Source of the DNA: Escherichia phage dhaeg
Length of the DNA stretch: 64,000 nucleotides
Reading direction: 5' to 3' (one strand)
Sequence record: MN850609.1
A program made the translations under genes and the position numbers. The notes below the pieces were generated by a model, which did no database searches, was not told the origin of the DNA, and was given only the letters and a program-made list of their open reading frames with translations. This document shows, one piece after another, positions 1 through 64,000 of the stretch; within the stretch, counting starts at the first letter, position 1; every line of letters starts with the position of its first letter.

Positions 1-51
1 ACTGATTTCTATTAATGGGCTTCAGACTGAAACTCTGCTTGTCATGTAATA

Positions 52-76
52 TGCTTTAAGAATAGCGTGTTATTAT
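52..76 (+). promoter_or_regulatory. candidate MotA-type middle promoter upstream of gene 31
   Basis: TGCTTTA-like box, about 12 nt spacer, then TATTAT, roughly 30 nt before the gene 31 ATG; coordinates approximate. Confidence 0.3.
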
Positions 77-107
77 TAATCTATCAACAAAACAACATGG
101 ATTAAAT

Positions 108-431
108 ATGGAACTTCCTATTAAAGCGGTCGGAGAATATGTTATTCTCGTTTCCGAACCAAAACAAGCTGGCGATGAAGAAACTACTGCATCTGGTATC
201 GTTATTGGTAAACTTCACCAAGGTGAAATCCCTGAACTTTGTGAAATTTATTCTGTAGGACCTGATGTCCCTGAAGGGTTTTGTGAAGTAGGTGATTTGA
301 CTCCACTTCCTGTTGGTAAGATTGCTAACGTGCCGCATCCTTTAGTTGCATTGGGTATTAAACAGCCTAAAGAAATTAAACAGAAATTCGTTACCTGTCA
401 CTATAAAGCTATTCCGTGTCTTTATAAGTGA
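108..431 (+). CDS. 31: GroES-like co-chaperonin for capsid protein folding (gp31)
   Basis: 107-aa ORF; [16 protein letters not shown]...[17 protein letters not shown] matches remembered T4 gp31; next to rIII as in T4. Confidence 0.9.
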
Positions 432-591
432 TATAAATAATAATATGGATTGGCTGATGTCATACAGAGCTTTGCTGGTGTATGGGGTTAGCTAATCCTA
501 AGCGGTGGACTACAACTGAGAGACTTGCCGAAAGGAAGTGAAATTCAGAAGAACGTGTCCACCAATCTTTATCTCGAATCGAGAATTTAAA

Positions 592-840
592 ATGAACAAA
601 CATCTGAATCACGCTCTTGAACTGCAACGCAACGCTTGGAACAACGGTCACGAAAATTACGGCGCATCTATTGATGTTGAAGCCGAAGCACTGGAAATCC
701 TGCGTTATTTCAAACATCTTAATCCTGCTCAGGCTGCTCTGGCTGCTGAACTGGAAGCAAAAGATGAACTGAAATATGCTAAGCCTTTGGCTTCAGCAGC
801 TCGTAAAGCAGTACGTCATTTTATTATTACCCTGAAGTAA
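592..840 (+). CDS. rIII: lysis-inhibition accessory protein rIII
   Basis: 82-aa product from internal ATG (MNKHLNHALELQRNAWNNGHENYG...), 18 codons into the listed ORF, preceded by gagaatttaaa; size and position match T4 rIII. Confidence 0.85.
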   Translation: MNKHLNHALELQRNAWNNGHENYGASIDVEAEALEILRYFKHLNPAQAALAAELEAKDELKYAKPLASAARKAVRHFIITLK

Positions 841-867
841 AATCGAGGAGCCGTCGAACTGTCTGAT

Positions 868-887
868 TAATGATTTGCGAATCATTA
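868..887 (+). terminator. perfect 8-bp hairpin (taatgatt-tgcg-aatcatta) downstream of rIII
   Basis: Inverted repeat read directly, followed by tagtttt; AT-rich stem so termination efficiency is uncertain. Confidence 0.3.
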
Positions 888-1193
888 TAGTTTTAAGACC
901 CCGGCAGTTTTACGGTGTACCTCTTGAATGTTATTTTATAGCGGCAAGTGCATGCTACCCCGAGGTGATGGCCAATCGGGAGTACGCCTCAAGGCCTATA
1001 TACCCATCAGTATATATCTTATCCTCGAGAAATCGAACCCGGAACCTTTAAGCTAACGGTGCGCAACAGATAAGAGCTATGATGACGAGGTTTATGGTTA
1101 TCCTGTCGTTAAATATCCGAAACCTATGTTCCCCTTGAGGGCTTGCGCAGGCAACGCCAATAAGTCCTGCATTCTAATTTAAGAGATTTAAAA

Positions 1194-1355
1194 ATGGCTA
1201 AGAAAGAAGTTAAAGTAGTTGACGGAACCTCTAAACGCGCTGGTTACAAGCGTGCGTCTAACAAGCGTATCAATCAGGTAGTTGATAAGCTTCAAGCTCG
1301 TGCTCGTGCAGTATTGCGTGCAGATGCTGCTTGCTTCGGTAAAGTTATTGCATAA
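1194..1355 (+). CDS. small basic protein, 53 aa, below the ORF-track size cut-off
   Basis: ATG...TAA ORF translating to MAKKEVKVVDGTSKRAGYKRASNKRINQVVDKLQARARAVLRADAACFGKVIA, immediately followed by a strong terminator; weak SD. Confidence 0.4.
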   Translation: MAKKEVKVVDGTSKRAGYKRASNKRINQVVDKLQARARAVLRADAACFGKVIA

Positions 1356-1360
1356 GTTAT

Positions 1361-1386
1361 GGGACTCTTCGGAGTCCCATTTTTGT
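1361..1386 (+). terminator. rho-independent terminator
   Basis: gggactc-ttcg-gagtccc hairpin followed by atttttgtttct. Confidence 0.7.
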
Positions 1387-1406
1387 TTCTAAATCTTTAA
1401 AAAAGG

Positions 1407-1435
1407 GTATACATCTCCGGTAGGCATGATACTAT
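1407..1435 (+). promoter_or_regulatory. candidate sigma70-type early promoter (GTATAC-17-TACTAT)
   Basis: -35/-10-like hexamers with 17-nt spacing, directly upstream of a leader duplicated at 1874-1923. Confidence 0.4.
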
Positions 1436-1480
1436 AGACATGTACCAAATAATACGAAAACAAACCGGAGAATAAAATGA
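1431..1480 (+). repeat. about 50-bp leader repeat, copy 1
   Basis: 40 of its last 40 nt match 1884-1923 with one mismatch (tgtaccaaataatacgaaaacaaacYggagaataaaatga). Confidence 0.8.
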
Positions 1481-1845
1481 AAATCAATCTTAACTCATAT
1501 ATCAAATGTAAAGACCACGACGGTTATAAAGCTATTGAAACTAAAGAGATGCAATGGCGCTTGTACAAAGAACAATTTGAATTTGTAGGTTGTATGACTC
1601 CTGAAGGTCCTTCCGATGACTTCTCTTGGAAAATTTTGGTAACAAACTTTTTTACTGGTGATACCTACGAACTGAAAACTATCATAACCGGTAAGATTCG
1701 TTGTAAGACCTATGAAGATGAAGAAACCGGTTATTCTGAAGATGTTACATGGTATCAAAATGGTCGTATAACTGCAGATAACTTGATCGAAAAAATGAAA
1801 GCCAAAGGTGAATTAAATTTAGATAATTGGATTAAAGTTGCATAA
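1477..1845 (+). CDS. hypothetical early protein (122 aa)
   Basis: ORF with strong RBS (ggagaataaaATG) behind an early-type promoter; shares a CMTP motif at the same position with the next ORF. Confidence 0.6.
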   Translation: MKINLNSYIKCKDHDGYKAIETKEMQWRLYKEQFEFVGCMTPEGPSDDFSWKILVTNFFTGDTYELKTIITGKIRCKTYEDEETGYSEDVTWYQNGRITADNLIEKMKAKGELNLDNWIKVA

Positions 1846-1849
1846 AACG

Positions 1850-1890
1850 GTTTACTTTGGTACAGGTTGTGTTATTATAGACCTGTACCA
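1850..1890 (+). promoter_or_regulatory. early promoter inside a stem-loop (PeSL-like): GTTTAC-17-TATTAT with 9-bp stem tggtacagg/cctgtacca
   Basis: -35 gtttac and -10 tattat separated by 17 nt; the -10 lies in the loop of a perfect 9-bp inverted repeat. Confidence 0.5.
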
Positions 1891-1923
1891 AATAATACGA
1901 AAACAAACTGGAGAATAAAATGA
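1874..1923 (+). repeat. about 50-bp leader repeat, copy 2
   Basis: Near-identical to 1431-1480; covers the -10 region, 5' UTR, SD and start codon of the downstream ORF. Confidence 0.8.
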
Positions 1924-2285
1924 ACTACATCAACTTCGAACGTAAATATGTTTCTAACGGTATCGCTGGTTCTTCTGAAGTTATTTGCCTGTGGAAACAC
2001 AACAACGGCACAGTGTGCGAAATCGAACAGTGCATGACTCCTAACTACGTTTATATGCGCTTTGAAAATGGTATCACGGTTTCAATCACTATGGAAGGTT
2101 CTACTTTTAAAATCGCTTTAGACGATGATTTCCGTCAACGTGATTTAGGTACCCATCCTTGCTGGAACGGCGCTAATCGTAAGCTTCTGGTTAAAACTTG
2201 GATTCGTCATATCCTGAGCAACCGTGCTAAACCTGAACACCTGGAAGCAATCTTTGATGTAGTTCTGAATGAATTTGATATCTAA
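1920..2285 (+). CDS. hypothetical early protein (121 aa), distant paralogue of the 1477 ORF
   Basis: Same leader/RBS as the 1477 ORF; CMTP motif at residues 38-41 versus 39-42. Confidence 0.6.
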   Translation: MNYINFERKYVSNGIAGSSEVICLWKHNNGTVCEIEQCMTPNYVYMRFENGITVSITMEGSTFKIALDDDFRQRDLGTHPCWNGANRKLLVKTWIRHILSNRAKPEHLEAIFDVVLNEFDI

Positions 2286-2295
2286 TCTTAAAAAT

Positions 2296-2311
2296 GGAGG
2301 CTTCGGCCTCC
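2296..2311 (+). terminator. hairpin ggaggc-ttcg-gcctcc after the 1920 ORF stop
   Basis: 6-bp GC stem with tetraloop 10 nt past the stop codon; short T tract only. Confidence 0.35.
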
Positions 2312-2326
2312 TTTGAGGAAAATATT

Positions 2327-2614
2327 ATGTTTATGACCACTTATTTCGATACTCGTAAAAATTTCTGTGAAGTTGTTTTCTCTAAGGCAGGTAAAGATGT
2401 TCCTGCTGACAAACAGCCTACTCGTGAATCCATTAAGGCCTATGCTGATGTGGTTTGTCCAGTAGAATTCCGTACAGTCAATGGTCGTGACACCCTAGCA
2501 ATCACTAAGCTCAGCCATGATATTAACATCGACCCTAGCGCTGCCCGCGAAGTCAATACTTCTGACATCTACGGTGGTAATGTTAAATCACATGGATTTC
2601 AGATGAGGTTCTAA
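2327..2614 (+). CDS. hypothetical protein (about 95 aa)
   Basis: Internal ATG 11 codons into the listed ORF, preceded by gaggaaaat SD; the listed upstream ATG lies in the hairpin and has no SD. Confidence 0.5.
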   Translation: MFMTTYFDTRKNFCEVVFSKAGKDVPADKQPTRESIKAYADVVCPVEFRTVNGRDTLAITKLSHDINIDPSAAREVNTSDIYGGNVKSHGFQMRF

Positions 2615-2808
2615 TGCAACTATTCTTATCACAAACCGTCCAGTTAAAAGGTGTAGGTATTCCTGGAATGATTTCTAAGGTCTTGCCTGGTTTTAAATTA
2701 GGTAATGCTACTATTAAAGAAGCCTACACCGTCCTGTGGGTCGATGGAACTGAAGACGTTCGTATGGGTTCTGAATTGTCTGTAATCAAATGTTTGAAGC
2801 GAGGATAA
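2614..2808 (+). CDS. hypothetical protein (64 aa)
   Basis: ORF with GAGG SD; start overlaps the upstream stop (TAATG). Confidence 0.5.
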   Translation: MQLFLSQTVQLKGVGIPGMISKVLPGFKLGNATIKEAYTVLWVDGTEDVRMGSELSVIKCLKRG

Positions 2809-2809
2809 T

Positions 2810-3025
2810 ATGGTTAAGAAACTGATTCAGAAATTGTTAGGTACGGAAATGGTTGAAGTGACTTATCGTGTGACTGATGTTTCTCCTCATACGGCAGACC
2901 ATTTAGAACCTTATATCATGACAATTAAAATGCCTAAACATGACGGTGGCTTATCCATTGAAGACCGACTACCTGGTTATGGTCATTGGGCTGATGTGGA
3001 GATTATCAGTGTCAAAGATATTTAA
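2810..3025 (+). CDS. small protein, tandem paralogue A (71 aa)
   Basis: Shares the frame KLxQKLxGxEMVEVTYRVxDxSP...IISVKD with the next ORF; gaggataat SD. Confidence 0.55.
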   Translation: MVKKLIQKLLGTEMVEVTYRVTDVSPHTADHLEPYIMTIKMPKHDGGLSIEDRLPGYGHWADVEIISVKDI

Positions 3026-3034
3026 GGAACCTTC

Positions 3035-3247
3035 ATGATTAATAAATTATTTAAAAAGCTGTTTGGTTTGGAAATGGTTGAAGTGACTTATCGTGTTATT
3101 GATTTATCACCGCCATATGCTTGCGATGAAGATGCTATTAAAACTGTTGTTATGCGAAAAACATATCGCGGGCGGTCAATTAAAGAAAGATTACCGGACC
3201 ATGGCATGTGGTATGCAACCAAGATTATAAGTGTCAAAGATGTCTGA
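3035..3247 (+). CDS. small protein, tandem paralogue B (70 aa)
   Basis: Paralogue of 2810..3025 with conserved N- and C-terminal segments. Confidence 0.55.
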   Translation: MINKLFKKLFGLEMVEVTYRVIDLSPPYACDEDAIKTVVMRKTYRGRSIKERLPDHGMWYATKIISVKDV

Positions 3248-3698
3248 GTTAGAGATAAGAAGTAACTTTCCGTGGCCATCATGCGCATTAAGTAACTTTG
3301 CTAAATGGCCTTTCGTTATGGATGGTATCCAATTCGGTGGGCTCGAAGGATTCCTCCAAGGATGTAAGGTGAAAAATGTTGAACAGCAAAGACGTATATT
3401 TAGGATGTCCGGGTTGGACGCGCAAAAAGCTGGACGAGCTTATGCTAGAGCTCAGGACCGTGGCACGTTGTTCTGGCTTGGAACCCCGTTTTCAAGATAT
3501 TCCGAAGCATGGAAAGAGCTTTACGAAAGTGCGTATTTTGAAGCAGCGCTCCAGAACAAAGGATTTCGCGATGCGTTACAAGCCACTAAAGGTAAGGTTT
3601 TAAAGCATTCAATGGCAAGCCACCTAAAAGAATGTGATACAATACTAACTGAAAAAGAGTTTATCGACATCCTAAACAAATTGAGAGATTTATTATGA
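3240..3698 (+). CDS. NADAR/YbiA-like (DUF1768-type) domain protein
   Basis: LSNFAKWPFVMDGIQF...EGFLQ and W-x3-YESAYFEAALQNKGFRDALQATKGKVLKHS resemble the remembered E. coli YbiA/NADAR core (FSNFAAWPIKVDGKTW...SEHYFQ); start overlaps the upstream stop. Confidence 0.55.
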   Translation: MSELEIRSNFPWPSCALSNFAKWPFVMDGIQFGGLEGFLQGCKVKNVEQQRRIFRMSGLDAQKAGRAYARAQDRGTLFWLGTPFSRYSEAWKELYESAYFEAALQNKGFRDALQATKGKVLKHSMASHLKECDTILTEKEFIDILNKLRDLL

Positions 3699-4333
3699 AA
3701 CCAGTTATCTTAACAGATATCGATGGAGTATGTTTAAGTTGGCAGTCCGGCTTGCCTTATTTCGCACAGAAATATAATTTGCCTTTAGAACATATTTTGA
3801 ATATGATTCAGGACGAACGTTTCTTATCTCCAGGCGAACTGTTTAATTGTGACGACGAATTAGGCGCACGTTTAATCGAGAAGTATAACCAGTCAGATTT
3901 TATTCGTTATCTGTCCCCTTACATGGACGCATTAAAACACATCAACAAGCTCAAAAAAGACTTCGATTTTGTAGCCGTGACTGCGCTAGGCGACTCAATT
4001 GATGCCCTGCTGAATAGACAATTCAATTTGAATGCTTTGTTCCCTGGCGCATTCAAGGAGATTCTGATGTGTGGTCATTCAGAATCAAAAGAAGACCTGT
4101 TCATAAGAGCTAAAAATACGTACGGCAAACGTATTAAGTTTTATGTCGATGATTTGGCTCACCACTGTGATGCTGCATCTAATATTCTCATGGATATCCA
4201 AGTTTATTGGTTAGCCCGTGGTGAACGCGACTTTAAACCTAATTTAGCCGTAAAGGTTAATTCATGGGACGATATCGCAGCTATCGAATCCCTTCGTAAT
4301 AATGCAGCAGTTGAATGGATTGCTCGAGGTTAA
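3695..4333 (+). CDS. HAD-superfamily hydrolase (putative phosphatase/nucleotidase)
   Basis: N-terminal ILTDIDGV (HAD motif I DxDG[TV]) and C-terminal YVDDLAHH acidic motif; ATGA overlap with the NADAR-like gene. Confidence 0.5.
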   Translation: MKPVILTDIDGVCLSWQSGLPYFAQKYNLPLEHILNMIQDERFLSPGELFNCDDELGARLIEKYNQSDFIRYLSPYMDALKHINKLKKDFDFVAVTALGDSIDALLNRQFNLNALFPGAFKEILMCGHSESKEDLFIRAKNTYGKRIKFYVDDLAHHCDAASNILMDIQVYWLARGERDFKPNLAVKVNSWDDIAAIESLRNNAAVEWIARG

Positions 4334-4334
4334 T

Positions 4335-4607
4335 ATGTTTGTTGTTCATACAATTTCGGACCATGGCCCTACCACTACAATGGATTATGGTCACGTCAAT
4401 CAGTTCTTTCGTCATCAACCTTTATTTAGGATTGCCAAAGAAAATCCTTTATTTAAAGAATGTGTGGAGCAAGGGTTTATTTACATCAGCAAATACGATG
4501 TAAATATGTTTTCCACAGGCAATAATAGAATGATTACCTACAATAAACGCCTTGACTTGCTGTTAGAAGAAGTGGCGTATAATAGAAATCAATCCGGAAG
4601 AAGGTAA
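4335..4607 (+). CDS. hypothetical protein (about 90 aa)
   Basis: Internal ATG 11 codons into the listed ORF, immediately after the upstream TAA. Confidence 0.45.
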   Translation: MFVVHTISDHGPTTTMDYGHVNQFFRHQPLFRIAKENPLFKECVEQGFIYISKYDVNMFSTGNNRMITYNKRLDLLLEEVAYNRNQSGRR

Positions 4608-4610
4608 ATT

Positions 4611-6116
4611 ATGATTTTAGATATTTTGAACGAAATTGCTGCTATCGATTCTACTAAAGCTAAAGAAGCTATTATTGCTCGTGAAAAGGATAACGAGCTT
4701 CTGAAACGTGTTTATCATATGGCTTATACCCGTCGTCTGAACTACGGTATTAAAAAGTGGCCAGAACCTGGATTTACGTCTCAATCCTTTGGTATGATTA
4801 CACTTGAAGACCTTCTTGATTTCGCTGAGTTCACACTAGCAACCCGTAAGATTACAGGTAATGCTGCTATTGAAGAACTTGCTCAAATTATTGCTGATGC
4901 CAAGGGTCCTGACGCTGAGGTATTACGTCGCGTAATGATGCGTGACCTTGAATGTGGTGCATCGATTTCTATTGCCAACAAGGTTTGGAAAGGTTTAATC
5001 CCTGAACAACCTCAAATGTTGGCTAGTTCTTATGACGAAGCTCTAATTAAGAAAAATATTAAATGGCCAGCGTTCGCTCAATTAAAAGCTGACGGTGCTC
5101 GTTGTTTTGCTGAAGTTCGTAACGATGGGGTAACATTCCTTACTCGTGGTGGTAATGAATATCAAGGGCTTACTAAGCTTGCAGCCGAACTTATTAAAAT
5201 GACTGAAGAAGCTCGTCAGCGCCATCCTAATGGTGTTATGATTGACGGCGAATTAGTTTACCATACACCTAAAGTAGAACCTAAAGCATCTAATGATTTG
5301 TTTAGTATGTTTGATGAGGAACTTCCTGAATTAAGTAAGGCTAAGGAATTCCAAACCGTAGCTGATCGTTCTACGTCAAATGGCTTGGCTAATAAAGCCC
5401 TCCAAGGAACTATTACTCCGGCTGAAGCTGATGGTATGGTATTACAGGCATGGGACTTTGTTCCACTGGATGAAGTTTATTCTGAAGGCAAAATTAAAGG
5501 TCAAAAATACGATGTTCGTTTAGCGGCATTAGTACAAATGGCTGAAGGTTTTACACGTGTCGAGCCTATCGAAACGCAATGGGTTAATAATCTTGACGAA
5601 GCTAAAGTCGTTTATAAGAAATATGTCGACCAAGGTCTGGAAGGTATTATCCTTAAGAACATGGACTCCTACTGGGAAAACCGCCGTTCTAAGAATCTTA
5701 TCAAGTTCAAAGAAGTAATTGATATCGCTTTAGAAGTGGTGGGTTATTATGAACACTCGAAGGACCCTAACAAACTTGGTGGTGTCGAGCTAGTATCGCG
5801 GTGTCGTCGAATTACATCCGACTGTGGTTCAGGCTTTAAAGATACTACCCATAAGAAAGATAAATCAGGTAAAAAGGTATTGATTCCATTGGAAGACCGT
5901 CCTGATTTAGACCGTGAACTTCTTATGAAACAAGCTCGTGAAGGTAAGTTGATTGGACGTATTGCTGACTGTGAATGTAATGGTTGGGTTCATTCTAAAG
6001 GACGTACAGATACTGTAGGTATTTTCCTTCCAATTATTAAAGGTTGGCGTTTCGATAAAACAGAAGCTGATACATTTGAAGATGTATTTGGTGATTGGTC
6101 TCAAACTGGACTATAA
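4611..6116 (+). CDS. 30: ATP-dependent DNA ligase (gp30)
   Basis: 501 aa; adenylation motif I lysine in FAQLKADGARCF (KxDG); size and position as T4 gene 30. Confidence 0.9.
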   Translation: MILDILNEIAAIDSTKAKEAIIAREKDNELLKRVYHMAYTRRLNYGIKKWPEPGFTSQSFGMITLEDLLDFAEFTLATRKITGNAAIEELAQIIADAKGPDAEVLRRVMMRDLECGASISIANKVWKGLIPEQPQMLASSYDEALIKKNIKWPAFAQLKADGARCFAEVRNDGVTFLTRGGNEYQGLTKLAAELIKMTEEARQRHPNGVMIDGELVYHTPKVEPKASNDLFSMFDEELPELSKAKEFQTVADRSTSNGLANKALQGTITPAEADGMVLQAWDFVPLDEVYSEGKIKGQKYDVRLAALVQMAEGFTRVEPIETQWVNNLDEAKVVYKKYVDQGLEGIILKNMDSYWENRRSKNLIKFKEVIDIALEVVGYYEHSKDPNKLGGVELVSRCRRITSDCGSGFKDTTHKKDKSGKKVLIPLEDRPDLDRELLMKQAREGKLIGRIADCECNGWVHSKGRTDTVGIFLPIIKGWRFDKTEADTFEDVFGDWSQTGL

Positions 6117-6117
6117 T

Positions 6118-6288
6118 ATGAAAGCTTATTTAGAAACAATTGTTGTAACAAATACAAATACCACCGCGGCCTCTCAAATCATCCTAGAGTTTGAGGATGA
6201 AATAGCTTTTGCCGATTTTAAAGACGTGTTTGATGGCTATGAAAAAGGCCCGACATTCGAAGTATATCGTACGTTGCTACCACTTTAA
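6118..6288 (+). CDS. hypothetical small protein (56 aa)
   Basis: ATG 14 codons into the listed TTG-initiated ORF, directly after the ligase stop; followed by a terminator. Confidence 0.4.
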   Translation: MKAYLETIVVTNTNTTAASQIILEFEDEIAFADFKDVFDGYEKGPTFEVYRTLLPL

Positions 6289-6305
6289 GGCCTTCGGGCC
6301 TTTTA
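6287..6305 (+). terminator. rho-independent terminator (aaggcc-ttcg-ggcctt + ttttat)
   Basis: GC stem with tetraloop and a T tract directly after the 6118 ORF stop. Confidence 0.55.
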
Positions 6306-6338
6306 TGGCATAAATACGGTTATTAAAGAGGAATTATT

Positions 6339-8399
6339 ATGACCGAACAATTGAATGAGGTGTTTGAGTCCGAAGGCACCCTGCCTACTGTAAACTTAAA
6401 CCCAAAACTTAAAGTACCGCAGATTTGGAAGATTGGCGACGCCGAATCCCAATTAGTGGCCCGTATGGTATCTTATGCCTCTGAAGGCGATGCTATTAAA
6501 CAGGTTAAATTAGGTGATAAATACGCCCATGTTATCCTTATGAGCCTTTCAGCTAAAGGTTCTCCGGCCGAACTTAAAGGTGGCTTAGGCCCTACTCCTA
6601 TTGATGCTATTAATACCATTTTCGACGTAGTATTCGAACAAGTTAAAAAGCTTCGTATGGATGCTGTGATGTTCCGTTTTCCAACCAAGAAAATGAAAGG
6701 GCAAGGACCTATTGTCCAACGGATTATCCAACGTTTGGTAGCACAGAAAACCGGTGGACGTTTTAAAGTAGTTCCGGCTATGTACCAATTTACCGGTAAA
6801 CATACTTATATCCTAGTAGTTCGTAAACAAGCTGATATCGAAGATATCAAAGGTATGCCTGGAATTAATGCCGAATTGTATACTAAGGTAGATTCTGATG
6901 TTGGTGAAGTTTATATTTCTAAAAAAGAAGGCCTGCAGGTTACTAAAGAAACTGCTATTGCCGGCAGTATTGCTAAAGTTGAAGAACGTCGCACTGATAA
7001 AATGGTTATAACCAAGACTAAGATTTCTCGTCGCGCTATTGCAGCAAGCCAGTCTTTAGAATCCTATCGTAATGAAAGTGAACTGTTTAAGAAATATGAA
7101 GCCACTGCCGCTGATTTTAATAAACCGGCAACAGCTCCATTAATCCCTGATGCCCAAGAAATGGTTACTAATAACAATTCTCCTGCGGCTAAAAATAAGG
7201 TTGCTAATATAGTAGCTGAAGGCACTGCTGAAGAGTTGCATTACGATTATAAAATGTTTCCTCTTCACGGTATAGGTGAAATCCAAGAGAAAATTAAAGA
7301 GAGAATCCTTACGGCCATCAAAAACGAACCTTTGACATCTGTTAAAGCTCTAGAAAAATATGCCTCTGTTATTAATACCGTTTTCGAAGAATACAAAGGT
7401 GAATGGCTGGCTAAGCATAACAAAACTCGTAAAGGTCAGCCTGATGACGTCTGGAATGAATTAACCGAGTCCAAGTGGAAAGCAGCCAAGACCAAGTTCA
7501 TTAAAAAACGTGTGTATAGTTTTGCTGGTGTAGGTGGTGGTATTATGGTTGATATTACTTTAGGTCATAGTGCAGATAAATACACCCCTTCTCAAAAACG
7601 TGGTATTCGTGAATATTGTGGCTCCGGATATGGCGATATCAATAACCTTCTTTTAGGACGATATAATCCTCAGAACTATGAGGTTATGAGCGAAAAAGAT
7701 ATCGAATCTGCAGTTAATAATTTGGATTCTGCTTTTGAAAACGGTGATAGATTACCTGAAGGCATTACTGTTTATCGTGCACAGAGTATGACGTGGGCCA
7801 TATATAATGCTTTAGTCAAAAATAAAGTATTCTATTTTAGAAACTTTGTATCCACTTCACTGACTCCTATTATTTTCGGCCGTTTTGGTGTTACTCATGC
7901 GGGTGTGGGTCTTTTAGAGCCTGAAGTTAGAGCCGAACTTACCGTAGATAAAAATGATGAAGGTTATACTAAGGTCCAAGGTTCCGGCGACAAGTTGGTT
8001 AAAGTTGGTTGGGCTATTGATGGGGCTTCTAAGGTTAACGTAGTATTCCCTGGGCAACTTGGCATTGCTACTGAAGCTGAAATCATTCTCCCGCGTGGAC
8101 TAATGGTAAAAATTAATAAAATAACAGATGCATCCAATAATGACGGTATAATATCCAACAATACAAAACTCATTCAAGCTGAAGTTATGACAACAGATGA
8201 GCTTCAAGAGTCAGTGGTATATGATGGTGATGTACTAATGGAAACTGGTGAATTGGTTGTATACCAAGATGACTTCGATACTTCCGAAAGCCCTGTATCT
8301 TTTGATTCATTTGTTAAATCTACACGGTTTGACGTACTGCCTCTTTTGGCTTCATGCATAGACCTCTATGACATCCCAGAAAAATTCATCCAAGGGTAA
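6339..8399 (+). CDS. alt: Alt-type ADP-ribosyltransferase, paralogue 1 (packaged, injected)
   Basis: 686 aa (T4 Alt about 682); C-terminal R-S-ExE triad (TVYRAQ / FVSTSL / ATEAEIILPRG); N-terminal LNE motif consistent with gp21 processing; position between 54 and 30 as in T4. Confidence 0.85.
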   Translation: MTEQLNEVFESEGTLPTVNLNPKLKVPQIWKIGDAESQLVARMVSYASEGDAIKQVKLGDKYAHVILMSLSAKGSPAELKGGLGPTPIDAINTIFDVVFEQVKKLRMDAVMFRFPTKKMKGQGPIVQRIIQRLVAQKTGGRFKVVPAMYQFTGKHTYILVVRKQADIEDIKGMPGINAELYTKVDSDVGEVYISKKEGLQVTKETAIAGSIAKVEERRTDKMVITKTKISRRAIAASQSLESYRNESELFKKYEATAADFNKPATAPLIPDAQEMVTNNNSPAAKNKVANIVAEGTAEELHYDYKMFPLHGIGEIQEKIKERILTAIKNEPLTSVKALEKYASVINTVFEEYKGEWLAKHNKTRKGQPDDVWNELTESKWKAAKTKFIKKRVYSFAGVGGGIMVDITLGHSADKYTPSQKRGIREYCGSGYGDINNLLLGRYNPQNYEVMSEKDIESAVNNLDSAFENGDRLPEGITVYRAQSMTWAIYNALVKNKVFYFRNFVSTSLTPIIFGRFGVTHAGVGLLEPEVRAELTVDKNDEGYTKVQGSGDKLVKVGWAIDGASKVNVVFPGQLGIATEAEIILPRGLMVKINKITDASNNDGIISNNTKLIQAEVMTTDELQESVVYDGDVLMETGELVVYQDDFDTSESPVSFDSFVKSTRFDVLPLLASCIDLYDIPEKFIQG

Positions 8400-8402
8400 A
8401 TA

Positions 8403-10526
8403 ATGGAAAATTTAAACGAAGTTTTTGATAGTGATTCCGCTAAAAACTATCCAGTAACAAATCTTAAACCAGGCTCCGGTATCCCACAGATTTTCTCTAT
8501 TCAAGCACCAGGTAACGATAACCTGGTTGCTCGTATGGTATCTTATGCGTCTCAAGGAGACGCTATTAAAATGGTTAAGCCCGGCGACAAATACGTTCAT
8601 GTTATTTTAATGAGTTTGTCGAGCAAGGGTGCTCCAGCTGAACTAAAAGGTGGCCTTGGTTCCGACCCACTTGGTACATTGAATACTATTTTCGATACGA
8701 TATATGAACAAGTAAATAAACTTAAAATGGATGCGGTTTTGTTCCGTTTCCCTACCAAGAAAATGAAAGGTAAGGGCCCTACTGTTCAGCGTGTATTAGC
8801 TCGTTTGGCGATGGCACGTACCGGTGGTAAGTTTAAAGTTGTCGATAGCATGTTCCAGTTTAGTGGTAAACATACATACGTTCTTTTAGCACGTCGTGGC
8901 ACTAATATCGAAGATATCAAGGGTATGCCTGAAATTGATGCGGACCTTTATACCAAGGTTGAGTCTAAAGTCGGTGAAGTTTATGTTTCTAAGAAAACCG
9001 GCCAGGCCGTAAGTAAGGTCGAAGCCGTAGCAGCATCTATTGCACAGGTTGAAGAGAAACGTACCGATAAGGCTGTTATCTCTCGTACTAAAATTTCCCG
9101 TCGTATGGCTGCAGCAGCGCAGTATTCTACTGCCGAACCTGAAACTTTATCACCTAAAGAATTGCAGGTTTATAACGAGTTTGAAGCTTCCGTCCCTGTT
9201 CACTCGGCCGAAGGCCCTGAGAACGAAGGTATTGAACAAATTAGCCAGAACTTTAAAAAAGGTGCTATTACTAAAATGCGTCAGGCCTCTCAGTTTAAAT
9301 CTAAGAGTGAGGACCTTGCCAACTTTAGATACACCATTGCTCTCACACACGCTTTAATGACTGATAGTAAATTTAAACTAAATTATGCTAATAGAGATAA
9401 ACAAGGGTTTGAAATTTACTCTAATAATATGGCATTTTTTAATACGGAAGTCGATAGACTTTTAAGCGGCCTTTCTCAAATCAATACTACCAATAGTCTG
9501 GATATTATTAAGAGAATTGTTAATAACCTGAGTGCCCGTTTTCAGGGGTCTCCTTCAGAGAAAGCATCCCGAATTGCTTTCGCTATGGAAGCCGTTTATA
9601 AACTGATTAACGATTCTATTAGCGATGCATATGCTTATTCAGGCGAGCTCATTAAACCTAAGGGCTTGACCAAAGACGAAAGTAATGCCATTATTGAATA
9701 TTGTGCGGCTGAATATGCTCCTATGAACTTATTCCTTTTAGGTAAACCTGAATCCGAAAACAATACAACAGCTATTAAATTGATTAAGGATTTAGACTCA
9801 GCATTTACCAAGGGTATTAAACTTCCTAAGGGTACTATTTTGTATCGTGGTCAGGATTTACCATACAAAATTCTGCGCCATAATATTGATAACAAAACCT
9901 TTTACTTTAAGAACTTTGTATCCGCTTCATTAAAGCCTAATATCTTTGGTGAATTTGGTAAAAATTATATGGCCCTCGACAACCAAGCAGTTTTTGTTGG
10001 TGATGAAGGTTCTTTATCCTCCGCCGATGAGTTGTTTAAATTGGCCAGTGGTAGTTCATCTGACGTAGGTGAAGTTGATGATGAAGAGGTAGAATGGGAA
10101 GAAGACGAGTTTGGTAATCCAATTGCACCTGAAGGCCCTGCAGACAGGATTGCTGAAATTGGTATGGTTATTCGAGGTGCTGAAGCAGTTAAAGTTATCG
10201 CTCCTGGTGACCTTACAGAATATGCCGAAGAAGCGGAAATTATCCTTCCGCGCGGATTATTGTTGAAGGTTGATAAAGTAGCAGCTTTTGCTATGAATGA
10301 TAGGGTATCTCACAAATACCTTATGGAAGCTACAGTGACATCTCCTTCAGAACTCAGTGAGTCCGTTTACGATGGTGACCATCTGATGGAAACCGGCGAA
10401 GTTAAATTGATGAATGGGTTTAAAGAATTCCTAGTTTCAGAATCTGTTTCAGAAAGTAACGAGGCTATGGAAATCCTTGCTGCATCTTTGGACATCTCTT
10501 CTTTACCAAATAAATTCAAAATGTAG
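8403..10526 (+). CDS. Alt-type ADP-ribosyltransferase, paralogue 2
   Basis: 707 aa; first about 180 aa strongly similar to paralogue 1; own R-S-ExE triad (ILYRGQ / FVSASL / AEEAEIILPRG); divergent centre and an acidic insertion (DDEEVEWEEDEFG). Confidence 0.8.
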   Translation: MENLNEVFDSDSAKNYPVTNLKPGSGIPQIFSIQAPGNDNLVARMVSYASQGDAIKMVKPGDKYVHVILMSLSSKGAPAELKGGLGSDPLGTLNTIFDTIYEQVNKLKMDAVLFRFPTKKMKGKGPTVQRVLARLAMARTGGKFKVVDSMFQFSGKHTYVLLARRGTNIEDIKGMPEIDADLYTKVESKVGEVYVSKKTGQAVSKVEAVAASIAQVEEKRTDKAVISRTKISRRMAAAAQYSTAEPETLSPKELQVYNEFEASVPVHSAEGPENEGIEQISQNFKKGAITKMRQASQFKSKSEDLANFRYTIALTHALMTDSKFKLNYANRDKQGFEIYSNNMAFFNTEVDRLLSGLSQINTTNSLDIIKRIVNNLSARFQGSPSEKASRIAFAMEAVYKLINDSISDAYAYSGELIKPKGLTKDESNAIIEYCAAEYAPMNLFLLGKPESENNTTAIKLIKDLDSAFTKGIKLPKGTILYRGQDLPYKILRHNIDNKTFYFKNFVSASLKPNIFGEFGKNYMALDNQAVFVGDEGSLSSADELFKLASGSSSDVGEVDDEEVEWEEDEFGNPIAPEGPADRIAEIGMVIRGAEAVKVIAPGDLTEYAEEAEIILPRGLLLKVDKVAAFAMNDRVSHKYLMEATVTSPSELSESVYDGDHLMETGEVKLMNGFKEFLVSESVSESNEAMEILAASLDISSLPNKFKM

Positions 10527-10555
10527 TTTACAACACCACAAGGATGTGGTACTAT
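10526..10555 (+). promoter_or_regulatory. candidate early promoter GTTTAC-18-TACTAT with internal hairpin
   Basis: Same architecture as the promoters at 1850, 25527, 62616 and 62967; hairpin accaca-agga-tgtggt between -35 and -10. Confidence 0.4.
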
Positions 10556-10583
10556 TACCTTACACAAACATGAGGAGAACATT

Positions 10584-10874
10584 ATGAAATCTGCATTCCG
10601 TTTTAATGGTCAAGAACTGGTAGTTGAAAACGTTATCCCTGCTTCTGAAGAGTTCGACAGTGCAGTAGGTAATGAATTACGTCGAGTTTTCGGCGAAGAC
10701 AAACAGTTCGACTTACGCCCGGTTGAAAATTTTTCACAACCTGAGCAAACCGAAAATATTTTTAATGGTGTAGTAACCGGTCAGCTTGAATCTGAAGCTC
10801 CTATTTCTATCACGGTCTTTGTTAAAAAGCAGCCATTAATGACCGCTGCAGGTTTTATCTCGTTCCGTAAATAA
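10584..10874 (+). CDS. hypothetical protein (96 aa) downstream of alt
   Basis: ORF with gaggag SD; followed by a bidirectional terminator. Confidence 0.5.
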   Translation: MKSAFRFNGQELVVENVIPASEEFDSAVGNELRRVFGEDKQFDLRPVENFSQPEQTENIFNGVVTGQLESEAPISITVFVKKQPLMTAAGFISFRK

Positions 10875-10880
10875 ACCCCT

Positions 10881-10906
10881 AAAGGAGAGCGTAAGCTCTC
10901 CTTTTT
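10881..10906. terminator. bidirectional terminator between the 10584 ORF and gene 54
   Basis: 10-bp stem aaaggagagc/gctctccttt, loop gtaa, T tract on the plus strand and A tract (T on minus) upstream. Confidence 0.7.
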
Positions 10907-10908
10907 TG

Positions 10909-11862
10909 TTATAACAACCTGGATACTCCATTATTAATAGCACGCCCACCAAATGTATTAACCAACCCGGTCAATCCACTAGAAGCTCCTGAAAGTCTAC
11001 TTAATTTAGCTACAGAAGAACTTAATGAGTTACTCTCACTTATACCTGCTACGCCTTTAAGGACTTTATCTTCCAGCCATTCATAAGCAGCTTGTTTACC
11101 GACTGCACCCGTCTGTACACTTCTATAAGCAAATGTAACATCAAACGAAGCAATCTGGTTATCGCCATCATAAGATAATTCCGGCGATGAAACACTTACA
11201 GGAACACATCCATTAAGCATTACTACCGTATGTGGCAATCCATTACGAGAATGAAGGTTGACTTGGATATCGGCTTCAACATCCTCTGGCAATGCTCTTA
11301 ATTGTGTAATAGGGTCTTGGACACTGTTGACCCAATCATTAAAAGCACGGTAGTTAGCAGCTTCAGAATCCATACGGAAGCTTAATACCAATGGAGAATA
11401 TTCTCTTCCGGTAATTTTGATATTAGGCGAGTTGTGATTCAAATCCATTTCATAGTTCAAAGTATTATCTGGGATTTTAACAGCATGGACTAAAAGACCT
11501 GCCGTAGGATAAGCCATATTGAAAAAATCCATCAGATAAGTCCCGACTTCAAACTCACCTAGTAAGCTCTGCACAACCCTGGATGACATAGCACCAATCA
11601 GATATTTACTTATGCCTGACTTACGAATCAACTTCTGAGTGCCCGCGGTCACTAATGTCGTAACACCTTGAGTCAACTCTCCTTGAGTAATTCCAAACAA
11701 ATCAGTGTTCAATGGGATATTGTTAAATAAAGCTCCACCGAACTGGTCGAGGAGCGCTTGGGATTTAGAAGAAGGAACTGTAGCAAATACTACACTAAAC
11801 AGGTTATTCCTCTGTAGGTCAATATTAATTGCCTGGTTTTGAAATTCTTGTAAAGTATACAT
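10909..11862 (-). CDS. 54: baseplate tail-tube initiator (gp54)
   Basis: 317 aa (T4 gp54 about 320); synteny 54-48-29-28-27-51. Confidence 0.85.
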   Translation of the reverse strand: MYTLQEFQNQAINIDLQRNNLFSVVFATVPSSKSQALLDQFGGALFNNIPLNTDLFGITQGELTQGVTTLVTAGTQKLIRKSGISKYLIGAMSSRVVQSLLGEFEVGTYLMDFFNMAYPTAGLLVHAVKIPDNTLNYEMDLNHNSPNIKITGREYSPLVLSFRMDSEAANYRAFNDWVNSVQDPITQLRALPEDVEADIQVNLHSRNGLPHTVVMLNGCVPVSVSSPELSYDGDNQIASFDVTFAYRSVQTGAVGKQAAYEWLEDKVLKGVAGISESNSLSSSVAKLSRLSGASSGLTGLVNTFGGRAINNGVSRLL

Positions 11863-12950
11863 TAGAATCCTTCCGTATAAAGTGAGCCACGGTTCAAAGT
11901 AATGATTTCACGGAAAGTAACTTCTAAACTAAACGTAGATGGTAAGTTAGGAGCAATAGCCAAACCGTTAAAATGTCCATCAGGAGTTTTATCAAATCGT
12001 ATACTTTGGATTTGGCAGGGTCCGAAAATATCTTCACGGCCATCGTATGAACTACTATCACCAAAGTTTCGAATATACCAAATAGTTGGGTTACTTACCA
12101 CAATAACATTAGAAAGGAAGCTCGTAATACCTTCGCCTAATAGTTTGCCGTCAAAGTTATCAATAGCTTCTTTTTTAAATGTGGAACGGTACCAAGTATC
12201 AATCTTCTCTTTTAATTCACCGGCGAAGGCAGAGTTACCGGTTTCACCATAAGAATAGTAATTAAAGATTTCGTATATTTTAATAATCTGAATAAGGTCT
12301 TGGGCGTTTCTAGGGGTCATTTCCCAAGTAAATACCTTAGTACGGTTATCTGGCCCTGCATACATACTACGGGCGGTTGTGTATATTTGCTCACCTGAAT
12401 CGGCCATTACGCCGTTAGTTACGGATTCCAATGCTCCAAATACAGCAGTACTGGCAACGTTACTCAAAATACCGGTAGCAGTACCACCACCTTTAGTAAT
12501 TAATGATTCGCCTACATCATTAAATTTATGGGTAACCGAATCAACATCAGATTTAGAACGTGGGAGCAAAATATTGGCTAAAGCCTGGCTATCAAATTTA
12601 ACTCCTTTAGAGTTGTTACTAAACAAGTTTTTAACCGCACTGAATCCTCCGGTATTACCGGTAAGTTTACTAGCGGCTTTTGAAAACTTTTTAGTCATTT
12701 GGCTTGAACGGTCATTACGCAAATCGGGTGATACACGAGAGCTAAAATTATATGCTGTAAAAAGTAGCCCGTTTTTATATAAATCGCTTAACACCATATC
12801 CGTAGAGGTGTCATTACCAGAGGCCCTTTCTGCCGGGTATTGGGCCGTTACTGTAGTTTGGACCGGTTTAGCTTTAGACTGGCCGGCGGAGGTCTTTGAA
12901 CCTCCTTTAAACAAGGAGGCTACGTCAATGTCAATTTCTTTTACTTTCAT
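11862..12950 (-). CDS. 48: baseplate tail-tube cap (gp48)
   Basis: About 362 aa from the ATG two codons inside the TTG-initiated listed ORF, with AGGAT SD; T4 gp48 is about 364 aa. Confidence 0.85.
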   Translation of the reverse strand: MKVKEIDIDVASLFKGGSKTSAGQSKAKPVQTTVTAQYPAERASGNDTSTDMVLSDLYKNGLLFTAYNFSSRVSPDLRNDRSSQMTKKFSKAASKLTGNTGGFSAVKNLFSNNSKGVKFDSQALANILLPRSKSDVDSVTHKFNDVGESLITKGGGTATGILSNVASTAVFGALESVTNGVMADSGEQIYTTARSMYAGPDNRTKVFTWEMTPRNAQDLIQIIKIYEIFNYYSYGETGNSAFAGELKEKIDTWYRSTFKKEAIDNFDGKLLGEGITSFLSNVIVVSNPTIWYIRNFGDSSSYDGREDIFGPCQIQSIRFDKTPDGHFNGLAIAPNLPSTFSLEVTFREIITLNRGSLYTEGF

Positions 12951-12958
12951 TATCAATC

Positions 12959-14695
12959 CTAATTAACTTTAGTAGCTTGACGCATACCAGGAGCAGGAGT
13001 AGAAGACTGTGGTGGTAAATTATAACTGGTCTTACTCGTTTTCTTGATATTCGTTTGCTGATTTATTTGAGTTGGAGCTTGCTGACTATATTTAGCATTT
13101 TCCTTTGCTCTCATTTGCTCGTCAACCTTTTTAACCTGGGTGTTTTCAGGAGATTCCGCTACAGAAGCAGGTTTAGGCTTTTCAGCTTCGTTAAATTTCT
13201 CTAAAGATTTATTCATCTTATCAAGTAATTGCTGGATATTAAGGTCCTTAGGTGCTCCACCTTTAGCCATAATAGGGTCAGCCAATTGTTTCTCGATATC
13301 CGCTTTAAATGCCTTGGCATTTTCGATATCTTTAGAATCAGGCTTCATTATATTATCGGCGGTTTGAGTTAAACGAATAATATCGGCCTGTGCTTTATCA
13401 CGTTTCTTGAAATACTCTAAACGTTCTTCTTCAGGGAGGTCACGGAAGCTTGTGTCAATTCCACCTGCGCGTAATTGGTCAGCTTGTTCTTTAGTAAGGT
13501 TACCGTATTTCTCTGCCTGGTTTATAAGCTCGGGTTTATCCTTATACTTCTTATTCATTTTCTCGGCTGCTTCTAAAGCCTCGGCAGAACGTCTATCATG
13601 ATACTTGGCTACTTTAGTTTGGTCTTCGTCATCTAAAGTGGCTCCGGTATTTTGTTGATATGACATTAAAGCGGATGCCTCTACGTTTTCAGCCAACTCG
13701 CCCATACCTGGTATTTTACTTAAAATAGCAGAAATCAATTTAGAAATACCGAGCATTAACAGTTGTGCCATATTTTTGGTAAGATTAACCATACCGCGAA
13801 TAATAGCTTCTGCCAGACCTAGCCAATTTCTTTCGCTAAACATAGCTTCAGCATTCTTGGCCCAGGTCATTAAGCCTTCAAGTACAGGTCCCCACTCTTT
13901 AAACTTATCGTTAAATTTTTTCCATCCTTCATTAAATTGGTCCATGAAATATTGGAAGTATACACGAATAGCATCTATACCAAATATTAAAAGGGCTAAA
14001 CCTGCGGCAAGTTTAGCGGCTTCTGCAGCAGCAGTAATAGTATACTTAAAAAGCATGCCTGAAATTCTATCAGCGACGCCTATAGAAGCTTTAAATCCTT
14101 TTTCGGTTATTTTTGTAAGGGCTTCGATTTTATCAGAAAGAGAAGACTTATCACCTTCTTTACCTTCATCCGAATTTTTAGGAGGCTCTGGCATAAATTC
14201 GGCGTCAGGTTTATTATCTTCAGGCGGAAGAATATCTTCAACAACAGCAGGGACTTTAGGAGTTTCGGCCTTGGGTTCTTCCGGAATAGAGTCTTCAATA
14301 ACCTTTAATGAGCTCCCGTCCGGTGGAATAGAAATACCGGAAAATTTAGCCTCCAACATATTAGAAAGCTTATTAATCTTTTCGTTTAATGCATCCGAAA
14401 GAGCTTTAGACTGTTGGGTTTGTTCTGATATAGCTTCAGCTGTTAATTCTGTTCCAGCGACAACGTCTTGGACGCTTTTATCTACTCTATCTACAGAATT
14501 AATAATCTGATTGGACTTTGTCTCAACCACTTCAGAGAGCAATTCAGACGCCGCCTGGGAATCAGATAAAACATCTGATATATTTCCTAATTCATCGTTC
14601 TGAGTTTGGGCTAGCGCCTCAGCACGACGCTGAGGAGCCATTTCTTCAATCAGTTTATTGCGACGAAAACTATTCTGATTAGATTCATTCTTCAT
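12959..14695 (-). CDS. 29: tail-length tape measure / baseplate hub protein (gp29)
   Basis: 578 aa (T4 gp29 about 590); N-terminus [19 protein letters not shown]; coiled-coil-rich. Confidence 0.85.
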   Translation of the reverse strand: MKNESNQNSFRRNKLIEEMAPQRRAEALAQTQNDELGNISDVLSDSQAASELLSEVVETKSNQIINSVDRVDKSVQDVVAGTELTAEAISEQTQQSKALSDALNEKINKLSNMLEAKFSGISIPPDGSSLKVIEDSIPEEPKAETPKVPAVVEDILPPEDNKPDAEFMPEPPKNSDEGKEGDKSSLSDKIEALTKITEKGFKASIGVADRISGMLFKYTITAAAEAAKLAAGLALLIFGIDAIRVYFQYFMDQFNEGWKKFNDKFKEWGPVLEGLMTWAKNAEAMFSERNWLGLAEAIIRGMVNLTKNMAQLLMLGISKLISAILSKIPGMGELAENVEASALMSYQQNTGATLDDEDQTKVAKYHDRRSAEALEAAEKMNKKYKDKPELINQAEKYGNLTKEQADQLRAGGIDTSFRDLPEEERLEYFKKRDKAQADIIRLTQTADNIMKPDSKDIENAKAFKADIEKQLADPIMAKGGAPKDLNIQQLLDKMNKSLEKFNEAEKPKPASVAESPENTQVKKVDEQMRAKENAKYSQQAPTQINQQTNIKKTSKTSYNLPPQSSTPAPGMRQATKVN

Positions 14696-15206
14696 TTAAG
14701 ATATCCATGATTTTAAGCAATCCTTTGATAGGACCATTAGGACCAGGGATAGCTACAGTAGAAGTTATATCGTCGGCCCATGTAGCAACAAAGGCAGGCA
14801 TATCCAGAAAATCTGGTACATCGTTACCAAGGTAAAGAGATTGTAATACACTATCAACCGGACCAAAGGTTTGGAATGGTTCGTGCGATTTGAATTTAAA
14901 TGTTTTACCTTGGAATTGGAATTCAAGTCGCTGGCAGATATAAAGGTCATTTAGGTTATACGTAAACCCGTCCTTAGTTACCTTTTCTTTCAACCGTCCG
15001 TTGAATTCTAAAAGATGAAGAGCAGCGAAATCGGTTTCGGCCGCAGTTAAACCCTTATAAATGGAATTCATTAATATATGAAGAGCTTTATATGGGTCTT
15101 TTTCATCTTTAACCAATTTTTGGTGTTTAAGACCTAATTTAGGAATGGAAATCTCTTTATCACCCAGCGTTATTTTCTTGATCGGGAGTATCAGTTTTAA
15201 GTTCAT
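14685..15206 (-). CDS. 28: baseplate distal hub protein (gp28)
   Basis: 173 aa from the internal ATG with GAAGG SD (T4 gp28 about 177); overlaps the gp27 3' end in another frame. Confidence 0.75.
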
Positions 15207-16329
15207 TTTTAACCTTCGGTGGTTCTTCAATCTTAATAGGCTTACCATTAGTAAACATATAAAGGTTTGTAATTGATGTATTGTTACTCACTTCATGAAT
15301 AACTTCGTCTACATAAAAATCGTACTGGAATTGGTTTTTAGGGTCATAGAAATTAATCTTATCACCTGGAGTTAATTCAAAGTTACCGTATACCTTACAA
15401 TGAGCATAGCCATCATACTGGGCCATTGTAACTAATCTATCAGCTTCTTCAAATCCGTTTCGGTAGGTATAATCAGAATATCCACCTGAACGAGAAACCA
15501 ATATACTGTTTTGTCCATCACCAAAAGTAATTCGTGTAGCGTTTTTATCTAGGAACGAATGGGCATATACTGTAGCATTTTCGTATGGCTTTCTGGTATG
15601 TTGGTTAGCTTTAGTTAGCCACTCAAAATCAAATGCAATAGGGGTATCCATATCTTGGACGTATTGGCCTATTAAACGAGGCTCACCAACCACAAAATTG
15701 ATAGGCTCCTGATTAACCATAAATTCGTAGTCCATGATAGAAATACCATCTATATCTTCCCAGACAAATACAAATTTATCGGATTCAACAGCCATACCTA
15801 CTTCTCGCACAAATTCCATATATCTGTCCATAGAATCACACCACGGAACATTAGGAACGTAAACGTTTATTCCGTTCAAAGGAGGAGCAAGTAACGGACG
15901 GTCTTGGTAAATAACACCAATCATTTCTGTTAATGTTTCTTGAACGCTAGGGAAGAACATACGTCCGAATTTAAGATTTTCTAAAAAGTGGATAGGGGCG
16001 AGTTGTATTGTTATGATATTGTCGCCCTTAGAATCCACCCCTACTGCAAAGTGTTTACTTCCGTAAATTCTTGATTGGGTACGTTCAGAGTTGGCATTCT
16101 TAACAGAAACTTGGATAATTTGTTCACCATCCATTTTAGTATGAAGGTTTTTTGCATCATAAAACTGGAGCAATCCTTCATTACTACCGTAAAGGCCATC
16201 ACGCATTGTTAGGGTAGTAAATGTCGCGCCTAGTTCAACAAAACGATGCTCTAACCAGGCGTCATAATCTTCGTAAAGGCGTATACTAATATTAGGAAAG
16301 CCTTCACGCTGCATAGTTTTTGAACTCAT
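15160..16329 (-). CDS. 27: baseplate hub protein (gp27)
   Basis: 389 aa (T4 gp27 391); N-terminus ...[41 protein letters not shown] resembles T4 gp27. Confidence 0.9.
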
Positions 16330-17078
16330 TTCTTAAGGTCCTTTTCAACCAAAGACAAAGCAATACCGCGTTCGATTGGAATCATCTGCATAATGCTTTC
16401 TAATGAATAATTGTTCTTTACCAATAAATGGTTTATTTGGTAAAATAAAAATATCTCATCCGGATTGACTATAAGCTTAAACACCTCTAAAATATCGGTA
16501 TACGTAATTGTTCTACGATTACAGCATCCATATTTGAGTTCGAAATGAATAGGGCTTGTTTGTTTGACTATATCCTCTAAAGTGGATAAGTCTATAGCAT
16601 CTATTACGGCCAACTGGTCTTCTTCAGAAAGGTCAGTCCAATTATATGTCCCATTTTCATCTTCGACGGTTTGGAGGGTGTTCAAAATCAATTCAGATTT
16701 GTCGTGATATTCTATTTCCGGAAATTTGAATGTTAGTTTCAAGCCAGCCACTTCAATTGTAGGGTTATCTAACTTGGCCTGTTTCAAATTGAATAAGACT
16801 TGTTTATCCTTTTCACACTTACTGCAAGTGTATCGGATAGGAATTTTGGTCTTGCCGAGTGATGACGTGTAAAGTTCAATGAACATATACGGGCGCCATG
16901 ACATAGGATATTCACCGAAGTATTCTTCCAGTAACTCATCTAAAATTTGTTTTTGCTCTTCAGGTGATTTATTATTCATGTCATTTCGAATCAAAATAAA
17001 ATCACGATAATCAGCTACTGTAAAAGGTTTAAATCGGTGGACTCCATCGGGCATTTCACAACGTACTATATTAGCCAT
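16326..17078 (-). CDS. 51: baseplate hub assembly catalyst (gp51)
   Basis: 250 aa from the internal ATG ([12 protein letters not shown]...) with AAGAGGA SD; T4 gp51 about 249 aa. Confidence 0.75.
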
Positions 17079-17098
17079 AGGGTGTCCTCTTATTGATG

Positions 17099-17110
17099 TA
17101 TTTATAAATA
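17099..17110. promoter_or_regulatory. palindromic divergent late promoter TATTTATAAATA between genes 51 and 26
   Basis: Perfect 12-nt palindrome containing TATAAATA on both strands, about 20 nt upstream of each divergent start codon. Confidence 0.6.
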
Positions 17111-17128
17111 AGCTTAAAGGAGAAGACA

Positions 17129-17752
17129 ATGAATTATACTTTTGACGTAAAAATTAAAAACAAAACCATAAAATGCAGAGCATTTACCCTCAGAGAGTAT
17201 AAGGACTTGCTCCAAGCTAAATTAGAAGGCAGAATAGAGTCCTTTATCAATGAACTCATTTCGAATTGCACAGATGCTCGTGATTTAAACAAGCAAGAAT
17301 CTGAGCTCCTGGTGATAAACCTGTGGGCCCATTCATTAGCTGAAGTTAATATAGAACGTGAGTGGGTTTGTAGTTGTGGTCGCTCACAGGTTGTTCCTAT
17401 GACACTAACTCGCGCAACATTAGGTAAAGAGCCAGATGTTATTAAAGACTTTGGCAACTTTAAAATCGTGTTCAGATATCCTAAACTCTTTGAAGATAAA
17501 AATAGAGCTATGATGGTCGCAGGGTGTATCGATTATATTTTAACTTCTGCAGGCGAAAAGCTTTTTCTTTCCGATTTAAGTGATGCGGAACTTGATGACC
17601 TTTATTCTGTGATAACAGAAAAAGATATAAAAGAAGTTTATGATGCTCTAGTTGCCCCTAAGCCTATTTTGGCCATACCTATTTCTTGTGAATGTGGTGA
17701 ACATACCGTCCATGTTATTGAGGGACTTAAAGAGTTCTTTAAGGTGATGTAA
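17129..17752 (+). CDS. 26: baseplate hub subunit (gp26)
   Basis: 207 aa (T4 gp26 about 208); AGGAG SD; divergent from 51 as in T4. Confidence 0.75.
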   Translation: MNYTFDVKIKNKTIKCRAFTLREYKDLLQAKLEGRIESFINELISNCTDARDLNKQESELLVINLWAHSLAEVNIEREWVCSCGRSQVVPMTLTRATLGKEPDVIKDFGNFKIVFRYPKLFEDKNRAMMVAGCIDYILTSAGEKLFLSDLSDAELDDLYSVITEKDIKEVYDALVAPKPILAIPISCECGEHTVHVIEGLKEFFKVM

Positions 17753-18141
17753 TGAATATCAATAAAATGTATTCAGATTTAGACCCTGAAATGAGGACGT
17801 CTTGGAATAGAGACGTCGCTAAAGCTACAGGGGCCCGTGCAGTAAAAAACAGTTTGCTAGGCATTATTACCACCCGTAAGGGTTCTCGCCCTTTTATGCC
17901 TGAATTTGGTTGTGATATCAGTAATCAACTATTTGAGAATATTACTCCATTAATCACAGATACCATTAAGCGTAATATAGTTTCCGCTGTGCGGAACTTC
18001 GAACCTAGAATTTCTGCTCTTGCCGTAGGCGTTACCCCTGTTTATGATGACAACTCTATTATAGTAACTGTCCAGTTTAGTATTGTTGATGACCCGGATA
18101 CATTAGAGCAAATTAGAATCCAGCTCTCACAGAGTGGTTAA
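17752..18141 (+). CDS. 25: baseplate wedge protein gp25 (gpW/lysozyme-like fold)
   Basis: 129 aa; MNINKMYSDLDPEMRTSWNRD...GSRPFMPEFGCDISNQLFEN...VQFSIVDDPDTLEQIRIQL matches remembered T4 gp25 almost residue by residue. Confidence 0.92.
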   Translation: MNINKMYSDLDPEMRTSWNRDVAKATGARAVKNSLLGIITTRKGSRPFMPEFGCDISNQLFENITPLITDTIKRNIVSAVRNFEPRISALAVGVTPVYDDNSIIVTVQFSIVDDPDTLEQIRIQLSQSG

Positions 18142-18199
18142 TTGCTGTTCAAATGAATAGTGTATAATGGTCCTATGGTTATTACACAGGAAACATGCG

Positions 18200-18634
18200 A
18201 TGAGTAAAGAGATTGAATATAAATTGGAATCATTCCAAGATGCATTAGATGAAGATTTAAAGATTGATGGGACCCGTTTACAGTATGAAGTACAGAACAA
18301 CGTTTTGCTGCACAGCAAATGGCTAAGGCTGTATACGAATTGTAAGAAAGAGATAATGCGATTAGAAATCCAGAAAAAGACCTCTCTTAAGAAGCGATTA
18401 GATTTCTACACGGGACGTGGAGAGCCCGGTGATGAGGTTTGTATGGACCAGTATGAGAAGTCAGAATTAAAGACTGTAATGGCCGCAGATTCTAGCGTGA
18501 TTAAAATAGATACATCAATTCAATATTGGGCTTTATTACAGGACTTTTGTAGTTCAGCCCTTGATGCTATTAAAGCGCGAGGTTTTAACCTTAAGACCAT
18601 GCATGAGATGAGGCAATTTGAGGCAGGTAAATAA
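18200..18634 (+). CDS. uvsY: recombination mediator UvsY
   Basis: About 144 aa from the internal ATG with AGGAAA SD; TRLQYEVQNNVLLHSKWLRLY...YEKSELKTVMAAD...IQYWALLQDFCSSALDAIKARGF...FEAGK matches remembered T4 UvsY. Confidence 0.88.
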   Translation: MSKEIEYKLESFQDALDEDLKIDGTRLQYEVQNNVLLHSKWLRLYTNCKKEIMRLEIQKKTSLKKRLDFYTGRGEPGDEVCMDQYEKSELKTVMAADSSVIKIDTSIQYWALLQDFCSSALDAIKARGFNLKTMHEMRQFEAGK

Positions 18635-18732
18635 TGAGACGTACTAAAAATACCAAACCCATTAAAGTAGATGCCGATAAGATGAAACTTCTCCAAGAAT
18701 TCATTAATGCCGCTTTAGCAAGTAATAAATAG
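18634..18732 (+). CDS. small ORF (32 aa), uvsY.-1-like by position
   Basis: TAATG-coupled ORF MRRTKNTKPIKVDADKMKLLQEFINAALASNK; called by position only. Confidence 0.3.
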   Translation: MRRTKNTKPIKVDADKMKLLQEFINAALASNK

Positions 18733-18760
18733 ATATGTAAGATAAACTAAGGAGACAATC

Positions 18761-18928
18761 ATGTCAGATAAGATTTGCGTTGTCTGTAAAACTCCAATCG
18801 ATGCTGCATTGGTTGTTGAAACAGAAAAAGGTCCGGTTCATCCGGGTCCATGTTATAATTACGTTCAAAGCATGCCTGTTACGGAAAACACTGAAGAACA
18901 GCTGAACGAAACCCAATTATTACTTTAG
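18761..18928 (+). CDS. small Cys-containing protein (55 aa), uvsY.-2-like by position
   Basis: AGGAG SD; MSDKICVVCKTPIDAALVVETEKGPVHPGPCYNY... with CxxC plus a downstream Cys. Confidence 0.4.
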   Translation: MSDKICVVCKTPIDAALVVETEKGPVHPGPCYNYVQSMPVTENTEEQLNETQLLL

Positions 18929-18958
18929 TCTAGTGTGTATAGCCATTTTATGGTTATT

Positions 18959-18993
18959 GGCCCTTCCGAAAGGTTGGGCCCTTTTTTGTTTTT
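18959..18993 (+). terminator. rho-independent terminator between convergent uvsY-side genes and uvsW.1
   Basis: ggccc...gggcc stem with inner GAAA loop, followed by cttttttgttttt. Confidence 0.6.
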
Positions 18994-19219
18994 AGAACTC
19001 TTCTTGCTCTTCGTCATCCATGGATTCTAATTCAGCCCGTTTACCTGCCAGGGCATCACGAACACTGATATCATCCGAATCTCGAAGTTCAGCTTCTTTA
19101 CTACGAGTTTTGTAATACTTCTCCAATTCCTTCAAACCGTCCATGGTTTGACAAGAACTAATTTTAGACATGAAGCTCTCGATAGAGGCTTCATAGATAA
19201 CTTCTTTAAAGGACTTCAT
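18992..19219 (-). CDS. uvsW.1: UvsW.1-like small protein
   Basis: 75 aa; ATGA-coupled to the uvsW stop; T4 UvsW.1 is about 76 aa. Confidence 0.6.
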   Translation of the reverse strand: MKSFKEVIYEASIESFMSKISSCQTMDGLKELEKYYKTRSKEAELRDSDDISVRDALAGKRAELESMDDEEQEEF

Positions 19220-20712
19220 AAATCCACCTGTTTCATTACGTAATTAAATTTCTCGTCAGCATAACGTTGAATACGTTCTAAGGCATGTTTTAATGCATAA
19301 TTCAAATGAACATATTTCTTTTTAGCATTTGCTGATTTAGGCTTAACGCCCATGTCGTCTATAATGTCCCAAACTTGTGCTGTTGATTTAGAAGCATGTT
19401 TACGGAGCACACGACCTATTGTCTGGAGTACAATGATTTTGGATTTTACCGGATGTGCAAATATTACATGGTGGAGGTTCTTAACGGAAATACCAGTAGA
19501 GAACACACCATAACTTGCCACAACAATAATACCCTTACCATTTTCCGCCATTACTTTAAGAGCATTACGAGTTTCTGTATTAACTTCACCTGATACGTAA
19601 TAAACTTCTTTATGTTGCTCTTTAACCATTTCAAAAAGAGTTTTACCGTGCTCGATGTTTTTAAACATCAGGAATACGTTCTCTTCTTTCTTAGCGAGTT
19701 TAACAGCTAAATTAGCAACCCATTTATTACGACGAGTAGCCTTAGTAATGACTTTAATTTCTGATTGGTAATCTTTACCTTTCATCTTAACAGTGAATTC
19801 ATCCGGATAACGAAGGAAAATACTGTTTATTTTTAAATCAGTTACCTGTCCTTCTTCCATTAACTGTGAAGTGGATACTGGCTTAAACACATCACCAAAC
19901 AAACCCATATATTGCATTAAATTGGCTTTACCGTCTTTTAAAGAACCGGACAAACCGAATTTAAACATACAATTGGTAAGGCCTTCGATGATGGTAGAAA
20001 TTGATTTACCTGTTGCCAAATGGCATTCGTCATTCATAAACATACCAAACTGAGCAAACCATTCTTTAGGTTGTTTAATAGCCGTTTGATAAGTTGAAAC
20101 ATAAATCATTGCATCAGAATCACGAGCAGTACCTGAACGAATACCAAGCATAGCGGCTTTAGGGAACAAACGATAATCGATGAAGTCATTAATCATCTGG
20201 TCGACAAGTGCAGTAGTAGGAACTAAGATAAGAATTTTACCTTCATAGTTCTCAACGTAATATCGACTCAGGAGCGCCTGAATCAATGATTTACCTGCGG
20301 ATGTAGGTAAATTCAGAATTGCACGACGTTTTGTCAGACCGTTGTATACGGCTTCATTCTGGTACCAATGTGGCTCAATCTTGGTAGAACCTGAATAAAT
20401 CTCTTGTGAAGCCACCCATGAGTCAAAATCTTCGCGAGAAATATCTTCCTGTTCAAGAATACGTGGGTCTATCCAAAGAGAGTATTCAAACTGGTCAGCG
20501 AATTTTTTAATTTGTGGGACTAGACCATACGGAAGTTTACGGTTATAATCTAGAAGACGAATTCTCCCGTCCCATTGCCCGTAACGGTATTTAGGGTTAA
20601 ATTTATATCCATCAGCTTCAAAGCTGAAATAGTCTCTGAGTTCGTAGAAGGTGGATTCATCACACTCAACACGAACATGACTAAAATTATCAAAATGTAC
20701 TTGAATTTGCAT
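19216..20712 (-). CDS. uvsW: UvsW RNA-DNA / DNA-DNA helicase
   Basis: 498 aa; helicase motifs LPTSAGKS (Walker A) and MNDECH (DECH box); extensive match to remembered T4 UvsW. Confidence 0.92.
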   Translation of the reverse strand: MQIQVHFDNFSHVRVECDESTFYELRDYFSFEADGYKFNPKYRYGQWDGRIRLLDYNRKLPYGLVPQIKKFADQFEYSLWIDPRILEQEDISREDFDSWVASQEIYSGSTKIEPHWYQNEAVYNGLTKRRAILNLPTSAGKSLIQALLSRYYVENYEGKILILVPTTALVDQMINDFIDYRLFPKAAMLGIRSGTARDSDAMIYVSTYQTAIKQPKEWFAQFGMFMNDECHLATGKSISTIIEGLTNCMFKFGLSGSLKDGKANLMQYMGLFGDVFKPVSTSQLMEEGQVTDLKINSIFLRYPDEFTVKMKGKDYQSEIKVITKATRRNKWVANLAVKLAKKEENVFLMFKNIEHGKTLFEMVKEQHKEVYYVSGEVNTETRNALKVMAENGKGIIVVASYGVFSTGISVKNLHHVIFAHPVKSKIIVLQTIGRVLRKHASKSTAQVWDIIDDMGVKPKSANAKKKYVHLNYALKHALERIQRYADEKFNYVMKQVDL

Positions 20713-20726
20713 GTCTAATTCTCAGT

Positions 20727-20748
20727 TATAAATATAATTATATTTATA
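20727..20748. promoter_or_regulatory. divergent late promoter pair (TATAAATA plus strand for 20768 gene; TATAAATA minus strand for uvsW)
   Basis: tataaata at about 20727-20734 and tatttata at about 20741-20748 in the 55-nt divergent intergenic region. Confidence 0.55.
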
Positions 20749-20767
20749 CACCAACAAGAGACTAATT

Positions 20768-21439
20768 ATGGATACTCAATATATTGAAGAGCTTCGTGCA
20801 CTCGAAGATAAAAAAGAAGCTAAAGCTAAGTTAATCGAATACGGCGAACAATTCGGTTTGAAACTTAAGAAAACCCGTTCGTTTGATAATTTGATTATCG
20901 ATATCTCTGAAGGCCTTAAAGCCCTGGCTGATGAACCACTTCCAGAAACCGAAGGTTTGTCTATTTCTGATTTGATTGATGCCGCCGACGAACTCACAGG
21001 CGCTAACGAATTTGTTGATGGTGCCGAACCCGCCAAAGAAGAGGCTACCCTATTATTTGATGCCCCTGAAGCGGTAGTTGAAGTTATTGAGGTAGCCGAA
21101 CTTCCTAAGGTAGAGATTATTGAAGAAGACGTCCCGTTTGTCGAAGAGAAATTCAAAGAGGCTGTGGCCGAGGTTATTGAATCTGAAAAACCTGTATTCT
21201 CTTTACCTGAAAACTTTAGCCCTAATCTTTTACTCATTGGTAAAAACCCAGGGTATTGTACTGTGCCTTGGTGGATTTATCAATGGATTACCGAAACCCC
21301 TGATTGGAAAGAACGCCCTAAAGATTTCCAACACCCATCTGCCCACCAAACACTATTCAGTCTGATTTATTACATCAATCGTAATGGTTCAGTATTAGTA
21401 CGTGAAACGCGTAATTCATCTTTCGTAACTTTAAAATAA
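20768..21439 (+). CDS. acidic protein, inh-like by position, with C-terminal WW/DW/RNG module
   Basis: 223 aa; highly acidic N-terminal two-thirds; C-terminal PWWIYQWITETPDWKERP...INRNGSVLVRE echoes the C-termini of both Hoc-like proteins; T4 inh occupies this position. Confidence 0.45.
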   Translation: MDTQYIEELRALEDKKEAKAKLIEYGEQFGLKLKKTRSFDNLIIDISEGLKALADEPLPETEGLSISDLIDAADELTGANEFVDGAEPAKEEATLLFDAPEAVVEVIEVAELPKVEIIEEDVPFVEEKFKEAVAEVIESEKPVFSLPENFSPNLLLIGKNPGYCTVPWWIYQWITETPDWKERPKDFQHPSAHQTLFSLIYYINRNGSVLVRETRNSSFVTLK

Positions 21440-21448
21440 GGGTAAAAT

Positions 21449-22861
21449 ATGGCTTTTACTGTAAGTATAGCCGGCACAGCGTCTATTAAAATAGGCGAAA
21501 GTGCTAACTACACTGCTACCGCAACAGGTGCAGCTGTAGAAGGAACCATTACATATGTATGGTCTATTGATGGTGCTTCTAATCCAGAAGCAACCAATGT
21601 TTTGAAATATACAGGTGCTGCACCTGTAGGTAAGAAAGTTTTAAAAGTAGTAGCAACTTCTACTCCGGCTGAAGGCGAACCTGAGGTAGCTGAAGATACT
21701 TTTGAAGTTACCGTAGCTAATAAGACCATGTCTATTTCTTTGGCTTTGGACCCTATTTCTGTTTCTAAAGAAGTTGGCCAATCTCAAGTTGTTACTGCTA
21801 ACGTGACGGGTGCACCTGCAGGTGCAACAATTGCTTATGTTTGGAAACGTAACACCAGCGTAATCTCTGGCCAAACTGGTAAAACTATTACTGTAACCGA
21901 AGCCGCGGAAGCAAATTACACGTTGAACTGTGAAGTTACTGTTACCGCCCCTGAATATAACCCGGGTACCGCTACTAAAGGTGCTGCGGTAACTTTTGTT
22001 AAGAAAACTATATCAGGTGTTTCTGTTACTTTAACACCGGCCTCAATTAGTACAGAGAAAGACTCATCTGCACAGTTTAAAGCGGATGTAGTCGGCGCTC
22101 CTTCCGGCGTAAATGCAACTTATTCTTGGAAGAAAAACGGTTCTATTATTCCGGGCGAAAGCAGTAATACTCTTGCTGTTGATACGTCTACAATAGGTTC
22201 TTACTCTATTGAAGTTTCGGTACTCCTAAAAGGTACGGATTATAATGATTTAACCGTTACCAAAACAGGAAGTGTAACAATTACTAAAAAGACTATGGCA
22301 GGTGTTTCTGTTAATTTAACGCCTGCTTCTATTACTGTCTCTGAAGGAATCCCGGCTTCTTTTAAAGCCACGGTAGTCGGTGCGCCTAGTGGTGCTACTT
22401 TTGCTTATTCTTGGAAGAAAGATGGTTCACCTGTTGTGGGTGCTACGGATACATTAGTAATTGACACAAGCGCTGAAGGTTCACAGGTTATTGAAGTTTC
22501 TGTTGTGGTTTCGGCTACCGACTATAATTCTGTGACCGTCACAAAATCCGGTAATGTAACAATTACGGCTAAAGTCGCTCCTGAACCAGAGGGCGAACTA
22601 CCTTACGTTCATCCGCTACCAGTTCGTAATTCAGCTTATATTTGGTGTGGTTGGTGGGTTATGGACGAAATTCAGAAAATGACCCTTGAAGGCAAAGACT
22701 GGAAAACTGACGAACCTGATAGTGAATATTATCTCCATCGTTATACCCTTCAAAAAATGGTAGCCGATTATCCTGAGGTTGATGTACAGGAATCTCGTAA
22801 TGGTAGAATTATTCACAGAACCGCTTTGGATGCTGGAATTATTTACGATTACGTTTATTAA
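21449..22861 (+). CDS. hoc: Hoc-like capsid decoration protein with four Ig-like (BIG2-type) repeats
   Basis: 470 aa; four tandem ~90-aa repeats each containing Y(S/V)WK(K/R)(N/D)(G/T)S; C-terminal YIWCGWWVMDEI...DW...YPEVDVQESRNGRII shared with the 23135 ORF. Confidence 0.75.
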   Translation: MAFTVSIAGTASIKIGESANYTATATGAAVEGTITYVWSIDGASNPEATNVLKYTGAAPVGKKVLKVVATSTPAEGEPEVAEDTFEVTVANKTMSISLALDPISVSKEVGQSQVVTANVTGAPAGATIAYVWKRNTSVISGQTGKTITVTEAAEANYTLNCEVTVTAPEYNPGTATKGAAVTFVKKTISGVSVTLTPASISTEKDSSAQFKADVVGAPSGVNATYSWKKNGSIIPGESSNTLAVDTSTIGSYSIEVSVLLKGTDYNDLTVTKTGSVTITKKTMAGVSVNLTPASITVSEGIPASFKATVVGAPSGATFAYSWKKDGSPVVGATDTLVIDTSAEGSQVIEVSVVVSATDYNSVTVTKSGNVTITAKVAPEPEGELPYVHPLPVRNSAYIWCGWWVMDEIQKMTLEGKDWKTDEPDSEYYLHRYTLQKMVADYPEVDVQESRNGRIIHRTALDAGIIYDYVY

Positions 22862-22863
22862 TA

Positions 22864-22881
22864 AAGGGCCGCAAGGCCCTT
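22864..22881 (+). terminator. hairpin aagggcc-gcaa-ggccctt after hoc
   Basis: 7-bp stem directly after the hoc stop; modest T tract. Confidence 0.5.
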
Positions 22882-22946
22882 ATTTAGTTTATGATAATGT
22901 TTCGGGAGATTAAGTTATTGACGAATAATTTTTAATAGGTGGATAT

Positions 22947-23126
22947 ATGAAATTTAACAAAGATATAGGGTTGTTGGTTTTCTTTATAGTGCTGTTTTTG
23001 TTTTCGTTAATTTCATTAACTAGTGGGTTGTTTGCTTCTATATTGGCTCTTTTCACATGCATTAGTTCCTTTTTTGGGATAATAGCTACTATAGATAAAA
23101 TTTTACATACCAAAAAGGGCCCGTAG
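22947..23126 (+). CDS. small two-helix membrane protein (59 aa), not in the ORF track
   Basis: ATG preceded by AGGTGGA; MKFNKDIGLLVFFIVLFLFSLISLTSGLFASILALFTCISSFFGIIATIDKILHTKKGP; stop lies in the downstream terminator stem. Confidence 0.45.
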   Translation: MKFNKDIGLLVFFIVLFLFSLISLTSGLFASILALFTCISSFFGIIATIDKILHTKKGP

Positions 23127-23133
23127 GCCCTTT
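23114..23133. terminator. bidirectional terminator aaagggcc-cgta-ggcccttt between the convergent hoc-type genes
   Basis: 8-bp stem flanked by A run upstream and T run downstream, so it reads as a terminator on both strands. Confidence 0.65.
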
Positions 23134-23134
23134 A

Positions 23135-24001
23135 TTATTTTTCAGGAGGGACGTAAACTAAGTCTTTCCTTTCTAAGATGTAGCCATTTCTCGACTCTTG
23201 TATCTCTACTTCAGGATACTTAGACAAAAGGTCGGCTACTTTTTGTAACTCACATTTATACTTGTATGGGCTGTTGTTTATATCCAAAGTCCAATCTTCT
23301 CCCAATCTAACGGCTTCTCTTATTTCGTCCCATACCCACCAACCTATCCACATATACGATTCATTTCTTCCACCGCCATAGGGTAAATAAGCATTAAGGT
23401 CGTTATCATATATGAAAGGGCACTGCAATACATCATCCCTAGGTTTTATTTCAACTAAAAGTTCTTCAGAAGCAGGGATATATGCTCCTTCGCAGGTCGC
23501 TATAGATTTTAATGTATAATCTCCAAATTTATCAGGGTCGTCTATTAATATATCAATATCTTCGTCTTTAGATAATTCTACTCCATCTCTATACCATCTA
23601 CAAATTCTTTCGGCATAAGTGGGTTCCACTCTACACGACGGGCGAAGTGAAACTGTTTCTCCTATATTGGCATATATTAATTCCCTAGAGTTTATATCTA
23701 GGACTATTCTTCTTGGAAGGGTACCTATTTCAAGTTCTATTTCGTTACTCTTTGTTATTTCACCACTTTTCTTATTTGTTATGGTCGCATAAAATGTTCC
23801 TGCCGCCGGGAATCCTACTTCCCATAAATTTAATTCAAAAGGGTCTTCGGTAGGAAGTTGTGGAATATGGACATCGTTTTTATACCAATTAATTTCTACG
23901 TCATCTAGAGTAGAACCGGGTGGTAATACAAACCCGGTATAAAAGGTTACTGTCCTGCCAACCAATTCATATCTAGGACCATTTATTTTAAGTACAATCA
24001 T
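23135..24001 (-). CDS. second Hoc-like decoration protein (two Ig-like domains plus shared C-terminal module)
   Basis: 288 aa; Ig-like segments with WYKND / WYRDG motifs; C-terminal YMWIGWWVWDEI...DW...YPEVEIQESRNGYIL parallels the 21449 ORF; strong AAGGAGG SD. Confidence 0.7.
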   Translation of the reverse strand: MIVLKINGPRYELVGRTVTFYTGFVLPPGSTLDDVEINWYKNDVHIPQLPTEDPFELNLWEVGFPAAGTFYATITNKKSGEITKSNEIELEIGTLPRRIVLDINSRELIYANIGETVSLRPSCRVEPTYAERICRWYRDGVELSKDEDIDILIDDPDKFGDYTLKSIATCEGAYIPASEELLVEIKPRDDVLQCPFIYDNDLNAYLPYGGGRNESYMWIGWWVWDEIREAVRLGEDWTLDINNSPYKYKCELQKVADLLSKYPEVEIQESRNGYILERKDLVYVPPEK

Positions 24002-24010
24002 TTAACCTCC

Positions 24011-25516
24011 TTAAAACGTGCTCATATTGGTATGGTCTTCGACAGAAAATAAAACTTCAACAGGGATATCTGTAGTCGTATTAAGAGGGCCGCCTACAAT
24101 AAACACAGATACAGTGTAGTATTTTCTAGTATCACGGTCAAATATTTCGTAACGGTTAAATTGTCTTGCACTAGAATAAGCCAAATCGTCGAATAATTCA
24201 GGAGATGATGACCACAACACATTACTCCAGTTGGCACATTCTATTCCGTTTTCATAGTTGGTAAATCTTTTAATATCAAGCCTATTAGTAAGACCTGCAT
24301 TAGTAGCCCTTATATGGATGCCTACAGATGAGTACATGCGAACATGAAGAACCATATTAAGGTCCCACAAACGTATTTCCTTCCACTCTGAAGTGTTCAG
24401 AGGCTTATCAAATCTTAAAGAGCCTTTCCAATATCTAGGTGGATAGAATGGGAAAAGTTTATCATATAAAGATTTTAATTGAGACTGGGTTAAAGAATCG
24501 ACATCAAATACTGCATCTTTGCCTGGCGCACCTGCAGGACCTATAGGACCTTGAATACCTTGTGGCCCGGGTTCACCCTTTTCACCTTTAGGACCTGGGT
24601 CGCCTTGCGGTCCTTGGGCACCTTGCTCTCCAGGTGCACCATCTTCTCCGGGATTTCCTGGACGCCCTTCTTTTACAAATAAATTCCAATAATCGGCCCA
24701 CAGGTCTCCACTCCCAGGATAACTATCATTATTTGCTATATTATCCTGGATACAAATCCAAGAAGACCCTTCGCACTGGACCAAATCGTTTATATAATAA
24801 GACGAACCAAGGGCCCAGTTTCCGGCCCAGATAAACCCATTACCATCTTGGCCTGGCGCGCCTTGTGGACCTTGAGGGCCGGTTGGGCCTGTTGGTCCTT
24901 GAGGACCTGGTGCACCGATATTAGCCAATAGTGCCCAAACTCCTTCGCTAGGAGGTATTGTTCCTGTATTAGAACTGATGCAAAAATAAGAAGCTCCCTG
25001 GTATCCAACTGCATCGTCTTTAGAGTATTGGGTAGATTCATCCCAGGCTCCCTTCCACACCAAACCTGCCGGGCCTATAGGACCTTGTGGTCCTTGCGGT
25101 CCTACTTCTCCTTGGGCCCCTTGTAAACCCTGAGGGCCTTCTTTTCCTGGTGAACCCGGGTCTCCTTTAGGACCTTCTGGACCTGCTGGTCCTGGTTCGC
25201 CCTTTTCTCCTTTAGGACCGGGGTTACCTTGAATACCTTGCGGCCCTGGGTCTCCTTTAGGGCCTTGTGGACCTTCAGTACCAGGTGTTAGCATCTCATT
25301 AGTTATACCTAAATGGGCCAACGCGCCTTCCCTAGAAGCTTGTTTTATAAATTCAAGTCCATAGCTTTGAGAAGAATCTAGCATAGTAGGGTCTAAGGTG
25401 CTTTCACTAGTGAGTATGTCCACAAATTCCAATGATTTGTTCTGTGGAACTTCTACTAATGATACGCCTCTAAAGTGGCCTCTACCATCATGCCCGTATA
25501 ATGGATTGTCTGACAT
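24011..25516 (-). CDS. collagen-like protein with two CBM5/12-like aromatic modules and a C-terminal globular domain
   Basis: 501 aa; three blocks of uninterrupted Gly-X-Y triplets ([13 protein letters not shown]...) separated by two ~45-aa modules fitting AW-x5-Y-x3-D-x-V-x-Y-x-G-x2-Y-x-C...W; AGGAGA SD; 10 nt upstream of the 23135 ORF. Confidence 0.8.
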
Positions 25517-25526
25517 AAAATCTCCT

Positions 25527-25556
25527 GTTTACAAGTTAAAATTCTCATGTTACTAT
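25527..25556 (+). promoter_or_regulatory. candidate early promoter GTTTAC-18-TACTAT
   Basis: Same hexamer pair as other early promoters in the window; drives the small HTH ORF. Confidence 0.4.
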
Positions 25557-25585
25557 TGAATAGTTCAAATCACAAGAGAACTGTT

Positions 25586-25798
25586 ATGGATAAGATTAAA
25601 GTACATTTTTTACATGAATCGGGTATGAATTTTATTGATATTGCTAAAAAGATTGGCGGAACTGCCAGAGATATGGCTAAAGCCTGGGCCGAAGTTGAGA
25701 ATGCTAAGGCCAAGTTTAAAGCAAAAGAGAAAGTTGTGTATCGTAAAAGATTAAACAACAAAAAGGTCAGCGCAAAGCGCGTTTTTGGTCTAAAGTAA
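25586..25798 (+). CDS. small putative HTH DNA-binding protein (70 aa)
   Basis: Internal ATG (MDKIKVHFL...); helix-turn-helix-like MNFIDIAKKIGGTARDMAKAW followed by a Lys/Arg-rich tail. Confidence 0.45.
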   Translation: MDKIKVHFLHESGMNFIDIAKKIGGTARDMAKAWAEVENAKAKFKAKEKVVYRKRLNNKKVSAKRVFGLK

Positions 25799-25826
25799 TA
25801 TGCTTTAAATTTAGGTGTGTTATAAT
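25799..25826 (+). promoter_or_regulatory. MotA-box middle promoter with extended -10 (TGCTTTA, 13-nt spacer, TGtTATAAT) upstream of rnlB
   Basis: taTGCTTTAaat then tgttataat; matches the T4 middle promoter architecture. Confidence 0.5.
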
Positions 25827-25912
25827 GGGTCTAGGTCCTTCCGTTAAACCATTTGGCTTGGTGACAGAAGATTACTAGCTCTTCTATTTAATTATATTTA
25901 TTATGGTGATTT

Positions 25913-26920
25913 ATGTTCAAGAAATATAGCAGTCTGGAAAACCACTACAACAGTAAGTTTATCGAAAAACTCCGTACCAATGGTTTGACTGGTGGTGAAT
26001 GGGTAGCACGTGAGAAGATTCATGGAACCAACTTTAGTTTAATCATAGAACGTGACGCAGTCACATGCGCCAAGCGCACTGGCCCAATTCTCCCTGCTGA
26101 AGATTTCTATGGTTATGAAATTGTACTTAAGAACTACGCTGATTCTATTAAATCTATACAAGATATTATGGAAACTTCAGCAGCCGTATCTTATCAAGTT
26201 TTCGGTGAATTCGCTGGAACAGGCATTCAGAAGAACGTTGATTACGGTGATAAAGATTTTTATGTATTTGACATTATTGTTACCACCGAAAGCGGCGATG
26301 TGACTTATGTCGACGATTATATGATGGAATCATTTTGTAAGACGTTCAAATTTAAAATGGCACCACTTTTAGGTCGTGGTAAATTTGAAGACCTTATTAA
26401 ATTGCCAAATGATTTAGATTCCGTCCTTCCTGATTATAATTTTACAGTAGATAATGTCGGGCTAGCCGAAGCTAATGCTCATGTGTGGAATGCCGAAGCA
26501 AAAGGCGAAGTATTTACCGCTGAAGGGTACGTATTAAAACCTTGTTATCCGCTTTGGCTGCCTAATGGAAATCGTGTAGCAATTAAATGCAAGAACTCTA
26601 AATTCAGCGAGAAGAAAAAAACTGATAAGCCTATTAAAGTTGCAGTAGTATTATCCCAAGACGATTTAGATTTATTACAACAATTCACAGATTATGTGAC
26701 TGTTAACCGTATTAACAACGTTATCAGTAAGATTGGTGAAGTATCACCTAAAGATTTTGGAAAGGTAATGGGACTGACGGTCCAAGATATTTTGGAAGAG
26801 GCAGCCCGCGAAGAATTAGAATTAACCGATGCAGAAAACCCTGTTGAAGTTAAAAAGCAGCTTATTGAGTGCGTTAAAGATACGCTACGAGCTGTATGGA
26901 TTGAATTAGTATCCAAATAA
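25913..26920 (+). CDS. rnlB: RNA ligase 2 (Rnl2)
   Basis: 335 aa; nucleotidyltransferase motif [10 protein letters not shown] (KxHGxN); long colinear match to remembered T4 Rnl2. Confidence 0.92.
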
Positions 26921-26925
26921 ACAAT

Positions 26926-26947
26926 AAAGGGACCTTACGGTCCCTTT
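26926..26947. terminator. bidirectional terminator aaagggacc-ttac-ggtcccttt between rnlB and the gene 24 paralogue
   Basis: 9-bp stem; T tract downstream on the plus strand and on the minus strand; overlaps the gene 24 paralogue stop codon. Confidence 0.7.
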
Positions 26948-28227
26948 TATTTTTCTAGTGGTGGAAGTTTAACACCGAGATAAGAACTCAACTGGCTTTG
27001 GTTAGCCATTTTGTCCATATCAGAACCATCAATAATGCGGGCTTCTTTATCGTCCTTAGCGACGGTATAAGGGTTTGCAGTCAATGCATAACGAGCAAGC
27101 AATGCTACTGTAGGTTGTAAGCTTTCTGGGTCAACAATAACCTTAAATTCACCTACTGAAGTATCACCTTCTTCATCAACCACATCCAAACCTTCCGTAT
27201 AAGGCGCATAATATAAAGATGCGACCGTCTGTCCTTCACCCATCTGAGCATTTACACCAACAATAACATAATCACATGGACTATTCATATCGGCATAAAG
27301 AGGTAGACCATTCTTTAATACACCATAAGCCAATTCATCTTGGTCTTCCTTTTTCTCAACCCAACCGGATGCAGCGAGAATAGCAGCACAACGAGAACTA
27401 GCTACGGCATAAGTCCCAGCGAAAGAAGTTTGACGTTGGACGGCAGAGTTCATCTCACACATGTAATAATATAATGTACGAGCACGGTCCTGGGCATTAT
27501 CATAACGTGGGTTAGTAAGGTCCAATACGCCCTTTTCAGAAACACCCTGGACTTTAAAACGAGAACTCACTGTAATTAATGACTGTAATACGTCCTTATT
27601 AATTTCTTCTGCCATTTGAATGCCTAGCAGATTTTCAATGAAATTAGGAGCATTAAACCCGTTTGATTCTAGGTCTTGGGCTAATTCGACTGTCAATGAA
27701 GTTTTCAGTTTACGTGATTTAACTTCAGATTGCCATTTGTCAATACGGAAGCCTGCTTCAGCAATTTCAGGATGGCCTTGTTCGAATTTAGAAGTAATAG
27801 CAGCATCTGATACCATACGAATATGCCCAGCGGCCACTGCTTCAGAAATAACTTCACCGAGGTCGGTTTCCGTGGTTCCGGCGAAAGGAGATGCTTCTAG
27901 AACTTTAAACACTACACTTTCAAACTGGAACATATCGCCGGCTGCATAAGCTGTAGACGAATCGGTAAATTCAGGAATATTTTCACGTTCCGACATACCA
28001 ATCTGGCCTGCAAATGTAGCGCCACCAAGATAAGTCATTTTGTCGTCAGGGTTAAGTACACGAACCCCGTACAGAGCAGCAACAGGTTGGCTTGTTTTTT
28101 GTTCAGCAACTAGGGCTTTAAAGATTCGTTTATTAGTTGCTTGGGTGTATGAAAGAAGAGCAGGACGGCCAACCGAGTTGGCAGCCGTCAATGTGGATTC
28201 TTTAATTAGGTCTATAATCTTAGACAT
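26947..28227 (-). CDS. capsid vertex protein gp24 paralogue (divergent second copy)
   Basis: 426 aa; colinear with the adjacent gp24 at roughly half identity by eye (SVGRPALL.. vs SLGRPNLV.., conserved LKTxLTVELAQDLESNGF, ANPYTVAKDDKEARIIDG); 1-nt TAATG overlap. Confidence 0.85.
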   Translation of the reverse strand: MSKIIDLIKESTLTAANSVGRPALLSYTQATNKRIFKALVAEQKTSQPVAALYGVRVLNPDDKMTYLGGATFAGQIGMSERENIPEFTDSSTAYAAGDMFQFESVVFKVLEASPFAGTTETDLGEVISEAVAAGHIRMVSDAAITSKFEQGHPEIAEAGFRIDKWQSEVKSRKLKTSLTVELAQDLESNGFNAPNFIENLLGIQMAEEINKDVLQSLITVSSRFKVQGVSEKGVLDLTNPRYDNAQDRARTLYYYMCEMNSAVQRQTSFAGTYAVASSRCAAILAASGWVEKKEDQDELAYGVLKNGLPLYADMNSPCDYVIVGVNAQMGEGQTVASLYYAPYTEGLDVVDEEGDTSVGEFKVIVDPESLQPTVALLARYALTANPYTVAKDDKEARIIDGSDMDKMANQSQLSSYLGVKLPPLEK

Positions 28228-29510
28228 TAATCAGCCTCGTAAATAATTGCTGGAAGTTTAACACCAAGCAGATAAGACATATTACTCTGACCAGCCATTA
28301 AATCCATATTGGTTGCATCGATAACACGAGCTTCTTTATCGTCTTTAGCTACGGTGTACGGGTTAGCGGACAGTGCATAACGAACCATCAGAGAAATAGA
28401 AGGCTGTAATGAATCCGGGTCGACAATAACCTTATAAGCACCAACGTGTTCTTGGTCGTCTAAATCCAGGCCTTCTGTATATGGGGCATAGAAAATAGAA
28501 CCGACAACTTCATTACCACCATAGTTCTCTTTAACACCTACGATAACATAATCCAATGGGCTGTTAACGTCACAGAACAGAGGTAATCCATTCAACAAAT
28601 AACCATAGGCCGTTTCTGGGAGCCAATTATTATCTTCAGGTCTATGTTTTAACCAGCCAGAACCTGCAAGCATTGCAGCCACACGACTTGAAGCCACAAC
28701 AAACGTACCCGAATAAGAAGTAGTTTTCTGGATTTCAGAATTCATCTCACAAACAATTTCATAAAGTTTACGTGCAGATTCTGGAGCACTATCATAAGTC
28801 AAATCGATGATGCCATTATCAGATACACCCGTAACTTTATAGCGTTTGGATACGGTTATTAGAGATTGCAGAACATCTTTATTAATTTCATCTGCCATTA
28901 CTGTAGCCAGGAGGTCTTCTAAGAATGCAGGGGCGTCGAAGCCATTTGATTCCATATCCTGTGCTAATTCTACGGTCAAAGCAGTCTTCAATTTACGGGT
29001 CTTAACAGGGGCATTCCATTTATTAACCTGGAATACAGCATCAGAGATTTCTACATCACTCTCTTCAAATTTAGTGGTATGGGCTGCATCAGGAACCAAA
29101 CGACACGTTAATGACACCAAACCTTCTTGAAGAGCATCGGCCAATTCTGTAGCGCTAGTGGATGCGAGTGGGCTTGCTTGAAGAGCCTTATAAACCACAT
29201 TCTGATACTTAAAGTAGTCACCCTTGGCAATCGCCTGGGCTTTATCTGTGAGTTCCGGGATAGTTTCACGGTCTTTAGAACCAACTTCACCACCATAAAC
29301 TGCACCGGTTTGGAAACTGAATTCATTATCAGGGGTAAGATATTTGACACCATACAACGCAGCGATAGGTTGGTTTGTACGTTGTTCAGCGATGATATCG
29401 CGATAAATTAGTTTAGTGGTAGCACGGGTCAAAGCAACAAGATTAGGGCGACCCAATGAGTTGCTGGTAGTAGTTGTTGACTCGCGCAGTAATTCGTTAA
29501 TCTTTGCCAT
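28227..29510 (-). CDS. 24: capsid vertex protein gp24
   Basis: 427 aa; MAKINELLRESTTT...SIFYAPYTEGLDLDD...LGVKLP closely matches remembered T4 gp24; LRE near the N-terminus consistent with gp21 processing. Confidence 0.92.
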   Translation of the reverse strand: MAKINELLRESTTTTSNSLGRPNLVALTRATTKLIYRDIIAEQRTNQPIAALYGVKYLTPDNEFSFQTGAVYGGEVGSKDRETIPELTDKAQAIAKGDYFKYQNVVYKALQASPLASTSATELADALQEGLVSLTCRLVPDAAHTTKFEESDVEISDAVFQVNKWNAPVKTRKLKTALTVELAQDMESNGFDAPAFLEDLLATVMADEINKDVLQSLITVSKRYKVTGVSDNGIIDLTYDSAPESARKLYEIVCEMNSEIQKTTSYSGTFVVASSRVAAMLAGSGWLKHRPEDNNWLPETAYGYLLNGLPLFCDVNSPLDYVIVGVKENYGGNEVVGSIFYAPYTEGLDLDDQEHVGAYKVIVDPDSLQPSISLMVRYALSANPYTVAKDDKEARVIDATNMDLMAGQSNMSYLLGVKLPAIIYEAD

Positions 29511-29538
29511 TGCGCTTTCCTTATTGAGGGTATATGTT

Positions 29539-29546
29539 TATTTATA
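29539..29546 (-). promoter_or_regulatory. late promoter TATAAATA for gene 24
   Basis: Reverse complement of tatttata about 29 nt upstream of the gene 24 ATG. Confidence 0.6.
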
Positions 29547-29598
29547 AAAGTTGTTTACAGCAAGGTTCCCACGTGTTACTATAGTACAGAAACAAGAA

Positions 29599-29618
29599 TG
29601 GGAGACCGAAGTCTCCCA
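29599..29618 (-). terminator. hairpin tgggagac-NNNN-gtctccca after gene 23
   Basis: 8-bp stem 16 nt past the gene 23 stop; T-rich on the minus strand after the stem. Confidence 0.6.
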
Positions 29619-29633
29619 TAATAAGGTTAGGTC

Positions 29634-31193
29634 TTAGATACCTTTAACATAAACGCGACGGAAGTAACCATTCAGACCGAGGCTGTTAACGATGTCCGGC
29701 ATACCATTCTGAATACGTTTGGTAGGTGCCTGAGCAGCTGGGTCAGCGAACGGGTTAATACCGATACCGTAACGAGTTTTGAAGCCCATTACCGGCTGGA
29801 AGTTCTTCGGATCGGAACCGCGCAGTGGGGTCAGTGCAACGTAAGGGGCGTAGTAGATACCTGCGTCCATTTCGTTGGAACCTTTATAACCGATGGTGAA
29901 GTAATCAGCACGGGCATACTGGTCGATGTAAACGCGATATTTACCACCAAGAACACCGGCAAATACTGCTTTAGTGGTGTCAACGTTGAAACCTTGACCC
30001 AGACCTTGAGCTGCATAACTTACAGAAGTATCAACTGCAGCCAGTACGTTAACTACGTTACGGGAAGCGATGATGAAGTTACCAGCACCACGACCGGTCT
30101 GACGAGCGATTTCGGCTGCTTCTTTATCAATCTGGAACAGAAGGGCTTTAAAGCTCTCACCGGCCCAACGAGCACCACGGATATCGATCGGGTCCTGGAA
30201 GTCAAACACACCAGCTTTAGCGCCAACGGTGTTGGTCATACCAGATTTACCAACCTGTGCAGAGTAGTTAATCCAATCAATAACTTCACGGTTGATTTCG
30301 AGCATAATTTCGGTAGCAAGGATACCGGACAGTTCAGCATCTGCATCCATACCGTGTACTGCACGAAGGTCCTGTGCCAGTTCGATGGAGTAACTTGCTT
30401 TCAGCTGACGGGATTTAGCTTCGATAACTTGTTTATCGATACGGAAGCCCATTTCGTTCCACGGGTTGTCCTGAGAACCGTTAAAGCCTTCCTGAAGTTC
30501 AGCGATAGAAGTAGCCATACCTTCAGCCAATTCAGCCAGCTGACCAGCTTCCAACAGAGAGGTTACGGCAACATCCAGTTTAGCAGCATCGGTAGCAGCA
30601 GCATCAACGGTTACGGCTTCAACAGCCTGGAAGTGTGCAGAACCGGTAGCTTCGAAGAAGTGAGAATAAATTTTACCAACTTCCAGAACTTTACCTGCAG
30701 CCAGTGCTTCAAAAGTCTGAGCAGCACCCTGACCAGAGAACATAGCATTCGGAGCATACATCGGGTGGAAAGCTTCTTTAGCGCCAGCAGCGATAGGGTC
30801 TTTACCGTATACTGCGCGCAGTGCAAATACCTGGCCGGTAGGGTTATTCAGAGGCTGAACACCACAAATATCAAAAGCAATCAGATGAGGAATAGCACGA
30901 CGAACCATACCCATTACTGCCGGCCCAATCTGAGTTACAGCACCAGAGGTCTGGCCAGCTGCGATATTGGTAGCATCATAACCGTGGTCACCACCGATTT
31001 CAGCTTCAGTCAGGAAAGAACCAAATGCTTCGGAGATTTTTTCGTCACGATATTCAGGAGCGGTCAGAATATCTTGTTCCTGGTTTTCAAAGATTTTAGC
31101 GATGATAGCTTGTTTAGAAGCACCAACGATTTCAGGAAGAGCTTCGTTTTCCAGCAGAGCGGACCATTTTTGTACTAATGCATTCTTTTTCAT
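29634..31193 (-). CDS. 23: major capsid protein gp23
   Basis: 519 aa; long near-identical stretches to remembered T4 gp23 (AIIAKIFENQE..., GDHGY.ATNIAAGQTSGAVTQIGPAVMGMVRRAIP, ...FRRVYVKGI). Confidence 0.97.
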   Translation of the reverse strand: MKKNALVQKWSALLENEALPEIVGASKQAIIAKIFENQEQDILTAPEYRDEKISEAFGSFLTEAEIGGDHGYDATNIAAGQTSGAVTQIGPAVMGMVRRAIPHLIAFDICGVQPLNNPTGQVFALRAVYGKDPIAAGAKEAFHPMYAPNAMFSGQGAAQTFEALAAGKVLEVGKIYSHFFEATGSAHFQAVEAVTVDAAATDAAKLDVAVTSLLEAGQLAELAEGMATSIAELQEGFNGSQDNPWNEMGFRIDKQVIEAKSRQLKASYSIELAQDLRAVHGMDADAELSGILATEIMLEINREVIDWINYSAQVGKSGMTNTVGAKAGVFDFQDPIDIRGARWAGESFKALLFQIDKEAAEIARQTGRGAGNFIIASRNVVNVLAAVDTSVSYAAQGLGQGFNVDTTKAVFAGVLGGKYRVYIDQYARADYFTIGYKGSNEMDAGIYYAPYVALTPLRGSDPKNFQPVMGFKTRYGIGINPFADPAAQAPTKRIQNGMPDIVNSLGLNGYFRRVYVKGI

Positions 31194-31214
31194 GTGTTGT
31201 ATAACCTTATTAAA

Positions 31215-32030
31215 TTAAGAAATTCGAGATGCTGCGATTGCAGACAGGTCCGCGAAGGACAGGGTAGGCTTAGCGCCTTTTTCTTCAACTGCTTCCGAAA
31301 TATAATTCAGTGCTGCAGCATCGTCTTCAGTTTTATTTATAGCGGCTTCAGTGATTGGTTTTTCAACGTCGGTCTGACCCTTAACCATTTCAACGATAGC
31401 GCCAATTTTTTTACCAAATGCATCGGAATAATCCATGCCTTCTACCAGAGAACTAACTTTTTCTTTCTGAGATTCAGTCAGGTCTTTGGTTGCTTCCATA
31501 ACAGCTTGTTCACGCTGTACGTAATTAATATATGCGTCACGCTTGCCAACTTCTTCGAACAAACGAGCGGTTTCAGCTTTCTGTTCAGCCAATTCTTCTT
31601 CCATTTCAGCGACAACGTCTACTGCTTCTTCTGGAACAACCACGTTATGTTCAACAAACAGTTCTTTCATACCCATCAACATGGATTCGAACAGTTCGGC
31701 TTTAATACCTTTATCAACAGCCAGCTGGTTTTCAGCCATCCATTCTTTAGCGACGTGGTCAAGGAAACGACCGGCAGCTTCTTGGATTTTCTTATCAGCT
31801 TTTTCTTCAGCTTCTTCTTTATTTTTCTCAACTTCTTCTTCCGCTTTTTCAGCGATTTTAGCGATATGAGATTCAGCCAGTTTAACGGCGTGTTGCTTGA
31901 CGGTAGCTTCGAATACAGTGCCGAAAGTTTCTTTTGCTTCCGGAGAAATATTAACTGATTCGAAAATACTGTCAAGAGCAACGGAAGCATCAATATTCTG
32001 TGCTTCGGCGATCAGTTGTTCTTTAAGCAT
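31215..32030 (-). CDS. 22: prohead core scaffold protein gp22
   Basis: 271 aa; acidic, Lys/Glu-rich coiled-coil scaffold; between 21 and 23. Confidence 0.85.
   Translation of the reverse strand: MLKEQLIAEAQNIDASVALDSIFESVNISPEAKETFGTVFEATVKQHAVKLAESHIAKIAEKAEEEVEKNKEEAEEKADKKIQEAAGRFLDHVAKEWMAENQLAVDKGIKAELFESMLMGMKELFVEHNVVVPEEAVDVVAEMEEELAEQKAETARLFEEVGKRDAYINYVQREQAVMEATKDLTESQKEKVSSLVEGMDYSDAFGKKIGAIVEMVKGQTDVEKPITEAAINKTEDDAAALNYISEAVEEKGAKPTLSFADLSAIAASRIS
31334..31341 (-). promoter_or_regulatory. candidate late promoter TATAAATA for gene 23, inside the gene 22 coding region
   Basis: Reverse complement of tatttata about 140 nt upstream of the gene 23 ATG; T4 is remembered to have its gene 23 late promoter inside gene 22. 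Confidence 0.45.
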
Positions 32031-32057
32031 TTTGTAGTCCTGTTGTTTAGATAATAA

Positions 32058-32065
32058 TATTTATA
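32058..32065 (-). promoter_or_regulatory. late promoter TATAAATA for gene 22, overlapping the gene 21 stop
   Basis: Reverse complement of tatttata about 28 nt upstream of the gene 22 ATG. Confidence 0.55.
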
Positions 32066-32696
32066 ACGCTTTTTTCATGGCCTCTGCGAGAGCCATAAAG
32101 GCGTCATCGGCACTGGTATCGGTATCTACCGTTTGTGATTCTGTAATTTGTTTAGGAGTTACATAAGCATCAGGAGCAGATGGACCCCATACTGCATCAA
32201 CACCGACGGTTAATTTATAACCTTCGTTTACACGCTTATATCCTTTATTGGTTTCAGTTAAAGAACCTAGACCACGAGAACTAACACCAGGCACCCAACC
32301 GGCTCTAATATTAGCAGCTAGTTTATCACCAGGACCATGGTCGCCTTCAATAATACGAGCACGTCCATAAACGTCATTACCTTTCCACCACATATCTTCA
32401 ATAATAATAGCGGCTTGCATAGGGTCGACGTTAGCACGAGGCGGATGATTTAATTCTCCTAAAGCTTGTTTAGTAGCAACCTGTTCTGCCATATAATCAG
32501 CAACAGCTTTTTCCAAAATAGGTTTTGGATAAAGGCGTTTATTACGGTTAACCACTTCGGCTTGCATGAATATGCCTTCTATATAAAGGCCCGGGGCAAG
32601 TCCAGAATCTTTTCCATCATGAGATTCCAACATCGGAACCCCATCGATAATTTCACCTGGTTGTCCCCAATGTTCGATGAGCAATTCAGGTTTCAT
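32061..32696 (-). CDS. 21: prohead protease gp21
   Basis: 211 aa (T4 gp21 about 212); position 68-21-22. Confidence 0.88.
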   Translation of the reverse strand: MKPELLIEHWGQPGEIIDGVPMLESHDGKDSGLAPGLYIEGIFMQAEVVNRNKRLYPKPILEKAVADYMAEQVATKQALGELNHPPRANVDPMQAAIIIEDMWWKGNDVYGRARIIEGDHGPGDKLAANIRAGWVPGVSSRGLGSLTETNKGYKRVNEGYKLTVGVDAVWGPSAPDAYVTPKQITESQTVDTDTSADDAFMALAEAMKKAL

Positions 32697-33124
32697 TAGT
32701 TAAGTCCAAAGGCTTTACGTTTAGAACGAGCTTTCTTACGCTTACGTTCAGCACGTACTTGAGTAGACGGGTTAGCACGTTTGGTTTTAGACGCTTTGCG
32801 AGCAATCTGACGGCGTTTTGCTTTAGACAACCCAGTCGTTTGATAAGCGTTGCGTTGACGGGTTTTAATATCTTTAGTACGAGTAAGCTCACCTTTAGAA
32901 GAGACGTGCTTAACGATAAATTCGTTAAGAGCCATATTTTCATTCAAAGAGGCAATGGCGATAGCTGTATCGATATCACCATCAGCAATCATGTTCTCTA
33001 CAAGATTATTTATATCGCTTTTCTCGAGGGCTTCAGAAAGAGTAGCAAAACGTCCCTGTGCTTCTGGAATTTTGGCCTCTACGCTTTCTAGAGTTAATTC
33101 GTAATCATCAGGGATAAGGAACAT
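32696..33124 (-). CDS. 68: prohead core protein gp68
   Basis: 142 aa with basic C-terminal tail; size and order match T4 gene 68. Confidence 0.7.
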
Positions 33125-33402
33125 TATTCGTCGTCCTCGTCTTCATCATCATCGCCGTCATCACCTTCATCCGCATCGTCAGATTCTTTTTTGTCTTTCT
33201 TATCTGCTTTATCGGATTTTTCGTCTTTATCTTCGTCTTCGTCATCTTCGTCGGCTTCTTCGCCTTCAATCATAACGGAGCGAGCAATTTCTGCTTTACG
33301 GGCTTCAATCAAAGCGGCTACTCGAGATTCGATAAGCGGGGCTGCTGCTTTACGAACTGCTACGAGGTCGTTTGATTTAATAGCTTCGATTAAATCTTCC
33401 AT
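33124..33402 (-). CDS. 67: prohead core protein gp67 (highly acidic)
   Basis: 92 aa ending in a poly-Asp/Glu tract; order 20-67-68-21 as in T4. Confidence 0.7.
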
Positions 33403-34976
33403 TAGAAATCCTCTTCTTCTTCATCTGGGTTTTGGAAACGAGCCTCTTTAGACTCTTCTTCAATTTGCTTAGCTTCTTGATTAATTTCTTCGTCAGTCAT
33501 CTGAAGGAAATCTTTCATAGCCGTTTGATGTGAAATATACTTACCAATAAATGGTTCAGCCATCGTTAGCATATTGATTCTGCGTTCCATGATTTCCGCA
33601 TCTTTCATTTCACTGAAATAGCTATCACGATTGAACGTAACTTTAATATTATTTATTTCCTTTTCCCACTCATCTTCTGTAATAATCTTTTTAAGAATGA
33701 GGTTTGTTTTTAACGGGTCTAGGAAAATTTCTTCAAATTTGTTTTGTAGCTGGCGAATCCATTTAGCAAATTTCAACTCATCACGAGTGATTGCTGTACC
33801 GGCATCAAACATAACGCCTGAATTAGATTCACTAGGGATACGTGACTCTGGAATACGCAGTGCACGATAAAGTGCTGTGCGGAAATAAAGAACATCATCC
33901 ATATCACTCATACCAGTAGCACCTGGCATTGTATCAACTTCTGTTACCGCTTTACCGTCACGACGTTGCAACCAATAGTCTTCAGTCATAGACATATTAT
34001 GTTGTTGGTTTTTAATTTTACCTGTCGAAGCATCATACACCACACGGTTTTTCATCGTGTTCATGATATGTTGCATTTGTGCTGCAGCCTTACGTGAAGG
34101 CATATTACCTGTATCGATATAAAACACACGACGGTCAGGAGCACGTGTAATACGGTAGATGACCATTGCGTCTTCCATCAATTTAAGCTGGTTTGCAGGC
34201 TTAATAGCACGTTGCAAATAGCCAATGATGTTTTTACCGCAACAATCTAATAATCCGGAATGTGCATAAACTACGGCAGCACGAGGAATTTTAACTTTAG
34301 TCCCGGCTGAATAAATGCGTCCATCAGCGCAATAACTTTCATGGCCTGTGTCGTAAACGAAAAACTCGCGATACCCGTCTACAATTTTAACGCCGTCTTC
34401 CATACGTGTAACGATTTCACGAATATATTGGACTTGGCGCGGGTCTAAGCGTCGAAGCTCTTGTACGCCATCTTTCATTTTTTTAGGGTTTATAATTTTA
34501 TGAAAGAATATTCTCGAGTCTACATACCAACGTTGGAAATGGTCAGTGCCTTTACGTTGGAAATTTAAAAGGTTTAAAACTTCACTAAATTCAGCCAAAA
34601 TTTTATCTTTAATTGATTGACTAAATTCCGTGCCGTCTAAATTCAATGCAACTACTTCTTTATCATCCTCGTAGACAATAGCGTCAGACACAATTTCTTG
34701 AACGGCATTGTCGACTTCATAGTTGTTCATCAAATTACGGTAGGTATCAATGAGTTCCCTGGTGTTTTTAACTTCAGGCTCATTACTACCAAACATTTGT
34801 TGCATAAGAGCATTATAAGGAATATTTTGCTCTTGGGTTTCAATTTCGCGAGCGCCATCATCAAGCTTAGGTGCAGTGACAGACTCTAAATTGTTATTTA
34901 ATTGTTGTTTATATTCTTTTTCGTCTTCATTAGCCCATGGCTTAAGAAAACTTAATATTGTATTAAAGTTTGCCAT
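33402..34976 (-). CDS. 20: portal vertex protein gp20
   Basis: 524 aa (T4 gp20 about 524); GGAG SD; position after gene 19. Confidence 0.95.
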
Positions 34977-35000
34977 TAGAGTCTCCGATGAATGGGATAA

Positions 35001-35014
35001 GGAGCCGAAGCTCC
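35001..35014 (-). other. hairpin ggagc-NNNN-gctcc in the gene 20 leader
   Basis: 5-bp GC stem between the late promoter and the gene 20 RBS. Confidence 0.4.
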
Positions 35015-35024
35015 TTTATAATTC

Positions 35025-35032
35025 TATTTATA
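35025..35032 (-). promoter_or_regulatory. late promoter TATAAATA for gene 20
   Basis: Reverse complement of tatttata between the gene 19 stop and the gene 20 start. Confidence 0.6.
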
Positions 35033-35033
35033 C

Positions 35034-35537
35034 TCATTCCCACCAATCGATAGCGAACGTAGATTCGAAAGTTTCTACCTCGTTGTTTGAATCCCAATCC
35101 ATCTGGACTTCACCAACGTTAGTAGGCCATAAGCCATAAATTGTAACTTCTTTAGTCACAGTCTTACCATCACGGTGGAACTGTCGAACAATTGCTTGTT
35201 TCTTATATTCTGCAGGTGCAGCACCGGTAATTTCATTGGTCATACCGTGGCAGAGGTTTTGCCAATCGACAATTGCCTGACGGGTGTCATGGGCATCATC
35301 GTTATAAATGGTAATAGTCCAATCATCAAACGTACGGTCGCCAGCTACGTTAATTTTACGGTTCATGTAGCCAACCGGTACTTTTTCTACAATGCCTGCC
35401 GGCATAGGTGCTGCTTTACATTTAAAGCTAAAGTTTTTACCAAGAAATGGAATTTCCACTTCGAAAAGGTTAGGGCGTGCAAAGTCACCTGACTCAAACG
35501 CACGAGTGATATCTGTCAACTCCATGGGATGCCTCAT
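35034..35537 (-). CDS. 19: tail tube protein gp19
   Basis: 167 aa (T4 gp19 about 163); between 18 and 20. Confidence 0.9.
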   Translation of the reverse strand: MRHPMELTDITRAFESGDFARPNLFEVEIPFLGKNFSFKCKAAPMPAGIVEKVPVGYMNRKINVAGDRTFDDWTITIYNDDAHDTRQAIVDWQNLCHGMTNEITGAAPAEYKKQAIVRQFHRDGKTVTKEVTIYGLWPTNVGEVQMDWDSNNEVETFESTFAIDWWE

Positions 35538-35543
35538 AAGTCA

Positions 35544-35564
35544 GTTCCTGGCCACACCAGGAAC
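35544..35564 (-). other. 5' UTR hairpin (gttcctgg-ccaca-ccaggaac) overlapping the gene 19 RBS
   Basis: 8-bp perfect stem between the late promoter and the ATG; the AGGAA SD lies within the stem. Confidence 0.5.
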
Positions 35565-35577
35565 GTTCTGATTAATT

Positions 35578-35585
35578 TATTTATA
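35578..35585 (-). promoter_or_regulatory. late promoter TATAAATA for gene 19
   Basis: Reverse complement of tatttata about 40 nt upstream of the gene 19 ATG. Confidence 0.6.
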
Positions 35586-35710
35586 ACAGTTGATAAATCA
35601 TATTCCTGATAGTTAATCAATCCCAGGCGCAATTCTACGTGATGTACGCTGTAACCAAACCCATGGTATAATGGTTTTAGGTTCTTTATATTACAGCCTG
35701 GGATAATAGA

Positions 35711-37693
35711 TTATACTAAAGGTCCAATCAATTCATCAAAATCAGCACCAGTGCTCGTTGCAACGAAGTTCAACGTGATGTAGTTAATAGAACGAGAAGG
35801 TTTTACGTATATATTAGCAATAAACTCGTTACGGTCGATAACCGCAGGGGTGTTCACTGTAGTATCACAAACCACACGTCCTTCATAAATCCCACCAAGT
35901 GCCTTAATACCATCTAAGTACTGAGAAACTTCCATACGGAAGCTTGAACGAGTGAAGTTATCGTTCAATTCAAACAGTTTATATTTAGAGGCATCACCGA
36001 TATTTTTCTTAAGCATGTTGAACAGACGGCGAACGTTAATGTGGTCCATCGGAGATGGAACTTTAGTTGCAGTCTTATCACCAAACAATACGAAACCATC
36101 ACCACCAGCAAAACCAACAACTGGGTTAATAGCTTCCTGGTACATGCGGTCGCGTTGTGCTTGGCGTGGTTCAATTGCCAATTTCAGAACGTTAAGAATC
36201 TGACCACGGTTATAACCAGCAGGAGACATCCAAGGCTGAGACACATCATCAGTACGTGCACACAAACCAGCCATATCAGCAGCCAGTGGTACCCAACGGT
36301 TTACGTCATTATATTTGTCATACTGATATTTATAGTTACCATCAATAGCAGCATAAGTGGTACTGATGTTCATGTTGTTGGCATCGAAATTACCAGCACC
36401 GGTACGCCAGTCAATAAGGTTATCTACTGCACGAGTCAGTGGAACGTTAACCAACAGTCCTTTAGGAGGAGAAATAAATGCTAAGCAATCCTGACGTTCA
36501 TCAGCAATACTCACAACGTGTTTCTGAACAGTAGAAGCCACTTCGTCGCCTTCACCAGCAACAGCACCGGCAATAAGCAGGTTAATATGGAGTGCTTCAC
36601 GATCGGCAAACAAATCCCAACCTTGCATCAAATCGCCTGCAGTAACTTTATCGTTAGCAGAAACACCGCCCATCAGATTAATGATACCGCTGAAGCCTTT
36701 AGGCCAGTTCAAAGAGGTAGCAAAAATATAGTTGGAAGTACCTTTAGCGAAATAGTCGTCAAGATAAATGTTATTACCGTAAACGTCTTTTTCACCTTCT
36801 TTGGTAGAAAGTACGACAGATTCTACGATAGCGCCATCGCGACGAACAATAATTGCGTATTGGTCATCTGTTTGCGGTCCGTAATTAAATACTGCCTTGG
36901 CAATAGAAGCACGGGTACCACCGCCAGGATAAATATCCAGCATTTTAGAAGAACCAGCATCATAAGCGGCTTTGGAAACGATTTCTACTTCCAGAGTAGA
37001 ACCAATTTCACCGGGATAAAGAGCCACTACGCCTGGCATAGCAAATTTCTTAAGAGAAGCTTGGAATTCAAGAGAAGTAATAGCTTCTTCACTATTCTCT
37101 GCTTCAGTCAAAAGAATACCGGAATCCGTAACAATTTTACCTACGGTAATAGTACCAGAAACACCGGAAGATGCAGAAGTAACTTCAGCGGTCCAAGCTG
37201 GGCCAAGGGTAGGATACTGGTTTAAAGAACGTGCATAAGCAATAATTTTTGCTGACGGAATAAACACGGAAAGAATTTTACCGTCTGTATCTACAGAAGT
37301 CACACGACCTTCAGATTCGACTACAGTTTGGTTATATTTAATATTGATTTTATCGCCTACTGCATAGTTGGAACCGGCCGTAGTAATAGTGGTCTCAATG
37401 TTACCAGCGATAGGAGATGCGTTTTTAGCAAATTCGCGACTAACAACACGAACTGTGCGAAGGTCATTACCATACTGGAGGAAGTTCATACCAGACATAA
37501 AGTAATCTGCTACTTCGTTATTAGGACCTCCAAATAAATCAACCAGTTCAACTTCATTAGTAATCTGAGTTACCTGGAAAGCAGGGCCCCACTGGAATTT
37601 ACCTACCAGCGCTGCACGACCCGTTGCGTTACGAACGACAGTACTCTGTACGGACGTTTCTTTGAGCTCAATGCCCGGTGATAATAAAGCCAT
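35711..37693 (-). CDS. 18: tail sheath protein gp18
   Basis: 660 aa (T4 gp18 about 659); between 17 and 19. Confidence 0.95.
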   Translation of the reverse strand: MALLSPGIELKETSVQSTVVRNATGRAALVGKFQWGPAFQVTQITNEVELVDLFGGPNNEVADYFMSGMNFLQYGNDLRTVRVVSREFAKNASPIAGNIETTITTAGSNYAVGDKINIKYNQTVVESEGRVTSVDTDGKILSVFIPSAKIIAYARSLNQYPTLGPAWTAEVTSASSGVSGTITVGKIVTDSGILLTEAENSEEAITSLEFQASLKKFAMPGVVALYPGEIGSTLEVEIVSKAAYDAGSSKMLDIYPGGGTRASIAKAVFNYGPQTDDQYAIIVRRDGAIVESVVLSTKEGEKDVYGNNIYLDDYFAKGTSNYIFATSLNWPKGFSGIINLMGGVSANDKVTAGDLMQGWDLFADREALHINLLIAGAVAGEGDEVASTVQKHVVSIADERQDCLAFISPPKGLLVNVPLTRAVDNLIDWRTGAGNFDANNMNISTTYAAIDGNYKYQYDKYNDVNRWVPLAADMAGLCARTDDVSQPWMSPAGYNRGQILNVLKLAIEPRQAQRDRMYQEAINPVVGFAGGDGFVLFGDKTATKVPSPMDHINVRRLFNMLKKNIGDASKYKLFELNDNFTRSSFRMEVSQYLDGIKALGGIYEGRVVCDTTVNTPAVIDRNEFIANIYVKPSRSINYITLNFVATSTGADFDELIGPLV

Positions 37694-37722
37694 TTTGAAT
37701 CCTCTTGGTTATGCTTTATTGT

Positions 37723-40032
<2,310 letters not shown>

Positions 40033-40036
<4 letters not shown>

Positions 40037-40899
40037 GGGTTTCTCCTTGGTGCTGGAGGCTCTGGTTCAACAGGCACCGGAATATCTTGTGAATACGTTT
40101 GAATGGACTTACCATCCCATTCTTTTTCTTCTACGCCTCTAGGAACTACTTCGCTATCAACCGATTCAAAATTACCTTCAGGAGCGAGTTCTTTAGAGTT
40201 GGCAAAGAAATCAAGATAAATGGTTTTGATTTCGCCTTCCATTTCTTTAACAGGAGGATATAGCCATCCGTTAACCTCAAACATCATAGACCATTCTAAG
40301 CGACGACGTGAAGTGGTATCACCTTCTAATTGTTCGTCCATTGCTATAGATTGGAACACAATACGAATATCACGGTCAAATTTAATTTCGTTTGTATAGA
40401 GTTCGGTAATTGTTGTATTAAAGTGAGGTTGGAAATACGGCATAATTTGTTCCACAATCTGGAACATATCATCTTGAGTTCTAGTGTAAATACCCAGTTC
40501 AAAAATCATTTTTACTGGAGTAGGAGAATATTGGCTGACTCGTTTCCGAGGGTCTCCATTCTCAAATTGAATTTGTGTTCTATTTTGAAGAGCCGTTTTG
40601 TATTGTGAGTTATAAAGCATGTCAACCATTTGGAGGTTCATACGTGGAAGAACAGTTTCCACTTTAGCTTTTTGTTCAGCCCTTTCTTTTGGGGACATAT
40701 TAGGATTTGGGATATTTTGAACTGCGGTCCACTTACCTAAATTAGCCATAAATCTTTCTTTAGAAGCATACGTAATAGGAACCTTAATAAATTTAAGCCC
40801 TGTATCTTCTCTTTGACGTGCTACTTGAACATGGGAAAATAAATCACCCATCAAAACAATATAGCGACGTAGCGAACTATTATACCAATGTCCAAACAT
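40033..40899 (-). CDS. 15: tail sheath stabiliser / tail completion protein gp15
   Basis: 288 aa from the ATG one codon inside the TTG-initiated listed ORF, with AGGAGG SD. Confidence 0.85.
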
Positions 40900-40913
40900 C
40901 AAACCTCCTAAAA

Positions 40914-40930
40914 TGGCGCATAGTGCGCCA
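40914..40930 (-). other. hairpin tggcgca-NNN-tgcgcca between genes 14 and 15
   Basis: 7-bp stem directly upstream of the gene 15 SD. Confidence 0.4.
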
Positions 40931-40938
40931 TGTATTAT

Positions 40939-41712
40939 TTAATCATCTAAAAAAGCATCATCAAATGCTGTAGGAGGAGCATCTTCTCCTCTACCATTAA
41001 TCACCACATAAGGATGTACGAATTCCGCTGCTTCAGCATTAATCTCATTAACCTCTTCATATTGGATATCAGAGATATCAGCCAACCCGTCGATATTTTT
41101 AACAGGCATTAAATCAAGCTCACTGAATTCAGGAATATTAATACCTTCATTTCTCTGTAATTCAGGACGAAGTTCTTCACCATTATAAATGAACTTGGTA
41201 GCAGTAATACGACGCTGGACGTTTGTACCAACTTGATAGAACGGGTCGTAAGGTTGAACCCAATTAATTTCAAATAGACTGTTGTCCATAGGGAAATAAA
41301 TCAAGTCACCTGAAACAGGTTCAGTACCATTGCATTGATGTTTAAAAAGGTTAGGGTTAATTGTGATTGTTACTTCATCATTAACCATCATACCGAACTT
41401 ACTGAAATAAGTATTGTCACCGGAATAACCTTCAAAGGAATCTAAATAACCTGCAAACTTCCAGGCTTTAGTAAATTTGTTCTGAAGGTCTTCGCCAAAT
41501 AGCTGGTCTGGTTTAACATATTCACGTGGTATATAATAAAGCTCGATACCACGCATTTGAATAGACTCAGCAACTAAAGCATCAGCCAATGTTTGGGTGT
41601 TCTCATGGCGATAAAAGTTGACGAATGGGTTCATTATTTCAGTTTCGTTCGTGTTAGCATAGCCAGTATTATCTTCTAGCTTAGCGAATAAACTCGAATC
41701 GAAAGTAGCCAT
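40939..41712 (-). CDS. 14: neck protein gp14
   Basis: 257 aa (T4 gp14 about 256); position 13-14-15. Confidence 0.85.
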
Positions 41713-41714
41713 AA

Positions 41715-42647
41715 TTATCCAATTAAAATAGGTGTTGGTGGGTCGAGCAAATCTAATTCTTCACGAAGACGTTCTTTTTCTAAACGAGCCTCTTCAATCA
41801 ATCGAATACCATCTACAGTGGTTCCACCTGCAAGTTGCATGCCTTGGTGTTTGGCTAGAATATTGCCATTGACTTCTTTAACCAATGCAGTGGCATAATC
41901 TTTAACCCAACGGTTATTATATGCACCGTCCTGAAGGCCGAGGTCCTCGCCTACGCGCATACCGGAAATACGACGAGATGGGTTATCCCAAATAGCACCT
42001 GGGCTCCATTCGTTTTCACCACAGGCCGAAGCATAACCATAGCCTACGGTATTTCCAACCATAGAATCAACCCCATTAAAAGAACGAGTATAAACTTCGA
42101 TTACAATAAAATCGCCTTTAACAAAGTTACCCATTACCTTCAATTGTTCAGTGGCATCGTTATACCAATAATCTGGTAGTGGAACCAAAAGGTCCTGCAT
42201 CATAGAACGATATTGCATTAGCTGCGTAAAATAACCAAGGTCGGCGCCGAAGGCATTAGGTCCGAAACTGTTACATGAAGACCCAAGCCCACCATTAATA
42301 CCAGCTAAGCCTAATACAAAATCTGTAAACCAGGGATAAGTTGCTTGCCCATCCATAGATGTTAAAGAACCAACGTTAGTTCTCAAAATTTGTGTTACTG
42401 CAAATATATTACGTCCTTTAAGGTCGAATACACCATTACGGAATTTTTCTTCATCGTCGTGGCCGATATAAAAAGCCTGATATCCTTTGTTATACCCGTT
42501 ATAATGGTATTCACCGTAGAGCTCTAGAGCACGCTGGATGCAATCATATACTTGGTCTGTAGTTACTTCAATATTTGTAATCGGTGCACCCAGGCGGCGC
42601 AGAATAGCGTCCTTGAGTTGCTTAGGGTTGAATGATTCGCTTGCCAT
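41715..42647 (-). CDS. 13: neck protein gp13
   Basis: 310 aa (T4 gp13 about 309); position wac-13-14. Confidence 0.85.
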
Positions 42648-42668
42648 ATTTTATTCCTCTAATAACCG

Positions 42669-42676
42669 TATTTATA
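42669..42676 (-). promoter_or_regulatory. late promoter TATAAATA for gene 13
   Basis: Reverse complement of tatttata about 22 nt upstream of the gene 13 ATG. Confidence 0.6.
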
Positions 42677-42680
42677 GCAA

Positions 42681-42700
42681 AAAAGGGCCGAAGCCCTTTT
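42681..42700 (-). terminator. terminator hairpin aaaagggc-cgaa-gccctttt after wac
   Basis: 8-bp stem with T tract immediately after the wac stop. Confidence 0.65.
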
Positions 42701-42702
42701 TA

Positions 42703-44772
42703 TTATGGTGCTGAGTTTAAAGTCACAAAATCAGACAATAATACCCATGCGTTATCAACCAGAACGTACGGGAGTCCGTCTGCAGCAGGAGCCACCGGCG
42801 GACGTTTAGCTAATTCTGTTTCTAAGGCTGTAATTTTACCTTCGGCGGTGGTTAAACGGGTTCCTAAATCGGCAACTTTATCCGATTCAACCTTAACTGC
42901 GGCTAAATCGGACTGAAGGGTAGTTATTTTACCTTCAGCTGTTGTTACACGAGTTGTTAAAGGAGCTATTTTAGCGGTATCTAATTTAATATCAGTAATT
43001 TCGCCTTCATTAGCTGCTACTCGCCCGGTTAAAGTAACGATATCACCTTTATTCTTGGTTATATCGGCTTTAATAGGGGTTAATTGTGATTCTATAGAAC
43101 TCACATCTAAAGCCAAAGCCGTAACATCAGAATCGGTTGTATCCGTCTTGGTTTCCAATGCGGTTATTTTGCCATTAATAGTTACGTCACTTTCTTCCAA
43201 AGCAGTAATACGATTATCTTGCTCAGTGTCTTTGGATTTTAACAAAACAACATCGGCTTTAATTTCTCCTACTGAAGTGTTTAAAGCACCAGTTCTGGTA
43301 TCAAGAGAAGAAATGGAGGCGTCATTAGTATCGACTCTAGCCGTTAAGGCTGATACCTTACCATCAGTAACCAATAAAGAAGCTTTTACTGCATCGATTT
43401 CTGTAGTACCATCAAGGATTTCCGTCCATGCCGAATCCTTACGTCCATACAATTTACCATCAGTAGGTGCTTCACCCAATTTAGTAGGCATCTGAGCTTC
43501 AAGGCCTTTAACCGAGTTTATTAATCCTCGTTCTTCTACGGTACTACCGTTAGGGTTGGTTCCTTCAATTTGGTTGGTGATTTTAAGAATAGAACCTTTG
43601 ATGCCTGTTTGGTTATTACCAATTTCGGCCTGCAAATCCTGAATAGTAGAGGCTGAAGTATTGCCTTGAGTTGTAAGGTCGTTCAAACGTTTATTGATTG
43701 TTCCTGCTGCCGGACTCACATCCGCACCGATTTTACGGTCTATATCAGAAACCTGGAAACGAAGCCCTTCAGATGAACTAGCACCAACTATGGTTTTTAA
43801 CTCATTAACATCAGTACGCAAGCCGCCCAATCTGCCGTTAATAGACGTAGGGGTATCGGCAGTACCGATGGCAGTTTCTACTGCAGTAACCCTAGGGACC
43901 AATCCATTATTAACAGTGTTTTCTAAAGTAGACGTTTTAGTTTCTAATGTAGTTACTCTGGTATCAATAGAGCCCTTATTAAAGCCTATACTGGTTTTGA
44001 TAGAATCTATCGATTCATTAAAGTTTACGGCTGCCGTTTCGAGAGCTGAAATTCTAGTATAAGCAGGTTGTTTACCTACCGTATCAATATGTGGACCAAG
44101 TTCTTCACGAATTTCGTTAAGTTTAAGCCCAAGTTGACCTACATCAGAATCTTCATAATTCTTTTCAAGGGTATCTATACGTTGCGAATGGTCGACAATA
44201 GCACTGGTATTATCCATAATACGACGTTTCATACCGGTGGCTTCAGAAGTTTCACCGGGAGGAAGCGGCTGGCTGTTTATATCTTGGTTTGCATAATGGC
44301 CAATTTCTGATTTAAGAAGATTTATATTTTCTCTAACAGTGAGATACGGGCCATCTAAAGACGGGTCATAATAACCGACATCTTCTTCTAAAAAATTAAA
44401 ATTAACTGTTAAGTCGCCTAAGTCCTTTTTAGTCTCGGAAGCCTTTTCATCTACAGCCAATATATCGACACGGTTCTTTTCAATTTGCTGAATAACAGCC
44501 GTATCAGTAGAAATATCAAGGGCTTCATTAATCAAATTAACGTTATCCACAAGCTCGTTAATTTTGTCTTTAGAAGCTATGCTGTTTTCTTCTAATCTAA
44601 CTACGTTAGTTTGTACTCCTAAAGCAGGGGCATTCAAATTACCGTCGTGACCGTATTTAGTCGTGGCTCCTTCAATACATTCGCCATTGCGTATCCAACG
44701 GATACGCTCTTGGGATGCATCAGGTACACCATCGACAAACGGAAGTTCTTTAATACTCAGTTTGTCAATCAT
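42703..44772 (-). CDS. wac: fibritin (whisker / neck fibre, wac), extended form
   Basis: 689 aa, largely coiled-coil; C-terminal foldon-like ...APAADGLPYVLVDNAWVLLSDF (T4 foldon [20 protein letters not shown]); between 12 and 13. Confidence 0.8.
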   Translation of the reverse strand: MIDKLSIKELPFVDGVPDASQERIRWIRNGECIEGATTKYGHDGNLNAPALGVQTNVVRLEENSIASKDKINELVDNVNLINEALDISTDTAVIQQIEKNRVDILAVDEKASETKKDLGDLTVNFNFLEEDVGYYDPSLDGPYLTVRENINLLKSEIGHYANQDINSQPLPPGETSEATGMKRRIMDNTSAIVDHSQRIDTLEKNYEDSDVGQLGLKLNEIREELGPHIDTVGKQPAYTRISALETAAVNFNESIDSIKTSIGFNKGSIDTRVTTLETKTSTLENTVNNGLVPRVTAVETAIGTADTPTSINGRLGGLRTDVNELKTIVGASSSEGLRFQVSDIDRKIGADVSPAAGTINKRLNDLTTQGNTSASTIQDLQAEIGNNQTGIKGSILKITNQIEGTNPNGSTVEERGLINSVKGLEAQMPTKLGEAPTDGKLYGRKDSAWTEILDGTTEIDAVKASLLVTDGKVSALTARVDTNDASISSLDTRTGALNTSVGEIKADVVLLKSKDTEQDNRITALEESDVTINGKITALETKTDTTDSDVTALALDVSSIESQLTPIKADITKNKGDIVTLTGRVAANEGEITDIKLDTAKIAPLTTRVTTAEGKITTLQSDLAAVKVESDKVADLGTRLTTAEGKITALETELAKRPPVAPAADGLPYVLVDNAWVLLSDFVTLNSAP

Positions 44773-44781
44773 TTTATTTCC

Positions 44782-46314
44782 TTAAGCAACTTTAATAATG
44801 AATAGGATGGACATAGTCCAAGGACGGTTTTCGTTACCAATTAACCCTTCACTGTTTAGGGTAGTTCTTGAATCTCGTGAACCGGAACCGTCAATTTCGT
44901 ATCCTTCGTTTGTAAAGTAAGAACGGTTATCCCAGTCTAATCCTTTACGAGTACCGGCAAAGTTGGAACGAACAGTGTTACCAAAAGCACCTGCGTTATC
45001 ATGTTCACCAAAACCACCTGCATGTTTATGGAACCGAAGTTGTTGAGCTTGTACTGTACCGTGTCCATATGAACCACAACCTACACCTAATTTTGGTTTG
45101 CCTTTGGCGTCGTTACCTTTGGCGTCTCTAATTCTAACGTTGGCGTCCCATTCTTTTAATCCACCGTCATTAGTTTGGTTTGCACCTCTAGGATATAATC
45201 CACGGAAGTCAGGACGAGCACCAGTTGAGCCCCATTTACTACCAACTACGTTTCGGAATCCTTGCTCACCAGAGTTACCACCATCACAAACGGCCCAACC
45301 TGCAGGGATATTGTTAATTTGGCCTCCCCACATAACGATAGTACCAATAGGAACAGAATCTTTTAATTGGTCGACAGTAACAACATCACGCCCATTACGA
45401 CGTAAAGTACCATTAACGTTTAAAGTACCATTAATAGTACCACCGGTGGTAGAAATAACGTTAGCATTATATGCCAATGCTGTACTTCCATCGCCAGAAC
45501 CCACGGTAGTTGTGGTTTTAAGAAGGCCTATTCTACCGGTATTACCCGTTCTTGACAAAAGGGTTTGAGGCGTAATAGCTTTATTTGCATCAATTCCGGC
45601 CGAAACTTCAGCTCCAGTGGCTAATTGAACCAGTCCACGTCGAGAAGTATTAGAAGTTAAAGAAATAAGCCCTGATGGAGAAATTGCGACGCCATTAGTC
45701 AATGTGCCATTTGCCACTTCGGCATTTGTCGCGATTCTAACAATACCTTCAGTAGTTTGTGTTGCACTTGCATAAGTTGGTAAGGCCGATGTAGCGGCTC
45801 CAATTGCCTGTGCGGTTTTAAGAGGCGTCATAGCCGTAGTATCATCTGTACCCGCTAAAGCCGCTGGCAAGGTTGAAATCTTGAGTACACCTGTAGTGTT
45901 CTCTGTGGCTAAACGATTGGTGAATGTATAATCTATAGTAGCCTTCAAAGATGATGCTACGATTGCAGCCTGGGTCTCTGTCCCAGCGATGGCCTCATCA
46001 TTAGTAGCATAACGTGTGATACCTACATAGGTTTCAGTTGCTTGAGTAGGAATGTCCAAGCGGCCTTTTAAAGTAGCCGGGGTCACAGCAGAGAAAGTAT
46101 CAGTGCCATCAATAACTTCTTGTTGGGTGGCTAATCTAATAATACCCTGTTCTGTTTCGGATGCGGCCGGAATATTACCTGTAACACCTATAGCAGAAAT
46201 GGATGATAAGGCGTCTTGGACGTTGGTAATACTAGGGTCAAAATTCGACCCGGTAGGGTCGAATGTTTTAAATTCCGATTTATCACTTATATGTTTTAGT
46301 GTATTTGTAGACAT
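44782..46314 (-). CDS. 12: short tail fibre protein gp12
   Basis: 510 aa (T4 gp12 527); position 11-12-wac. Confidence 0.8.
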   Translation of the reverse strand: MSTNTLKHISDKSEFKTFDPTGSNFDPSITNVQDALSSISAIGVTGNIPAASETEQGIIRLATQQEVIDGTDTFSAVTPATLKGRLDIPTQATETYVGITRYATNDEAIAGTETQAAIVASSLKATIDYTFTNRLATENTTGVLKISTLPAALAGTDDTTAMTPLKTAQAIGAATSALPTYASATQTTEGIVRIATNAEVANGTLTNGVAISPSGLISLTSNTSRRGLVQLATGAEVSAGIDANKAITPQTLLSRTGNTGRIGLLKTTTTVGSGDGSTALAYNANVISTTGGTINGTLNVNGTLRRNGRDVVTVDQLKDSVPIGTIVMWGGQINNIPAGWAVCDGGNSGEQGFRNVVGSKWGSTGARPDFRGLYPRGANQTNDGGLKEWDANVRIRDAKGNDAKGKPKLGVGCGSYGHGTVQAQQLRFHKHAGGFGEHDNAGAFGNTVRSNFAGTRKGLDWDNRSYFTNEGYEIDGSGSRDSRTTLNSEGLIGNENRPWTMSILFIIKVA

Positions 46315-46979
46315 TAACTTACTCGCTTATAGTGATATAAAGTTGTAGTTCCATTTATAGTTCCACCGGTCATAGATTCTGTAGTAGAACCTAAATATTC
46401 CCAGTATCCATAACCTGCACGAGGCTCTTGGACTATAGTTTGGGAAATGGTACATCCAGCCTGTTTAAATGGCTCAAAAATATGGTTTTGGTAGTCGTTA
46501 TATTTAATGTTTAAAGTAGATTGGTCCAGAGGGTCGATAGAGGTTTCTGCTAAAATATAACTATTAGCAATAGCGCTTATAAAAACATCGTTAACTTTAG
46601 AAGCAACCAGAACCGAAGAATCACCCACAATAACTTCAACAGGCAAACCAAATACCTTAATTATAACCGTATCGCCTAATTCGCCACCAGAAGAAATGGA
46701 GCCAGAGAAAGTTAATTTATCAGATTGTTGGATAAAGCCAGGCGCTCTGTTTTCGGTAGTAGTTACCACCGCATTAACAGGAAGTTCTGCGCGGAAAGCA
46801 ATATCATCAATAGCACTTTGGACTGTAGGGTAATAAACGCCTTTTCGGGTTTGGTTTGCCGATGGACCACCAATAGGGCGTTGACCTGCCACTGCGGCAG
46901 GTTGATTAGTTGTAAAAGAAAATTCTAAAAAGTCGGCAAGGCGGGATTTTAACCCGCTTTTCATTTCTGTTAAAGTCAT
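46314..46979 (-). CDS. 11: baseplate wedge / short-tail-fibre attachment protein gp11
   Basis: 221 aa (T4 gp11 219); translationally coupled to 10 and 12. Confidence 0.8.
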   Translation of the reverse strand: MTLTEMKSGLKSRLADFLEFSFTTNQPAAVAGQRPIGGPSANQTRKGVYYPTVQSAIDDIAFRAELPVNAVVTTTENRAPGFIQQSDKLTFSGSISSGGELGDTVIIKVFGLPVEVIVGDSSVLVASKVNDVFISAIANSYILAETSIDPLDQSTLNIKYNDYQNHIFEPFKQAGCTISQTIVQEPRAGYGYWEYLGSTTESMTGGTINGTTTLYHYKRVS

Positions 46980-48790
46980 TACGCAATCCTCACCCAGCGA
47001 TAAACGGTTGTATATGGAGGCAATGTATTAATTGGAATAGGCGTTGTAGATTGCTGCTTGTTTATTGTAGCTTTATCTTCACGATATTTGGTATAAGCAG
47101 GACCTTGTGCATCCGGGTCTACCAAACATCCACCGATAACAATAGGGCCATTATCATCAGCAACTAATACCTTGTCATCTGTATTAAGTTCAGGAACATT
47201 TTCATATTTAATCGAAATATTATGAGAACCACCTGTTCCACCTGCGGTAGATTTAGGAATACCAGAAGAATCCAAATCGTTATTGTTCGCATTGAACAAT
47301 GAATCTGCATCCGGCGACCAACCTACAAGGAAACTATCAGATAAACGTTTCCAACTACCCATACCCATATAAGTTGCAGGGTTATTAGGGTTCACCGTGT
47401 TCTCGTAAATTGTCCCTATTGGATGGAACAAATCGAACATCACTGCAGCCGTATTAATAGAAACTTCGGATTCTGCAACAGGTTCAAAGTTAGGAGAAAA
47501 TGGATTATCCACATCAGTAATACGAACCTGGCCGGTTAAAGACACCGAAGGACCTTGAGAAATGTAGATATCATTTGTAGTATCCAAAATCTCATCAATA
47601 GTCATGGTAGTACCAATATCATTATTATACCAAATTACGGTAAGGATATCACCATGTTCTAATTTACGTCCAAATTCGAATGATTCGATTTTATCGTCAT
47701 CTGCAATATTCAAAATATAATCAGATTTAGATTGTGTCCATACACCACCCGAATCAGCACAAAGAGCTGCATCATCAGTATCAACACCTTCACAATAGAA
47801 AGCAGGGAACCCTGCAGTACCAGCTTGGTGCAATAAAGTACTGTTAAGCATTACCTGGCAAGCATTAGGGTTAATAGGGCTTGTAGGAGAAACATTTAAT
47901 TCCACCGCGGTAATAGTCTGTATGGTAGAAAGGTCTAATACTACTTTAGAACCGTTAACTGTGGTTTCATGGGTAAGGGTTTTATCTAAAATAGTAATAT
48001 CACGACGATTATAAGAACTACGCCATTGGGCCAATCCATCGTTATAGGATTTAATGATTACTGTATCACCGGCTTCACATGGATATTTCAAACGGATATC
48101 TTTACCGTTCAATTCAACCAATTCGCCTGGGTTAGCGCCTGGGCTACCGAACTCTGAAGTGGCTTCATCAAATATATCATCTACACCATAAAACAAGGTG
48201 TTACCACGTTGAATTACGCTAAGACTAGAAATATTATAGGTTAATCCTGGGAAAATATCCAAGAAATCGGTTTGGCCTTCAGTAGCAATAAACTGTTTGG
48301 TTGCTACAGTAGCGAGGTCGTTATTTGGAATACGGTTAACTTGCTTGTTCTCAACATATTCCCAGCGACCCGGAGCACAATAGACAAGTTCAAGGTCAGC
48401 AAAGTTACGGGCTATTTCAACCTGTACAGCAGAGCCTTTAATCGTATCACCTGGAGCAGGTATAATTGTTACAGGGTTAGCTTGCCAAGAAGAATAAACG
48501 TCACGCAAACGAATTACAAAGTTATATTCTGAAGGGGTACCTTTAGGAAGTTGAACGTTAATCCTTCCACCCTGGGTATTCAACGTATAGCTATGACCCA
48601 TAACAGCATTAAGTAAAGGACCATCTGCAGTAGAATATTGTTTCCAGGCACCAGCAGCGTGAGGATTATCTCCATCACCTAATTGATAGTATAACTCGTT
48701 AAAGTTATTATTGATTTTTAGACCACCTGCGCGCAGGTAATCTCCGGAGCCATCATCAACGGCCTGGCCTATTTTTAATTCTTGTTTCAT
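46979..48790 (-). CDS. 10: baseplate wedge protein gp10
   Basis: 603 aa (T4 gp10 602). Confidence 0.85.
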   Translation of the reverse strand: MKQELKIGQAVDDGSGDYLRAGGLKINNNFNELYYQLGDGDNPHAAGAWKQYSTADGPLLNAVMGHSYTLNTQGGRINVQLPKGTPSEYNFVIRLRDVYSSWQANPVTIIPAPGDTIKGSAVQVEIARNFADLELVYCAPGRWEYVENKQVNRIPNNDLATVATKQFIATEGQTDFLDIFPGLTYNISSLSVIQRGNTLFYGVDDIFDEATSEFGSPGANPGELVELNGKDIRLKYPCEAGDTVIIKSYNDGLAQWRSSYNRRDITILDKTLTHETTVNGSKVVLDLSTIQTITAVELNVSPTSPINPNACQVMLNSTLLHQAGTAGFPAFYCEGVDTDDAALCADSGGVWTQSKSDYILNIADDDKIESFEFGRKLEHGDILTVIWYNNDIGTTMTIDEILDTTNDIYISQGPSVSLTGQVRITDVDNPFSPNFEPVAESEVSINTAAVMFDLFHPIGTIYENTVNPNNPATYMGMGSWKRLSDSFLVGWSPDADSLFNANNNDLDSSGIPKSTAGGTGGSHNISIKYENVPELNTDDKVLVADDNGPIVIGGCLVDPDAQGPAYTKYREDKATINKQQSTTPIPINTLPPYTTVYRWVRIA

Positions 48791-49650
48791 TATAATGGAA
48801 CTCCAATAGTTTGGGTATCTACGACTTTAATTGCTAATCTCATAGGGGTTTCAGATGATGCCGTAGCCACTATATAGTTAGAGGTATCAAATTTAAAATC
48901 GAGTTTGTAAATTTCGTCTTCATCAGTGGTCTGTCCACGACGGATAACAGCATATTCGGTGGAATATATTTTTTTAGCTTGGTTATCCATAAACAAAAGA
49001 TATTCAGAAGCTTTATAAATGGTTTCATTAGCATTTACTGCGGTAACTAAAAGCTTGACCAAAGAATATTGACCTGAAAAAACCACCGGTATATCTCTAG
49101 GTACGTTAGAAATGTTATATGTTCTATTTAACGGCACTCGTTTATCACCAAACATGCTCTCAATAGAATAATCCCATACAGCTATACCGTTGATGTCACT
49201 TACACACCATAATAGAACTCTAGTATAAGGAGTTACTATTCTTAGGGTTGATGTAGGATGGTTTAAAAACGAATCCAATATACGGATTTCAAGATAGTTG
49301 GTAGCTGAAATACTTCCATTAGAGTTAATTATTTCAATACCTTCACCTACGGCTCCTTTTACCGTGGTTAACACTATAGAACCTGTAGAAGCATCAATAT
49401 CAACCAAAGAACCAAGGTCAACAGAACTTGCTTGGTCGGTATCGCCAAATTTTTGATAGTATCCAGTGGCATGTAATTTCTGACCGGTAGTTTCGCCTGT
49501 AAGAGCGGTTTTACGTTGGTCACCAAAGGTATTATAGATGTTGTTTAAGTCGGTGTTTAGTTTAACACCACCGTCATAAAGAATGTCGCCGGTGCTAGCA
49601 TTACCAATTTCACCAACGTCAATTAGTAATTTACCAGTTTGCTTAATCAT
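48790..49650 (-). CDS. 9: baseplate wedge / long-tail-fibre socket protein gp9
   Basis: 286 aa (T4 gp9 288). Confidence 0.8.
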   Translation of the reverse strand: MIKQTGKLLIDVGEIGNASTGDILYDGGVKLNTDLNNIYNTFGDQRKTALTGETTGQKLHATGYYQKFGDTDQASSVDLGSLVDIDASTGSIVLTTVKGAVGEGIEIINSNGSISATNYLEIRILDSFLNHPTSTLRIVTPYTRVLLWCVSDINGIAVWDYSIESMFGDKRVPLNRTYNISNVPRDIPVVFSGQYSLVKLLVTAVNANETIYKASEYLLFMDNQAKKIYSTEYAVIRRGQTTDEDEIYKLDFKFDTSNYIVATASSETPMRLAIKVVDTQTIGVPL

Positions 49651-49676
49651 AGGTATGCCTCATTATTGATATAATG

Positions 49677-49684
49677 TATTTATA
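49677..49684 (-). promoter_or_regulatory. late promoter TATAAATA for gene 9
   Basis: Reverse complement of tatttata about 27 nt upstream of the gene 9 ATG. Confidence 0.6.
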
Positions 49685-49690
49685 CCCCCG

Positions 49691-49710
49691 AAAGGGCCTT
49701 GCGGCCCTTT
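49691..49710 (-). terminator. terminator hairpin aaagggcc-ttgc-ggcccttt after gene 8
   Basis: 8-bp stem flanked by T tract directly after the gene 8 stop. Confidence 0.65.
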
Positions 49711-49711
49711 A

Positions 49712-50716
49712 TTAGAATTCGAAGATAATGTTAATTTCTTCGGTTTGGTCCATGGAACGAATAACCGGAGGACGGTTTTCCATATAAATCATTTCACCGG
49801 AGTGGCGGGAGAGGTCTATAACGTCATAGTACTCTTTTTCGGCTTTAATGATCGGGTCTGATGGGTGGGCTTTAGCTTCCAATGGGTTGGAAATTATTGA
49901 AAGTTGTCTAAATCCTTTATTCCCTGGCAAACTAAATTCAGGGAAATAAACTGAATCTAAGAATGCTTTAAAACGAATAGTATTGCCTTTAATACGATAA
50001 ATCAATCCGTAATCGTCTTGTTGCCAAGTGAGGTTATTCTCGTATCCCCAACGTTCAGGGTCTTCAGCAATTTCTTCCGGCCATGGAACTACAATATATT
50101 CATTGGTACAACGGTTGATACTTACATCAGGTGGAATCTCATAAAGATATTCCCAAAGATACCCATCGCCGGTATCAACCATACCTTCGGTATCGCCTTG
50201 TCCTGCTGGAGCTTTAACTGAAGGGACGTTTGCGGTCCATTTACCACCAAGTTTAATACACTCGGTTTTATTATCAAGAGATAAAATAGAGCATGCTCCG
50301 GATTCAGGAACATCCACACAACGATAAACCATCCAACCTGCACCAACATCAGTACGGTTTTGCGGCTGGCTATTCGCCACTACAATTTCACCAATCTGGA
50401 ATGTGAAAGGATTAGGATAAGAGGTATCGCCCCAGTCTTTGCGAGGAACAACACAATCCAACATACTCTTATAAACCTTAACACAACCCATCATGTTTGT
50501 CCAGACGTCCTCTACGCCCTCAGAATCATCTACAGGATACGGTGGAGCAAAGCCTGGGTCGTTTTCGTTAGGAGCCCATGGTTGGGCTCTCCCGAAAGAT
50601 ACATACATCGTGTTCTGGTCTTCACCATCACCGATTGTTCTGTAAAAGTTGTACATCTTTTCCGTTCTAAATTTAGAAGTAACAATAGAACGATATATTA
50701 CTGTTGAATTAATCAT
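49712..50716 (-). CDS. 8: baseplate wedge protein gp8
   Basis: 334 aa from the ATG one codon inside the TTG-initiated listed ORF (T4 gp8 334). Confidence 0.85.
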   Translation of the reverse strand: MINSTVIYRSIVTSKFRTEKMYNFYRTIGDGEDQNTMYVSFGRAQPWAPNENDPGFAPPYPVDDSEGVEDVWTNMMGCVKVYKSMLDCVVPRKDWGDTSYPNPFTFQIGEIVVANSQPQNRTDVGAGWMVYRCVDVPESGACSILSLDNKTECIKLGGKWTANVPSVKAPAGQGDTEGMVDTGDGYLWEYLYEIPPDVSINRCTNEYIVVPWPEEIAEDPERWGYENNLTWQQDDYGLIYRIKGNTIRFKAFLDSVYFPEFSLPGNKGFRQLSIISNPLEAKAHPSDPIIKAEKEYYDVIDLSRHSGEMIYMENRPPVIRSMDQTEEINIIFEF

Positions 50717-53700
50717 CAATTTTTACCTGAGTTGGGTCTTGCGGGTCTCTAGGGTTTCCTATATCAGCTTTAAGTCTGTCATCAACTAAAGCACGCCATT
50801 TTGAAAATGTTACTGCACTTTGGTCAAATAAAGGACTATGCTTTTTAATACGTTCATGAGGTAATTGGCCTTGGAATACAGAGAAATCATTTTCTGCGTC
50901 ATAATCAGCAGGAATATCAAACGGTTCACCTGCTTTAGGTCCAACGTTATAAACCGGGAGCCCTGTTCTAGGGTCTCGTTCTATATTACCATCAAATCCG
51001 ATTACAGCAACTCTATCATACCATTCAGATGGAAGACCTGAGTCCCACTTATAGTTCTTAAGTATATTAATAATGGTTTCCGTGTGCTTTAATGTCAAAC
51101 CGACGTTAACAAACATAGAAAGCAACGTAATCCCTATAAAACCAAATCCTACAGGGTGGACAAATCTCAATACATCATTACGATATCGAGAAGTAGGGAG
51201 GTTGGATTTAATAGTCATAACATAATAAGAACGGTTGCGGTTAATATAATCGATATTGTTACTTAACAATTCTTTACCGCGTACACCCTGCACTATCATA
51301 CCTTTAAATGATGTGCGTTCAGATTTAATCTCTTGACCCACTATAAAACGACCTAAAAGATTATGAATGGTTAAACGCCATTGCAATTTACCATCTTTAT
51401 AATTTCGTTCTATATAAGTAACATTACTTCTTCCTGTAGGGGTATAAATTGTTTGGCCGACAATATCTTCACTGATGTTATCGGATTCTACAATGATATC
51501 ATATTCAATAGAGTTCTTAGACTCTATATCAATTTCGACATCTTCGTTATAAAGCAATTTAAACAGGAACTTATAAGAAGCCTCGGTACCTTTTGTAGAC
51601 CAGAAATCCGATTGACGAGCCTGGAAGAAACGAACCACTTCGTCGCGCTTTTCTTTAGACAGGTAGATATTACGTTTATAGATTTCGGACCACAAATATT
51701 CCCACGAGTCTTCTTCACGAGGATATTGGTTACGAATAAGATTTAATAGGTTATTATAATGAGTGCCAGAGCCATCACTAATAAACTGAAGATAATATTC
51801 GCAGAATTTTTCAAAGTTAGAATCTTGAAGCAAATAACTATCAGGGACCATTTTAACCAATAAAGGACGCAAATCAGGGTCTTGTTCACCTGTTTCTTCT
51901 TTAGGGGTCCATGGGATTTCATGCTCTTGGTTTTGGAGCTCTGCGGTAAACATTATTTCTTTAGGCTTCCAAATTATTCTAACTTCATCTCGAACTCGAT
52001 AATCGAACTCGAAATATCCTACCAATTCACCTGATGATTTGTGAATCATAATACCTGAAGAATATTTTTTAAATCCGCTGAATTCAATGTTAGGGCATGT
52101 TACGGTACAAAAGCCTTTATCCCAAATTTCACGGATAATACGCTCTGGAGAAGAACCACTGTTTAAATCAATAATTTTCTGATATAATGCATCGTTATAA
52201 ACTACCATCGCATGATTACTTGTGGTAATCCAAGAGCGGGTTCCATCGCGTCTAGACCAACTAAAGAATGGTTCGGCGTAATAAGCCATTCGGCCAGGTT
52301 TGAATTCTTTAAAATCTGATTTACTGTTGGCTCTAAAGCTCATCATCAGATAATGTTTATCATGAATCCACTGCTCATCCTTAACGTATTTTACGGCAGA
52401 AGCCACGATAGGGTATTCTAAAGGCAATTCGTTGTCAACTTCCACCTCGTATTTGAAGTTACTTGAGCTAAAGAATATTTCTTCACCGTCTGTAGACATG
52501 CTGGTATAACCATGCTCAATACGACGTCTCTCTTCTTCAGTATTACCAAATACTCTGGTCCATGTATCAGTTTCAGCATCCAACCAATAAACGCCTTTAG
52601 ATTCAGAATCAACCACGTTTTCTTCTTTAGTAGGGTCCATTCTTTCTTCTTTAACTTCACCCGTAATTAAGGCAAAAGTATTTCCTTGAATAGAGTCCAA
52701 TTTATAACAAACTGCTTTAGGGTTGCCGGTTATGGTCGAATATCCACTTTCAAATATTTTTTCACCATAAGTAGGAGAACCTGGGTCGGTATCAATAGGC
52801 GCATCGGTGGTTTTTGCTTTATAAACTCTGTCTCTAGCAGCCACGTAAATAAAATCATCCGAAGCACACATTGCCTCTGCTATAGTAGAAATAGCTAATG
52901 GTAAACGGGCATAAGAACCAAAAATTTCAATTTCAAAATCAAGGTCGATATCACTACCAATTTTAGCAAATGTCACGTCTTGTGAGCTAAAACGTACATC
53001 GTCAGCAGACCATCTGATATCGCTCGATTTACGTCCGTAAAATATACGGTCATAACCTAAAACATAAGTTGTGGTGTCCGTTTGGTAATGGGCCGTACGT
53101 GAAACCGGGTTACCTACTCGGTCATTAAACAAACGAATATAGTGCCAGTTTTGAGCTTTGTCATTAGATACCTTAGCAGTGTTCTGAAATCTTTCTAAAA
53201 GATAAAGTACACCACCAAGCTCCATTAAAATGGAACGATTAGGGTCCTTACATACGGCTTGAATACTTCCTTGAATCTCATGAAAGCGGTCAGCCTTTAA
53301 TACATAATTAGAAATTGAAGAAAGGTGAGAATACGATGGAGTCCAAGTAAAATCCTCTGTCATCATAGAAGCCATAATGGCATCACTATTAAAATCCACG
53401 TAATTCTGGTTATTTTTGGTAAATTTTTCTTCAATGAATTTATTGGATAAAGTGAATTCTCGCATATGCTCGAAGGTATATGCGTTGGTAGAAAATGTCT
53501 CGAATTCTTCTGTATAAACCCATTCAGATTGTTCAAATCCTTGAGCAGCTACAGCGACACGCATTTTATAAAACGAATTAGGAGAAATAAATCTTTCTTC
53601 GAACCAGTTATTGTTCGGGGTGTAACCTAAATTTCTCCAAAATAACTTATCATCGGGTATAGATTCACCCGCATCCTTGGTTTGGGCCAGTTCTACGAAA

Positions 53701-53801
53701 TAATAGAAATTGGCGCCTACGTCATCCCAAAGAATACTTACATGGTTAGCCGAGAGTTTATCAATTCTCAAACTAGTAACGGAAGGCGCTTGCACAGACA
53801 T
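50709..53801 (-). CDS. 7: baseplate wedge protein gp7
   Basis: 1030 aa (T4 gp7 1032). Confidence 0.9.
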   Translation of the reverse strand: MSVQAPSVTSLRIDKLSANHVSILWDDVGANFYYFVELAQTKDAGESIPDDKLFWRNLGYTPNNNWFEERFISPNSFYKMRVAVAAQGFEQSEWVYTEEFETFSTNAYTFEHMREFTLSNKFIEEKFTKNNQNYVDFNSDAIMASMMTEDFTWTPSYSHLSSISNYVLKADRFHEIQGSIQAVCKDPNRSILMELGGVLYLLERFQNTAKVSNDKAQNWHYIRLFNDRVGNPVSRTAHYQTDTTTYVLGYDRIFYGRKSSDIRWSADDVRFSSQDVTFAKIGSDIDLDFEIEIFGSYARLPLAISTIAEAMCASDDFIYVAARDRVYKAKTTDAPIDTDPGSPTYGEKIFESGYSTITGNPKAVCYKLDSIQGNTFALITGEVKEERMDPTKEENVVDSESKGVYWLDAETDTWTRVFGNTEEERRRIEHGYTSMSTDGEEIFFSSSNFKYEVEVDNELPLEYPIVASAVKYVKDEQWIHDKHYLMMSFRANSKSDFKEFKPGRMAYYAEPFFSWSRRDGTRSWITTSNHAMVVYNDALYQKIIDLNSGSSPERIIREIWDKGFCTVTCPNIEFSGFKKYSSGIMIHKSSGELVGYFEFDYRVRDEVRIIWKPKEIMFTAELQNQEHEIPWTPKEETGEQDPDLRPLLVKMVPDSYLLQDSNFEKFCEYYLQFISDGSGTHYNNLLNLIRNQYPREEDSWEYLWSEIYKRNIYLSKEKRDEVVRFFQARQSDFWSTKGTEASYKFLFKLLYNEDVEIDIESKNSIEYDIIVESDNISEDIVGQTIYTPTGRSNVTYIERNYKDGKLQWRLTIHNLLGRFIVGQEIKSERTSFKGMIVQGVRGKELLSNNIDYINRNRSYYVMTIKSNLPTSRYRNDVLRFVHPVGFGFIGITLLSMFVNVGLTLKHTETIINILKNYKWDSGLPSEWYDRVAVIGFDGNIERDPRTGLPVYNVGPKAGEPFDIPADYDAENDFSVFQGQLPHERIKKHSPLFDQSAVTFSKWRALVDDRLKADIGNPRDPQDPTQVKIDD

Positions 53802-53813
53802 TAAATCTCCTCA

Positions 53814-53831
53814 AAGCCTCCTAAGAGGCTT
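53814..53831 (-). other. intergenic hairpin aagcctc-NNNN-gaggctt between genes 6 and 7
   Basis: 7-bp stem overlapping the gene 6 stop and just upstream of the gene 7 SD. Confidence 0.4.
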
Positions 53832-55788
53832 ATATTGTAATAGGTTCTAATTCAATGGTCGTGTATTGAGGGCGGAGGTCATCTTCAAATACGATTAATG
53901 AACCATCTTTTGTAAAGATGTTATCTTGGTCAGGTCCCGCATAAAGTTCTATAGATTGAACTTCAAAACGGTCGGACGTTAAACCAATAGCCGCGATGTC
54001 CCAGAAAATGAAATCTGAATAATAATCGATTTCACCTATAACGTAATAAACGGATTGGTCTGCAGGAGCAGGCATTTTATCAAAGTCATTTCCTGTATAT
54101 GGTTTAATATATTGGTTTTCAATTACATCTCCTGGACGGAAAGGCCCAATAACCATTTTACCATCACCACGTTCGTCTTTATCTGTAGCGGCAATTCGTA
54201 CATTATATGCCGGGTGGTCTTCAGAAACGTTAGTAGGGACAAACTCAAATTCACTAGAAACCACAGAACGGTTAGTGTATTGATTATAGTATTTAATACC
54301 TGACTCAGGAGTTTTGAAAAAGTTCAATACCTCACGAACCATTGTTATGGTAGCAGAGGAGCCTAAAATACTATGGTCAGCATTATCAATATAAGTCAGC
54401 ATTTTTGACTTAGCGAATCCGTGGTTAAAAATTTCTACTTCGTTAATATAATAACGGTCTATCTGAGAAAGAATTTGGGCCGATAACCACTGTTCAGATT
54501 CCTGTAATTTATTCAAGGCATACGATACCTTAATTTTATGCTTTAAGAACAAATAATCGGGAGAAATAACAGAAGCGGTAATAGGGGCTAAGTTAAATTC
54601 TTTTAGATAGTCTTGGATATCTTCACGTTGGACCGCGGTCAAATATAGCCCTGATTTAGGTTTAATGGTGACAAAAGCATAACCGGGTTTATTTGGGTCT
54701 GTAAAGGTTTGTACTGCTTGCACGATAGAACCAAAACGTTCGGATACGAATGTATCGTAGTCGGTTCCTGTTACAGCACGCATCTGGGCTTCACGCTTAA
54801 CTACAGCCAATTCACGGATTCGTTCAATATCTTCAGGGTCGCCACCACCATCAGCACCCACATAATCAGGGTCGTCGTTATAGTTTTCAGTAATTTTTTC
54901 TACAGTAATATAAGCCAAGGAGTCAGCATAACTGAAGTCCACCGCACCGTTAGCAACTTCACCATCTGTACGAAGATATTCGATGACGATAGTAGAATCT
55001 TTAACAGGTTTTAGGCCGCCGATATAATTAGCTTCCAATACTCCACCCGCAACAGATTTCTCGGCTTCACCCTCACCAAAGAAGAATTCTGTATTACCAT
55101 CTACGGTTTCACGCATATAATAAATTGTTGAAGTACTGCCAGCGTGGACCATTGATTTATTGGTCCAGTTAATCCATTCTGAGCCATCAACGTAAAGTCT
55201 AACTTCTTGTCTATCAATATCAGGGTCACGAATAAGAATAGGAGTTTTAGGGTCATATTTAAGTTCAGTACGAATAATACGTCCCTGGGCCAAAGAAACA
55301 ATAGGCCAATACTGATTATTAACGTCTCGCACTGCGATAACGTTATCAGTTGTCACAAAAGAATATGGGTCTGCTGATGTATCACGTGCATAAGCCAAGA
55401 ATTTGGTACCTCTAGGGATACGAATATTCTTTTCATTAAGGGCTTGCGTGCATGTGAGCATTACCGTAGTTTTAGCTGCAGACTTAGAACTAGGGAGATA
55501 TCCATTGTCTTGTGCAGCTTGGACAACAGAAGAACGAAGGTTTGCTGTTCCTATAAAAGATTCGTATAAAGCTGTGTTAGCAAATTGCTGCATATAAAGG
55601 GTATTATAAGCAAGCATATCAATAAGGATATTCATTCGAGAACCAACGAAATCATAATCCTTAAATTCGTCCTGGCTGGAAAGCCAGTCTATAATATTCT
55701 TTTTAATTTCTTCAAACGTAGCTCCCACAAATACTTTTGGGATAGCGTTAACGGTTCTTGTTAATTGGTAATTCGTAGGAGTAGCCAT
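53830..55788 (-). CDS. 6: baseplate wedge protein gp6
   Basis: 652 aa (T4 gp6 660). Confidence 0.9.
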   Translation of the reverse strand: MATPTNYQLTRTVNAIPKVFVGATFEEIKKNIIDWLSSQDEFKDYDFVGSRMNILIDMLAYNTLYMQQFANTALYESFIGTANLRSSVVQAAQDNGYLPSSKSAAKTTVMLTCTQALNEKNIRIPRGTKFLAYARDTSADPYSFVTTDNVIAVRDVNNQYWPIVSLAQGRIIRTELKYDPKTPILIRDPDIDRQEVRLYVDGSEWINWTNKSMVHAGSTSTIYYMRETVDGNTEFFFGEGEAEKSVAGGVLEANYIGGLKPVKDSTIVIEYLRTDGEVANGAVDFSYADSLAYITVEKITENYNDDPDYVGADGGGDPEDIERIRELAVVKREAQMRAVTGTDYDTFVSERFGSIVQAVQTFTDPNKPGYAFVTIKPKSGLYLTAVQREDIQDYLKEFNLAPITASVISPDYLFLKHKIKVSYALNKLQESEQWLSAQILSQIDRYYINEVEIFNHGFAKSKMLTYIDNADHSILGSSATITMVREVLNFFKTPESGIKYYNQYTNRSVVSSEFEFVPTNVSEDHPAYNVRIAATDKDERGDGKMVIGPFRPGDVIENQYIKPYTGNDFDKMPAPADQSVYYVIGEIDYYSDFIFWDIAAIGLTSDRFEVQSIELYAGPDQDNIFTKDGSLIVFEDDLRPQYTTIELEPITI

Positions 55789-55796
55789 TTTAATTC

Positions 55797-56090
55797 CTAT
55801 TTTATGAATACTTTAGATGAGGCTTGTGCGACTGTATCACCGCACGAAATAGGGTCTGCCATCTGGACAGCCTTTTTGCCTGTAACATATACCTTTGATG
55901 TTCTAGGTTGGGTTACCCCACCGTGGGTTTCATATGGTTTTTTAATTTCTGTATGAGGAGTTATTGGGTCCCCATCGACTAATACAGGAATGCCGCCTGT
56001 AAATACTTTACCCTGGGTGGCATTTATTACTGTAGGAGGCCATGCTTCATGACCTGCGGTTACGCATTGGTTATAACTTAAGCCCGACAT
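55797..56090 (-). CDS. 5.4: PAAR-repeat spike-tip protein gp5.4
   Basis: 97 aa (T4 gp5.4 is 97 aa); between the gp5 region and gene 6. Confidence 0.8.
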
Positions 56091-56647
56091 TATGGCCTCG
56101 CATATACATATTCTCTGAGTTGATTAGCCCATTTGCTCCAATTACCCACTATAACCTTGGTATAAACCTTAGTAAGGGTTTTTCTTACTGGTGCTGGAGG
56201 AGGGTCGGTTTCGCTACCGGCTCTAGAATTACTTCCTCCTGAGCTCCCTGTATCACCTCCTGATGACTCTTCCTGAAAGTCATAGATTAATGTGACAGTA
56301 TAGGAAAAAGTCTTCTGAAGATTACCAGGGGCTTTCCAGAGGTATAATTGAGTGCTCTTGTCCTCTGGTAAATCTTTCCATGAACCTGCTGTTTTAAATT
56401 CATCACCTAATCGATATTTTAACGCATCTTCAGAGAATCCAAATACCGATTCATAGGTTCCGTATAAACGAGCCCCATCGACAATAATGCCTTCTGTTGG
56501 CTCATATTCTGTTATATTTATTTCAACTAATGTTTCGTTTGTTTCTAATTGAGCGGTAAACGTAACATCGATTGAGGCTCCTTCCATGGAGTCTCCTAAA
56601 TCAGTGCTCATAGGTAAAATATTAGCCAATGTCAATCCTCGAACCAT
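56090..56647 (-). CDS. gp5.1-like protein with Gly/Ser-rich linker
   Basis: Listed ORF opens on TTG; likely ATG 8 or 20 codons in; overlaps the gene 5 3' end; contains [18 protein letters not shown] linker; called by position. Confidence 0.5.
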
Positions 56648-58364
56648 CAATAGTATATTGACCGGATGCAATAGAACTCATAGTCGACATAGTTTCAGAC
56701 CAATTACCAGCAACGGTCATATCAACGTTTCCGTTTACCGACCATTTAACGTTTCCATTTACTGTATAATCATGGTTGCCTTCAACTAATGTTTTTGCAT
56801 CACCTTTAACAGTTATATCAGCATTGCCTTCAACAATAACCGTAACATTTCCTTTAACAATAAGGGTTCCGTCGCCTTCTACCGTTTTGGTTTCGTTACC
56901 ACGAATATGGATGCTTTCAGAACCGTCAGTTTGACGTCGAACGTTTGCCATATTATAATAGGTTTCATCACCACCTATATTGACTTTATTATTACCGCCA
57001 ACATAAGTATTAGAATCGCCTTGGGTCATATAATATCCGTCGGCTACGGTCTTAGAAGTTTTACGTCCATCAGGAGCAACTTCTTCATAACTACCTGTAG
57101 GGTGAATTAATCGGTAACGTTCTTGCCCTGGTGTGTTATCGAATTCTTGGATATGCCCACCTTCAGTTTGCATGGTTTGGACATATGGATATTCGCCTTT
57201 ATAACTGGAATCCGGCTCTTTAAAAAGAATCCTTGTATCTTCTGGAGTCCATGGGTCGGCTGGGTCTGAATTTGTAGGGGCTGCAAAGGTTTGAATCATC
57301 CTATAAGAACGGCCATTAAATTCTCTTTCTTTAGGGGCCATAATACCGTATGATTCCATATTACCGGTAAGGATAATCATTGATACCCTTGAGGCACGTC
57401 CCTTAGTTTGGTTAAACCATACTGAATTACGAGCTTCCTCAAATGCCTTTTTATAATCGCCTATTAACATAGCACTGAGCATACCACGGAATTTAGCAAG
57501 TCCACCTAAACCCATTTGGAAAGCCATGTTTTCAAGAGCCATTTGTCTTGAACGGTTTTCTTTATTGTAAACCGGACCTACAACACTATGCCTACCTATA
57601 TCGTTTTGAACTTTTTTAAGGTCTTCCTGGAATAACTTAGAAGCCTCGTCCATTGATATTGCACCTGGATTACCTTTAACTTCTCGACCTATTTGATTAG
57701 ATAATATTTTGTTTATCTGGGTCATATCTCTAATAGGTTGTGGAGTAATAAGGTGGCCTATACCAATAGTAGGGTATCCTTCGGTGTCCCAATATACCTT
57801 CAGTCTAAGCCCTTCATCACGATGAAGCATGTTTTCTATTGTGAAATTAGGATTATCATCAGGCTTAACTTGGCTTAAATCCAAACCGTCAGGATTAATA
57901 CCTACATCAGTGTTTGCATCTTGTATTACGTTAGAAGTGGCATCATATCCAACTTCACCACCTCGGTTTAGTGCAGCGGCATCATTACCTAAATAAAGCG
58001 GATACTGCCCTGTAGGGTCACTAAAACCTTCGTTTGGATTTGCCTTTTGTTTTGATGCTGAACCGTACGTACCAAGGACAAGCCCGTTTAATTTCCACTT
58101 ATCAAGAAAATGGCCATAAACTTGTGTACCAGGGACCATACCAGTCATAGCGGTTTGGATACCGGAAACAGAGGCAGAAGATGTAGGCATTAATACCGAC
58201 ATCCATGGTAAATCTTCCGTACGAAGGCCTTTTACAGGGCCCTGTACTTTTTCATACGGGTGCATACCCCATACGCGTACGCGTACACGACCTTGTTGGA
58301 GTGGGTCCATTCGGTCTTCAACTACACCGACGAACCAACTTACGTTATCAGACATGTTAATCAT
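56622..58364 (-). CDS. 5: baseplate hub spike protein with lysozyme domain (gp5)
   Basis: 580 aa (T4 gp5 575); lysozyme segment DTEGYPTIGIGHLI (T4 lysozyme DTEGYYTIGIGHLL); C-terminal V-x-G-N repeats of the beta-helix needle. Confidence 0.95.
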   Translation of the reverse strand: MINMSDNVSWFVGVVEDRMDPLQQGRVRVRVWGMHPYEKVQGPVKGLRTEDLPWMSVLMPTSSASVSGIQTAMTGMVPGTQVYGHFLDKWKLNGLVLGTYGSASKQKANPNEGFSDPTGQYPLYLGNDAAALNRGGEVGYDATSNVIQDANTDVGINPDGLDLSQVKPDDNPNFTIENMLHRDEGLRLKVYWDTEGYPTIGIGHLITPQPIRDMTQINKILSNQIGREVKGNPGAISMDEASKLFQEDLKKVQNDIGRHSVVGPVYNKENRSRQMALENMAFQMGLGGLAKFRGMLSAMLIGDYKKAFEEARNSVWFNQTKGRASRVSMIILTGNMESYGIMAPKEREFNGRSYRMIQTFAAPTNSDPADPWTPEDTRILFKEPDSSYKGEYPYVQTMQTEGGHIQEFDNTPGQERYRLIHPTGSYEEVAPDGRKTSKTVADGYYMTQGDSNTYVGGNNKVNIGGDETYYNMANVRRQTDGSESIHIRGNETKTVEGDGTLIVKGNVTVIVEGNADITVKGDAKTLVEGNHDYTVNGNVKWSVNGNVDMTVAGNWSETMSTMSSIASGQYTIDGSRIDIG

Positions 58365-58966
58365 TAGAGGGCTTTCTCCATTTCACGAATAAGGGCAGAA
58401 ATAAAAGACTCAATATCATTAGGGTCAATAATCTTTATTTCGCGCTTATATTCATTTTTACGAATGGCATCCTCGTAAATATCTACTGCGGCTAATGGAC
58501 CTTCGTATTGAGGATAACGTTTTTCTGTATCGCCTTTATCATACCAAGTATACGGATTTTCCGGTGTGTTGACAAGATTCCAGAATTTCTCACCTTTTTC
58601 GTTTACATGGTAAAGGACCTGGTTTCCGCCGTCGGTAGAATATCTTTGGATTGCCGCTTGATATGCTGCTTCTTGCCCGGTAATCCATCCATAATAAGGG
58701 TCATATATATTGTTGCACATAAGTAGAACCCAATATAATTGGACATTGCCATAAAGAAGATGGGCCAATTCTTCTGGACGAGGGGCCCCATTGATATAAT
58801 AAGTCTTTAGTGTATAATTTTTAGCCACTTTATCAAAATATTCTTTATAATTTCTAAATATATCAGTCATCGGCACGCTCAATACATCGGCATTTGTTAA
58901 TGAGCCCGAATCCGGCTTGACTGTTTTTGATTCGTAATCGATAGGATCGAAAAATGAGAAGAGCAT
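58364..58966 (-). CDS. 53: baseplate wedge protein gp53
   Basis: 200 aa (T4 gp53 196); precedes gene 5. Confidence 0.85.
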   Translation of the reverse strand: MLFSFFDPIDYESKTVKPDSGSLTNADVLSVPMTDIFRNYKEYFDKVAKNYTLKTYYINGAPRPEELAHLLYGNVQLYWVLLMCNNIYDPYYGWITGQEAAYQAAIQRYSTDGGNQVLYHVNEKGEKFWNLVNTPENPYTWYDKGDTEKRYPQYEGPLAAVDIYEDAIRKNEYKREIKIIDPNDIESFISALIREMEKAL

Positions 58967-58978
58967 AGGGCCTCCGAG

Positions 58979-59001
58979 TATAAATAATATTAATATTTAT
59001 A
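58979..59001. promoter_or_regulatory. divergent late promoter pair between genes 53 and 4
   Basis: tataaata at about 58979-58986 (plus, gene 4) and tatttata at about 58994-59001 (minus-strand TATAAATA, gene 53) in a 46-nt intergenic region. Confidence 0.6.
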
Positions 59002-59012
59002 AGGAGGCAACT

Positions 59013-59462
59013 ATGGCTTACTCAGGGAAATTTAAACCTACAAACTTACAAAAATATAAAGGTGACTGGAAGAAAATCCAATATCGTTCCTCTTGGGAAG
59101 CATGGCTAATGAGATGGCTTGATAATCATCCTAATGTAGTCCAATGGAATTCAGAAGAGGTTGTGATTCCATATTTTTGTAATGCTGAAGGAAAGAAACG
59201 TCGATATTATATGGACTTCTGGGTTAAGTTTGATAATGGTCAACAATTCTTTTTTGAAGTCAAACCTTTTAAAGAGACCCACCCTCCAGCGATTCCGGTA
59301 AAAATGACCACTGCCGCTAAAAAGAGATATATTAACGAACATTATACTTGGTCTGTGAATAGTGACAAGTGGAAAGCCGCTAAAGCTACCGCAGATAAAA
59401 TGGGTATCAACTTTAGATTGATTACCGAACATTCACTGAAAAAATTAGGATGGAAAGGATGA
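59013..59462 (+). CDS. 4: head completion protein gp4
   Basis: 149 aa (T4 gp4 150); GGAGG SD; order 53 / 4-2-3-1. Confidence 0.8.
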
Positions 59463-60286
59463 GTATATTTTCCTACATCAATGAGGCCACTGAAACCACA
59501 AAAGGTTCTAAGCCTACTCGTTCAGAGCAACAATGGATAGCTTTAGGTGTTGAATATGCCAAAGCTAAGGCCAAAGGTGTCTCGTCTAAGAAATTCGCTG
59601 AAGATAAAGGCATTAAGTATTCTAGCTTTACATCTGCGATGTCTCGATACTCGAGTCGAATTAAAACTGCCGTACAGGTCGAAAAACTTCAGAAGAAACC
59701 TGGCAATAAATTGACCAAAGCCGAACGTCAATTAATTTTGGTGAATAGTTTTAGAAAGAGTATTCGTGATAAGATTGCTAACGAAGGCGCTGCTGTAAAC
59801 AATAAATCAGCTAAATGGTTTACAGAAACATTAAAGAAAGGAATTCGTGGACACCAGGTATCTAAACCATCTCCTGGTAAGCTTTATGCTTATATCTATG
59901 ATGCTAAACACAAGGACACATTACCCTACTGGGACAAATATCCTTTAATCATTTATCTTGGGCTCGGTAAGCATAATCTGATGTATGGGTTGAACTTACA
60001 CTATATTCCGCCTAAAGCACGCCAACAATTTCTAGAAGAATTGCTGAAGCAATACGCGAGTACGCCTACCATTACGAACTCGACCAAATTAAAAATTGAT
60101 TGGAGTAAGGTAAAAGGATTTGCTGGTGCTGACGCGATGATTAAGGCTTATATCCCTGGAAATATCAAGGGACCTTTAGTAGAGATAAAACCTTCTGATT
60201 GGGCTAATGTCGTAATGATGCCTCTCCAGCAGTTCATGTCTAAAGGTAAGCGTTACTCAGCTCAGAAAGTATGGAAGAACGCATAA
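59459..60286 (+). CDS. 2: DNA end protector protein gp2
   Basis: About 275 aa from the ATG overlapping the gene 4 stop (ATGA), with GGAAAGG SD (T4 gp2 274). Confidence 0.8.
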
Positions 60287-60368
60287 TCTATTATCCCAGC
60301 CAGTTATTGAATGGAACAGACCTAGGACCATTATACACTGTCTGGGACTTAAGCAATATAGGAATCCT

Positions 60369-60959
60369 ATGAACGGTTTATTTAACCAAACTAACACTAC
60401 CAACTTTATCTTAGAGGTTAGTGACTCAGGAATGACGCAGTCATTCAAATTGAACGTACAAGATGTAACACTACCGGGTATCCATATTCCTATCTCAGAC
60501 GTCCCCGGATCGACCCAGGGCATACATCGTGCTAAGCTGCCAGGTTCTACAGTAGAATTCGATCCCTTGATTGTAAACTTTCTTGTAGACCGTGAGTTGA
60601 AATCATGGATGGACGTTTATAAATGGATGCTATCATTAAACAACTATGTAACACATGAATCCGAAGCCTGGCATCCTAAAGGCTTGCCTGAAGCGATTAC
60701 CCTCCATATCCTTGATAACAACAAACAGAAAATCGTAATGAGCATTCATTACTACGGCGGTTGGCCATCCGACTTATCGGAAATCCAATACTCGTATAAA
60801 GAAGATTCTGACCCTGCTATAATCGCTACGGCAACATTCAACTTCAAGTCGTTTGCTGTAGAAATAGATGGTACAATAGTTACAGGTCGTCCACAAATTG
60901 ATTCGTATGCCGAACAACGTGTGGCTCGTATGTCTATGCATCCATCTATGAGAAAATAA
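60369..60959 (+). CDS. 3: tail tube terminator / sheath stabiliser gp3
   Basis: 196 aa (T4 gp3 176); called by position between 2 and 1. Confidence 0.7.
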   Translation: MNGLFNQTNTTNFILEVSDSGMTQSFKLNVQDVTLPGIHIPISDVPGSTQGIHRAKLPGSTVEFDPLIVNFLVDRELKSWMDVYKWMLSLNNYVTHESEAWHPKGLPEAITLHILDNNKQKIVMSIHYYGGWPSDLSEIQYSYKEDSDPAIIATATFNFKSFAVEIDGTIVTGRPQIDSYAEQRVARMSMHPSMRK

Positions 60960-61712
60960 TGAAACTAATATCAATTGTAGGAATCAAACGTAGCGGTAAG
61001 GATACCGTTGCTAACTATGTAATTGAGAATACGGATTCCGTAAAATTCCAACTCGCTGGTCCTATTAAAAAGTATCTGGCTGAAGCTTATGAATACATAT
61101 CTGATGACCCTGTATTTGACCGTAGCTATATGCCTAAATTAGATTTTAATTGTTTTGAAGGTATCGGTTATGACCGTGAAGAAATAATTCCTTTAAAACC
61201 GTATGATGTGGTTGATATTTTTGAACATGCTATTGTTAAGCTGAATAATATCCTTCCTATTCCAGGAATTGATGTTCGTATCGCATATCATTATGGTCTT
61301 ACCCCGGTCCAGTATCTGTCTGAAGAAACAAAAGACCAGCTATTTGAAGTAATAAATAAAAATAACAATTGGTCAGTACGTCGTCTCATGCAGACCCTTG
61401 GGACTGATATTATTGTTAACCAATTTGATAAGATGTATTGGGTTAAGTTGTTCGCTTTAGACTATTTTGATAAAATATACTCTGATGCGAAATACTATGT
61501 CGTACCTGATGTTCGTCAAACACACGAAATTGATTCACTCAGAGCGATGGGTGCTACGATTATTCATGTAGTTCGCGCTGAAACCGGTCAAGTACAAGAC
61601 TCGCACATCACTGAAGCGGGTCTACCAATTTTACCTGGTGACGTTGTTATTGAAAATAACGGCACTCTTTCTGAACTATACACTACTATTGATAAATTAT
61701 TAGGAAATAAAA

Positions 61713-61720
<8 letters not shown>
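60959..61720 (+). CDS. 1: deoxynucleoside monophosphate kinase gp1
   Basis: 253 aa (T4 gp1 241); P-loop GIKRSGKDT at the N-terminus. Confidence 0.85.
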
Positions 61721-62604
<884 letters not shown>

Positions 62605-62615
62605 TTTAAAAATGT

Positions 62616-62657
62616 TTTACAAAGGGCTTTAGTGATGATACTATAGGCCTATCAAAA
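62616..62657 (+). repeat. promoter-containing repeat, copy 1 (TTTACA-17-TACTAT)
   Basis: About 42 nt with 3 mismatches to 62967-63008; contains -35/-10-like hexamers and a short stem. Confidence 0.6.
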
Positions 62658-62670
62658 ACAAACTAACCAA

Positions 62671-62961
62671 ATGGAAATCAAAATGAAAACTTATCAAGAA
62701 TTTAGTAAATCCCAAAAAGTGGCTCCTATCACTGAAGCCAGTGTTATGAGTGAAGTTATAGCCCTAAACAAAGGCCGTGAAGGTAAACCGGTTATCGGTC
62801 TTAATGGTGATGAACTTAAAGGTACTGTTTATCTGGGCGACGGTTACCATGCTAAAAAAGACGGTGGGAGCATTGTTATTTCCCCGGCTCAAGAATCTTC
62901 TGTAATGAAAACCGTTTACATCGCCACCAAGCACTTTGATATTTTGAAAAAAGCACTTTAA
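62671..62961 (+). CDS. hypothetical protein (96 aa)
   Basis: ORF downstream of the repeat promoter; a second in-frame ATG lies at 62683. Confidence 0.5.
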   Translation: MEIKMKTYQEFSKSQKVAPITEASVMSEVIALNKGREGKPVIGLNGDELKGTVYLGDGYHAKKDGGSIVISPAQESSVMKTVYIATKHFDILKKAL

Positions 62962-62966
62962 AGTTA

Positions 62967-63008
62967 TTTACAACGGGCTCTAGTGATGATACTATAGCCC
63001 TATCAAAA
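62967..63008 (+). repeat. promoter-containing repeat, copy 2 (TTTACA-17-TACTAT) with gggct/agccc stem
   Basis: Near-identical to 62616-62657. Confidence 0.6.
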
Positions 63009-63031
63009 CAAATGAGTGATTGGAGAATAAA

Positions 63032-63217
63032 ATGAAACGTTGTGAATTAATTAGAAATGTTACTGCACTGGCCGCCGTTACTGCTTTTGGCTTTAGTATG
63101 TTTGCAGGATTCATGTTGGATTTGCTTACAACTTCCGAGAATATAATCTCTTTAGTAGTGGCATTCTTAATTGGTTCAATCTCTTTCGTTATGGATAAAA
63201 TCTCTAAAGGTGAGTAA
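63032..63217 (+). CDS. small membrane protein (61 aa, two hydrophobic helices)
   Basis: Internal ATG with ggagaataaaATG leader (same SD context as the 1477 and 1920 ORFs); ALAAVTAFGFSMFAGFML and [14 protein letters not shown] hydrophobic stretches. Confidence 0.5.
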   Translation: MKRCELIRNVTALAAVTAFGFSMFAGFMLDLLTTSENIISLVVAFLIGSISFVMDKISKGE

Positions 63218-63218
63218 A

Positions 63219-63599
63219 ATGTATAAAGTGTATGCGGATTATCAAGCAAATCCATCTGAAAAACCAGATTGCCAAATTGGGTGGGCGCATGACACCCTGC
63301 TTGAAGCGGTAAATGAAGCACAGAAATTAGGATATAGTTATGTAGATATTGTTCAACCGGGTGGAACAGTTATTACTCTTGAAGAATTCAAGAATATCAA
63401 AACAAACTTTTTGCTCTTTGCCGGTGATAACTATTATCCTCGTGGCGGTTATGCTGACTTAATCGCAAAGGCCGCGACTGAAGATGAACTGCGCGATATC
63501 ATTAAAGAAAACGAGAATAAGCCTTGTTACGGTTCCAATCGTTTTGACTGGTGGCAGATTGTCAATGCCAATACCCACACTATTGTAGACGAGGGTTAA
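63219..63599 (+). CDS. hypothetical protein (126 aa)
   Basis: Internal ATG with AAGGTGAG SD, directly after the upstream stop. Confidence 0.5.
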   Translation: MYKVYADYQANPSEKPDCQIGWAHDTLLEAVNEAQKLGYSYVDIVQPGGTVITLEEFKNIKTNFLLFAGDNYYPRGGYADLIAKAATEDELRDIIKENENKPCYGSNRFDWWQIVNANTHTIVDEG

Positions 63600-63884
63600 A
63601 TGTTATACGTTAAGGTTACTAATCCAGAGAATGGCTATAAATCCGATCAGGTTGCAGCCGAGTTGTTGATTCGAAATTACGGCAAAGATGCCGTGCTTGA
63701 TGTTCAACAGGTTAATATTGGCCGTAGTTCAAGCGATGTTAAACTCAAAGTTAACAGCCATCGCTATAATTCTGTTAACTTTACTTTTTATACCGCAACT
63801 GAAAATGGATTGGTCGAATACGACATCTTTAAAAACCCTTTGAAGATTGCTTCTATTAAACTTGACTATATTAATATGCTTTAA
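63600..63884 (+). CDS. hypothetical protein (94 aa)
   Basis: TAAATG-coupled ORF. Confidence 0.5.
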   Translation: MLYVKVTNPENGYKSDQVAAELLIRNYGKDAVLDVQQVNIGRSSSDVKLKVNSHRYNSVNFTFYTATENGLVEYDIFKNPLKIASIKLDYINML

Positions 63885-64000
63885 GAATTATGTGATATTA
63901 TTACTCTATCATTAATACCCTCTATTACCAAAGGTTCTTCCCTCAAAGAGCCTTTCATAATAGAATTAAGGCCCTGTAGCTGGACGGTCAAGCGAGCGAC

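What the first reader, a model, noticed from the sequence alone, without database searches (positions are those of the whole stretch)
22864..23133. Unlisted small two-helix membrane-protein gene bracketed by two hairpins between the convergent hoc-type genes
The only ORF the track lists here is a 67-aa minus-strand frame. The plus strand instead carries an ATG preceded by AGGTGGA encoding a 59-aa, strongly hydrophobic two-helix protein whose stop sits inside the bidirectional terminator stem. Small membrane proteins in hypervariable T-even loci are often superinfection-exclusion, immunity or lysis-timing factors.
Basis: seen in the sequence. Interest (0 to 1): 0.45.

Follow-up and report, generated by a model that had tools for sequence, protein, structure and literature searches.

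The report
Unannotated small membrane-protein ORFan cassette
Between two capsid-decoration genes of a T4-like coliphage sits a 250-base insert, bounded by two near-identical hairpins, that most likely encodes a never-annotated 59-residue membrane protein found in only four closely related phages; it is a probable but unproven gene of unknown role, and ordinary for this kind of phage.

Summary
The plus strand has an ATG ORF at 22947-23126 (59 aa). AGGTGGA lies 7 nt upstream. The TAG stop sits in hairpin 2 (23114-23133). Hairpin 1 (22864-22881) follows the hoc stop.

The window is a Dhakavirus (T4-like). The cassette occurs in only four phages: dhabil, CLB_P2, Ec2-ASingh and IME341. JS10, IME08, CGG4-1 and ABTNLsp5 have a single hairpin there. 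No public record annotates the plus frame, and no homologue exists in any library searched.

Plus versus minus is favoured but not proven.
- For plus: a conserved strong Shine-Dalgarno; co-orientation with all neighbours in IME341; conservative substitutions (pN/pS 0.28-0.64, against 0.39-2.4 for minus); and a 43-residue apolar core between Lys-rich ends.
- Against: codon usage slightly prefers the minus frame, each frame's openness follows from the other, and with only 16 substitutions no test reaches significance.

No promoter lies between hairpin 1 and the ATG. Expression is therefore inferred to be late, by read-through from the inh-hoc late promoter.

My estimates are about 0.6 for a plus-strand membrane-protein gene, about 0.3 for a non-functional or proto-gene ORF, and about 0.07 for the minus frame. 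Function is unknown, and the exclusion and lysis-timing roles are guesses. Interest is modest.

The parts
22864..22881 (+). Hairpin 1 (AAGGGCC-GCAA-GGCCCTT). It is the terminator or RNA-end hairpin of the 470-aa hoc gene and forms the left boundary of the cassette.
   Evidence: Terminator scan. It folds at -13.5 kcal/mol. The stem is conserved in IME341 with the loop replaced by its reverse complement. IME08, JS10 and others have a single hairpin at this site.
22882..22936 (+). 5' leader of the small ORF. It contains no recognisable sigma-70, MotA-box or late promoter. It also holds the only indel seen among the relatives, a 3-nt one.
   Evidence: Promoter scan found nothing upstream of the ATG. 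There is no TATAAATA here.
22937..22943 (+). Shine-Dalgarno sequence AGGTGGA (AGGTGAA in IME341), ending 3 nt before the ATG; the AGG core is 7 nt from it.
   Evidence: Duplex with the 16S 3' end is -7.1 kcal/mol, which only 7% of all ATGs in the window reach or beat and which ranks in the strongest 22% of long genes. It is -8.3 in IME341.
22947..23126 (+). 59-aa ORF MKFNKDIGLLVFFIVLFLFSLISLTSGLFASILALFTCISSFFGIIATIDKILHTKKGP. It is the predicted inner-membrane protein.
   Evidence: It is intact in all three sequence variants at 88-100% aa identity.
22910..23113 (-). Antisense 67-aa frame with a TTG start. It is annotated as hypothetical protein UNI73280.1 in CLB_P2 and is judged a by-product of the plus ORF.
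   Evidence: It stays open in 75% of synonymous resamplings of the plus protein. There is no SD at the TTG start. pN/pS against IME341 is 2.4 and the summed BLOSUM62 score of its replacements is -13.
23114..23133 (.). Hairpin 2 (AAAGGGCC-CGTA-GGCCCTTT). It is a bidirectional terminator and the right boundary of the cassette. It encodes the last four codons (K-K-G-P) and the stop of the small ORF.
   Evidence: Homology with IME341 ends immediately 3' of this stem.
20727..20734 (+). T4-type late promoter consensus TATAAATA upstream of inh. It is the only recognisable plus-strand promoter feeding inh-hoc and, by read-through of hairpin 1, the small ORF.
   Evidence: The read-through step is an inference.
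21449..22861 (+). hoc (470 aa, Ig-like repeats), the upstream neighbour.
   Evidence: plus the annotation in relatives.
23135..24001 (-). Second, convergent hoc-type gene (288 aa), the downstream neighbour. It is absent from IME341.

Best explanation
The region is a roughly 250-bp ORFan cassette that sits where related phages have a single hoc terminator hairpin. It is bounded by two directly repeated copies of one palindromic hairpin (GGGCC-N4-GGCCC). It most likely entered, and can be lost, by recombination between such hairpins.

Its plus strand encodes a 59-residue protein made of a Lys-rich N-terminus, about 43 apolar residues and a Lys-rich C-terminus. That layout fits a tight N-in/C-in helical hairpin, or one long helix, in the host inner membrane.

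Translation starts at ATG 22947 from a strong Shine-Dalgarno and ends at a TAG inside hairpin 2. The cassette has no promoter of its own. I infer that it is transcribed late and at low level, by read-through of hairpin 1 from the inh-hoc late promoter at 20727.

What is shown: the anatomy, the indel polymorphism, the conserved SD, ATG and stop, and the membrane-like composition.
What is inferred: that the ORF is translated, that it inserts in the membrane, and when it is expressed.
What is guessed: that it acts as a dispensable accessory factor on the envelope late in infection, in lysis timing or exclusion. I give any specific role at most about 0.2.
For: Anatomy.

Indel polymorphism and module boundaries:
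- IME08, JS10, CGG4-1 and ABTNLsp5 have one hairpin between the convergent hoc genes.
- The window, dhabil, CLB_P2 and Ec2-ASingh have hairpin-ORF-hairpin.
- IME341 keeps hairpin-ORF-hairpin but has a different right-hand neighbour. Homology breaks exactly at the 3' side of hairpin 2.

Coding on the plus strand:
- The SD is -7.1 kcal/mol, and -8.3 in IME341, and the ATG is conserved.
- The only indel lies outside the ORF.
- pN/pS is 0.64 and 0.28 for plus, against 2.38 and 0.39 for minus.
- All six replacements inside residues 7-48 keep apolar residues.
- In Ec2-ASingh, two changes that are synonymous in plus destroy the only decent minus-strand SD.
- All neighbouring genes in IME341 are on the plus strand.
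- The minus frame would have to start inside the T-tail of the terminator that ends hoc2.

Not chance. The positive control, the only other ORF passing the same filter, is a gene conserved in 979 phage records.

Membrane character.

Late promoter and absence of an own promoter.
Against: - A codon-usage log-odds model trained on 50 long genes of the window gives -3.2 bits for plus and +9.0 for minus. Synonymous-codon log-odds give -4.0 against +2.0. Membrane proteins are compositionally atypical, but the conserved TM control gene scores +0.34 per codon.
- Only 16 substitutions exist across three variants. Randomisation gives P = 0.15 for BLOSUM conservativeness, P = 0.09 for no polar residue entering the apolar core, and P = 0.12 for the plus-minus difference.
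- Nonsynonymous divergence is about 12 times that of the adjacent hoc 3' end (pN 0.050 against 0.004; hoc pN/pS 0.07). Constraint is therefore weak at best.
- Hydrophobic plus and hydrophilic minus frames are mirror images. Each frame's openness follows from the other.
- No homologue was found anywhere, and there is no promoter or expression data.
- The last four codons and the stop are supplied by the terminator stem, as expected if the ORF is an accident of a T-rich spacer.
- AlphaFold2 gives one long helix rather than a hairpin.
Confidence: 0.6

Rival explanations
1. The plus ORF is a non-functional or proto-gene accident. A T-rich spacer between two terminator copies happens to be open, and T-rich sequence translates into hydrophobic residues. 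It may be translated at low level but is not under selection. The real feature is the duplicated terminator and its spacer.
For: - The spacer is 41% T.
- The C-terminal K-K-G-P and the stop are supplied by the hairpin.
- pN/pS (0.28-0.64) is based on 14 substitutions and does not exclude 1, and pN is about 12 times that of hoc.
- Codon usage is not gene-like.
- It is a strict ORFan confined to four near-identical phages.
- There is no promoter of its own.
- De novo emergence of TM ORFs from thymine-rich non-genic sequence is documented in yeast (PMC7005711).
Against: - The ORF length arises in only 1.6% of composition-matched shuffles, and never together with a 40-residue apolar run.
- A strong, correctly spaced SD and an ATG are conserved. 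The one change in the SD improves the match to the 16S 3' end.
- T is concentrated at codon position 2 (53%, against 37% and 39% at positions 1 and 3).
- The cassette was retained in IME341 although its right-hand context was replaced.
- No replacement introduces a polar residue into the core.
Confidence: 0.28
2. The minus-strand 67-aa frame (22910-23113), as annotated in CLB_P2, is the real gene, and the hydrophobic plus frame is its antisense shadow.
For: - It was called by RASTtk in CLB_P2.
- It is open in all three variants.
- Codon log-odds are +9.0 bits and synonymous-codon log-odds +2.0.
- An ORF of at least 67 aa on the minus strand arises in only 0.14% of shuffles.
- An internal ATG has a moderate SD of -5.6 kcal/mol.
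Against: - The TTG start lies in the T-tail of the terminator that ends hoc2 and has no SD.
- The SD of the internal ATG is lost in Ec2-ASingh.
- pN/pS against IME341 is 2.38. Nine replacements are mostly radical (N>I, P>H, S>Y, C>R), the summed BLOSUM62 score is -13, and the frame is no better than random (P = 0.79).
- In IME341 it would be a lone minus-strand gene among plus-strand genes, with no upstream transcription unit.
- Given the plus protein, this frame is open 75% of the time by construction.
- The product is N/K-rich and low-complexity, with no family match.
Confidence: 0.07
3. The cassette is primarily a regulatory RNA or terminator element and the ORF is incidental. Possible forms are a double terminator insulating the convergent hoc genes, a small RNA, or a type-I-toxin-like module in which read-through hoc2 transcripts act as antisense.
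For: - Two stable hairpins fold at about -13 kcal/mol each.
- The 291-nt plus transcript folds better than shuffles (z = -3.1), with long-range pairing of the 5' arm of hairpin 1 to the 3' arm of hairpin 2.
- The peptide is small and hydrophobic and faces convergent transcription.
Against: - There is no Rfam match.
- The long-range pairing follows trivially from the two hairpins being the same palindrome.
- No antisense promoter was found.
- There is no similarity to the Hok, Ldr, Ibs, TisB or Fst families in Pfam or NCBIfam.
- Relatives insulate the same convergent genes with one hairpin.
- In IME341 there is no convergent gene at all.
Confidence: 0.05

Closest known systems
PeSL (promoter-early stem-loop) bounded ORFan modules of T4-type phages (Arbiol et al. 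2010, PMC2839356; Comeau et al. 2014, PMC4122927)
   Same: A small ORFan is flanked by near-identical stem-loops of the A3-4G3-loop-C3T3-4 type. It is present or absent between very close relatives, and homology breakpoints fall at the stem-loops. It lies beside plastic non-essential genes (hoc).
   Different: No early promoter (TTTACW-N17-TAYWAT or TTGACA-N17-TATAAT) follows hairpin 1. The weak GTTTAT...TTAAGT candidate has its spacing broken by the 3-nt deletion in IME341. The cassette sits in a late-gene context, so it is a stem-loop-only module and not a PeSL.
T4 Imm and Sp superinfection-exclusion membrane proteins
   Same: These are small phage-encoded inner-membrane proteins of T-even phages. 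Imm is said to have two TM segments (from my own knowledge).
   Different: There is no sequence similarity in Pfam, PHROGs or NCBIfam. There is no early or middle promoter, and the predicted expression is late. The ORF is shorter, at 59 aa.
Class II holins / pinholins (e.g. phage 21 S21) and other small lysis-timing proteins
   Same: The size range is similar. There are two putative TM segments with N-in/C-in topology and a short positively charged C-terminus. Late expression is predicted.
   Different: There is no dual-start motif, no adjacency to an endolysin or spanin, and no family match. T4-type phages already carry the t holin with rI and rIII (my own knowledge), and TM2 is only marginally hydrophobic.
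De novo TM ORFs from thymine-rich non-genic sequence (Vakirlis et al. 2020, PMC7005711)
   Same: A T-rich spacer yields a TM-prone ORF. It is a strict ORFan under weak constraint, and its C-terminus and stop are borrowed from a terminator.
   Different: That work was done in yeast. Here no ancestral non-coding state of the spacer is available, so de novo origin cannot be shown.
The conserved small TM gene at window 63032-63217 (61 aa, 'putative membrane protein' in dhabil)
   Same: It is the same size class, has an SD and ATG, carries a TM segment, and lies in the same genome.
   Different: It is conserved in 979 phage records and has gene-like codon usage of +0.34 bits per codon. The ORF studied here is in 6 records and scores -0.055 bits per codon.

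Membership tests
PeSL cassette (T4-type mobile promoter-terminator module) | Stem-loop of conserved sequence flanking the ORF on both sides | tested here: met
   GGGCC-N4-GGCCC with A-rich 5' and T-rich 3' flanks occurs at 22864-22881 and 23114-23133. There are 3 copies in the window against 0.01 expected.
PeSL cassette (T4-type mobile promoter-terminator module) | Sigma-70-like early promoter immediately downstream of the stem-loop | tested here: not met
   The scan found no site with at least 9 of 12 matches between 22882 and 22946. By eye, the best candidate is GTTTAT-N17-TTAAGT, and its spacer is shortened by 3 nt in IME341.
PeSL cassette (T4-type mobile promoter-terminator module) | Marks insertion/deletion/replacement boundaries between close relatives | tested here: met
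   Three architectures were found with breakpoints at the hairpins.
Class II holin / pinholin | Two TM domains, N-in/C-in, with a charged C-terminal tail | tested here: inconclusive
   The Hessa-scale scan gives segments at 7-25 (-4.1) and 28-46 (-1.5), and both termini carry Lys. AlphaFold2 gives a single helix, residues 2-56.
Class II holin / pinholin | Genetic linkage to endolysin/spanin genes; dual-start motif; match to a holin family | tested here: not met
   The neighbours are hoc genes. There is only one Met near the N-terminus. No Pfam, PHROG or NCBIfam match was found.
T4 Imm / Sp superinfection exclusion proteins | Sequence homology to Imm or Sp families | tested here: not met
   No significant hit in Pfam, PHROGs or NCBIfam. 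tblastn against 50,697 phage records finds only the six cassette-bearing records.
T4 Imm / Sp superinfection exclusion proteins | Early or middle expression, so that the protein is present before secondary infection | tested here: not met
   There is no sigma-70 or MotA-type promoter upstream. The only plus-strand promoter signal is the late TATAAATA at 20727. This is a consensus scan only and not expression data.
T4 Imm / Sp superinfection exclusion proteins | Blocks DNA injection or lysozyme action of superinfecting phage | not testable with these tools
   This needs an exclusion assay.
Type I toxin-antitoxin (Hok/Ldr/TisB-like) | Small hydrophobic toxin peptide | tested here: met
   59 aa with GRAVY 1.32.
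Type I toxin-antitoxin (Hok/Ldr/TisB-like) | Dedicated antisense RNA gene with its own promoter; homology to a known toxin family | tested here: not met
   There is no minus-strand promoter in or next to the cassette. There is no Rfam hit and no Pfam or NCBIfam hit.
Bona fide protein-coding gene (general) | Purifying selection in the reading frame | tested here: inconclusive
   pN/pS is 0.64 and 0.28 from 14 substitutions, and randomisation P values are 0.09-0.19.
Bona fide protein-coding gene (general) | Translation-initiation signals conserved | tested here: met
   ATG with an SD of -7.1 to -8.3 kcal/mol in all variants.
Bona fide protein-coding gene (general) | Genome-typical codon usage | tested here: not met
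   -0.055 bits per codon against 0.40 +/- 0.17 for long genes. The synonymous-codon score is 1.85 SD below the gene mean.

The most novel reading that the evidence does not exclude
The cassette is a recently born gene. A thymine-rich spacer trapped between two copies of a terminator hairpin acquired an SD and ATG, and it borrows its last four codons and stop from the terminator. It now makes a membrane peptide. Because its stop lies inside hairpin 2, a terminating ribosome would melt the 5' arm of that hairpin. That would couple translation of the peptide to read-through at the bidirectional terminator, into antisense hoc2 in this phage or into 24.3-rnlB in IME341. The hairpin repeats make the module mobile by recombination.
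Probability: 0.12. Interest if true: 0.55.

Novelty: new member of a known kind. Interest (0 to 1): 0.3.

Why it matters
If the ORF is real, it adds an unannotated membrane protein to therapeutic-candidate coliphages (CLB_P2, dhabil). It also shows a systematic blind spot. Gene callers either skip this ORF or pick its hydrophilic antisense frame, because composition-based models penalise small hydrophobic genes.

The locus is also a clean natural example of stem-loop-bounded module gain and loss. It occurs in a late-gene region and without the early promoter that defines PeSLs. The ORF is a possible young or de novo gene whose C-terminus is terminator-encoded.

The practical stakes are small. 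The cassette is dispensable, since close relatives lack it, it is confined to four phages, and its function is unknown.

Tried and rejected
- Homology searches for the plus protein found nothing beyond the cassette-bearing phages. This covers the word-indexed 5.8-billion-cluster search, IMG/VR, where the only hit is IME341 itself, JGI metagenome contigs by peptide patterns and by an exact 25-mer, GTDB genomes, E. coli genomes and plasmids.
- Full HMMER against 1.84 billion representatives gave one hit, P0001. It is a spurious repetitive 305-aa ORF that shares the motif 'TCISSF.GI'.
- Searching with the minus-frame protein, to harvest more DNA variants through gene callers' minus-strand calls, returned only the CLB_P2 entry.
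- Pfam, PHROGs, NCBIfam and PADLOC gave only sub-threshold hydrophobic noise, such as DUF4386 at E = 0.005 and 17 bits against a cut-off of 27.6.
- Rfam gave nothing relevant.
- The test 'which frame's openness is surprising given the other?' is uninformative: 75% one way and 100% the other.
- The codon-position argument fails because third positions coincide in the two frames.
The single-sequence model is one long helix and cannot settle topology.
- A literature search for CLB_P2 transcriptomics returned nothing useful.
- I looked by eye for MotA-box and late-promoter motifs in the leader and found none.
Full report
**Context.** The window is from a T4-like coliphage of genus Dhakavirus. Bases 22700-23300 are 100% identical to Escherichia phages dhabil (MN850621) and CLB_P2 (OL770107, OZ035781). 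They are 99.2% identical to the unverified partial genome Ec2-ASingh (PQ561418). The local gene order is uvsW(-), inh(+), hoc(+, 470 aa, 21449-22861), the region in question, a second hoc-type gene(-, 288 aa, 23135-24001), a collagen-like 501-aa gene(-), a 24.3-like gene(+), then rnlB(+). This is the T4 inh-hoc-24.3-rnlB region, with extra genes inserted.

**Observation.** All of it is there.
- The ATG is at 22947 and AGGTGGA is at 22937-22943.
- The 59-aa ORF is MKFNKDIGLLVFFIVLFLFSLISLTSGLFASILALFTCISSFFGIIATIDKILHTKKGP.
- The TAG at 23124-23126 straddles the loop and 3' arm of hairpin 2, which is AAAGGGCC-CGTA-GGCCCTTT at 23114-23133.
- Hairpin 2 has T-runs on both strands. The stop of the convergent hoc-type gene lies 1 nt from it, so it is a bidirectional terminator.
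- Hairpin 1 is AAGGGCC-GCAA-GGCCCTT at 22864-22881, 3 nt after the hoc stop.
- Each hairpin folds at about -13 kcal/mol.
- Both hairpins are copies of one palindrome, GGGCC-N4-GGCCC. It occurs three times in the window, against 0.01 expected.
- The minus-strand 67-aa frame (22910-23113, TTG start) is the only ORF above the default 60-aa threshold. That is why the 59-aa ORF was 'unlisted'.

**More than chance?**
- In 5000 dinucleotide-preserving shuffles of the 232-nt spacer, a plus-strand ATG ORF of at least 55 aa arose in 1.6%. None of those had an apolar run of at least 40 residues.
- I scanned all six frames of the real 64 kb for ATG ORFs of 30-130 aa with an apolar run of at least 18 residues and an SD duplex of -5.5 kcal/mol or better. 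Only two passed.
- One is this ORF. The other is 63032-63217, a bona fide gene conserved in 979 phage records.
- The combination is therefore rare in real sequence, out-of-frame and antisense frames included.

**Distribution and anatomy across relatives.**
- tblastn of the 59-aa product against 50,697 phage records finds six records. They represent four phages and three distinct sequences: the window, dhabil and CLB_P2 (identical); Ec2-ASingh (97% aa); and IME341 (88% aa).
- IME08, JS10, Salmonella phages CGG4-1 and ABTNLsp5 have the two convergent hoc-type genes separated by 27-44 nt that hold a single hairpin.
- IME341 has hoc, hairpin 1, the ORF and hairpin 2. It lacks the second hoc gene and the collagen-like gene. 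The next genes (24.3-like, rnlB) are on the plus strand. Homology to the window stops directly 3' of the hairpin-2 stem.
- The unit hairpin-ORF-hairpin is thus an indel relative to close kin. It has been retained while its right-hand context was exchanged, and the breakpoints fall at the hairpins.
- This is the pattern described for stem-loop-bounded modules in T4-type phages, the PeSLs (PMC2839356, PMC4122927). One defining part is missing: no early promoter follows hairpin 1. The best hand-found candidate, GTTTAT-N17-TTAAGT, loses its spacing through a 3-nt deletion in IME341.

**Is it annotated or known?** No.
- dhabil and IME341 annotate nothing over the ORF. CLB_P2 annotates the minus frame as hypothetical protein UNI73280.1.
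- The plus protein shares no words with any of 5.8 billion protein clusters.
- A full HMMER pass over 1.84 billion representatives gave one spurious repetitive hit.
- IMG/VR, JGI metagenomes, GTDB genomes, E. coli genomes and plasmids gave nothing new.
- Pfam, PHROGs, NCBIfam, PADLOC and Rfam gave nothing significant.

**Plus or minus frame?** Several intuitive tests turn out to be uninformative, and I report them as such.
- Both frames are open in all three variants and no relative has a frameshift.
- The two frames share third codon positions, so codon-position counts cannot separate them.
- Given the plus protein, the minus frame stays open in 75% of synonymous resamplings. Given the minus protein, the plus frame is always open.
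- Hydrophobic plus and N/K-rich minus are complementary images of each other.

Evidence that does discriminate, in favour of plus:
1. Initiation signals. The plus ATG has an SD duplex of -7.1 kcal/mol, reached or beaten by only 7% of all ATGs in the window and in the strongest 22% of long genes. The single SD substitution in IME341 (G>A) improves it to -8.3.
2. Weak minus starts. The minus TTG start lies in the T-tail of the hoc2 terminator and has no SD (-4.6). An internal minus ATG has -5.6, but its AAGGAA is destroyed in Ec2-ASingh by two changes that are synonymous in plus.
3. Orientation. In IME341 all flanking genes are on the plus strand, and nothing upstream would transcribe the minus frame.
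4. Substitutions. pN/pS is 0.64 (against IME341) and 0.28 (against Ec2-ASingh) for plus. It is 2.38 and 0.39 for minus.
5. Nature of the replacements. The six replacements within residues 7-48 are I>V, G>W, L>V, V>I, G>V and L>M, and all stay apolar. The minus-frame replacements include N>I, P>H, S>Y, C>R and P>S. Summed BLOSUM62 scores are +1 for plus and -13 for minus.
6. Codon periodicity. T is concentrated at plus codon position 2, at 53% against 37% and 39%.

Evidence against plus:
- The codon log-odds model prefers minus (+9.0 against -3.2 bits). Synonymous-codon log-odds also prefer minus (+2.0 against -4.0).
- The conserved TM control gene does have gene-like codon usage.
- With 16 substitutions, no randomisation test is significant (P = 0.09-0.19).
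- The ORF's nonsynonymous divergence is about 12 times that of the adjacent hoc 3' end, whose pN/pS is 0.07.
- Constraint, if any, is therefore weak.

**The protein.**
- The N-terminus MKFNKD and the C-terminus DKILHTKKGP both carry net positive charge. Between them lie 43 residues with no D/E/K/R/H/N/Q/P.
- A Hessa-scale 19-residue scan uses scale values recalled from my own knowledge. It gives a strong TM segment at 7-25 (-4.1 kcal/mol) and a marginal one at 28-46 (-1.5). A local maximum lies at the L-T-S-G turn.
- Positive charge at both ends favours an even number of spans, that is N-in/C-in with two helices.
- AlphaFold2 on the single sequence gives one continuous helix, residues 2-56, at pLDDT 91. 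This does not address membrane topology.
- 'Two-helix' is thus plausible but not shown.

**Expression (inferred).**
- The only plus-strand promoter signal upstream is the T4-type late consensus TATAAATA at 20727-20734, before inh.
- The 65-nt leader after hairpin 1 has no sigma-70, MotA-box or late motif.
- The ORF would therefore be made late, from transcripts that read through hairpin 1. That hairpin has an interrupted T-tail, TTATTTAGTTT.
- Transcripts would end at hairpin 2 in this phage. In IME341 hairpin 2 lacks a plus-strand T-run, so they would continue into the 24.3-like gene and rnlB.
- The stop codon lies in the hairpin-2 loop, so a terminating ribosome would occupy the 5' arm. This could lower termination there. 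It is an inference from general knowledge and was not tested.

**Mechanism I commit to.** This is a dispensable, hairpin-bounded ORFan module. It was gained and lost by recombination between terminator hairpins. It expresses, late and at low level, a 59-residue inner-membrane peptide.
- Probability that it is a translated plus-strand gene: about 0.6.
- Accidental or proto-gene ORF in a T-rich spacer: about 0.28.
- Minus-frame gene: about 0.07.
- Purely RNA-level element: about 0.05.

Its cellular role is unknown.
- Late timing and an N-in/C-in small-TM architecture resemble lysis-timing proteins more than the early Imm/Sp exclusion proteins.
- None of the defining features of holins, Imm/Sp or type I toxins that could be tested was met, apart from small size and hydrophobicity.
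- I give any specific role at most 0.2.

**Novelty and interest.** This is a new, unannotated ORFan of a familiar kind, a small phage membrane ORF in a stem-loop-bounded plastic module. A specialist would not be surprised.

The mildly interesting points are these:
- Gene callers choose the antisense frame or nothing.
- The module is of a stem-loop-only type, in a late-gene context.
- The ORF's C-terminus and stop are terminator-encoded, which fits a young or de novo origin (compare PMC7005711).

Interest: 0.3.

Noticed in passing
window 22871-22874 vs L003 (IME341) 2927-2930; window 49694-49707: The hairpin-1 loop is GCAA in the window and Ec2-ASingh but TTGC in IME341. That is its exact reverse complement on an unchanged palindromic stem, which suggests a loop flip or exchange with an inverted copy. 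A third copy with the TTGC loop (GGGCCTTGCGGCCC) lies at 49694-49707 between two minus-strand genes. It is next to a minus-strand late-promoter consensus at 49677-49684, forming a terminator-late-promoter composite.
   Followed up: partly
window 24011-25516 (-): A 501-aa protein with long collagen-like G-X-Y runs is encoded just upstream of the second hoc-type gene on the minus strand. It is annotated only as hypothetical in dhabil and CLB_P2. It is absent from IME341 and IME08. JS10, CGG4-1 and ABTNLsp5 have differently sized ORFs at this position, called 'tail fiber protein' or hypothetical. I found no late-promoter consensus directly upstream of it.
   Followed up: partly
window 63032-63217 (+): This 61-aa ORF has one TM segment, a good SD and gene-like codon usage. 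It is the only other ORF in the 64 kb that passes the small-TM filter. It is conserved in 979 phage records and is called 'putative membrane protein' in dhabil.
   Followed up: partly
window ~22800-22913 (+) (dhabil_242; the 44-aa TTG ORF 22779-22913): dhabil annotates a 37-aa hypothetical protein here. It overlaps the 3' end of hoc, runs through hairpin 1 and ends in the leader of the small ORF. It looks like a spurious call made instead of the 59-aa ORF.
   Followed up: no
window 20727-20734 (+) and 20741-20748 (-); also 17099-17110 and 58979-59001: Back-to-back or overlapping TATAAATA late-promoter consensus sites sit on opposite strands in divergent intergenic regions, for example between uvsW and inh. 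There are 18 sites in the window against 8.6 expected.
   Followed up: no
window 22855-23145 (+): The two hairpins are the same palindrome. As a result, the minimum-energy fold of the whole transcript pairs the 5' arm of hairpin 1 with the 3' arm of hairpin 2, enclosing the ORF (z = -3.1). This is probably a trivial consequence of the repeat, but it is an alternative RNA conformation that would hide both terminators.
   Followed up: no
window vs dhabil MN850621: The window is not collinear with dhabil throughout. The distance between the two small TM ORFs is 40,085 nt in the window and 40,828 nt in dhabil, so an indel of about 740 nt lies somewhere between 23.1 kb and 63 kb.
   Followed up: no

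Follow-up and report, generated by a model that had tools for sequence, protein, structure and literature searches.

The Hoc protein that decorates the capsid of phage T4 is a monomer, built as a chain of Ig-like domains and measuring about 18 nm, in which the ESRNG (Glu-Ser-Arg-Asn-Gly) region is the conserved capsid-binding element (PMC10385173). The head fibres of phage phi29, formed by gp8.5, are trimeric and dispensable and are thought to help ordered attachment to the cell wall, and gp12 of Bacillus phage SPP1 is a collagen-like trimer located at the centres of the capsid hexamers and thought to aid adhesion to surfaces (PMC7602432). The fibre protein described here is encoded by the T4-like Escherichia phage dhaeg, within a window of 64,000 nucleotides (sequence record MN850609.1) to which all positions given below refer. 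It shares with T4 Hoc the genomic neighbourhood and the proposed role in dispensable surface adhesion, and its partner gene belongs to the true Hoc family; it differs in being a presumed collagen-type trimer, two to three times longer, without the Hoc capsid-binding domain. Like SPP1 gp12, it would be a phage protein with G-X-Y repeats located on the capsid, a likeness that compares descriptions and not sequences. SPP1 gp12, a very short protein, attaches to the capsid directly, whereas the dhaeg fibre consists of 501 aa with three collagen blocks, two knobs and a beta-sandwich tip, and has a Hoc paralogue as apparent adaptor. The form reported for gp12, an elongated trimeric spike, is a further point of difference (PMC7602432). 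The phi29 fibres differ in being alpha-helical supercoils at quasi-threefold sites, without collagen, CBM or adaptor. Collagen-like tail fibres known from coliphages and prophages (phi24B gp61, E. coli O157 prophage proteins) likewise combine a collagen shaft with a small C-terminal globular domain, although the dhaeg fibre departs from the phi24B gp61 type in its N-terminal anchor, its place in a head-gene block and its obligate Hoc partner. Finally, an anchor at the N-terminus, a collagen stalk and a globular recognition domain at the C-terminus follow one another also in collectins, C1q and Bacillus BclA, and the helix that links the collagen of the fibre to its head recalls the collectin neck.

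The fibre gene occupies positions 24011–25516 of the minus strand, begins with ATG behind an AGGAG Shine-Dalgarno sequence (25522–25526, minus strand, read from the sequence as aaacAGGAGattttATG) and encodes 501 aa. The three Gly-X-Y blocks, the two interposed modules and the C-terminal domain described in the first-pass annotation were all confirmed, with the minus strand as a new specification. The protein is composed of an N-terminal domain of 78 aa (aa 1–78; 25283–25516, minus strand, as for all parts of the gene); collagen block 1 (aa 79–153; 25058–25282), with 25 uninterrupted G-X-Y triplets that would extend about 21 nm if triple-helical; a first CBM5/12-like module of 47 aa (aa 154–200; 24917–25057); collagen block 2 of 9 triplets (aa 201–227; 24836–24916); a second CBM5/12-like module of 56 aa (aa 228–283; 24668–24835); collagen block 3 of 17 triplets (aa 284–334; 24515–24667); and a C-terminal tip domain of 167 aa (aa 335–501; 24014–24514). 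The 51 triplets thus fall into three gap-free blocks, and the repeats far exceed chance: the longest run has 25 triplets, while 5000 shuffled versions of the protein never gave more than 7 in a row. Compared with the fibre of phage CLB_P2, divergence is confined to module 2 and collagen block 3, and both the collagen and the CBM parts are optional among fibre homologues.

The two domain families named in the first-pass annotation were recovered above their cut-offs by profile search of the whole fibre, Pfam Collagen (PF01391) with 83.5 bits (cut-off 27.2) and CBM_5_12 (PF02839) with 37.8 bits in two stretches (cut-off 26.2). Scanned singly with the latter profile, module 1 reached 26.5 bits and module 2, at 23.0 bits, fell below the same cut-off, the matches covering profile positions 1 to 28 or 31 of 44. 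A profile built from the module family (alignment A3) matched CBM5/12 domains of chitinases and deacetylases in PDB (E = 7e-4 to 1.5e-3), including residues 2–43 of 45 of the ChBD of Bacillus circulans ChiA1 (PDB 1ED7; E = 1.5e-3). The conserved core residues of CBM5/12 are a Tyr and a Trp (PMC8449059), and both are invariant in the 14 modules aligned (Y14 and W44, 14/14), which share with the ChiA1 domain also the Gly and the Pro. Chitin binding relies on surface aromatic residues, such as the Tyr-Trp pair of CBM5 and, in ChiA1, the loop residue Trp687, placed before a conserved Pro (cited in PMC8449059), whereas the fibre module 1 is non-aromatic at the position of Trp687: where 'DWAP/GWEP' has its Trp, module 1 shows T, N, V, I or K in every member, and in module 2 a Tyr lies one residue from this site, both equivalences being drawn from sequence only. 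The chitinase domains are appended to an enzyme, while the fibre modules sit between collagen segments. Canonical glycan binding by these CBM-like knobs is regarded as doubtful. Module 1 is kept in most homologues that possess a collagen stalk, and module 2 is optional, being present only in the dhaeg type, CGG4-1, ABTNLsp5 and P0001/P0002.

According to single-chain structural modelling, the C-terminal tip belongs to a fold class with a short helix followed by a 10-strand beta-sandwich, and the helix is a possible trimeric neck. The resemblance to C1q-like collagen-stalk proteins that had been noted at first holds for the overall layout, but not for the C-domain, for which a C1q/TNF-like globular head was rejected on fold, with no jelly-roll/C1q-profile agreement. 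Scanned alone, this domain gave no significant PDB profile match and no match to Pfam or PHROG families. Tips homologous to it are also found in tail-fibre gene clusters of other coliphages, and the occurrence of homologous type-B tips in tail-fibre contexts of the Vequintavirinae phage A5-4 and the Autographiviridae phage PAS7 speaks for an alternative, namely that the protein is an accessory tail or neck fibre, belonging to the baseplate, the collar or the long tail fibres, and that its Hoc neighbour is merely a co-resident of a variable region. Residues 3–226 of the fibre match PHROG 5073, named 'tail fiber protein' (E = 1.8e-83), many other tail-fibre PHROGs match through the collagen and CBM parts, and collagen-like lateral tail fibres such as phi24B gp61 are known. 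However, the label derives from the generic collagen/CBM body of the protein, the N-domain alone matching no PHROG, and the name is the product of annotation transfer and not of a tested location. In addition, the fibre gene lies between 24/rnlB and hoc/inh, in the head-gene block and outside the tail-fibre cluster, and the phage already encodes a canonical fibritin (42703–44772) as well as short tail fibres. Considered together with the constancy of the Hoc partner (see below), these observations make an accessory tail or neck fibre rather unlikely. Of the two locations first proposed, capsid or neck, the capsid is favoured, because the pairing with Hoc is conserved and because the role of neck whiskers is filled by the fibritin of the phage itself.

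The N-terminal domain carries the invariant motif G-H-(D/N)-G-(R/L)-G-x-(F/Y)-x-G in an alignment of 15 homologues (A4) and, scanned alone, matched nothing in Pfam, PDB or PHROG. It is present in 25 of 50,697 phage records, all T4-like and none listed as Tequatrovirus, in agreement with the earlier remark that the protein stands outside the T4 gene set. A homologue search of one protein index with the N-domain or the C-domain returned nothing, an exhaustive search of representatives retrieved the family, and a scan of IMG/VR for the GHDGRG motif yielded nothing beyond four isolates already known. As to a capsid-binding domain of Hoc on the fibre itself, there was no Hoc PHROG among the best 25 of the 48 PHROG families matched. 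The N-domain is proposed as the anchor that pairs with a short Hoc.

This short Hoc paralogue of 288 aa, here called Hoc-2 (23135–24001, minus strand; PHROG 1149 'Hoc-like head decoration', E = 6e-43), is encoded directly downstream of the fibre, its start separated from the fibre stop by a 9-nt spacer that includes its GGAGG Shine-Dalgarno sequence (24006–24010, minus strand; TAA GGAGGTTAA ATG). A single intrinsic terminator, GGGCC-TAC-GGGCCC followed by TTTTT (23114–23133, minus strand), closes the pair, which hence forms a terminator-bounded two-gene operon, and the co-expression with an adjacent Hoc-like gene suggested in the first-pass annotation is borne out by this arrangement. Alignment with 11 homologues revealed that Hoc-2 consists of Ig-like domain 1 (Ig1), Ig-like domain 2 and a C-terminal capsid-binding domain with ESRNG; it contains QESRNG, which places it in the Hoc family, and matches Pfam Ig_2 weakly (E = 0.007). 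A canonical long Hoc of 470 aa with Pfam Ig domains (21449–22861, plus strand; PHROG 1149, E = 2e-123) is convergent with the operon and adjoins inh, as does hoc in JS10 and related records. This long Hoc lies outside the cassette, yet it would occupy the same class of capsid site.

The tight coupling of the two genes for translation would also suit a Hoc-like protein acting as an assembly chaperone or as a tip-bound partner of the fibre, and not as its capsid anchor. Chaperone or adhesin genes commonly follow fibre genes, as in the T-even gp37/gp38 (cf. T2 gp38) and the lambda stf/tfa pairs, and the gene order of the dhaeg operon conforms to this general pattern. Nevertheless, a chaperone or tip partner appears very unlikely, given that Hoc-2 retains the full Hoc capsid-binding domain with ESRNG and that the identity of the partner goes with the N-terminus of the fibre and not with its C-terminal tip.

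Transcription signals bear on whether the product is a virion protein at all. In phage dhaeg, the canonical late promoter TATAAATA was not found on the coding strand within about 4 kb upstream of the fibre gene. A sigma-70-like match is located upstream of the gene at 25920–25891. The missing late consensus directly upstream, together with the dispensability of the gene in nature, as in IME08, which keeps only a 25-codon remnant, might point to a non-virion product, intracellular or released at lysis, for example a matrix or decoy protein. Against this stand the presence of TATAAATA upstream of the homologous genes, at -42 in ABTNLsp5 and at -75 in Phynn, the co-orientation of the fibre gene with the late genes 23/24 and its co-transcription with a structural protein of the Hoc family, and a fibre architecture with N-terminal anchor that is typical of virion proteins; a non-virion role is consequently most improbable.

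The conserved context of the fibre-Hoc cassette is a new result of this analysis. The pair is present in about 13 T4-like phage lineages that have diverged from one another, with a gap of -11 to +11 nt between the two genes in dhaeg, JS10, CGG4-1, Cronus, FBB1, Phynn, Aeromonas phage 65, AS4, GomatiRiver_11, ABTNLsp5 and TH15, and the same adjacency is seen in four metagenome loci (L015, L021, L022 and L023). Among the 50,697 phage records, Hoc-2 Ig1 was matched in 22 and the fibre N-domain in 25, with 20 common to both. The two IME08 records of this co-occurrence test also hold the N-domain, found at lower stringency; they had been considered an exception to the pairing, which was dropped once a frameshifted fibre and a deletion remnant were recognized in them. 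In Aeromonas phage 65, a member of another subfamily, both genes are relocated next to tk and overlap by 4 nt, which indicates that they travel together. That a Hoc paralogue remains the neighbour across so many diverged lineages, and even after relocation, argues against the accessory tail or neck fibre discussed above, as does the fact that the type of Hoc tracks the fibre N-terminus.

The latter point emerges from natural domain swaps. The tips of the dhaeg and JS10 fibres are of two sequence types, neither of which retrieves the other by search, while their N-domains are 47% identical and their Hoc Ig1 domains 51% identical; conversely, JS10 and VR25 have tips with 56% identity and N-termini and Hoc Ig1 domains without detectable similarity. 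The Hoc partner therefore follows the N-terminus of the fibre and not its tip. In contig L015, two tandem fibre-Hoc pairs each have their own fibre N-terminus and their own Hoc Ig1, and in FBB1 and Phynn the motif GHDGLG replaces GHDGRG along with a diverged Hoc Ig1. The two genes also decay together as they change together: PspYZU05 has a 49-aa fibre stub beside a Hoc stub without Ig1, and AP1 has a 78-aa fibre stub with no hoc annotated nearby. Mirror-tree correlations of the N-domain were r = 0.76 with Ig1 and r = 0.54 with the capsid-binding domain; they were set aside as evidence of contact between N-domain and Ig1, because linked genes co-vary through a shared recombination history without physical contact.

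In the siphovirus AugustePiccard, a fibre whose body has an identical build (collagen, CBM, collagen, tip) is encoded immediately upstream of the gene for the major capsid protein, a position that speaks for a head fibre. This homologue starts with another N-terminus, and an ESRNG-type Hoc was not detected as its partner; these two features would fit a fibre that binds the capsomers of the major capsid protein directly by its N-domain, in the manner of SPP1 gp12, with Hoc-2 as an independent, merely co-regulated decoration. A precedent in its favour is gp12, whose trimers sit at hexamer centres and which is predicted to be collagen-like (PMC7602432), and a trimer suits a sixfold/threefold capsid site better than a monomeric Hoc does. 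Direct binding leaves unexplained, however, why the distal Ig1 of Hoc changes with every change of the fibre N-terminus, why fibre and Hoc-2 Ig1 are lost jointly, and why the Hoc-2 of Cronus keeps only Ig1 and the capsid-binding domain, and we consider it unlikely.

We infer, with a probability of about one in two, that the gene product forms a trimeric fibre of about 50–60 nm, docked on the capsid through its cognate Hoc-2 and acting as a reversible adhesin, a reading that draws on sequence comparison and genomic context. Each gene product would be one chain of a homotrimer decorating the phage head, the three chains winding into three collagen triple-helix segments of about 44 nm in total. 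Every chain would loop out twice as a small CBM5/12-type knob, so that each level bears three knobs, and the fibre would end in a short helical neck and the beta-sandwich tip, its whole length exceeding that of T4 Hoc, for which 18 nm is reported. With its 78 residues, the N-domain would serve as virion anchor and, as genomic context suggests, would most likely dock on Hoc-2 made from the same transcript, at the membrane-distal Ig-like domain of this Hoc-2, while the C-terminal ESRNG domain of Hoc-2 would bind the centre of major-capsid-protein hexamers; with both contacts in place, Hoc-2 would act as an adaptor by which a long fibre is plugged into the Hoc site. The stoichiometry is awkward, Hoc being a monomer at a quasi-sixfold site and the fibre a presumed trimer. 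In one speculative geometry, a single trimer would stand over a local threefold axis, held there by three Hoc-2 molecules that belong to adjacent hexamers. The fibre would then be a weak, multivalent and reversible adhesin for host-cell or environmental surfaces, and this adhesion would raise the encounter rate, as proposed for Hoc, the phi29 head fibres and SPP1 gp12. In the searchable literature, including that on JS98, JS10, VR7, CLB_P2 and the Aeromonas phages, no virion proteomics, imaging or binding data were found for any member of the family.

More tentatively, the whole may be viewed as an exchangeable two-component head-decoration cassette, in which a trimeric, collagen-like adhesin of about 50–60 nm has its N-terminus seated in the outermost Ig-like domain of a Hoc paralogue, repurposed as adaptor, and in which swaps of stalk length, CBM knobs and tip re-target capsid adhesion. 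Hoc-type capsid decorations are the proposed basis of phage mucus adherence and of capsid display technology. If the proposed docking is true, Hoc sites can serve as sockets for other proteins, and the fibre and Hoc-2 would represent a natural adaptor/anchor pair for display engineering. A capsid-borne adhesin would likewise join the factors that shape host encounter and persistence in the gut; CLB_P2, a carrier of the cassette, has reportedly served in studies of phages in the mouse gut. Besides the tail, these phages would then have in their capsid a second adhesion organelle, and a programmable one.

An open reading frame of 501 aa is present at 24011-25516, as the first-pass annotation had claimed; it lies on the minus strand, with AGGAG ahead of its ATG start codon. 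The source phage belongs to the T4-like genus Dhakavirus. In Escherichia phage dhabil the counterpart of the gene, dhabil_240 ("hypothetical protein"), shares 99.9% identity with it, and that of phage CLB_P2 shares 96%. With part boundaries set by script, the deduced protein consists of an N-domain (residues 1-78, 78 aa), a first G-X-Y block (residues 79-153, 25 triplets), module 1 (residues 154-200, 47 aa), a second G-X-Y block (residues 201-227, 9 triplets), module 2 (residues 228-283, 56 aa), a third G-X-Y block (residues 284-334, 17 triplets) and a C-domain, hereafter the tip (residues 335-501, 167 aa). The longest G-X-Y run, of 25 triplets, cannot be attributed to chance, the maximum in 5000 shuffles of the same protein being 7. 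The Pfam profiles Collagen (83.5 bits, cut-off 27.2) and CBM_5_12 (37.8 bits on the whole protein, cut-off 26.2) both exceeded their cut-offs. This anatomy and these scores confirm the earlier observation of Gly-X-Y blocks with two CBM5/12-like modules, and the interpretation built on it, a glycan-binding fibre on the capsid or neck, is supported in part.

Scanned by themselves, module 1 scored 26.5 bits, barely above the Pfam cut-off, and module 2 scored 23.0 bits, below it. A profile built from 14 modules of the family, in which positions W, Y, V, G, P and W are invariant, matched the CBM12 of a Vibrio chitin deacetylase (E = 7e-4) and, over residues 2-43 of 45, the Bacillus circulans ChiA1 chitin-binding domain (1ED7, E = 1.5e-3), which places the modules, by sequence, in the CBM5/12 superfamily. 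Their invariant Tyr and Trp are the equivalents of the pair of core aromatics that PMC8449059 describes for CBM5/12/73. In ChiA1 the conserved Pro follows directly on a Trp (DWAP/GWEP); this is Trp687, to which a paper cited in PMC8449059 ascribes a role in chitin binding. At the equivalent position, module 1 of all members has T, N, V, I or K, and module 2 has no more than a Tyr close by, which makes canonical chitin binding by these modules doubtful.

The tip has no sequence relative in Pfam, PHROG or PDB. When 1.84 billion representative proteins were searched exhaustively, 13 matches were listed; one of them, P0012, is repetitive, 734 aa long and evidently spurious. The same N-domain is present in 10 of the remaining 12; P0002 is a fragment truncated at the N-terminus, and P0010 is a tip alone. 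The AlphaFold2 model of the tip, for which the matched representative sequences served as the alignment, was consistent (pLDDT 83, pTM 0.72), with a helix (residues 10-23) preceding ten strands. Leu is invariant at positions 16 and 20 of the tip and nearly so at position 8, which suggests a trimeric neck. The C1q-like arrangement proposed earlier thus holds as architecture and not beyond it; the order of collagen, helical neck and head is nearer to that of collectins. Searched against a viral model library, the tip matched its own family and, more weakly, the sequence-unrelated "type B" tip of phage JS10 (E = 2e-5, TM-score 0.54) and collagen-like proteins of siphoviruses, a set of matches that marks the modelled fold as phage-specific.

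A 288-aa Hoc paralogue, Hoc-2 (23135-24001, minus strand), begins 9 bases past the fibre stop, the spacer holding GGAGG. It matches PHROG 1149 (E = 6e-43), carries ESRNG, the capsid-binding motif named in PMC10385173, and its gene is followed by a strong hairpin terminator. The canonical long Hoc gene (21449-22861, plus strand), beside inh, runs convergent toward the pair. Between the convergent hoc terminators (22864-22881 and 23114-23133) lies a 59-aa, strongly hydrophobic ORF (22947-23126, plus strand); the sole annotation of this region in dhabil is a hypothetical ORF that is shorter and runs on the other strand, and CLB_P2 has a 204-nt hypothetical gene annotated there. The TATAAATA late promoter is absent upstream of the fibre gene in the window and in JS10, and stands before it at -42 in ABTNLsp5 and at -75 in Phynn. 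Relative to the window at 25517-25585 (minus strand), ABTNLsp5 shares TTGTAAACAGG and then has TATAAATAG. On the minus strand of the window, the closest TATAAATA occurs at 29539-29546, ahead of gene 24a, and a AATAAATA / TATAAT-like element is found at about 25891-25905. Back-to-back TATAAATA motifs also occur in the uvsW-inh intergenic region (20727-20734, plus strand; 20741-20748, minus strand), the position of the former fitting a role in driving inh and the long hoc.

The pair of fibre gene and adjoining short hoc gene (the cassette) is conserved across T4-like phages: it is present in Dhakavirus (the window, JS10, ABTNLsp5), Gaprivervirus (TH15), Gelderlandvirus (CGG4-1), Roskildevirus (Cronus, FBB1), Pantoea phage Phynn and Aeromonas phages AS4 and GomatiRiver_11, with gaps of -11 to +11 nt across the lineages compared. 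The same arrangement occurs in three additional metagenome lineages. In Aeromonas phage 65, a member of a different subfamily, the cassette is relocated beside tk, both genes overlapping by 4 nt. Of 50,697 phage records, 25 matched the fibre N-domain and 22 the first Ig domain (Ig1) of the short Hoc, with 20 records common to both lists. Both IME08 records of the Hoc list possess an N-domain too (1591-1800 of the IME08 locus), in a second fibre gene after gene 24b; a frameshift, which could reflect pseudogenisation or a sequencing error, splits it from the collagen part. Directly upstream of hoc-2, IME08 retains a 25-codon in-frame deletion remnant of a window-type fibre gene (4417-4494). In PspYZU05 the fibre is reduced to a stub of 49 aa beside a Hoc stub without Ig1; in AP1 the fibre stub measures 78 aa, and no hoc gene is annotated in its vicinity. 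As a separate observation, the window encodes tandem gp24 head vertex protein paralogues of 426 and 427 aa (26947-28227 and 28227-29510, minus strand); many cassette carriers (JS10, IME08, CGG4-1, Cronus, ABTNLsp5) also have this gp24 pair, and PspYZU05 has a single copy.

Natural swaps bear on which end of the fibre pairs with Hoc-2. The tips of the window (type A) and JS10 (type B) are two sequence types, neither of which retrieves the other in searches, and the N-domains of these phages are 47% and their Hoc Ig1 domains 51% identical. Between JS10 and VR25, the tips are 56% identical, and the fibre N-termini and Hoc Ig1 domains are without detectable similarity. Both cassette types stand in tandem on metagenome contig SRR30535871_24132 (5001-9993 of the locus), encoding proteins of 570 and 290 aa, then 498 and 287 aa; their fibre N-termini, tips and Hoc Ig1 domains all differ. 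In FBB1 and Phynn, the variant N-domain motif GHDGLG accompanies a diverged Ig1; FBB1 is congeneric with Cronus, whose Hoc-2 has lost its second Ig domain and kept Ig1 and the capsid-binding domain. Taken together, these sequence comparisons indicate that the Hoc partner tracks the fibre N-terminus, as an anchor-socket relation would predict, which argues against Hoc-2 being a tip-bound chaperone or adhesin. Co-variation of linked genes, as the fibre and hoc genes are, does not by itself prove pairing, and mirror-tree values were given little weight.

The Phynn homologue consists of N-domain and tip, with neither collagen nor CBM, which makes the stalk an optional spacer; among homologues it ranges from none to >70 triplets, with none to three knobs. 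Module 2 and collagen block 3 (24515-24835) hold 49 of the 61 nt differences between the whole fibre genes of the window and CLB_P2, in 107 codons (about 15%); the 316 other stalk and tip codons hold 2, and the tip is identical. This distribution indicates a recombination patch within the gene. In the siphovirus AugustePiccard (Bas01, Drexlerviridae), a body of collagen, CBM, collagen and type-B tip is joined to a different N-terminus, directly upstream of the major capsid gene and following a 429-aa 'head outer capsid protein' (2591-5396 of the locus). Phages A5-4 and PAS7 also carry type-B tips, there in tail-fibre contexts. Because the same body and tips recur on other N-termini and in other gene contexts, the fibre body appears to be a generic adhesin cassette whose N-terminus determines the mounting site. 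The 429-aa AugustePiccard protein has GDS(Y) and DxxH motifs, as in GDSL/SGNH esterases. On the non-T4-like metagenome contig ERR11507158_14221 (1559-2471 of the locus), a collagen fibre that bears a type-A tip and an unrelated N-terminus comes directly after a 330-aa ORF; its tip and collagen part lie in different reading frames, reflecting a frameshift or sequencing error.

The protein would most likely form a homotrimeric fibre of about 50-60 nm, estimated as a 44 nm triple helix (0.286 nm per residue) plus knobs, neck and tip; if each module loops sideways off the stalk, three knobs per level would result. Such a fibre may be mounted on the phage head via Hoc-2 and act there as a reversible, multivalent adhesin; SPP1 gp12, a collagen-like trimer bound to capsid hexamers, is a precedent. 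The neck role also entertained in the first-pass annotation is disfavoured, because the phage itself encodes a fibritin and a short tail fibre. Two weak points of the head-mounted mechanism are that a monomeric Hoc has to hold a trimeric fibre and that the window phage has no TATAAATA upstream of the fibre gene. The gene is already in public records, vaguely named, and a 2023 survey of Hoc proteins (PMC10385173) reports second, shorter Hoc proteins in some phages, with no mention of a collagen partner. Both the conserved fibre-Hoc cassette and its implication, that the Hoc paralogue may serve as an adaptor for a capsid decoration or head fibre, appear to be undescribed in the searchable literature.

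What the first reader, a model, noticed from the sequence alone, without database searches (positions are those of the whole stretch)
25586..25798. Small HTH-like protein with its own early promoter, divergent from the collagen / Hoc-like operon
The 70-aa product has a helix-turn-helix-like core and a basic tail and sits between the collagen-like operon and rnlB, behind a GTTTAC-N18-TACTAT promoter. It could be a local transcriptional regulator of the accessory decoration genes.
Basis: inference. Interest (0 to 1): 0.35.

Follow-up and report, generated by a model that had tools for sequence, protein, structure and literature searches.

The report
T4 gene 24.3 homologue (DUF2774)
This is a real, conserved small gene with its own early-type promoter, the counterpart of phage T4 gene 24.3. 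It is a helix-turn-helix protein of unknown function found in hundreds of T4-like phages, so it is an ordinary known gene and not a dedicated regulator of the neighbouring collagen-like genes.

Summary
ORF 25586..25798 (+, 70 aa) is a real gene under strong purifying selection (dN/dS 0.05-0.12). It lies behind GTTTAC-N18-TACTAT with an extended -10 (TGt), and it diverges from the collagen-like gene that starts at 25516 (-).

It is the Dhakavirus counterpart of T4 gene 24.3 (Pfam DUF2774, E 3.5e-29; 100% identical to phage dhabil gp239). AlphaFold gives a confident three-helix HTH (residues 2-46). This is followed by the family's most conserved element, [RK]E[KR][VI]VYRKR, and a variable basic tail.

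The promoter type GTTTAC-N12-16-TGnTAYTAT occurs 4 times in the window against 0.02 expected. It is kept in JS98, which lacks the collagen/Hoc-like cassette.

The gene is found in 567 phage records. The collagen-like protein's C-terminal domain is found in 17. The "local regulator of decoration genes" reading is therefore not supported.

In T4, 24.3 has a mapped promoter, an early RNA and a detected protein, and its knock-down costs no fitness. The most likely role is an accessory pre-replicative nucleic-acid-binding or docking protein. That role is inferred, not shown. The gene is already known and of low interest.

The parts
25527..25532 (+). -35 element GTTTAC (T4 early-promoter type)
   Evidence: Read directly. 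Invariant in JS98, VR5 and VR25. Part of a motif found 4 times against 0.02 expected.
25548..25556 (+). Extended -10, TGtTACTAT. The expected transcription start is near 25563.
   Evidence: JS98, VR5 and VR25 have TGtTAAGAT at the same place. The start site is inferred, not mapped. In T4 the mapped P24.3 start lies 23 nt upstream of the ATG.
25576..25579 (+). Weak Shine-Dalgarno GAGA, 6 nt before the ATG
   Evidence: GAGA or GGGA stands at the same distance in JS98, VR5, VR25, T4 and PhAPEC2.
25586..25798 (+). CDS of 70 aa: DUF2774, the counterpart of T4 gp24.3
   Evidence: Pfam E 3.5e-29. BLASTP against T4 gp24.3 gives 43% identity, E 2e-13. It is 100% identical to dhabil_239. dN/dS is 0.05-0.12.
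25589..25723 (+). Residues 2-46: predicted three-helix HTH (H2-11, H16-23, H27-46), net charge about 0 over residues 1-40
   Evidence: AF2. Foldseek lists are dominated by HTH domains, none significant. Sub-threshold HTH_38, HTH_7, GerE and Sigma70_r4_2 hits occur in family members.
25724..25753 (+). Residues 47-56, KEKVVYRKRL: the most conserved segment of the family ([RK]E[KR][VI]VYRKR[LHM]; Y52 and R53 invariant)
   Evidence: Column statistics on 76 sequences. Synonymous changes in the DNA show that the constraint is on the protein. AF2 models short strand bridges here at lower confidence (block-mean pLDDT about 65).
25754..25795 (+). Residues 57-70: variable basic tail
   Evidence: The tail differs by a frameshift between window/VR5 (KKVSAKRVFGLK) and JS98/IME08 (KVRRKARSSSK). 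Other genera have a C-terminal helix instead.
25769..25793 (+). Weak hairpin (GCGC-AAA-GCGC) plus T-run inside the 3' end of the CDS: a possible leaky terminator before rnlB
   Evidence: Terminator-like scan. The DNA is retained in JS98 and VR5 although the reading frame differs. Function not shown.
25801..25826 (+). Neighbouring element: MotA-box-type middle promoter for rnlB (TGCTTTA, N13, TGtTATAAT)
   Evidence: Read directly. It matches the published MotA box and spacing. It is conserved across genera. T4 has a mapped PrnlB.
25913..26920 (+). rnlB (RNA ligase 2), the downstream gene on the same strand
   Evidence: ORF list and the dhabil annotation.
24011..25516 (-). Context only: divergent collagen-like gene. 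Its Shine-Dalgarno (AGGAG, the reverse complement of 25523..25527) abuts the -35 of the 24.3 promoter.
   Evidence: The cassette is absent from JS98 and T4.

Best explanation
The ORF is the Dhakavirus counterpart of phage T4 gene 24.3 (Pfam DUF2774).

Shown, or close to shown:
- It is transcribed before the late period by host sigma-70 RNA polymerase, from its own T4-early-type promoter (-35 GTTTAC, TGn, -10).
- In most genera it is the first gene after hoc, and it heads the string of small genes that leads to rnlB.

Predicted from the models:
- The protein is a neutral three-helix HTH, followed by an almost invariant basic segment (VVYRKR) and a variable basic tail.

Inferred:
- It is an accessory protein of the pre-replicative period that binds nucleic acid, most probably DNA. 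It would do so in a winged-HTH-like manner, in which the invariant basic segment supplies most of the contact.
- It acts phage-wide or on the host, not on the adjacent collagen/Hoc-like cassette.
- It is dispensable for growth on laboratory E. coli.
For: Identity
- DUF2774 at E 3.5e-29 and phrog_1566.
- 43% identity to T4 gp24.3, E 2e-13. T4 gp24.3 is itself DUF2774.
- The same position and strand relative to hoc and rnlB in T4, JS98, PhAPEC2, S16, Karamvirus and Klebsiella phages.

Coding
- dN/dS is 0.05-0.12.

Promoter
- The motif type occurs 4 times against 0.02 expected.
- It is conserved in JS98, VR5 and VR25.
- Homology of 79 records begins at about 25506-25519, whatever lies upstream.
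- T4 early promoters are of the -35/TGn/-10 type (PMC2988021).
- T4 has a mapped P24.3 start 23 nt before the ATG.

Expression
- The T4 24.3 RNA is classed early and the protein is detected (PMC9697503 Table S2).

Fold
- AF2 mean pLDDT is 80.8 for this protein and 87.1 for a Klebsiella homologue, with the same three helices in both.
- Top Foldseek matches are HTH or winged-HTH DNA binders, with rmsd 0.4-1.2 A over 32-48 residues.
- Sub-threshold HTH Pfam hits occur in up to 11 of 76 members.

Functional hot spot
- Residues 47-56 carry the highest information content, and the C-terminal half has a net charge of +12.

Dispensability
- CRISPRi-ART knock-down of T4 24.3 is scored 'Not Fit', with score -0.52 and p 0.86 (PMC11879866 supplement).
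Against: - No experiment on any family member shows nucleic-acid binding. No paper was found that names DUF2774 or gp24.3.
- No Foldseek match is significant: the best E is 0.54 and 0.21. No HTH Pfam family reaches its cut-off.
- The exposed positions of helix 3 (28, 32, 33, 36, 39) vary, and position 29 is a conserved acid. That is unusual for a sequence-reading recognition helix.
- The invariant segment is modelled with low confidence, about pLDDT 65. It could equally be a docking motif for a protein.
Confidence: 0.6

Rival explanations
1. Local regulator. The protein binds the 69-nt divergent intergenic DNA and controls the collagen-like and Hoc-like decoration genes.
For: The genes are divergent. 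The collagen-like gene's Shine-Dalgarno abuts the -35 of the 24.3 promoter. An HTH fold is predicted. No canonical late promoter is evident for the cassette, so its control is unexplained.
Against: The gene and its promoter are present without the cassette in JS98. The gene is at the same position in T4, PhAPEC2, S16, Karamvirus and Klebsiella phages, which lack the cassette. There are 567 records with the gene and 17 with the collagen-like C-terminal domain. The family's invariant residues do not differ between phages with and without the cassette.
Confidence: 0.05
2. Autoregulator of its own transcription unit. The HTH protein binds at its own promoter and tunes expression of 24.3 and the read-through into rnlB.
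For: Small HTH genes at the head of operons often autoregulate (general knowledge). The block 25522..25549, spacer included, is identical in four phages apart from a one-base indel, although the coding DNA is about 80% identical.
Against: Other genera have entirely different promoters at this place. S16, Ecl04 and Roth76 have MotA-box type promoters, and T4 has a mapped middle promoter. Yet they keep the same invariant protein motif. No repeat or palindrome suggestive of an operator was seen by eye; no repeat search was run on this region. rnlB has its own promoter.
Confidence: 0.12
3. Protein-docking host-takeover or counter-defence factor. The HTH-like bundle is only a scaffold. The invariant VVYRKR segment docks, probably by strand addition, onto a conserved host or phage protein such as RNA polymerase, a protease or a defence protein.
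For: The strongest conservation lies in a short linear segment that AF2 leaves poorly ordered, as expected for a motif that folds on binding. The HTH surface is variable and neutral. The gene is expressed early and is dispensable in the laboratory, as many T4 takeover and anti-defence genes are.
Against: No partner is known. There is no significant match to known defence-system models, and the one PADLOC hit (Cas1, E 0.002) looks spurious. A +12 tail points first to nucleic acid.
Confidence: 0.22
4. RNA-binding helper of the RNA-repair genes. The protein binds RNA (tRNA or nicked duplex RNA) and works with RnlB, which lies in the same gene string.
For: The gene is constantly linked upstream of rnlB across genera. 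The tail is arginine- and lysine-rich.
Against: Krischvirus GEC-3S keeps the gene, but no rnlB is annotated in the stretch retrieved. Linkage in T4-like phages often reflects shared timing only. There is no similarity to known RNA-binding domains.
Confidence: 0.06

Closest known systems
Phage T4 gp24.3 (56 aa; UniProt P39492), Pfam DUF2774 / phrog_1566
   Same: Same family. Same position between hoc and rnlB on the rnlB strand. Same HTH core and VVYRKR motif. Pre-late expression from its own promoter.
   Different: T4 lacks 11 residues of helix 3 that most relatives have. The T4 promoter is a mapped middle promoter with a poor MotA box; here the promoter is of the early -35/TGn/-10 type. T4 has gene 24.2 between 24.3 and rnlB; here there is a 114-nt non-coding stretch. 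Here the upstream neighbour is an inverted collagen/Hoc-like cassette and not hoc itself.
Simple three-helix HTH domains of the Hin / psq / HTH_38 / HTH_7 / sigma-70 region 4 kind
   Same: Predicted helix-helix-turn-helix geometry. Low rmsd to IstA, RcsB, SIRV1 ORF55 and small-terminase HTH domains. Sub-threshold profile hits. The BFVD neighbour beyond the family is an 'HTH psq-type' protein of Aeromonas phage Aeh1.
   Different: No family cut-off is reached. Helix 3 is about 20 residues long. Its exposed residues are variable and poor in the polar and basic side chains that usually read bases. The family-specific VVYRKR segment has no counterpart.
Winged-helix regulators (MarR/MepR, DtxR/MntR, DeoR, LysR DNA-binding domains)
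   Same: The order helix-turn-helix, then a short basic strand pair, then a helix resembles HTH plus wing. These proteins top the Foldseek list for the Klebsiella homologue.
   Different: E-values are 0.2-1, and the rmsd is 15 A over the full length. The 'wing' is modelled with low confidence and sits after an unusually long helix. There is no dimerisation domain.
T4 Alt.-3 ('anti-TA protein alt3', as a homologue is labelled in Klebsiella phage Roth76)
   Same: Both are small early T4 proteins of unknown native function.
   Different: There is no sequence relation: hhalign probability 0.4%. Only mutant, extended Alt.-3 blocks CmdTAC (PMC11618068). The label is not supported.

Membership tests
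Pfam DUF2774 (PF11242) / T4 gp24.3 family | Profile score above the curated cut-off over the whole domain | tested here: met
   101.2 bits against a cut-off of 29.2, profile positions 1-61 of 63. phrog_1566 at E 3e-32.
Pfam DUF2774 (PF11242) / T4 gp24.3 family | Family motif [RK]E[KR][VI]VYRKR after the HTH core | tested here: met
   KEKVVYRKRL at residues 47-56. Y52 and R53 are invariant in 76 sequences.
Pfam DUF2774 (PF11242) / T4 gp24.3 family | Position counterpart of T4 24.3: downstream of hoc, upstream of rnlB, on the rnlB strand | tested here: met
   Here an inverted cassette separates it from hoc.
HTH DNA-binding domains (HTH_38, HTH_7, GerE, Sigma70_r4_2) | Profile score above a family's gathering cut-off | tested here: not met
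   There is no HTH hit for this protein at E up to 10. Members reach only E 3.5e-4 to 4e-3, below the cut-offs.
HTH DNA-binding domains (HTH_38, HTH_7, GerE, Sigma70_r4_2) | Three-helix fold with a helix-turn-helix | tested here: inconclusive
   The three helices are confident (block-mean pLDDT 87-96) in two models. Foldseek lists are dominated by HTH domains, but the best E is 0.2-0.5.
HTH DNA-binding domains (HTH_38, HTH_7, GerE, Sigma70_r4_2) | Binds DNA | not testable with these tools
   This needs EMSA, DAP-seq or ChIP. No published data were found.
Winged-helix proteins | Beta-hairpin wing packed next to the recognition helix | tested here: inconclusive
   DSSP finds strand bridges at 50-51 and 54-55, but the block pLDDT is about 65.
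T4-type early promoter | -35, TGn and -10 elements for sigma-70 RNA polymerase at the correct spacing, upstream of a gene on the early strand | tested here: met
   GTTTAC(A), N17-18, TGt, TACTAT. The class is enriched at 4 against 0.02 expected. The definition comes from PMC2988021.
T4-type early promoter | Transcript 5' end a few bases downstream of the -10, immediately after infection | not testable with these tools
   Only T4 data are available: the RNA is classed early, and the P24.3 start is mapped but listed as a middle promoter.
MotA-dependent middle promoter | MotA box (a/t)(a/t)(a/t)TGCTTtA placed 12 +/- 1 bp upstream of the -10 | tested here: not met
   At that position the 24.3 promoter reads TACAAGTTA. 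By contrast, the rnlB promoter at 25801..25826 meets the criterion.
Anti-toxin-antitoxin protein Alt.-3 | Sequence or profile similarity to T4 Alt.-3 | tested here: not met
   hhalign probability 0.4%, with 9 aligned columns.
DNA primase-helicase subunit (a label on some homologues) | Primase or helicase domains | tested here: not met
   The protein is 70 aa and DUF2774 is its only domain. The label appears to spread from a 243-aa KPP95 entry.

The most novel reading that the evidence does not exclude
DUF2774 proteins are a so far unstudied class of T4-like pre-replicative factors. In this reading, the invariant VVYRKR segment, and not the HTH, is the active part. It would clamp onto a conserved target: the polymerase or another host machine, or the phage's modified DNA through backbone or minor-groove contacts that avoid glucosylated bases. 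The effect would be to tune takeover or to counter a defence system absent from laboratory strains.
Probability: 0.2. Interest if true: 0.45.

Novelty: already known. Interest (0 to 1): 0.15.

Why it matters
It matters little as a discovery. The gene is already deposited (dhabil_239) and belongs to a Pfam family named after T4 gp24.3.

The useful outcome is negative. The adjacency to the collagen/Hoc-like cassette is an accident of where the cassette was inserted, just upstream of an existing promoter. It is not a regulatory pairing.

The analysis also gives the family a sharper description: a neutral HTH plus an invariant VVYRKR segment, early expression, and dispensability in T4. That would guide anyone who wants to assign a function to one of the many conserved T4 genes still unexplained.

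Tried and rejected
- Alternative start at 25547 (83 aa). It lies inside the -10 region, and the Pfam match begins at residue 14 of that version. Rejected.
- 'Anti-TA protein alt3' label on the Roth76 homologue. There is no relation to T4 Alt.-3. Rejected.
- 'DNA primase-helicase subunit' label. No such domain is present. Rejected.
- Sequence search of the PDB with the protein and with the family profile. It returned only weak HTH-containing hits (RpoE, VirB, IstA) at E 0.02-0.2 and a designed repeat protein.
- Long proteins P0126 and P0130 from the exhaustive search. They are SUMO-like repeat proteins, so the matches are spurious.
- PADLOC and NCBIfam. Nothing credible: Cas1 at E 0.002, HTH_Cbp1 at 0.0026.
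- Paralogues in the window. None.
- Rfam, and folding of the non-coding stretch before rnlB. No match, and z-score 0.30.
- A late promoter for the divergent cassette. There is no exact TATAAATA on the minus strand between 25516 and 29539, only one-mismatch variants. Left unexplained.
- Literature. Nothing for DUF2774, gp24.3 or P39492. The T4 genome review PMC150520 is not held. One badly chosen search returned only unrelated papers.

Full report
**What is in the sequence**

The ORF runs from ATG 25586 to the stop ending at 25798 on the + strand and encodes 70 aa. Upstream lie GTTTAC (25527..25532), 18 nt, then TACTAT (25551..25556). TG at 25548..25549 makes this an extended -10. A weak GAGA ribosome-binding site sits at 25576..25579.

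The collagen-like ORF (24011..25516) and a Hoc-like ORF (23135..24001) are on the opposite strand. The collagen-like gene's AGGAG abuts the -35 hexamer. rnlB (25913..26920) follows on the same strand as the ORF. The window is a Dhakavirus (T4-like, Straboviridae). The protein is 100% identical to dhabil_239 of Escherichia phage dhabil, which is annotated as hypothetical.

**Is it real?**

Yes. Three lines agree:
- The protein matches Pfam DUF2774 at E 3.5e-29 (101 bits against a cut-off of 29.2) and phrog_1566 at 3e-32.
- tblastn finds it in 567 phage records, nearly all T4-like phages of Enterobacterales.
- Against JS98 and VR5, codons 1-60 give dN/dS of 0.05-0.12 with synonymous sites close to saturation.

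The upstream ATG at 25547 lies inside the -10 element and outside the family profile, so it is not the start.

**What it is**

It is the counterpart of T4 gene 24.3.
- BLASTP against T4 gp24.3 gives 43% identity and E 2e-13, with an 11-residue gap that is specific to T4.
- T4 gp24.3 is itself DUF2774.
- There is no similarity to T4 gp24.2.

The gene order is also conserved. In T4, JS98, PhAPEC2 (Mosigvirus), S16 (Gelderlandvirus), a Karamvirus and a Klebsiella phage, the gene is the first one after hoc and heads the string of small genes that leads to rnlB. In Pm5461 and GEC-3S, other small ORFs precede it.

The family is small and confined. An exhaustive search of 1.84 billion representatives found 33 at E <= 0.001. 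The two long hits are SUMO-like repeat proteins and are spurious.

**The promoter**

A generic sigma-70 scan does not enrich this region: 14 sites against 11.9 expected. By that test alone the site would not count. Four other results do support it:
- The specific type GTTTAC-N12-16-TGnTAYTAT occurs four times in the window. All four are on the + strand and between genes. The expectation is 0.02.
- The block TCCTGTTTACAAGTTAAAA(A)T...ATGTTA is conserved in JS98, VR5 and VR25.
- Homology of 79 phage records to this region starts at about 25506-25519, whatever lies further upstream.
- T4 early promoters are described as -35/TGn/-10 promoters with UP elements (PMC2988021).

In T4 itself a promoter P24.3 has been mapped, with its start at 110108, 23 nt before the ATG. 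It is listed among the middle promoters. S16, a Karamvirus and a Klebsiella phage have TGCTTTT or TGCTATT, N12, TAnnAT at this place, which is the MotA-box arrangement. The gene therefore has its own pre-late promoter everywhere, but the promoter class differs between genera.

In T4 the 24.3 RNA is classed early and the protein is detected (PMC9697503 Table S2).

**The protein**

AlphaFold2 on a 76-sequence alignment gives mean pLDDT 80.8. It predicts helices at 2-11, 16-23 and 27-46, and block means of 87-93 over the first 40 residues. The tail is at 56-65. A Klebsiella homologue gives the same three helices at 93-96, short strand bridges at the conserved motif (about 66), and a C-terminal helix.

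Foldseek against the PDB returns no significant match; the best E-values are 0.54 and 0.21. The lists nevertheless consist almost wholly of HTH and winged-HTH DNA-binding domains: Lrp/AsnC, IstA, RcsB, GcrA, DeoR, MepR, MntR, SIRV1 ORF55 and a small terminase. The rmsd is 0.4-1.2 A over 32-48 residues. In BFVD the neighbours are family members and then an 'HTH psq-type' protein of Aeromonas phage Aeh1. Family members give sub-threshold Pfam hits to HTH_38 (11 of 76), HTH_7 (9), GerE (5) and Sigma70_r4_2 (4).

The HTH fold is therefore well supported as a prediction. Membership of any named HTH family is not.

Column statistics show that the conserved HTH positions are core and turn residues: E11, G13, F16, I19, A20, G24, A27, W34, V37 and A40. 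The exposed positions of helix 3 vary. The peak of conservation is residues 47-56, [RK]E[KR][VI]VYRKR[LHM]. Synonymous variation in the DNA shows that this constraint acts on the protein.

Residues 1-40 are neutral. Residues 41-70 have 13 K/R and 1 D/E. Beyond about residue 60 the tail is not conserved. Window and VR5 differ from JS98 and IME08 by a frameshift.

A dedicated regulator of the collagen/Hoc-like genes should travel with them. It does not.
- JS98, the type Dhakavirus, has hoc, then the same promoter and gene, then rnlB, with no cassette.
- T4, PhAPEC2, S16, a Karamvirus and Klebsiella phages also lack the cassette.
- The C-terminal domain of the collagen-like protein is found in 17 phage records, against 567 for this gene.

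The cassette, which is also present in VR5 and VR25, appears to have been inserted just upstream of a promoter that already existed.

**Most likely mechanism**

Shown directly or through the T4 counterpart: a conserved gene, pre-late expression from its own promoter, a detected protein, and no fitness cost when knocked down in T4 (CRISPRi-ART 'Not Fit', score -0.52, p 0.86; PMC11879866 supplement).

Predicted: an HTH fold plus a basic segment.

Inferred: an accessory nucleic-acid-binding protein of the pre-replicative period, in which the invariant basic segment supplies most of the contact. I put the identification at about 0.97 and the mechanism at about 0.4.

The main rival is that the invariant segment is a docking motif for a conserved host or phage protein. 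Its poor order in the models and the bland HTH surface favour that reading. Autoregulation of its own unit and a role with RnlB on RNA are less likely. The local-regulator idea is the least likely.

**Labels on homologues that do not hold**
- 'Anti-TA protein alt3' in Klebsiella phage Roth76. hhalign probability against T4 Alt.-3 is 0.4%, and only mutant Alt.-3 blocks CmdTAC.
- 'DNA primase-helicase subunit'. No such domain is present.

**Verdict**

The structural and promoter parts of the interpretation are supported, and the proposed function is not. The gene is an already known conserved hypothetical (T4 gp24.3, DUF2774). Interest is low.

Noticed in passing
window 25799..25912: The 114-nt non-coding stretch between this gene and rnlB is 96.5-100% identical in 50 phage records. 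The adjacent 24.3 coding DNA is only about 80% identical, with dS above 1. The high identity continues into about the first 250 nt of rnlB. The stretch holds a MotA-box middle promoter (TGCTTTA 25801..25807, N13, TGtTATAAT ending at 25826) that is conserved across genera. There is no Rfam match and no unusual folding. Whether this reflects selection or a recombination patch is undecided.
   Followed up: partly
window 29553..29582 (+): A fourth copy of the early-type promoter (GTTTACAGCAAGGTTCCCACGTGTTACTAT) sits between the gene 24 paralogue and gene 23. No ORF of 30 aa or more lies downstream. It points antisense into the gene 23 terminator hairpin (29601..29618) and the 3' end of gene 23. 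T4 has segD at this place, and PhAPEC2 has a small ORF.
   Followed up: partly
window 23135..25516 (-): The collagen-like/Hoc-like cassette has no exact late promoter TATAAATA on its strand anywhere between its start and 29539. The nearest variant is AATAAATA at 25895..25902 (-), just before the rnlB start. At that place VR25, PhAPEC2, S16 and a Karamvirus have an exact TATAAATA on the minus strand. It would read antisense through 24.3. How the cassette is transcribed is unexplained.
   Followed up: partly
window 25754..25798: The 3' end of the gene differs by a frameshift between close relatives (KKVSAKRVFGLK against KVRRKARSSSK). The underlying GCGCAAAGCGCG-T-run hairpin DNA is kept. It may be a leaky terminator that matters more than the peptide it encodes.
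   Followed up: no
window 10526..10555 (+) and 10584..10874 (+): Another copy of the early-type promoter precedes a 96-aa ORF that follows a 707-aa ORF. In T4 the 96-aa gene alt.-3 lies downstream of alt, so this could be its counterpart. That rests on position and length alone; the homology was not checked.
   Followed up: no
window 26947..29510 (-): There are two tandem gene 24 (head vertex) paralogues of 426 and 427 aa, as in JS98 (24a and 24b). T4 has one.
   Followed up: no
L002 (T4) 4416..4586 compared with relatives: T4 gp24.3 lacks 11 residues of helix 3 (the AMTAKNKFET stretch) that close T4 relatives and all other genera keep.
   Followed up: no

What the first reader, a model, noticed from the sequence alone, without database searches (positions are those of the whole stretch)
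26947..29510. Tandem, translationally coupled gp24 vertex-protein paralogues
Two ~427-aa gp24-type genes sit head-to-tail with a 1-nt TAATG overlap. The upstream copy is nearly T4-like; the downstream copy is colinear but clearly divergent. T4 is remembered to have a single gp24 at 11 of 12 vertices, so a second copy implies mixed or alternative vertex composition, or a paralogue recruited to another role. A bidirectional terminator overlaps the second copy's stop codon.
Basis: partly seen in the sequence, partly recalled or inferred. Interest (0 to 1): 0.55.

Follow-up and report, generated by a model that had tools for sequence, protein, structure and literature searches.

The report
Two tandem T4-type capsid vertex genes
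This T4-like coliphage carries two intact, co-expressed genes for the protein that caps the corners of its head; the pair is already annotated in public records, but it is old, widespread and conserved, and what the second copy does has not been studied.

Summary
On the minus strand, gene 23 is followed by two full-length gp24 genes: 24A (28227-29510, 427 aa) and 24B (26947-28227, 426 aa). They are joined by a TAATG overlap and end at a bidirectional hairpin shared with the convergent rnlB gene.

The window is 99.9% identical to Escherichia phage dhabil (Dhakavirus). That record already annotates both genes, and JS98 has called them 24a/24b.

- **Identities:** the copies are 56% identical to each other. 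24A is 71% identical to T4 gp24, not "nearly T4-like"; 24B is 57%.
- **Both look functional:** dN/dS is about 0.05 for each. There is one late promoter, a Shine-Dalgarno site for 24B inside the end of 24A, and a conserved prohead-protease motif in both.
- **Not a recent duplicate:** 24B belongs to a separate clade that always sits directly after an A-type gene, in at least five genera plus uncultured contigs (about 116 of 1418 phage records).
- **Co-inheritance:** A and B distances track each other (Mantel r = 0.92). Single-copy phages, T4 included, nest among two-copy A genes, which suggests T4 lost B.

Most likely both proteins build head vertices and B is a specialised form. This was not tested, and I found no proteomic or structural data. 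The feature is known; interest is modest.

The parts
29634..31193 (-). Gene 23, major capsid protein (519 aa). It lies immediately upstream of the pair.
   Evidence: ORF. Pfam PF07068 at E 2.2e-122. Annotated as major head protein in the dhabil record.
29598..29619 (-). Terminator-like hairpin after gene 23 (ATGGGAGAC-TTCG-GTCTCCCAT followed by a T-rich tail).
   Evidence: Hairpins at the same position in CF-SP2, P545 and CIP9.
29539..29546 (-). T4-type late promoter motif TATAAATA, ending 28 nt upstream of the 24A start codon. It is the only such motif near the pair.
   Evidence: no TATAAATA on either strand between 20749 and 29538, so none inside 24A or 24B. The same motif sits at the same place in JS98, VR5, VR26, CF-SP2, P545, CIP9, L018, L021 and L023.
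29516..29522 (-). Shine-Dalgarno region AAGGAAA for 24A.
   Evidence: Read from the sequence. Conserved as AAGGAAAGCGCAATG in the relatives.
28227..29510 (-). Gene 24A, 427 aa. It is the orthologue of T4 gp24 (70.8% identity) and the canonical vertex protein.
   Evidence: It groups with T4, Mosigvirus, Karamvirus and Moonvirus gp24 at 100% bootstrap.
29481..29510 (-). Predicted 10-residue propeptide of 24A (MAKINELLRE|S), identical to the T4 gp24 propeptide that the prohead protease gp21 removes.
   Evidence: Alignment. Removal of the first 10 residues of T4 gp24 is stated in PMC9958956. Cleavage in this phage is inferred, not shown.
28235..28238 (-). Shine-Dalgarno GAGG for 24B, embedded in the last codons of 24A, with 7 nt between it and the ATG.
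   Evidence: GAGG is kept in JS98, VR5, VR26, CF-SP2 and CIP9, and is weaker (GAG) in P545.
28225..28229 (-). TAATG stop/start overlap joining 24A and 24B (shared base 28227).
   Evidence: The equivalent junctions in relatives are TAATG, TAAATG, TAATATG or ATGA.
26947..28227 (-). Gene 24B, 426 aa. It is a divergent gp24 paralogue: 56% identical to 24A and 56.6% to T4 gp24.
   Evidence: It belongs to a separate clade with 100% bootstrap. dN/dS is about 0.05.
28198..28227 (-). Predicted 10-residue propeptide of 24B (MSKIIDLIKE|S), which keeps the L/I-x-E|S motif.
   Evidence: The motif is kept in all 12 B-type sequences examined. Cleavage is inferred.
26926..26947 (.). Bidirectional intrinsic-terminator hairpin shared by 24B (minus strand) and rnlB (plus strand). 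It overlaps the first plus-strand base of 24B's stop codon.
   Evidence: scores it on both strands (9 pairs, 5 of them G-C, with T-rich tails). A hairpin directly after the B stop codon is present in every relative read.
25913..26920 (+). rnlB (RNA ligase 2), convergent with the pair. It is the same right-hand neighbour as in T4.
   Evidence: Pfam RNA_ligase plus T4_Rnl2_C. T4 gene order.

Best explanation
The window holds the late head-gene block 23-24A-24B of a Dhakavirus, essentially Escherichia phage dhabil.

24A is the orthologue of T4 gp24. 24B is an old out-paralogue of gp24, not a recent copy of 24A.

**Expression (read from the sequence; function inferred).** The two genes form one late transcription unit. 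A single TATAAATA promoter lies upstream of 24A, and a shared hairpin terminator follows 24B. 24B is translated by ribosomes that terminate or re-initiate at the TAATG overlap, helped by a GAGG site inside the end of 24A. Both proteins should therefore be made together, late in infection, in comparable amounts.

**Role (inferred).** Both keep the full gp24 architecture and the L/I-x-E|S site where the prohead protease removes 10 residues from T4 gp24. I therefore infer that both enter the prohead and are matured like gp24, and that both end up at fivefold vertices of the head. 24A would be the canonical vertex protein. 24B would be a specialised one whose fixed, derived changes cluster in residues 25-57. 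From memory I place that stretch in the N-arm, the part that contacts neighbouring subunits after head expansion.

**Not determined.** I cannot say whether B forms its own pentamers at a subset of the 11 vertices or mixes with A.

**Origin (inferred from trees).** The A/B split predates the radiation of the T4, Mosigvirus, Karamvirus, Moonvirus and Dhakavirus gp24 lineages. The pair has been co-inherited since then. Single-gene phages such as T4 most likely lost B.
For: **Identity of the locus**
- 99.9% identical to dhabil over 2851 nt.
- Both genes are annotated in that record.

**Both copies are functional**
- Intact ORFs in all 12 two-copy genomes or contigs examined.
- dN/dS is 0.04-0.08 for A and 0.02-0.08 for B among Dhakavirus and Gaprivervirus.

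**Co-expression**
- The only TATAAATA near the pair is at 29539-29546.
- There is no intergenic space between A and B. Junctions in the relatives are TAATG, TAAATG, TAATATG or ATGA.
- A terminator follows directly after B.

**gp24 family membership**
- Pfam PF07068.
- PDB sequence search: gp24 chains at E 1e-152 to 1e-199 against gp23 chains at about 1e-11.
- The structural model of B matches T4 gp24 chains best: 5vf3_a at E 4e-36 against gp23 chains at about 1e-12.

**Protease motif**
- Kept in all A and B sequences.
- T4 facts are taken from PMC9958956.

**Age and co-inheritance**
- The B clade has 100% bootstrap. A groups with T4, Mosigvirus, Karamvirus, Moonvirus and 04086 at 100%, excluding B.
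- Quartet sites: 21.8 for (A,T4)|(B,outgroup) against 7.7 and 7.7 for the two alternatives. Two indels agree.
- Within-genome A-B identity is 54.5-57.5% in all 12 genomes. Mantel r = 0.92, with 0 of 5000 permutations as high.
- Synonymous sites between A and B are saturated, and the longest exact nucleotide match is 15 nt, so there is no sign of gene conversion.
- Two-copy contig L018 has an A gene sister to the T4/Karamvirus clade at 100%.

**Specialisation of B**
- There are 16 fixed A/B differences. In 14 of them the single-copy outgroups share A's residue, and 7 lie in residues 25-57.
- The N-terminal 60-80 residues are where B departs most from every other gp24.
Against: - There is no direct evidence that 24B is in virions, is cleaved, or forms pentamers. 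I found no proteomics, mutant or structure for any two-copy phage. Ten search calls (nine ran) and two T4-head reviews gave nothing.
- T4 and most relatives build the same prolate head with one gp24, so a second vertex protein is not structurally required.
- The trees are neighbour-joining on simple corrected distances, not maximum likelihood. The position of B relative to Jiaodavirus, Tegunavirus, Acinetobacter-phage and Winklervirus gp24 is unresolved (bootstrap 32-56%).
- Single-copy status was checked only for T4, JS09, EnC07, 04086 and Merlin among the members of the A super-clade (and, outside it, for the comparison phages phiKp_22, X20, phiP4-3, Makalu_002 and leB). It was not checked for EcS1, 4S, PM2 or PEi20.
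- FBB1's two genes were linked by their source name only. Their adjacency was not checked.
- The structural model is mediocre (mean pLDDT 62). The N-arm, where the derived changes lie, is modelled below pLDDT 50.
- The domain assignment of residues 25-57 rests on my memory of the T4 structure, not on a test.
Confidence: 0.6

Rival explanations
1. Recent, lineage-specific tandem duplication of gene 24 in Dhakavirus, with the downstream copy diverging quickly afterwards. This is the reading implied by describing the upstream copy as T4-like and the downstream copy as divergent.
For: The genes are tandem, head to tail, colinear and of similar length.
Against: - A groups with T4, Mosigvirus, Karamvirus and 04086 at 100% bootstrap, excluding B.
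- Sites supporting (A,B) are no more frequent than sites supporting (B,T4): 7.7 against 7.7, compared with 21.8 for (A,T4).
- B shares two indel states with the outgroups, not with A.
- The same A/B pair, at the same 54.5-57.5% identity, occurs in five named genera and in uncultured contigs.
Confidence: 0.02
2. 24B is a xenologue. A gp24 gene from a distant T4-like lineage was inserted behind the resident gene 24 by recombination. It then spread among phages by homologous exchange of the 23-24-rnlB region. On this view it is not an ancient duplication followed by losses.
For: - B branches outside the A/T4 super-clade, near Jiaodavirus or Acinetobacter-phage gp24 with weak support.
- Jiaodavirus gp24 is B-like in its middle part, which shows that this gene can look mosaic.
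- On the gp23 tree the two-copy genera are not a supported clade.
- T4-like genomes are known to be mosaic (my own general knowledge).
Against: - A and B distance matrices are tightly correlated (r = 0.92).
- The deepest split, FBB1 type against the rest, is the same on both sides. Repeated independent transfer of B alone would not predict this.
- No lineage was found with a B-type gene as its only gp24: six loci from four B-type proteins, plus every named two-copy phage.
Confidence: 0.2
3. 24B is no longer a vertex building block. It is expressed late and may enter the prohead, but it serves another role. Examples would be an assembly or protease-triggering factor, a transient prohead component, or a decoy for a host defence that senses capsid proteins.
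For: - B carries derived substitutions at positions otherwise invariant in gp24: L34R, Y57V, P244Q, E335Q and a GDT insertion.
- T4 needs only one gp24.
- In T4, attachment of gp24 is thought to trigger protease activation (PMC9958956), so a regulatory sub-role is conceivable.
Against: - B keeps full length, all conserved core motifs (146 columns are at least 90% conserved and identical in both clades) and the maturation site.
- At deep divergence it is as conserved as A, or more so, as expected for a lattice component.
- There is no added domain and no loss of any domain.
Confidence: 0.12
4. Simple redundancy or dosage. The two genes are interchangeable and the second only raises the supply of vertex protein or acts as a spare.
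For: Same operon, same family, and translational coupling.
Against: - Interchangeable copies are expected to be homogenised or lost. Here they stay 56% identical without gene conversion.
- Each has its own fixed residues, and both are under strong purifying selection over a long time.
- Only 55 gp24 subunits are needed per T4 head (11 pentamers; PMC9958956), so supply is unlikely to be limiting.
Confidence: 0.06

Closest known systems
Bacteriophage T4 gp24 (capsid vertex protein; PDB 1YUE, 5VF3 chain a)
   Same: - Same family and length. 24A is 70.8% identical and 24B 56.6%.
- Same genomic slot between gene 23 and the convergent rnlB.
- Same late promoter motif.
- The 10-residue propeptide is identical in 24A, and the L/I-x-E|S motif is kept in 24B.
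   Different: - T4 has one gene and this phage has two.
- 24B differs from every single-copy gp24 at otherwise invariant positions, mostly in residues 25-57.
- 24B also has a 3-residue insertion (GDT, residues 354-356), a 2-residue insertion (Asn239-Pro240 in 24B) plus one residue (Arg241) that the outgroups also have but 24A and T4 lack, and lacks a 4-residue loop segment present in T4 and 24A.
Genes 24a/24b of Escherichia phage JS98 (EF469154), and "capsid vertex protein I/II" of VR5, VR26, JS10 and IME08
   Same: They are direct orthologues. 24A is 95% and 24B 91% identical to the JS98 pair. The order, promoter, junction and terminator are the same. This is the same feature, already annotated.
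   Different: - The junction is TAATG here (1-nt overlap) and TAAATG in JS98, VR5 and VR26 (no overlap).
- The window lacks the small opposite-strand ORF found between gene 23 and 24a in JS98 and VR5.
- Naming is inconsistent. The dhabil record calls the downstream gene "capsid vertex protein I".
The gp23/gp24 paralogy itself (gp24 is thought to derive from gene 23 by duplication; byp24 mutations let gp23 replace gp24)
   Same: The process is the same, repeated one step further. A capsid-shell gene is duplicated in tandem and one copy becomes specialised for a sub-position in the lattice (PMC9958956, PMC10580926).
   Different: - gp23 and gp24 share about 20-25% identity and have known, distinct positions: hexamers and pentamers.
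- A and B share 56% identity, and their positions are unknown.

Membership tests
T4 gp24 capsid vertex protein family | Full-length sequence homology to gp24, closer to gp24 than to gp23 | tested here: met
   24A and 24B match T4 gp24 chains at E 1.5e-199 and 4.2e-152 over residues 1-424 and 1-423, against about 1e-11 for gp23 chains. Identities are 70.8% and 56.6%.
T4 gp24 capsid vertex protein family | Pfam PF07068 (Gp23 / HK97-like T4 shell protein) above the gathering score | tested here: met
   330.7 and 326.8 bits against a cut-off of 24.4, covering profile positions 2-376 of 376. PHROG 138 also matches.
T4 gp24 capsid vertex protein family | Position in the late head-gene block, directly after gene 23 and before the convergent rnlB | tested here: met
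   The order 21-22-23-24A-24B with convergent rnlB is seen. T4 has 24 followed by convergent rnlB.
T4 gp24 capsid vertex protein family | Late expression from a TATAAATA promoter | tested here: met
   The motif at 29539-29546 ends 28 nt upstream of the 24A start codon and is conserved in relatives. Only the sequence motif was tested. Transcription itself was not testable here.
T4 gp24 capsid vertex protein family | N-terminal 10-residue propeptide removed by prohead protease gp21 at L/I-x-E| | tested here: met
   The motif is present in 24A (LLRE|S, identical to T4) and 24B (LIKE|S), and in all 12 B-type sequences. The protease gene is present at 32061-32696 (Peptidase_S77). Actual cleavage was not testable.
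T4 gp24 capsid vertex protein family | HK97-like fold with the gp24-type insertion domain | tested here: inconclusive
   The AlphaFold model of 24B has mean pLDDT 61.8 and pTM 0.63. Its best PDB matches are T4 gp24 chains (5vf3_a E 4e-36, 1yue E 1.2e-27), ahead of gp23, but TM-scores are only about 0.48 because the arms and loops are poorly modelled. Given 57% sequence identity to 1YUE, the fold is not in real doubt.
T4 gp24 capsid vertex protein family | Forms pentamers at the 11 non-portal vertices of the mature head | not testable with these tools
   This needs virion proteomics or cryo-EM of a two-copy phage. None was found in the PDB or in the paper library.
Recent in-lineage tandem duplicate (in-paralogues) | The two copies are each other's closest relatives | tested here: not met
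   A groups with T4, Mosigvirus, Karamvirus, Moonvirus and 04086 at 100% bootstrap, excluding B. There is no excess of (A,B) sites.
Decaying duplicate / pseudogene | Frameshifts, stop codons, truncation or relaxed selection in one copy | tested here: not met
   Both ORFs are intact in all 12 genomes or contigs. dN/dS is 0.02-0.08 for B.
Translationally coupled gene pair | Stop/start overlap or abutment, a ribosome-binding site inside the upstream gene, and no intervening promoter | tested here: met
   TAATG at 28225-28229 and GAGG at 28235-28238, with no TATAAATA inside 24A. Junctions are equally tight in all 9 other pairs whose junctions were read. No special RNA structure at the junction (z = -0.49). 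Coupling itself is inferred.
Bidirectional intrinsic terminator | G+C-rich hairpin flanked by T-runs on both strands, between convergent genes | tested here: met
   The hairpin at 26926-26947 scores on both strands. A hairpin follows the B stop codon in every relative read. Termination activity was not testable.

The most novel reading that the evidence does not exclude
The two vertex proteins are not interchangeable. They occupy different classes of fivefold positions in the prolate head, for example the single apex opposite the portal against the ten shoulder vertices, or the portal-proximal ring against the distal ring. On this reading the ancestral T4-type head used two vertex proteins and T4 simplified to one. 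It would make the two-copy phages a natural system for asking how a prolate capsid tells non-equivalent vertices apart.
Probability: 0.15. Interest if true: 0.65.

Novelty: already known. Interest (0 to 1): 0.3.

Why it matters
T4 is the reference model for prolate head assembly, and its textbook description has one vertex protein. About 8% of the gp24-bearing phage genomes in the collection I searched (roughly 116 of 1418) carry a second, strongly conserved vertex-type gene wired to be made with the first. The T4-head reviews and the open-access papers I could search do not mention it.

If both proteins are in the head, these phages offer a direct test of how vertex proteins specialise, one step beyond the gp23-to-gp24 split. 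If the loss scenario is right, T4's single gp24 is a simplification rather than the original state.

The practical value is small. The pair is already annotated but named inconsistently, so annotators should distinguish the A and B types.

Tried and rejected
**Literature**
- Ten search calls (one rejected for a too-short term, so nine ran) and targeted reading turned up no discussion, proteomics or structure of the second gp24. The reading covered two T4-head reviews, the dhabil isolation paper, the Petrov 2010 genome review and a gp24-bypass stability study.
- The JS98 genome paper (Zuber 2007) and Fokine 2005 are not held. I therefore could not check what those authors said, and I could not take domain boundaries from the source.

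**Sequence tests that gave nothing**
- Gene conversion between A and B: none detected.
- An internal late promoter for 24B: none.
- RNA structure at the junction that might gate translation: not different from shuffled sequence (z = -0.49).
- A chimeric origin for T4's single gene, with an A-type 5' part and a B-type 3' part as unequal crossing-over would give: no support, because T4, Karamvirus, Moonvirus and 04086 are A-like along the whole length.

**Weak or uninformative analyses**
- gp23 as a proxy for the species tree: too conserved to resolve the genera.
- Strict group-consensus informative sites: too few sites (3, 1 and 1), so I replaced them with per-quartet counts.
- Structure prediction of 24B: only a moderate model. 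It confirmed the family but could not place the derived residues.

**Not attempted**
- A possible link between having 24B and having or lacking Soc. I considered it but did not test it.
Full report

Yes. All the genes concerned are on the minus strand. Gene 23 (29634-31193, 519 aa) is followed by two ORFs, 28227-29510 (427 aa, here called 24A) and 26947-28227 (426 aa, 24B).

On the coding strand the junction reads GAGGCTGATTAATGTCT. The TAA of 24A and the ATG of 24B share base 28227.

Both proteins match Pfam PF07068 end to end. Both match solved T4 gp24 chains far better than gp23 chains. They are 56% identical to each other and colinear.

The hairpin at 26926-26947 scores as an intrinsic terminator on both strands. 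It lies between 24B and the convergent RNA ligase 2 gene rnlB (25913-26920, plus strand). Its last stem base is the first plus-strand base of 24B's stop codon.

One description is too strong. 24A is 70.8% identical to T4 gp24, and 24B is 56.6%. Only the first 33 or so residues of 24A are almost the same as in T4.

**2. What genome is this, and is the pair already known?**

The region is 99.9% identical to Escherichia phage dhabil (Dhakavirus, MN850621). It is 97% identical to JS10 and 85% to JS98.

The dhabil record annotates both genes. JS98, JS10 and IME08 name them 24a and 24b. VR5 and VR26 call them capsid vertex protein I and II. So the existence of the pair is on public record.

I found no paper that discusses it. 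Ten search calls (one rejected for a too-short term, so nine ran), two reviews of the T4 head, the Petrov 2010 genome review and the dhabil isolation paper gave nothing. The JS98 genome paper is not in the held library.

**3. Expression signals**

These were read from the sequence. Their function is inferred.

- A hairpin follows gene 23 (29598-29619).
- Next comes the only T4-type late promoter motif near the pair, TATAAATA at 29539-29546, which ends 28 nt before the 24A start codon.
- There is no such motif inside 24A or 24B.
- 24B has a GAGG site (28235-28238) inside the last codons of 24A, with 7 nt between it and the ATG.
- No unusual RNA structure surrounds the junction (z = -0.49).

The same layout is found in JS98, VR5, VR26, CF-SP2, P545, CIP9 and four uncultured contigs: late promoter, A, a junction of TAATG, TAAATG, TAATATG or ATGA, B, then a hairpin. 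The upstream region of one contig, L020, could not be read. The pair therefore looks like one late operon with translational coupling.

**4. Are both copies functional?**

- Both ORFs are intact in all 12 two-copy genomes or contigs examined.
- Among Dhakavirus and Gaprivervirus, dN/dS is 0.04-0.08 for A and 0.02-0.08 for B.
- Synonymous sites between A and B are saturated (pS about 0.7).
- The longest exact nucleotide match between A and B is 15 nt, and no window suggests gene conversion.
- Both keep the motif at which the prohead protease removes the first 10 residues of T4 gp24 (PMC9958956). 24A has MAKINELLRE|S, identical to T4. 24B has MSKIIDLIKE|S. All 12 B-type proteins keep L/I-x-E|S.
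- The protease gene itself is present at 32061-32696.

**5. How widespread is it?**

A tblastn search with 24B hits 1418 phage records at 1536 places. A blastn search with the 24B gene covers at least 80% of the query in 116 records. About 8% of gp24-bearing phages in that collection therefore carry a B gene.

I confirmed the tandem A-B arrangement in five genera:
- Dhakavirus
- Gaprivervirus
- Gelderlandvirus (CF-SP2)
- Marfavirus (P545)
- Kanagawavirus (CIP9)

In the large protein database the B family runs down to about 67% identity. It includes a protein of Erwinia phage FBB1, which has a second, A-type gp24 as well. I did not check the adjacency of the two FBB1 genes.

I looked up four divergent B-type proteins from uncultured assemblies, and they returned six loci. 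In every locus the B gene lies directly after an A-type gp24 with a 1- or 4-nt overlap, downstream of gene 23. I found no case of a B-type gene as the only gp24.

**6. How old is the split?**

*Trees.* Neighbour-joining trees with bootstrap put all B proteins in one clade (100%). They put all A proteins together with the single gp24 of T4, Mosigvirus, Karamvirus, Moonvirus and phage 04086 in another (100%), excluding B.

*Quartet sites.* Per-quartet counts give 21.8 sites for (A,T4)|(B,outgroup) against 7.7 and 7.7 for the two alternatives. There is no excess signal joining A to B.

*Indels.* Two indels agree. A and the T4 group share a 4-residue loop insertion, and they lack one residue that B and the outgroups have.

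A recent duplication followed by rapid divergence is therefore rejected, within the limits of distance methods.

*Co-inheritance.* Across 12 two-copy genomes, within-genome A-B identity is constant at 54.5-57.5%. A-A and B-B distances are tightly correlated (Mantel r = 0.92, 0 of 5000 permutations as high). The deepest split, FBB1 type against the rest, is the same on both sides.

*Nesting of single-copy phages.* The single-copy phages I verified are T4, JS09, EnC07, Merlin and 04086. They are nested among the A genes of two-copy genomes. The A gene of uncultured contig L018 is sister to the Karamvirus/Moonvirus/T4/Mosigvirus clade at 100%.

*Simplest reading.* One ancient duplication or acquisition was followed by co-inheritance of the pair and at least two independent losses of B, one of them on the line leading to T4.

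*Alternative.* Lateral spread of B by homologous exchange of this region cannot be excluded. The gp23 tree does not resolve the genera. The position of B relative to Jiaodavirus, Tegunavirus, Winklervirus and Acinetobacter-phage gp24 is unresolved (32-56% bootstrap).

**7. What distinguishes B?**

Sixteen alignment columns are at least 90% fixed within each clade but differ between B and the A super-clade. At 14 of these the single-copy outgroups carry A's residue, so B is the derived state.

Seven of the 16 lie in residues 25-57: V25L, A26S, T32N, L34R, Y36F, K56R and Y57V. Others are P244Q, E335Q and a 3-residue insertion (GDT).

In sliding windows, the first 60-80 residues are where B departs most from every other gp24, at about 46-56% identity. 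Other gp24 proteins are 71-86% identical to the A-type copies there, apart from the Acinetobacter phage W16, which is 56-66%.

In T4 the N-terminal regions of gp23* and gp24* move to the outer surface on expansion and form arms that bind neighbouring subunits (PMC9958956). That residues 25-57 belong to this arm is my recollection of the structure, not something I could test. The AlphaFold model of 24B is poor exactly there: pLDDT is below 50 for residues 1-58, and the mean is 61.8. The model's best structural matches are T4 gp24 chains, ahead of gp23.

At deep divergence B is more conserved than A. Between dhabil and FBB1, A is 63% identical and B is 70%.

**8. Most likely mechanism**

- **Shown:** two intact, selected gp24-family genes; shared late-promoter, coupling and terminator signals; conserved maturation motifs; ancient and co-inherited paralogy.
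- **Inferred:** both proteins are made together late in infection, enter the prohead, lose 10 residues to gp21 and sit at fivefold vertices. A would be the canonical protein and B a specialised one with altered neighbour contacts.
- **Unknown:** the stoichiometry; whether B forms its own pentamers at a subset of the 11 vertices or mixes with A; and what advantage it gives.

I put 0.6 on this explanation. Its main weakness is that no data place B in virions, and T4 shows that one vertex protein suffices.

Rivals:
- B has left the vertex role (0.12).
- The copies are simply redundant or provide dosage (0.06).
- The duplication is recent (0.02).
- On origin rather than function, B arrived as a xenologue and spread by exchange (0.2).

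**9. Comparison with what is known, and verdict**

Both genes pass every sequence-level test for the gp24 family. The defining structural property, pentamers at vertices, could not be tested.

The feature is the same as JS98 24a/24b and is already annotated in this phage, so I file it as already known.

What I did not find stated anywhere is the evolutionary picture:
- B is an old, distinct clade.
- B always follows an A gene.
- The pair is co-inherited.
- B was probably lost in T4.
- B's derived changes concentrate at the N-terminus.

These results are modestly interesting and point to a simple experiment, virion mass spectrometry or cryo-EM of any two-copy phage. Interest is 0.3.

The most novel reading still open is that the two proteins mark different vertex classes of the prolate head and that T4 is a simplified descendant. 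I give that a probability of about 0.15.

Noticed in passing
window 24011-25516 (-): A 501-aa ORF with collagen triple-helix repeats (Pfam Collagen, 4 stretches, E 8.6e-24) and two CBM_5_12 carbohydrate-binding modules. It sits between the rnlB/DUF2774 genes and a hoc-like gene and has the same orientation as the late genes. The dhabil record calls it hypothetical. The VR26 record notes similarity to a VR7 collagen-repeat protein. It could be a capsid or fibre decoration protein.
   Followed up: partly
window 23135-24001 (-), and dhabil locus L002 650-2062 (+): The dhabil record annotates two separate "head outer capsid protein" (Hoc-like) genes near the vertex pair, on opposite strands. The 288-aa one in the window gives only a weak Ig_2 match (E 0.007).
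   Followed up: no
window 29511-29633, compared with L003 5809-6075 and L004 5306-5572: JS98, JS10, VR5 and many other relatives carry a small ORF of about 270 nt on the opposite strand between gene 23 and 24A (orf173). The window and dhabil lack it, which is why many megablast hits come in two pieces. IME08 and IME341 also have a homing endonuclease (annotated segD in IME08) annotated under the match.
   Followed up: no
L008 3501-4781 (Klebsiella phage phiKp_22, Jiaodavirus): The single gp24 of Jiaodavirus is equally distant from A and B (63% each). It looks mosaic in sliding windows: the N- and C-terminal parts are A-like, and the middle (alignment columns about 121-320) is B-like. This could reflect ancestral states or past recombination between A- and B-type genes.
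   Followed up: partly
L013 (Escherichia phage 04086, OR842557): This record is labelled Dhakavirus but has a single gp24, only 68% identical to 24A, and no B gene. It branches outside the Dhakavirus-type A clade. The record has few annotated features for its length (148 in 177 kb). Either the taxonomy label is loose or this lineage lost B.
   Followed up: partly
window, whole length: TATAAATA occurs 18 times against 8.6 expected (0 of 100 shuffles reach 18). Eleven of the sites lie on the minus strand between 29.5 and 50 kb, as expected for a block of T4-type late genes.
   Followed up: no
PQ561418.1 (phage Ec2-ASingh, 63,988 bp record): An unannotated record of nearly the same length as the window encodes a 24B protein 100% identical to the window's. 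Over the 2851-nt region it is 97.3% identical in two pieces, so it carries the insertion between gene 23 and 24A.
   Followed up: no
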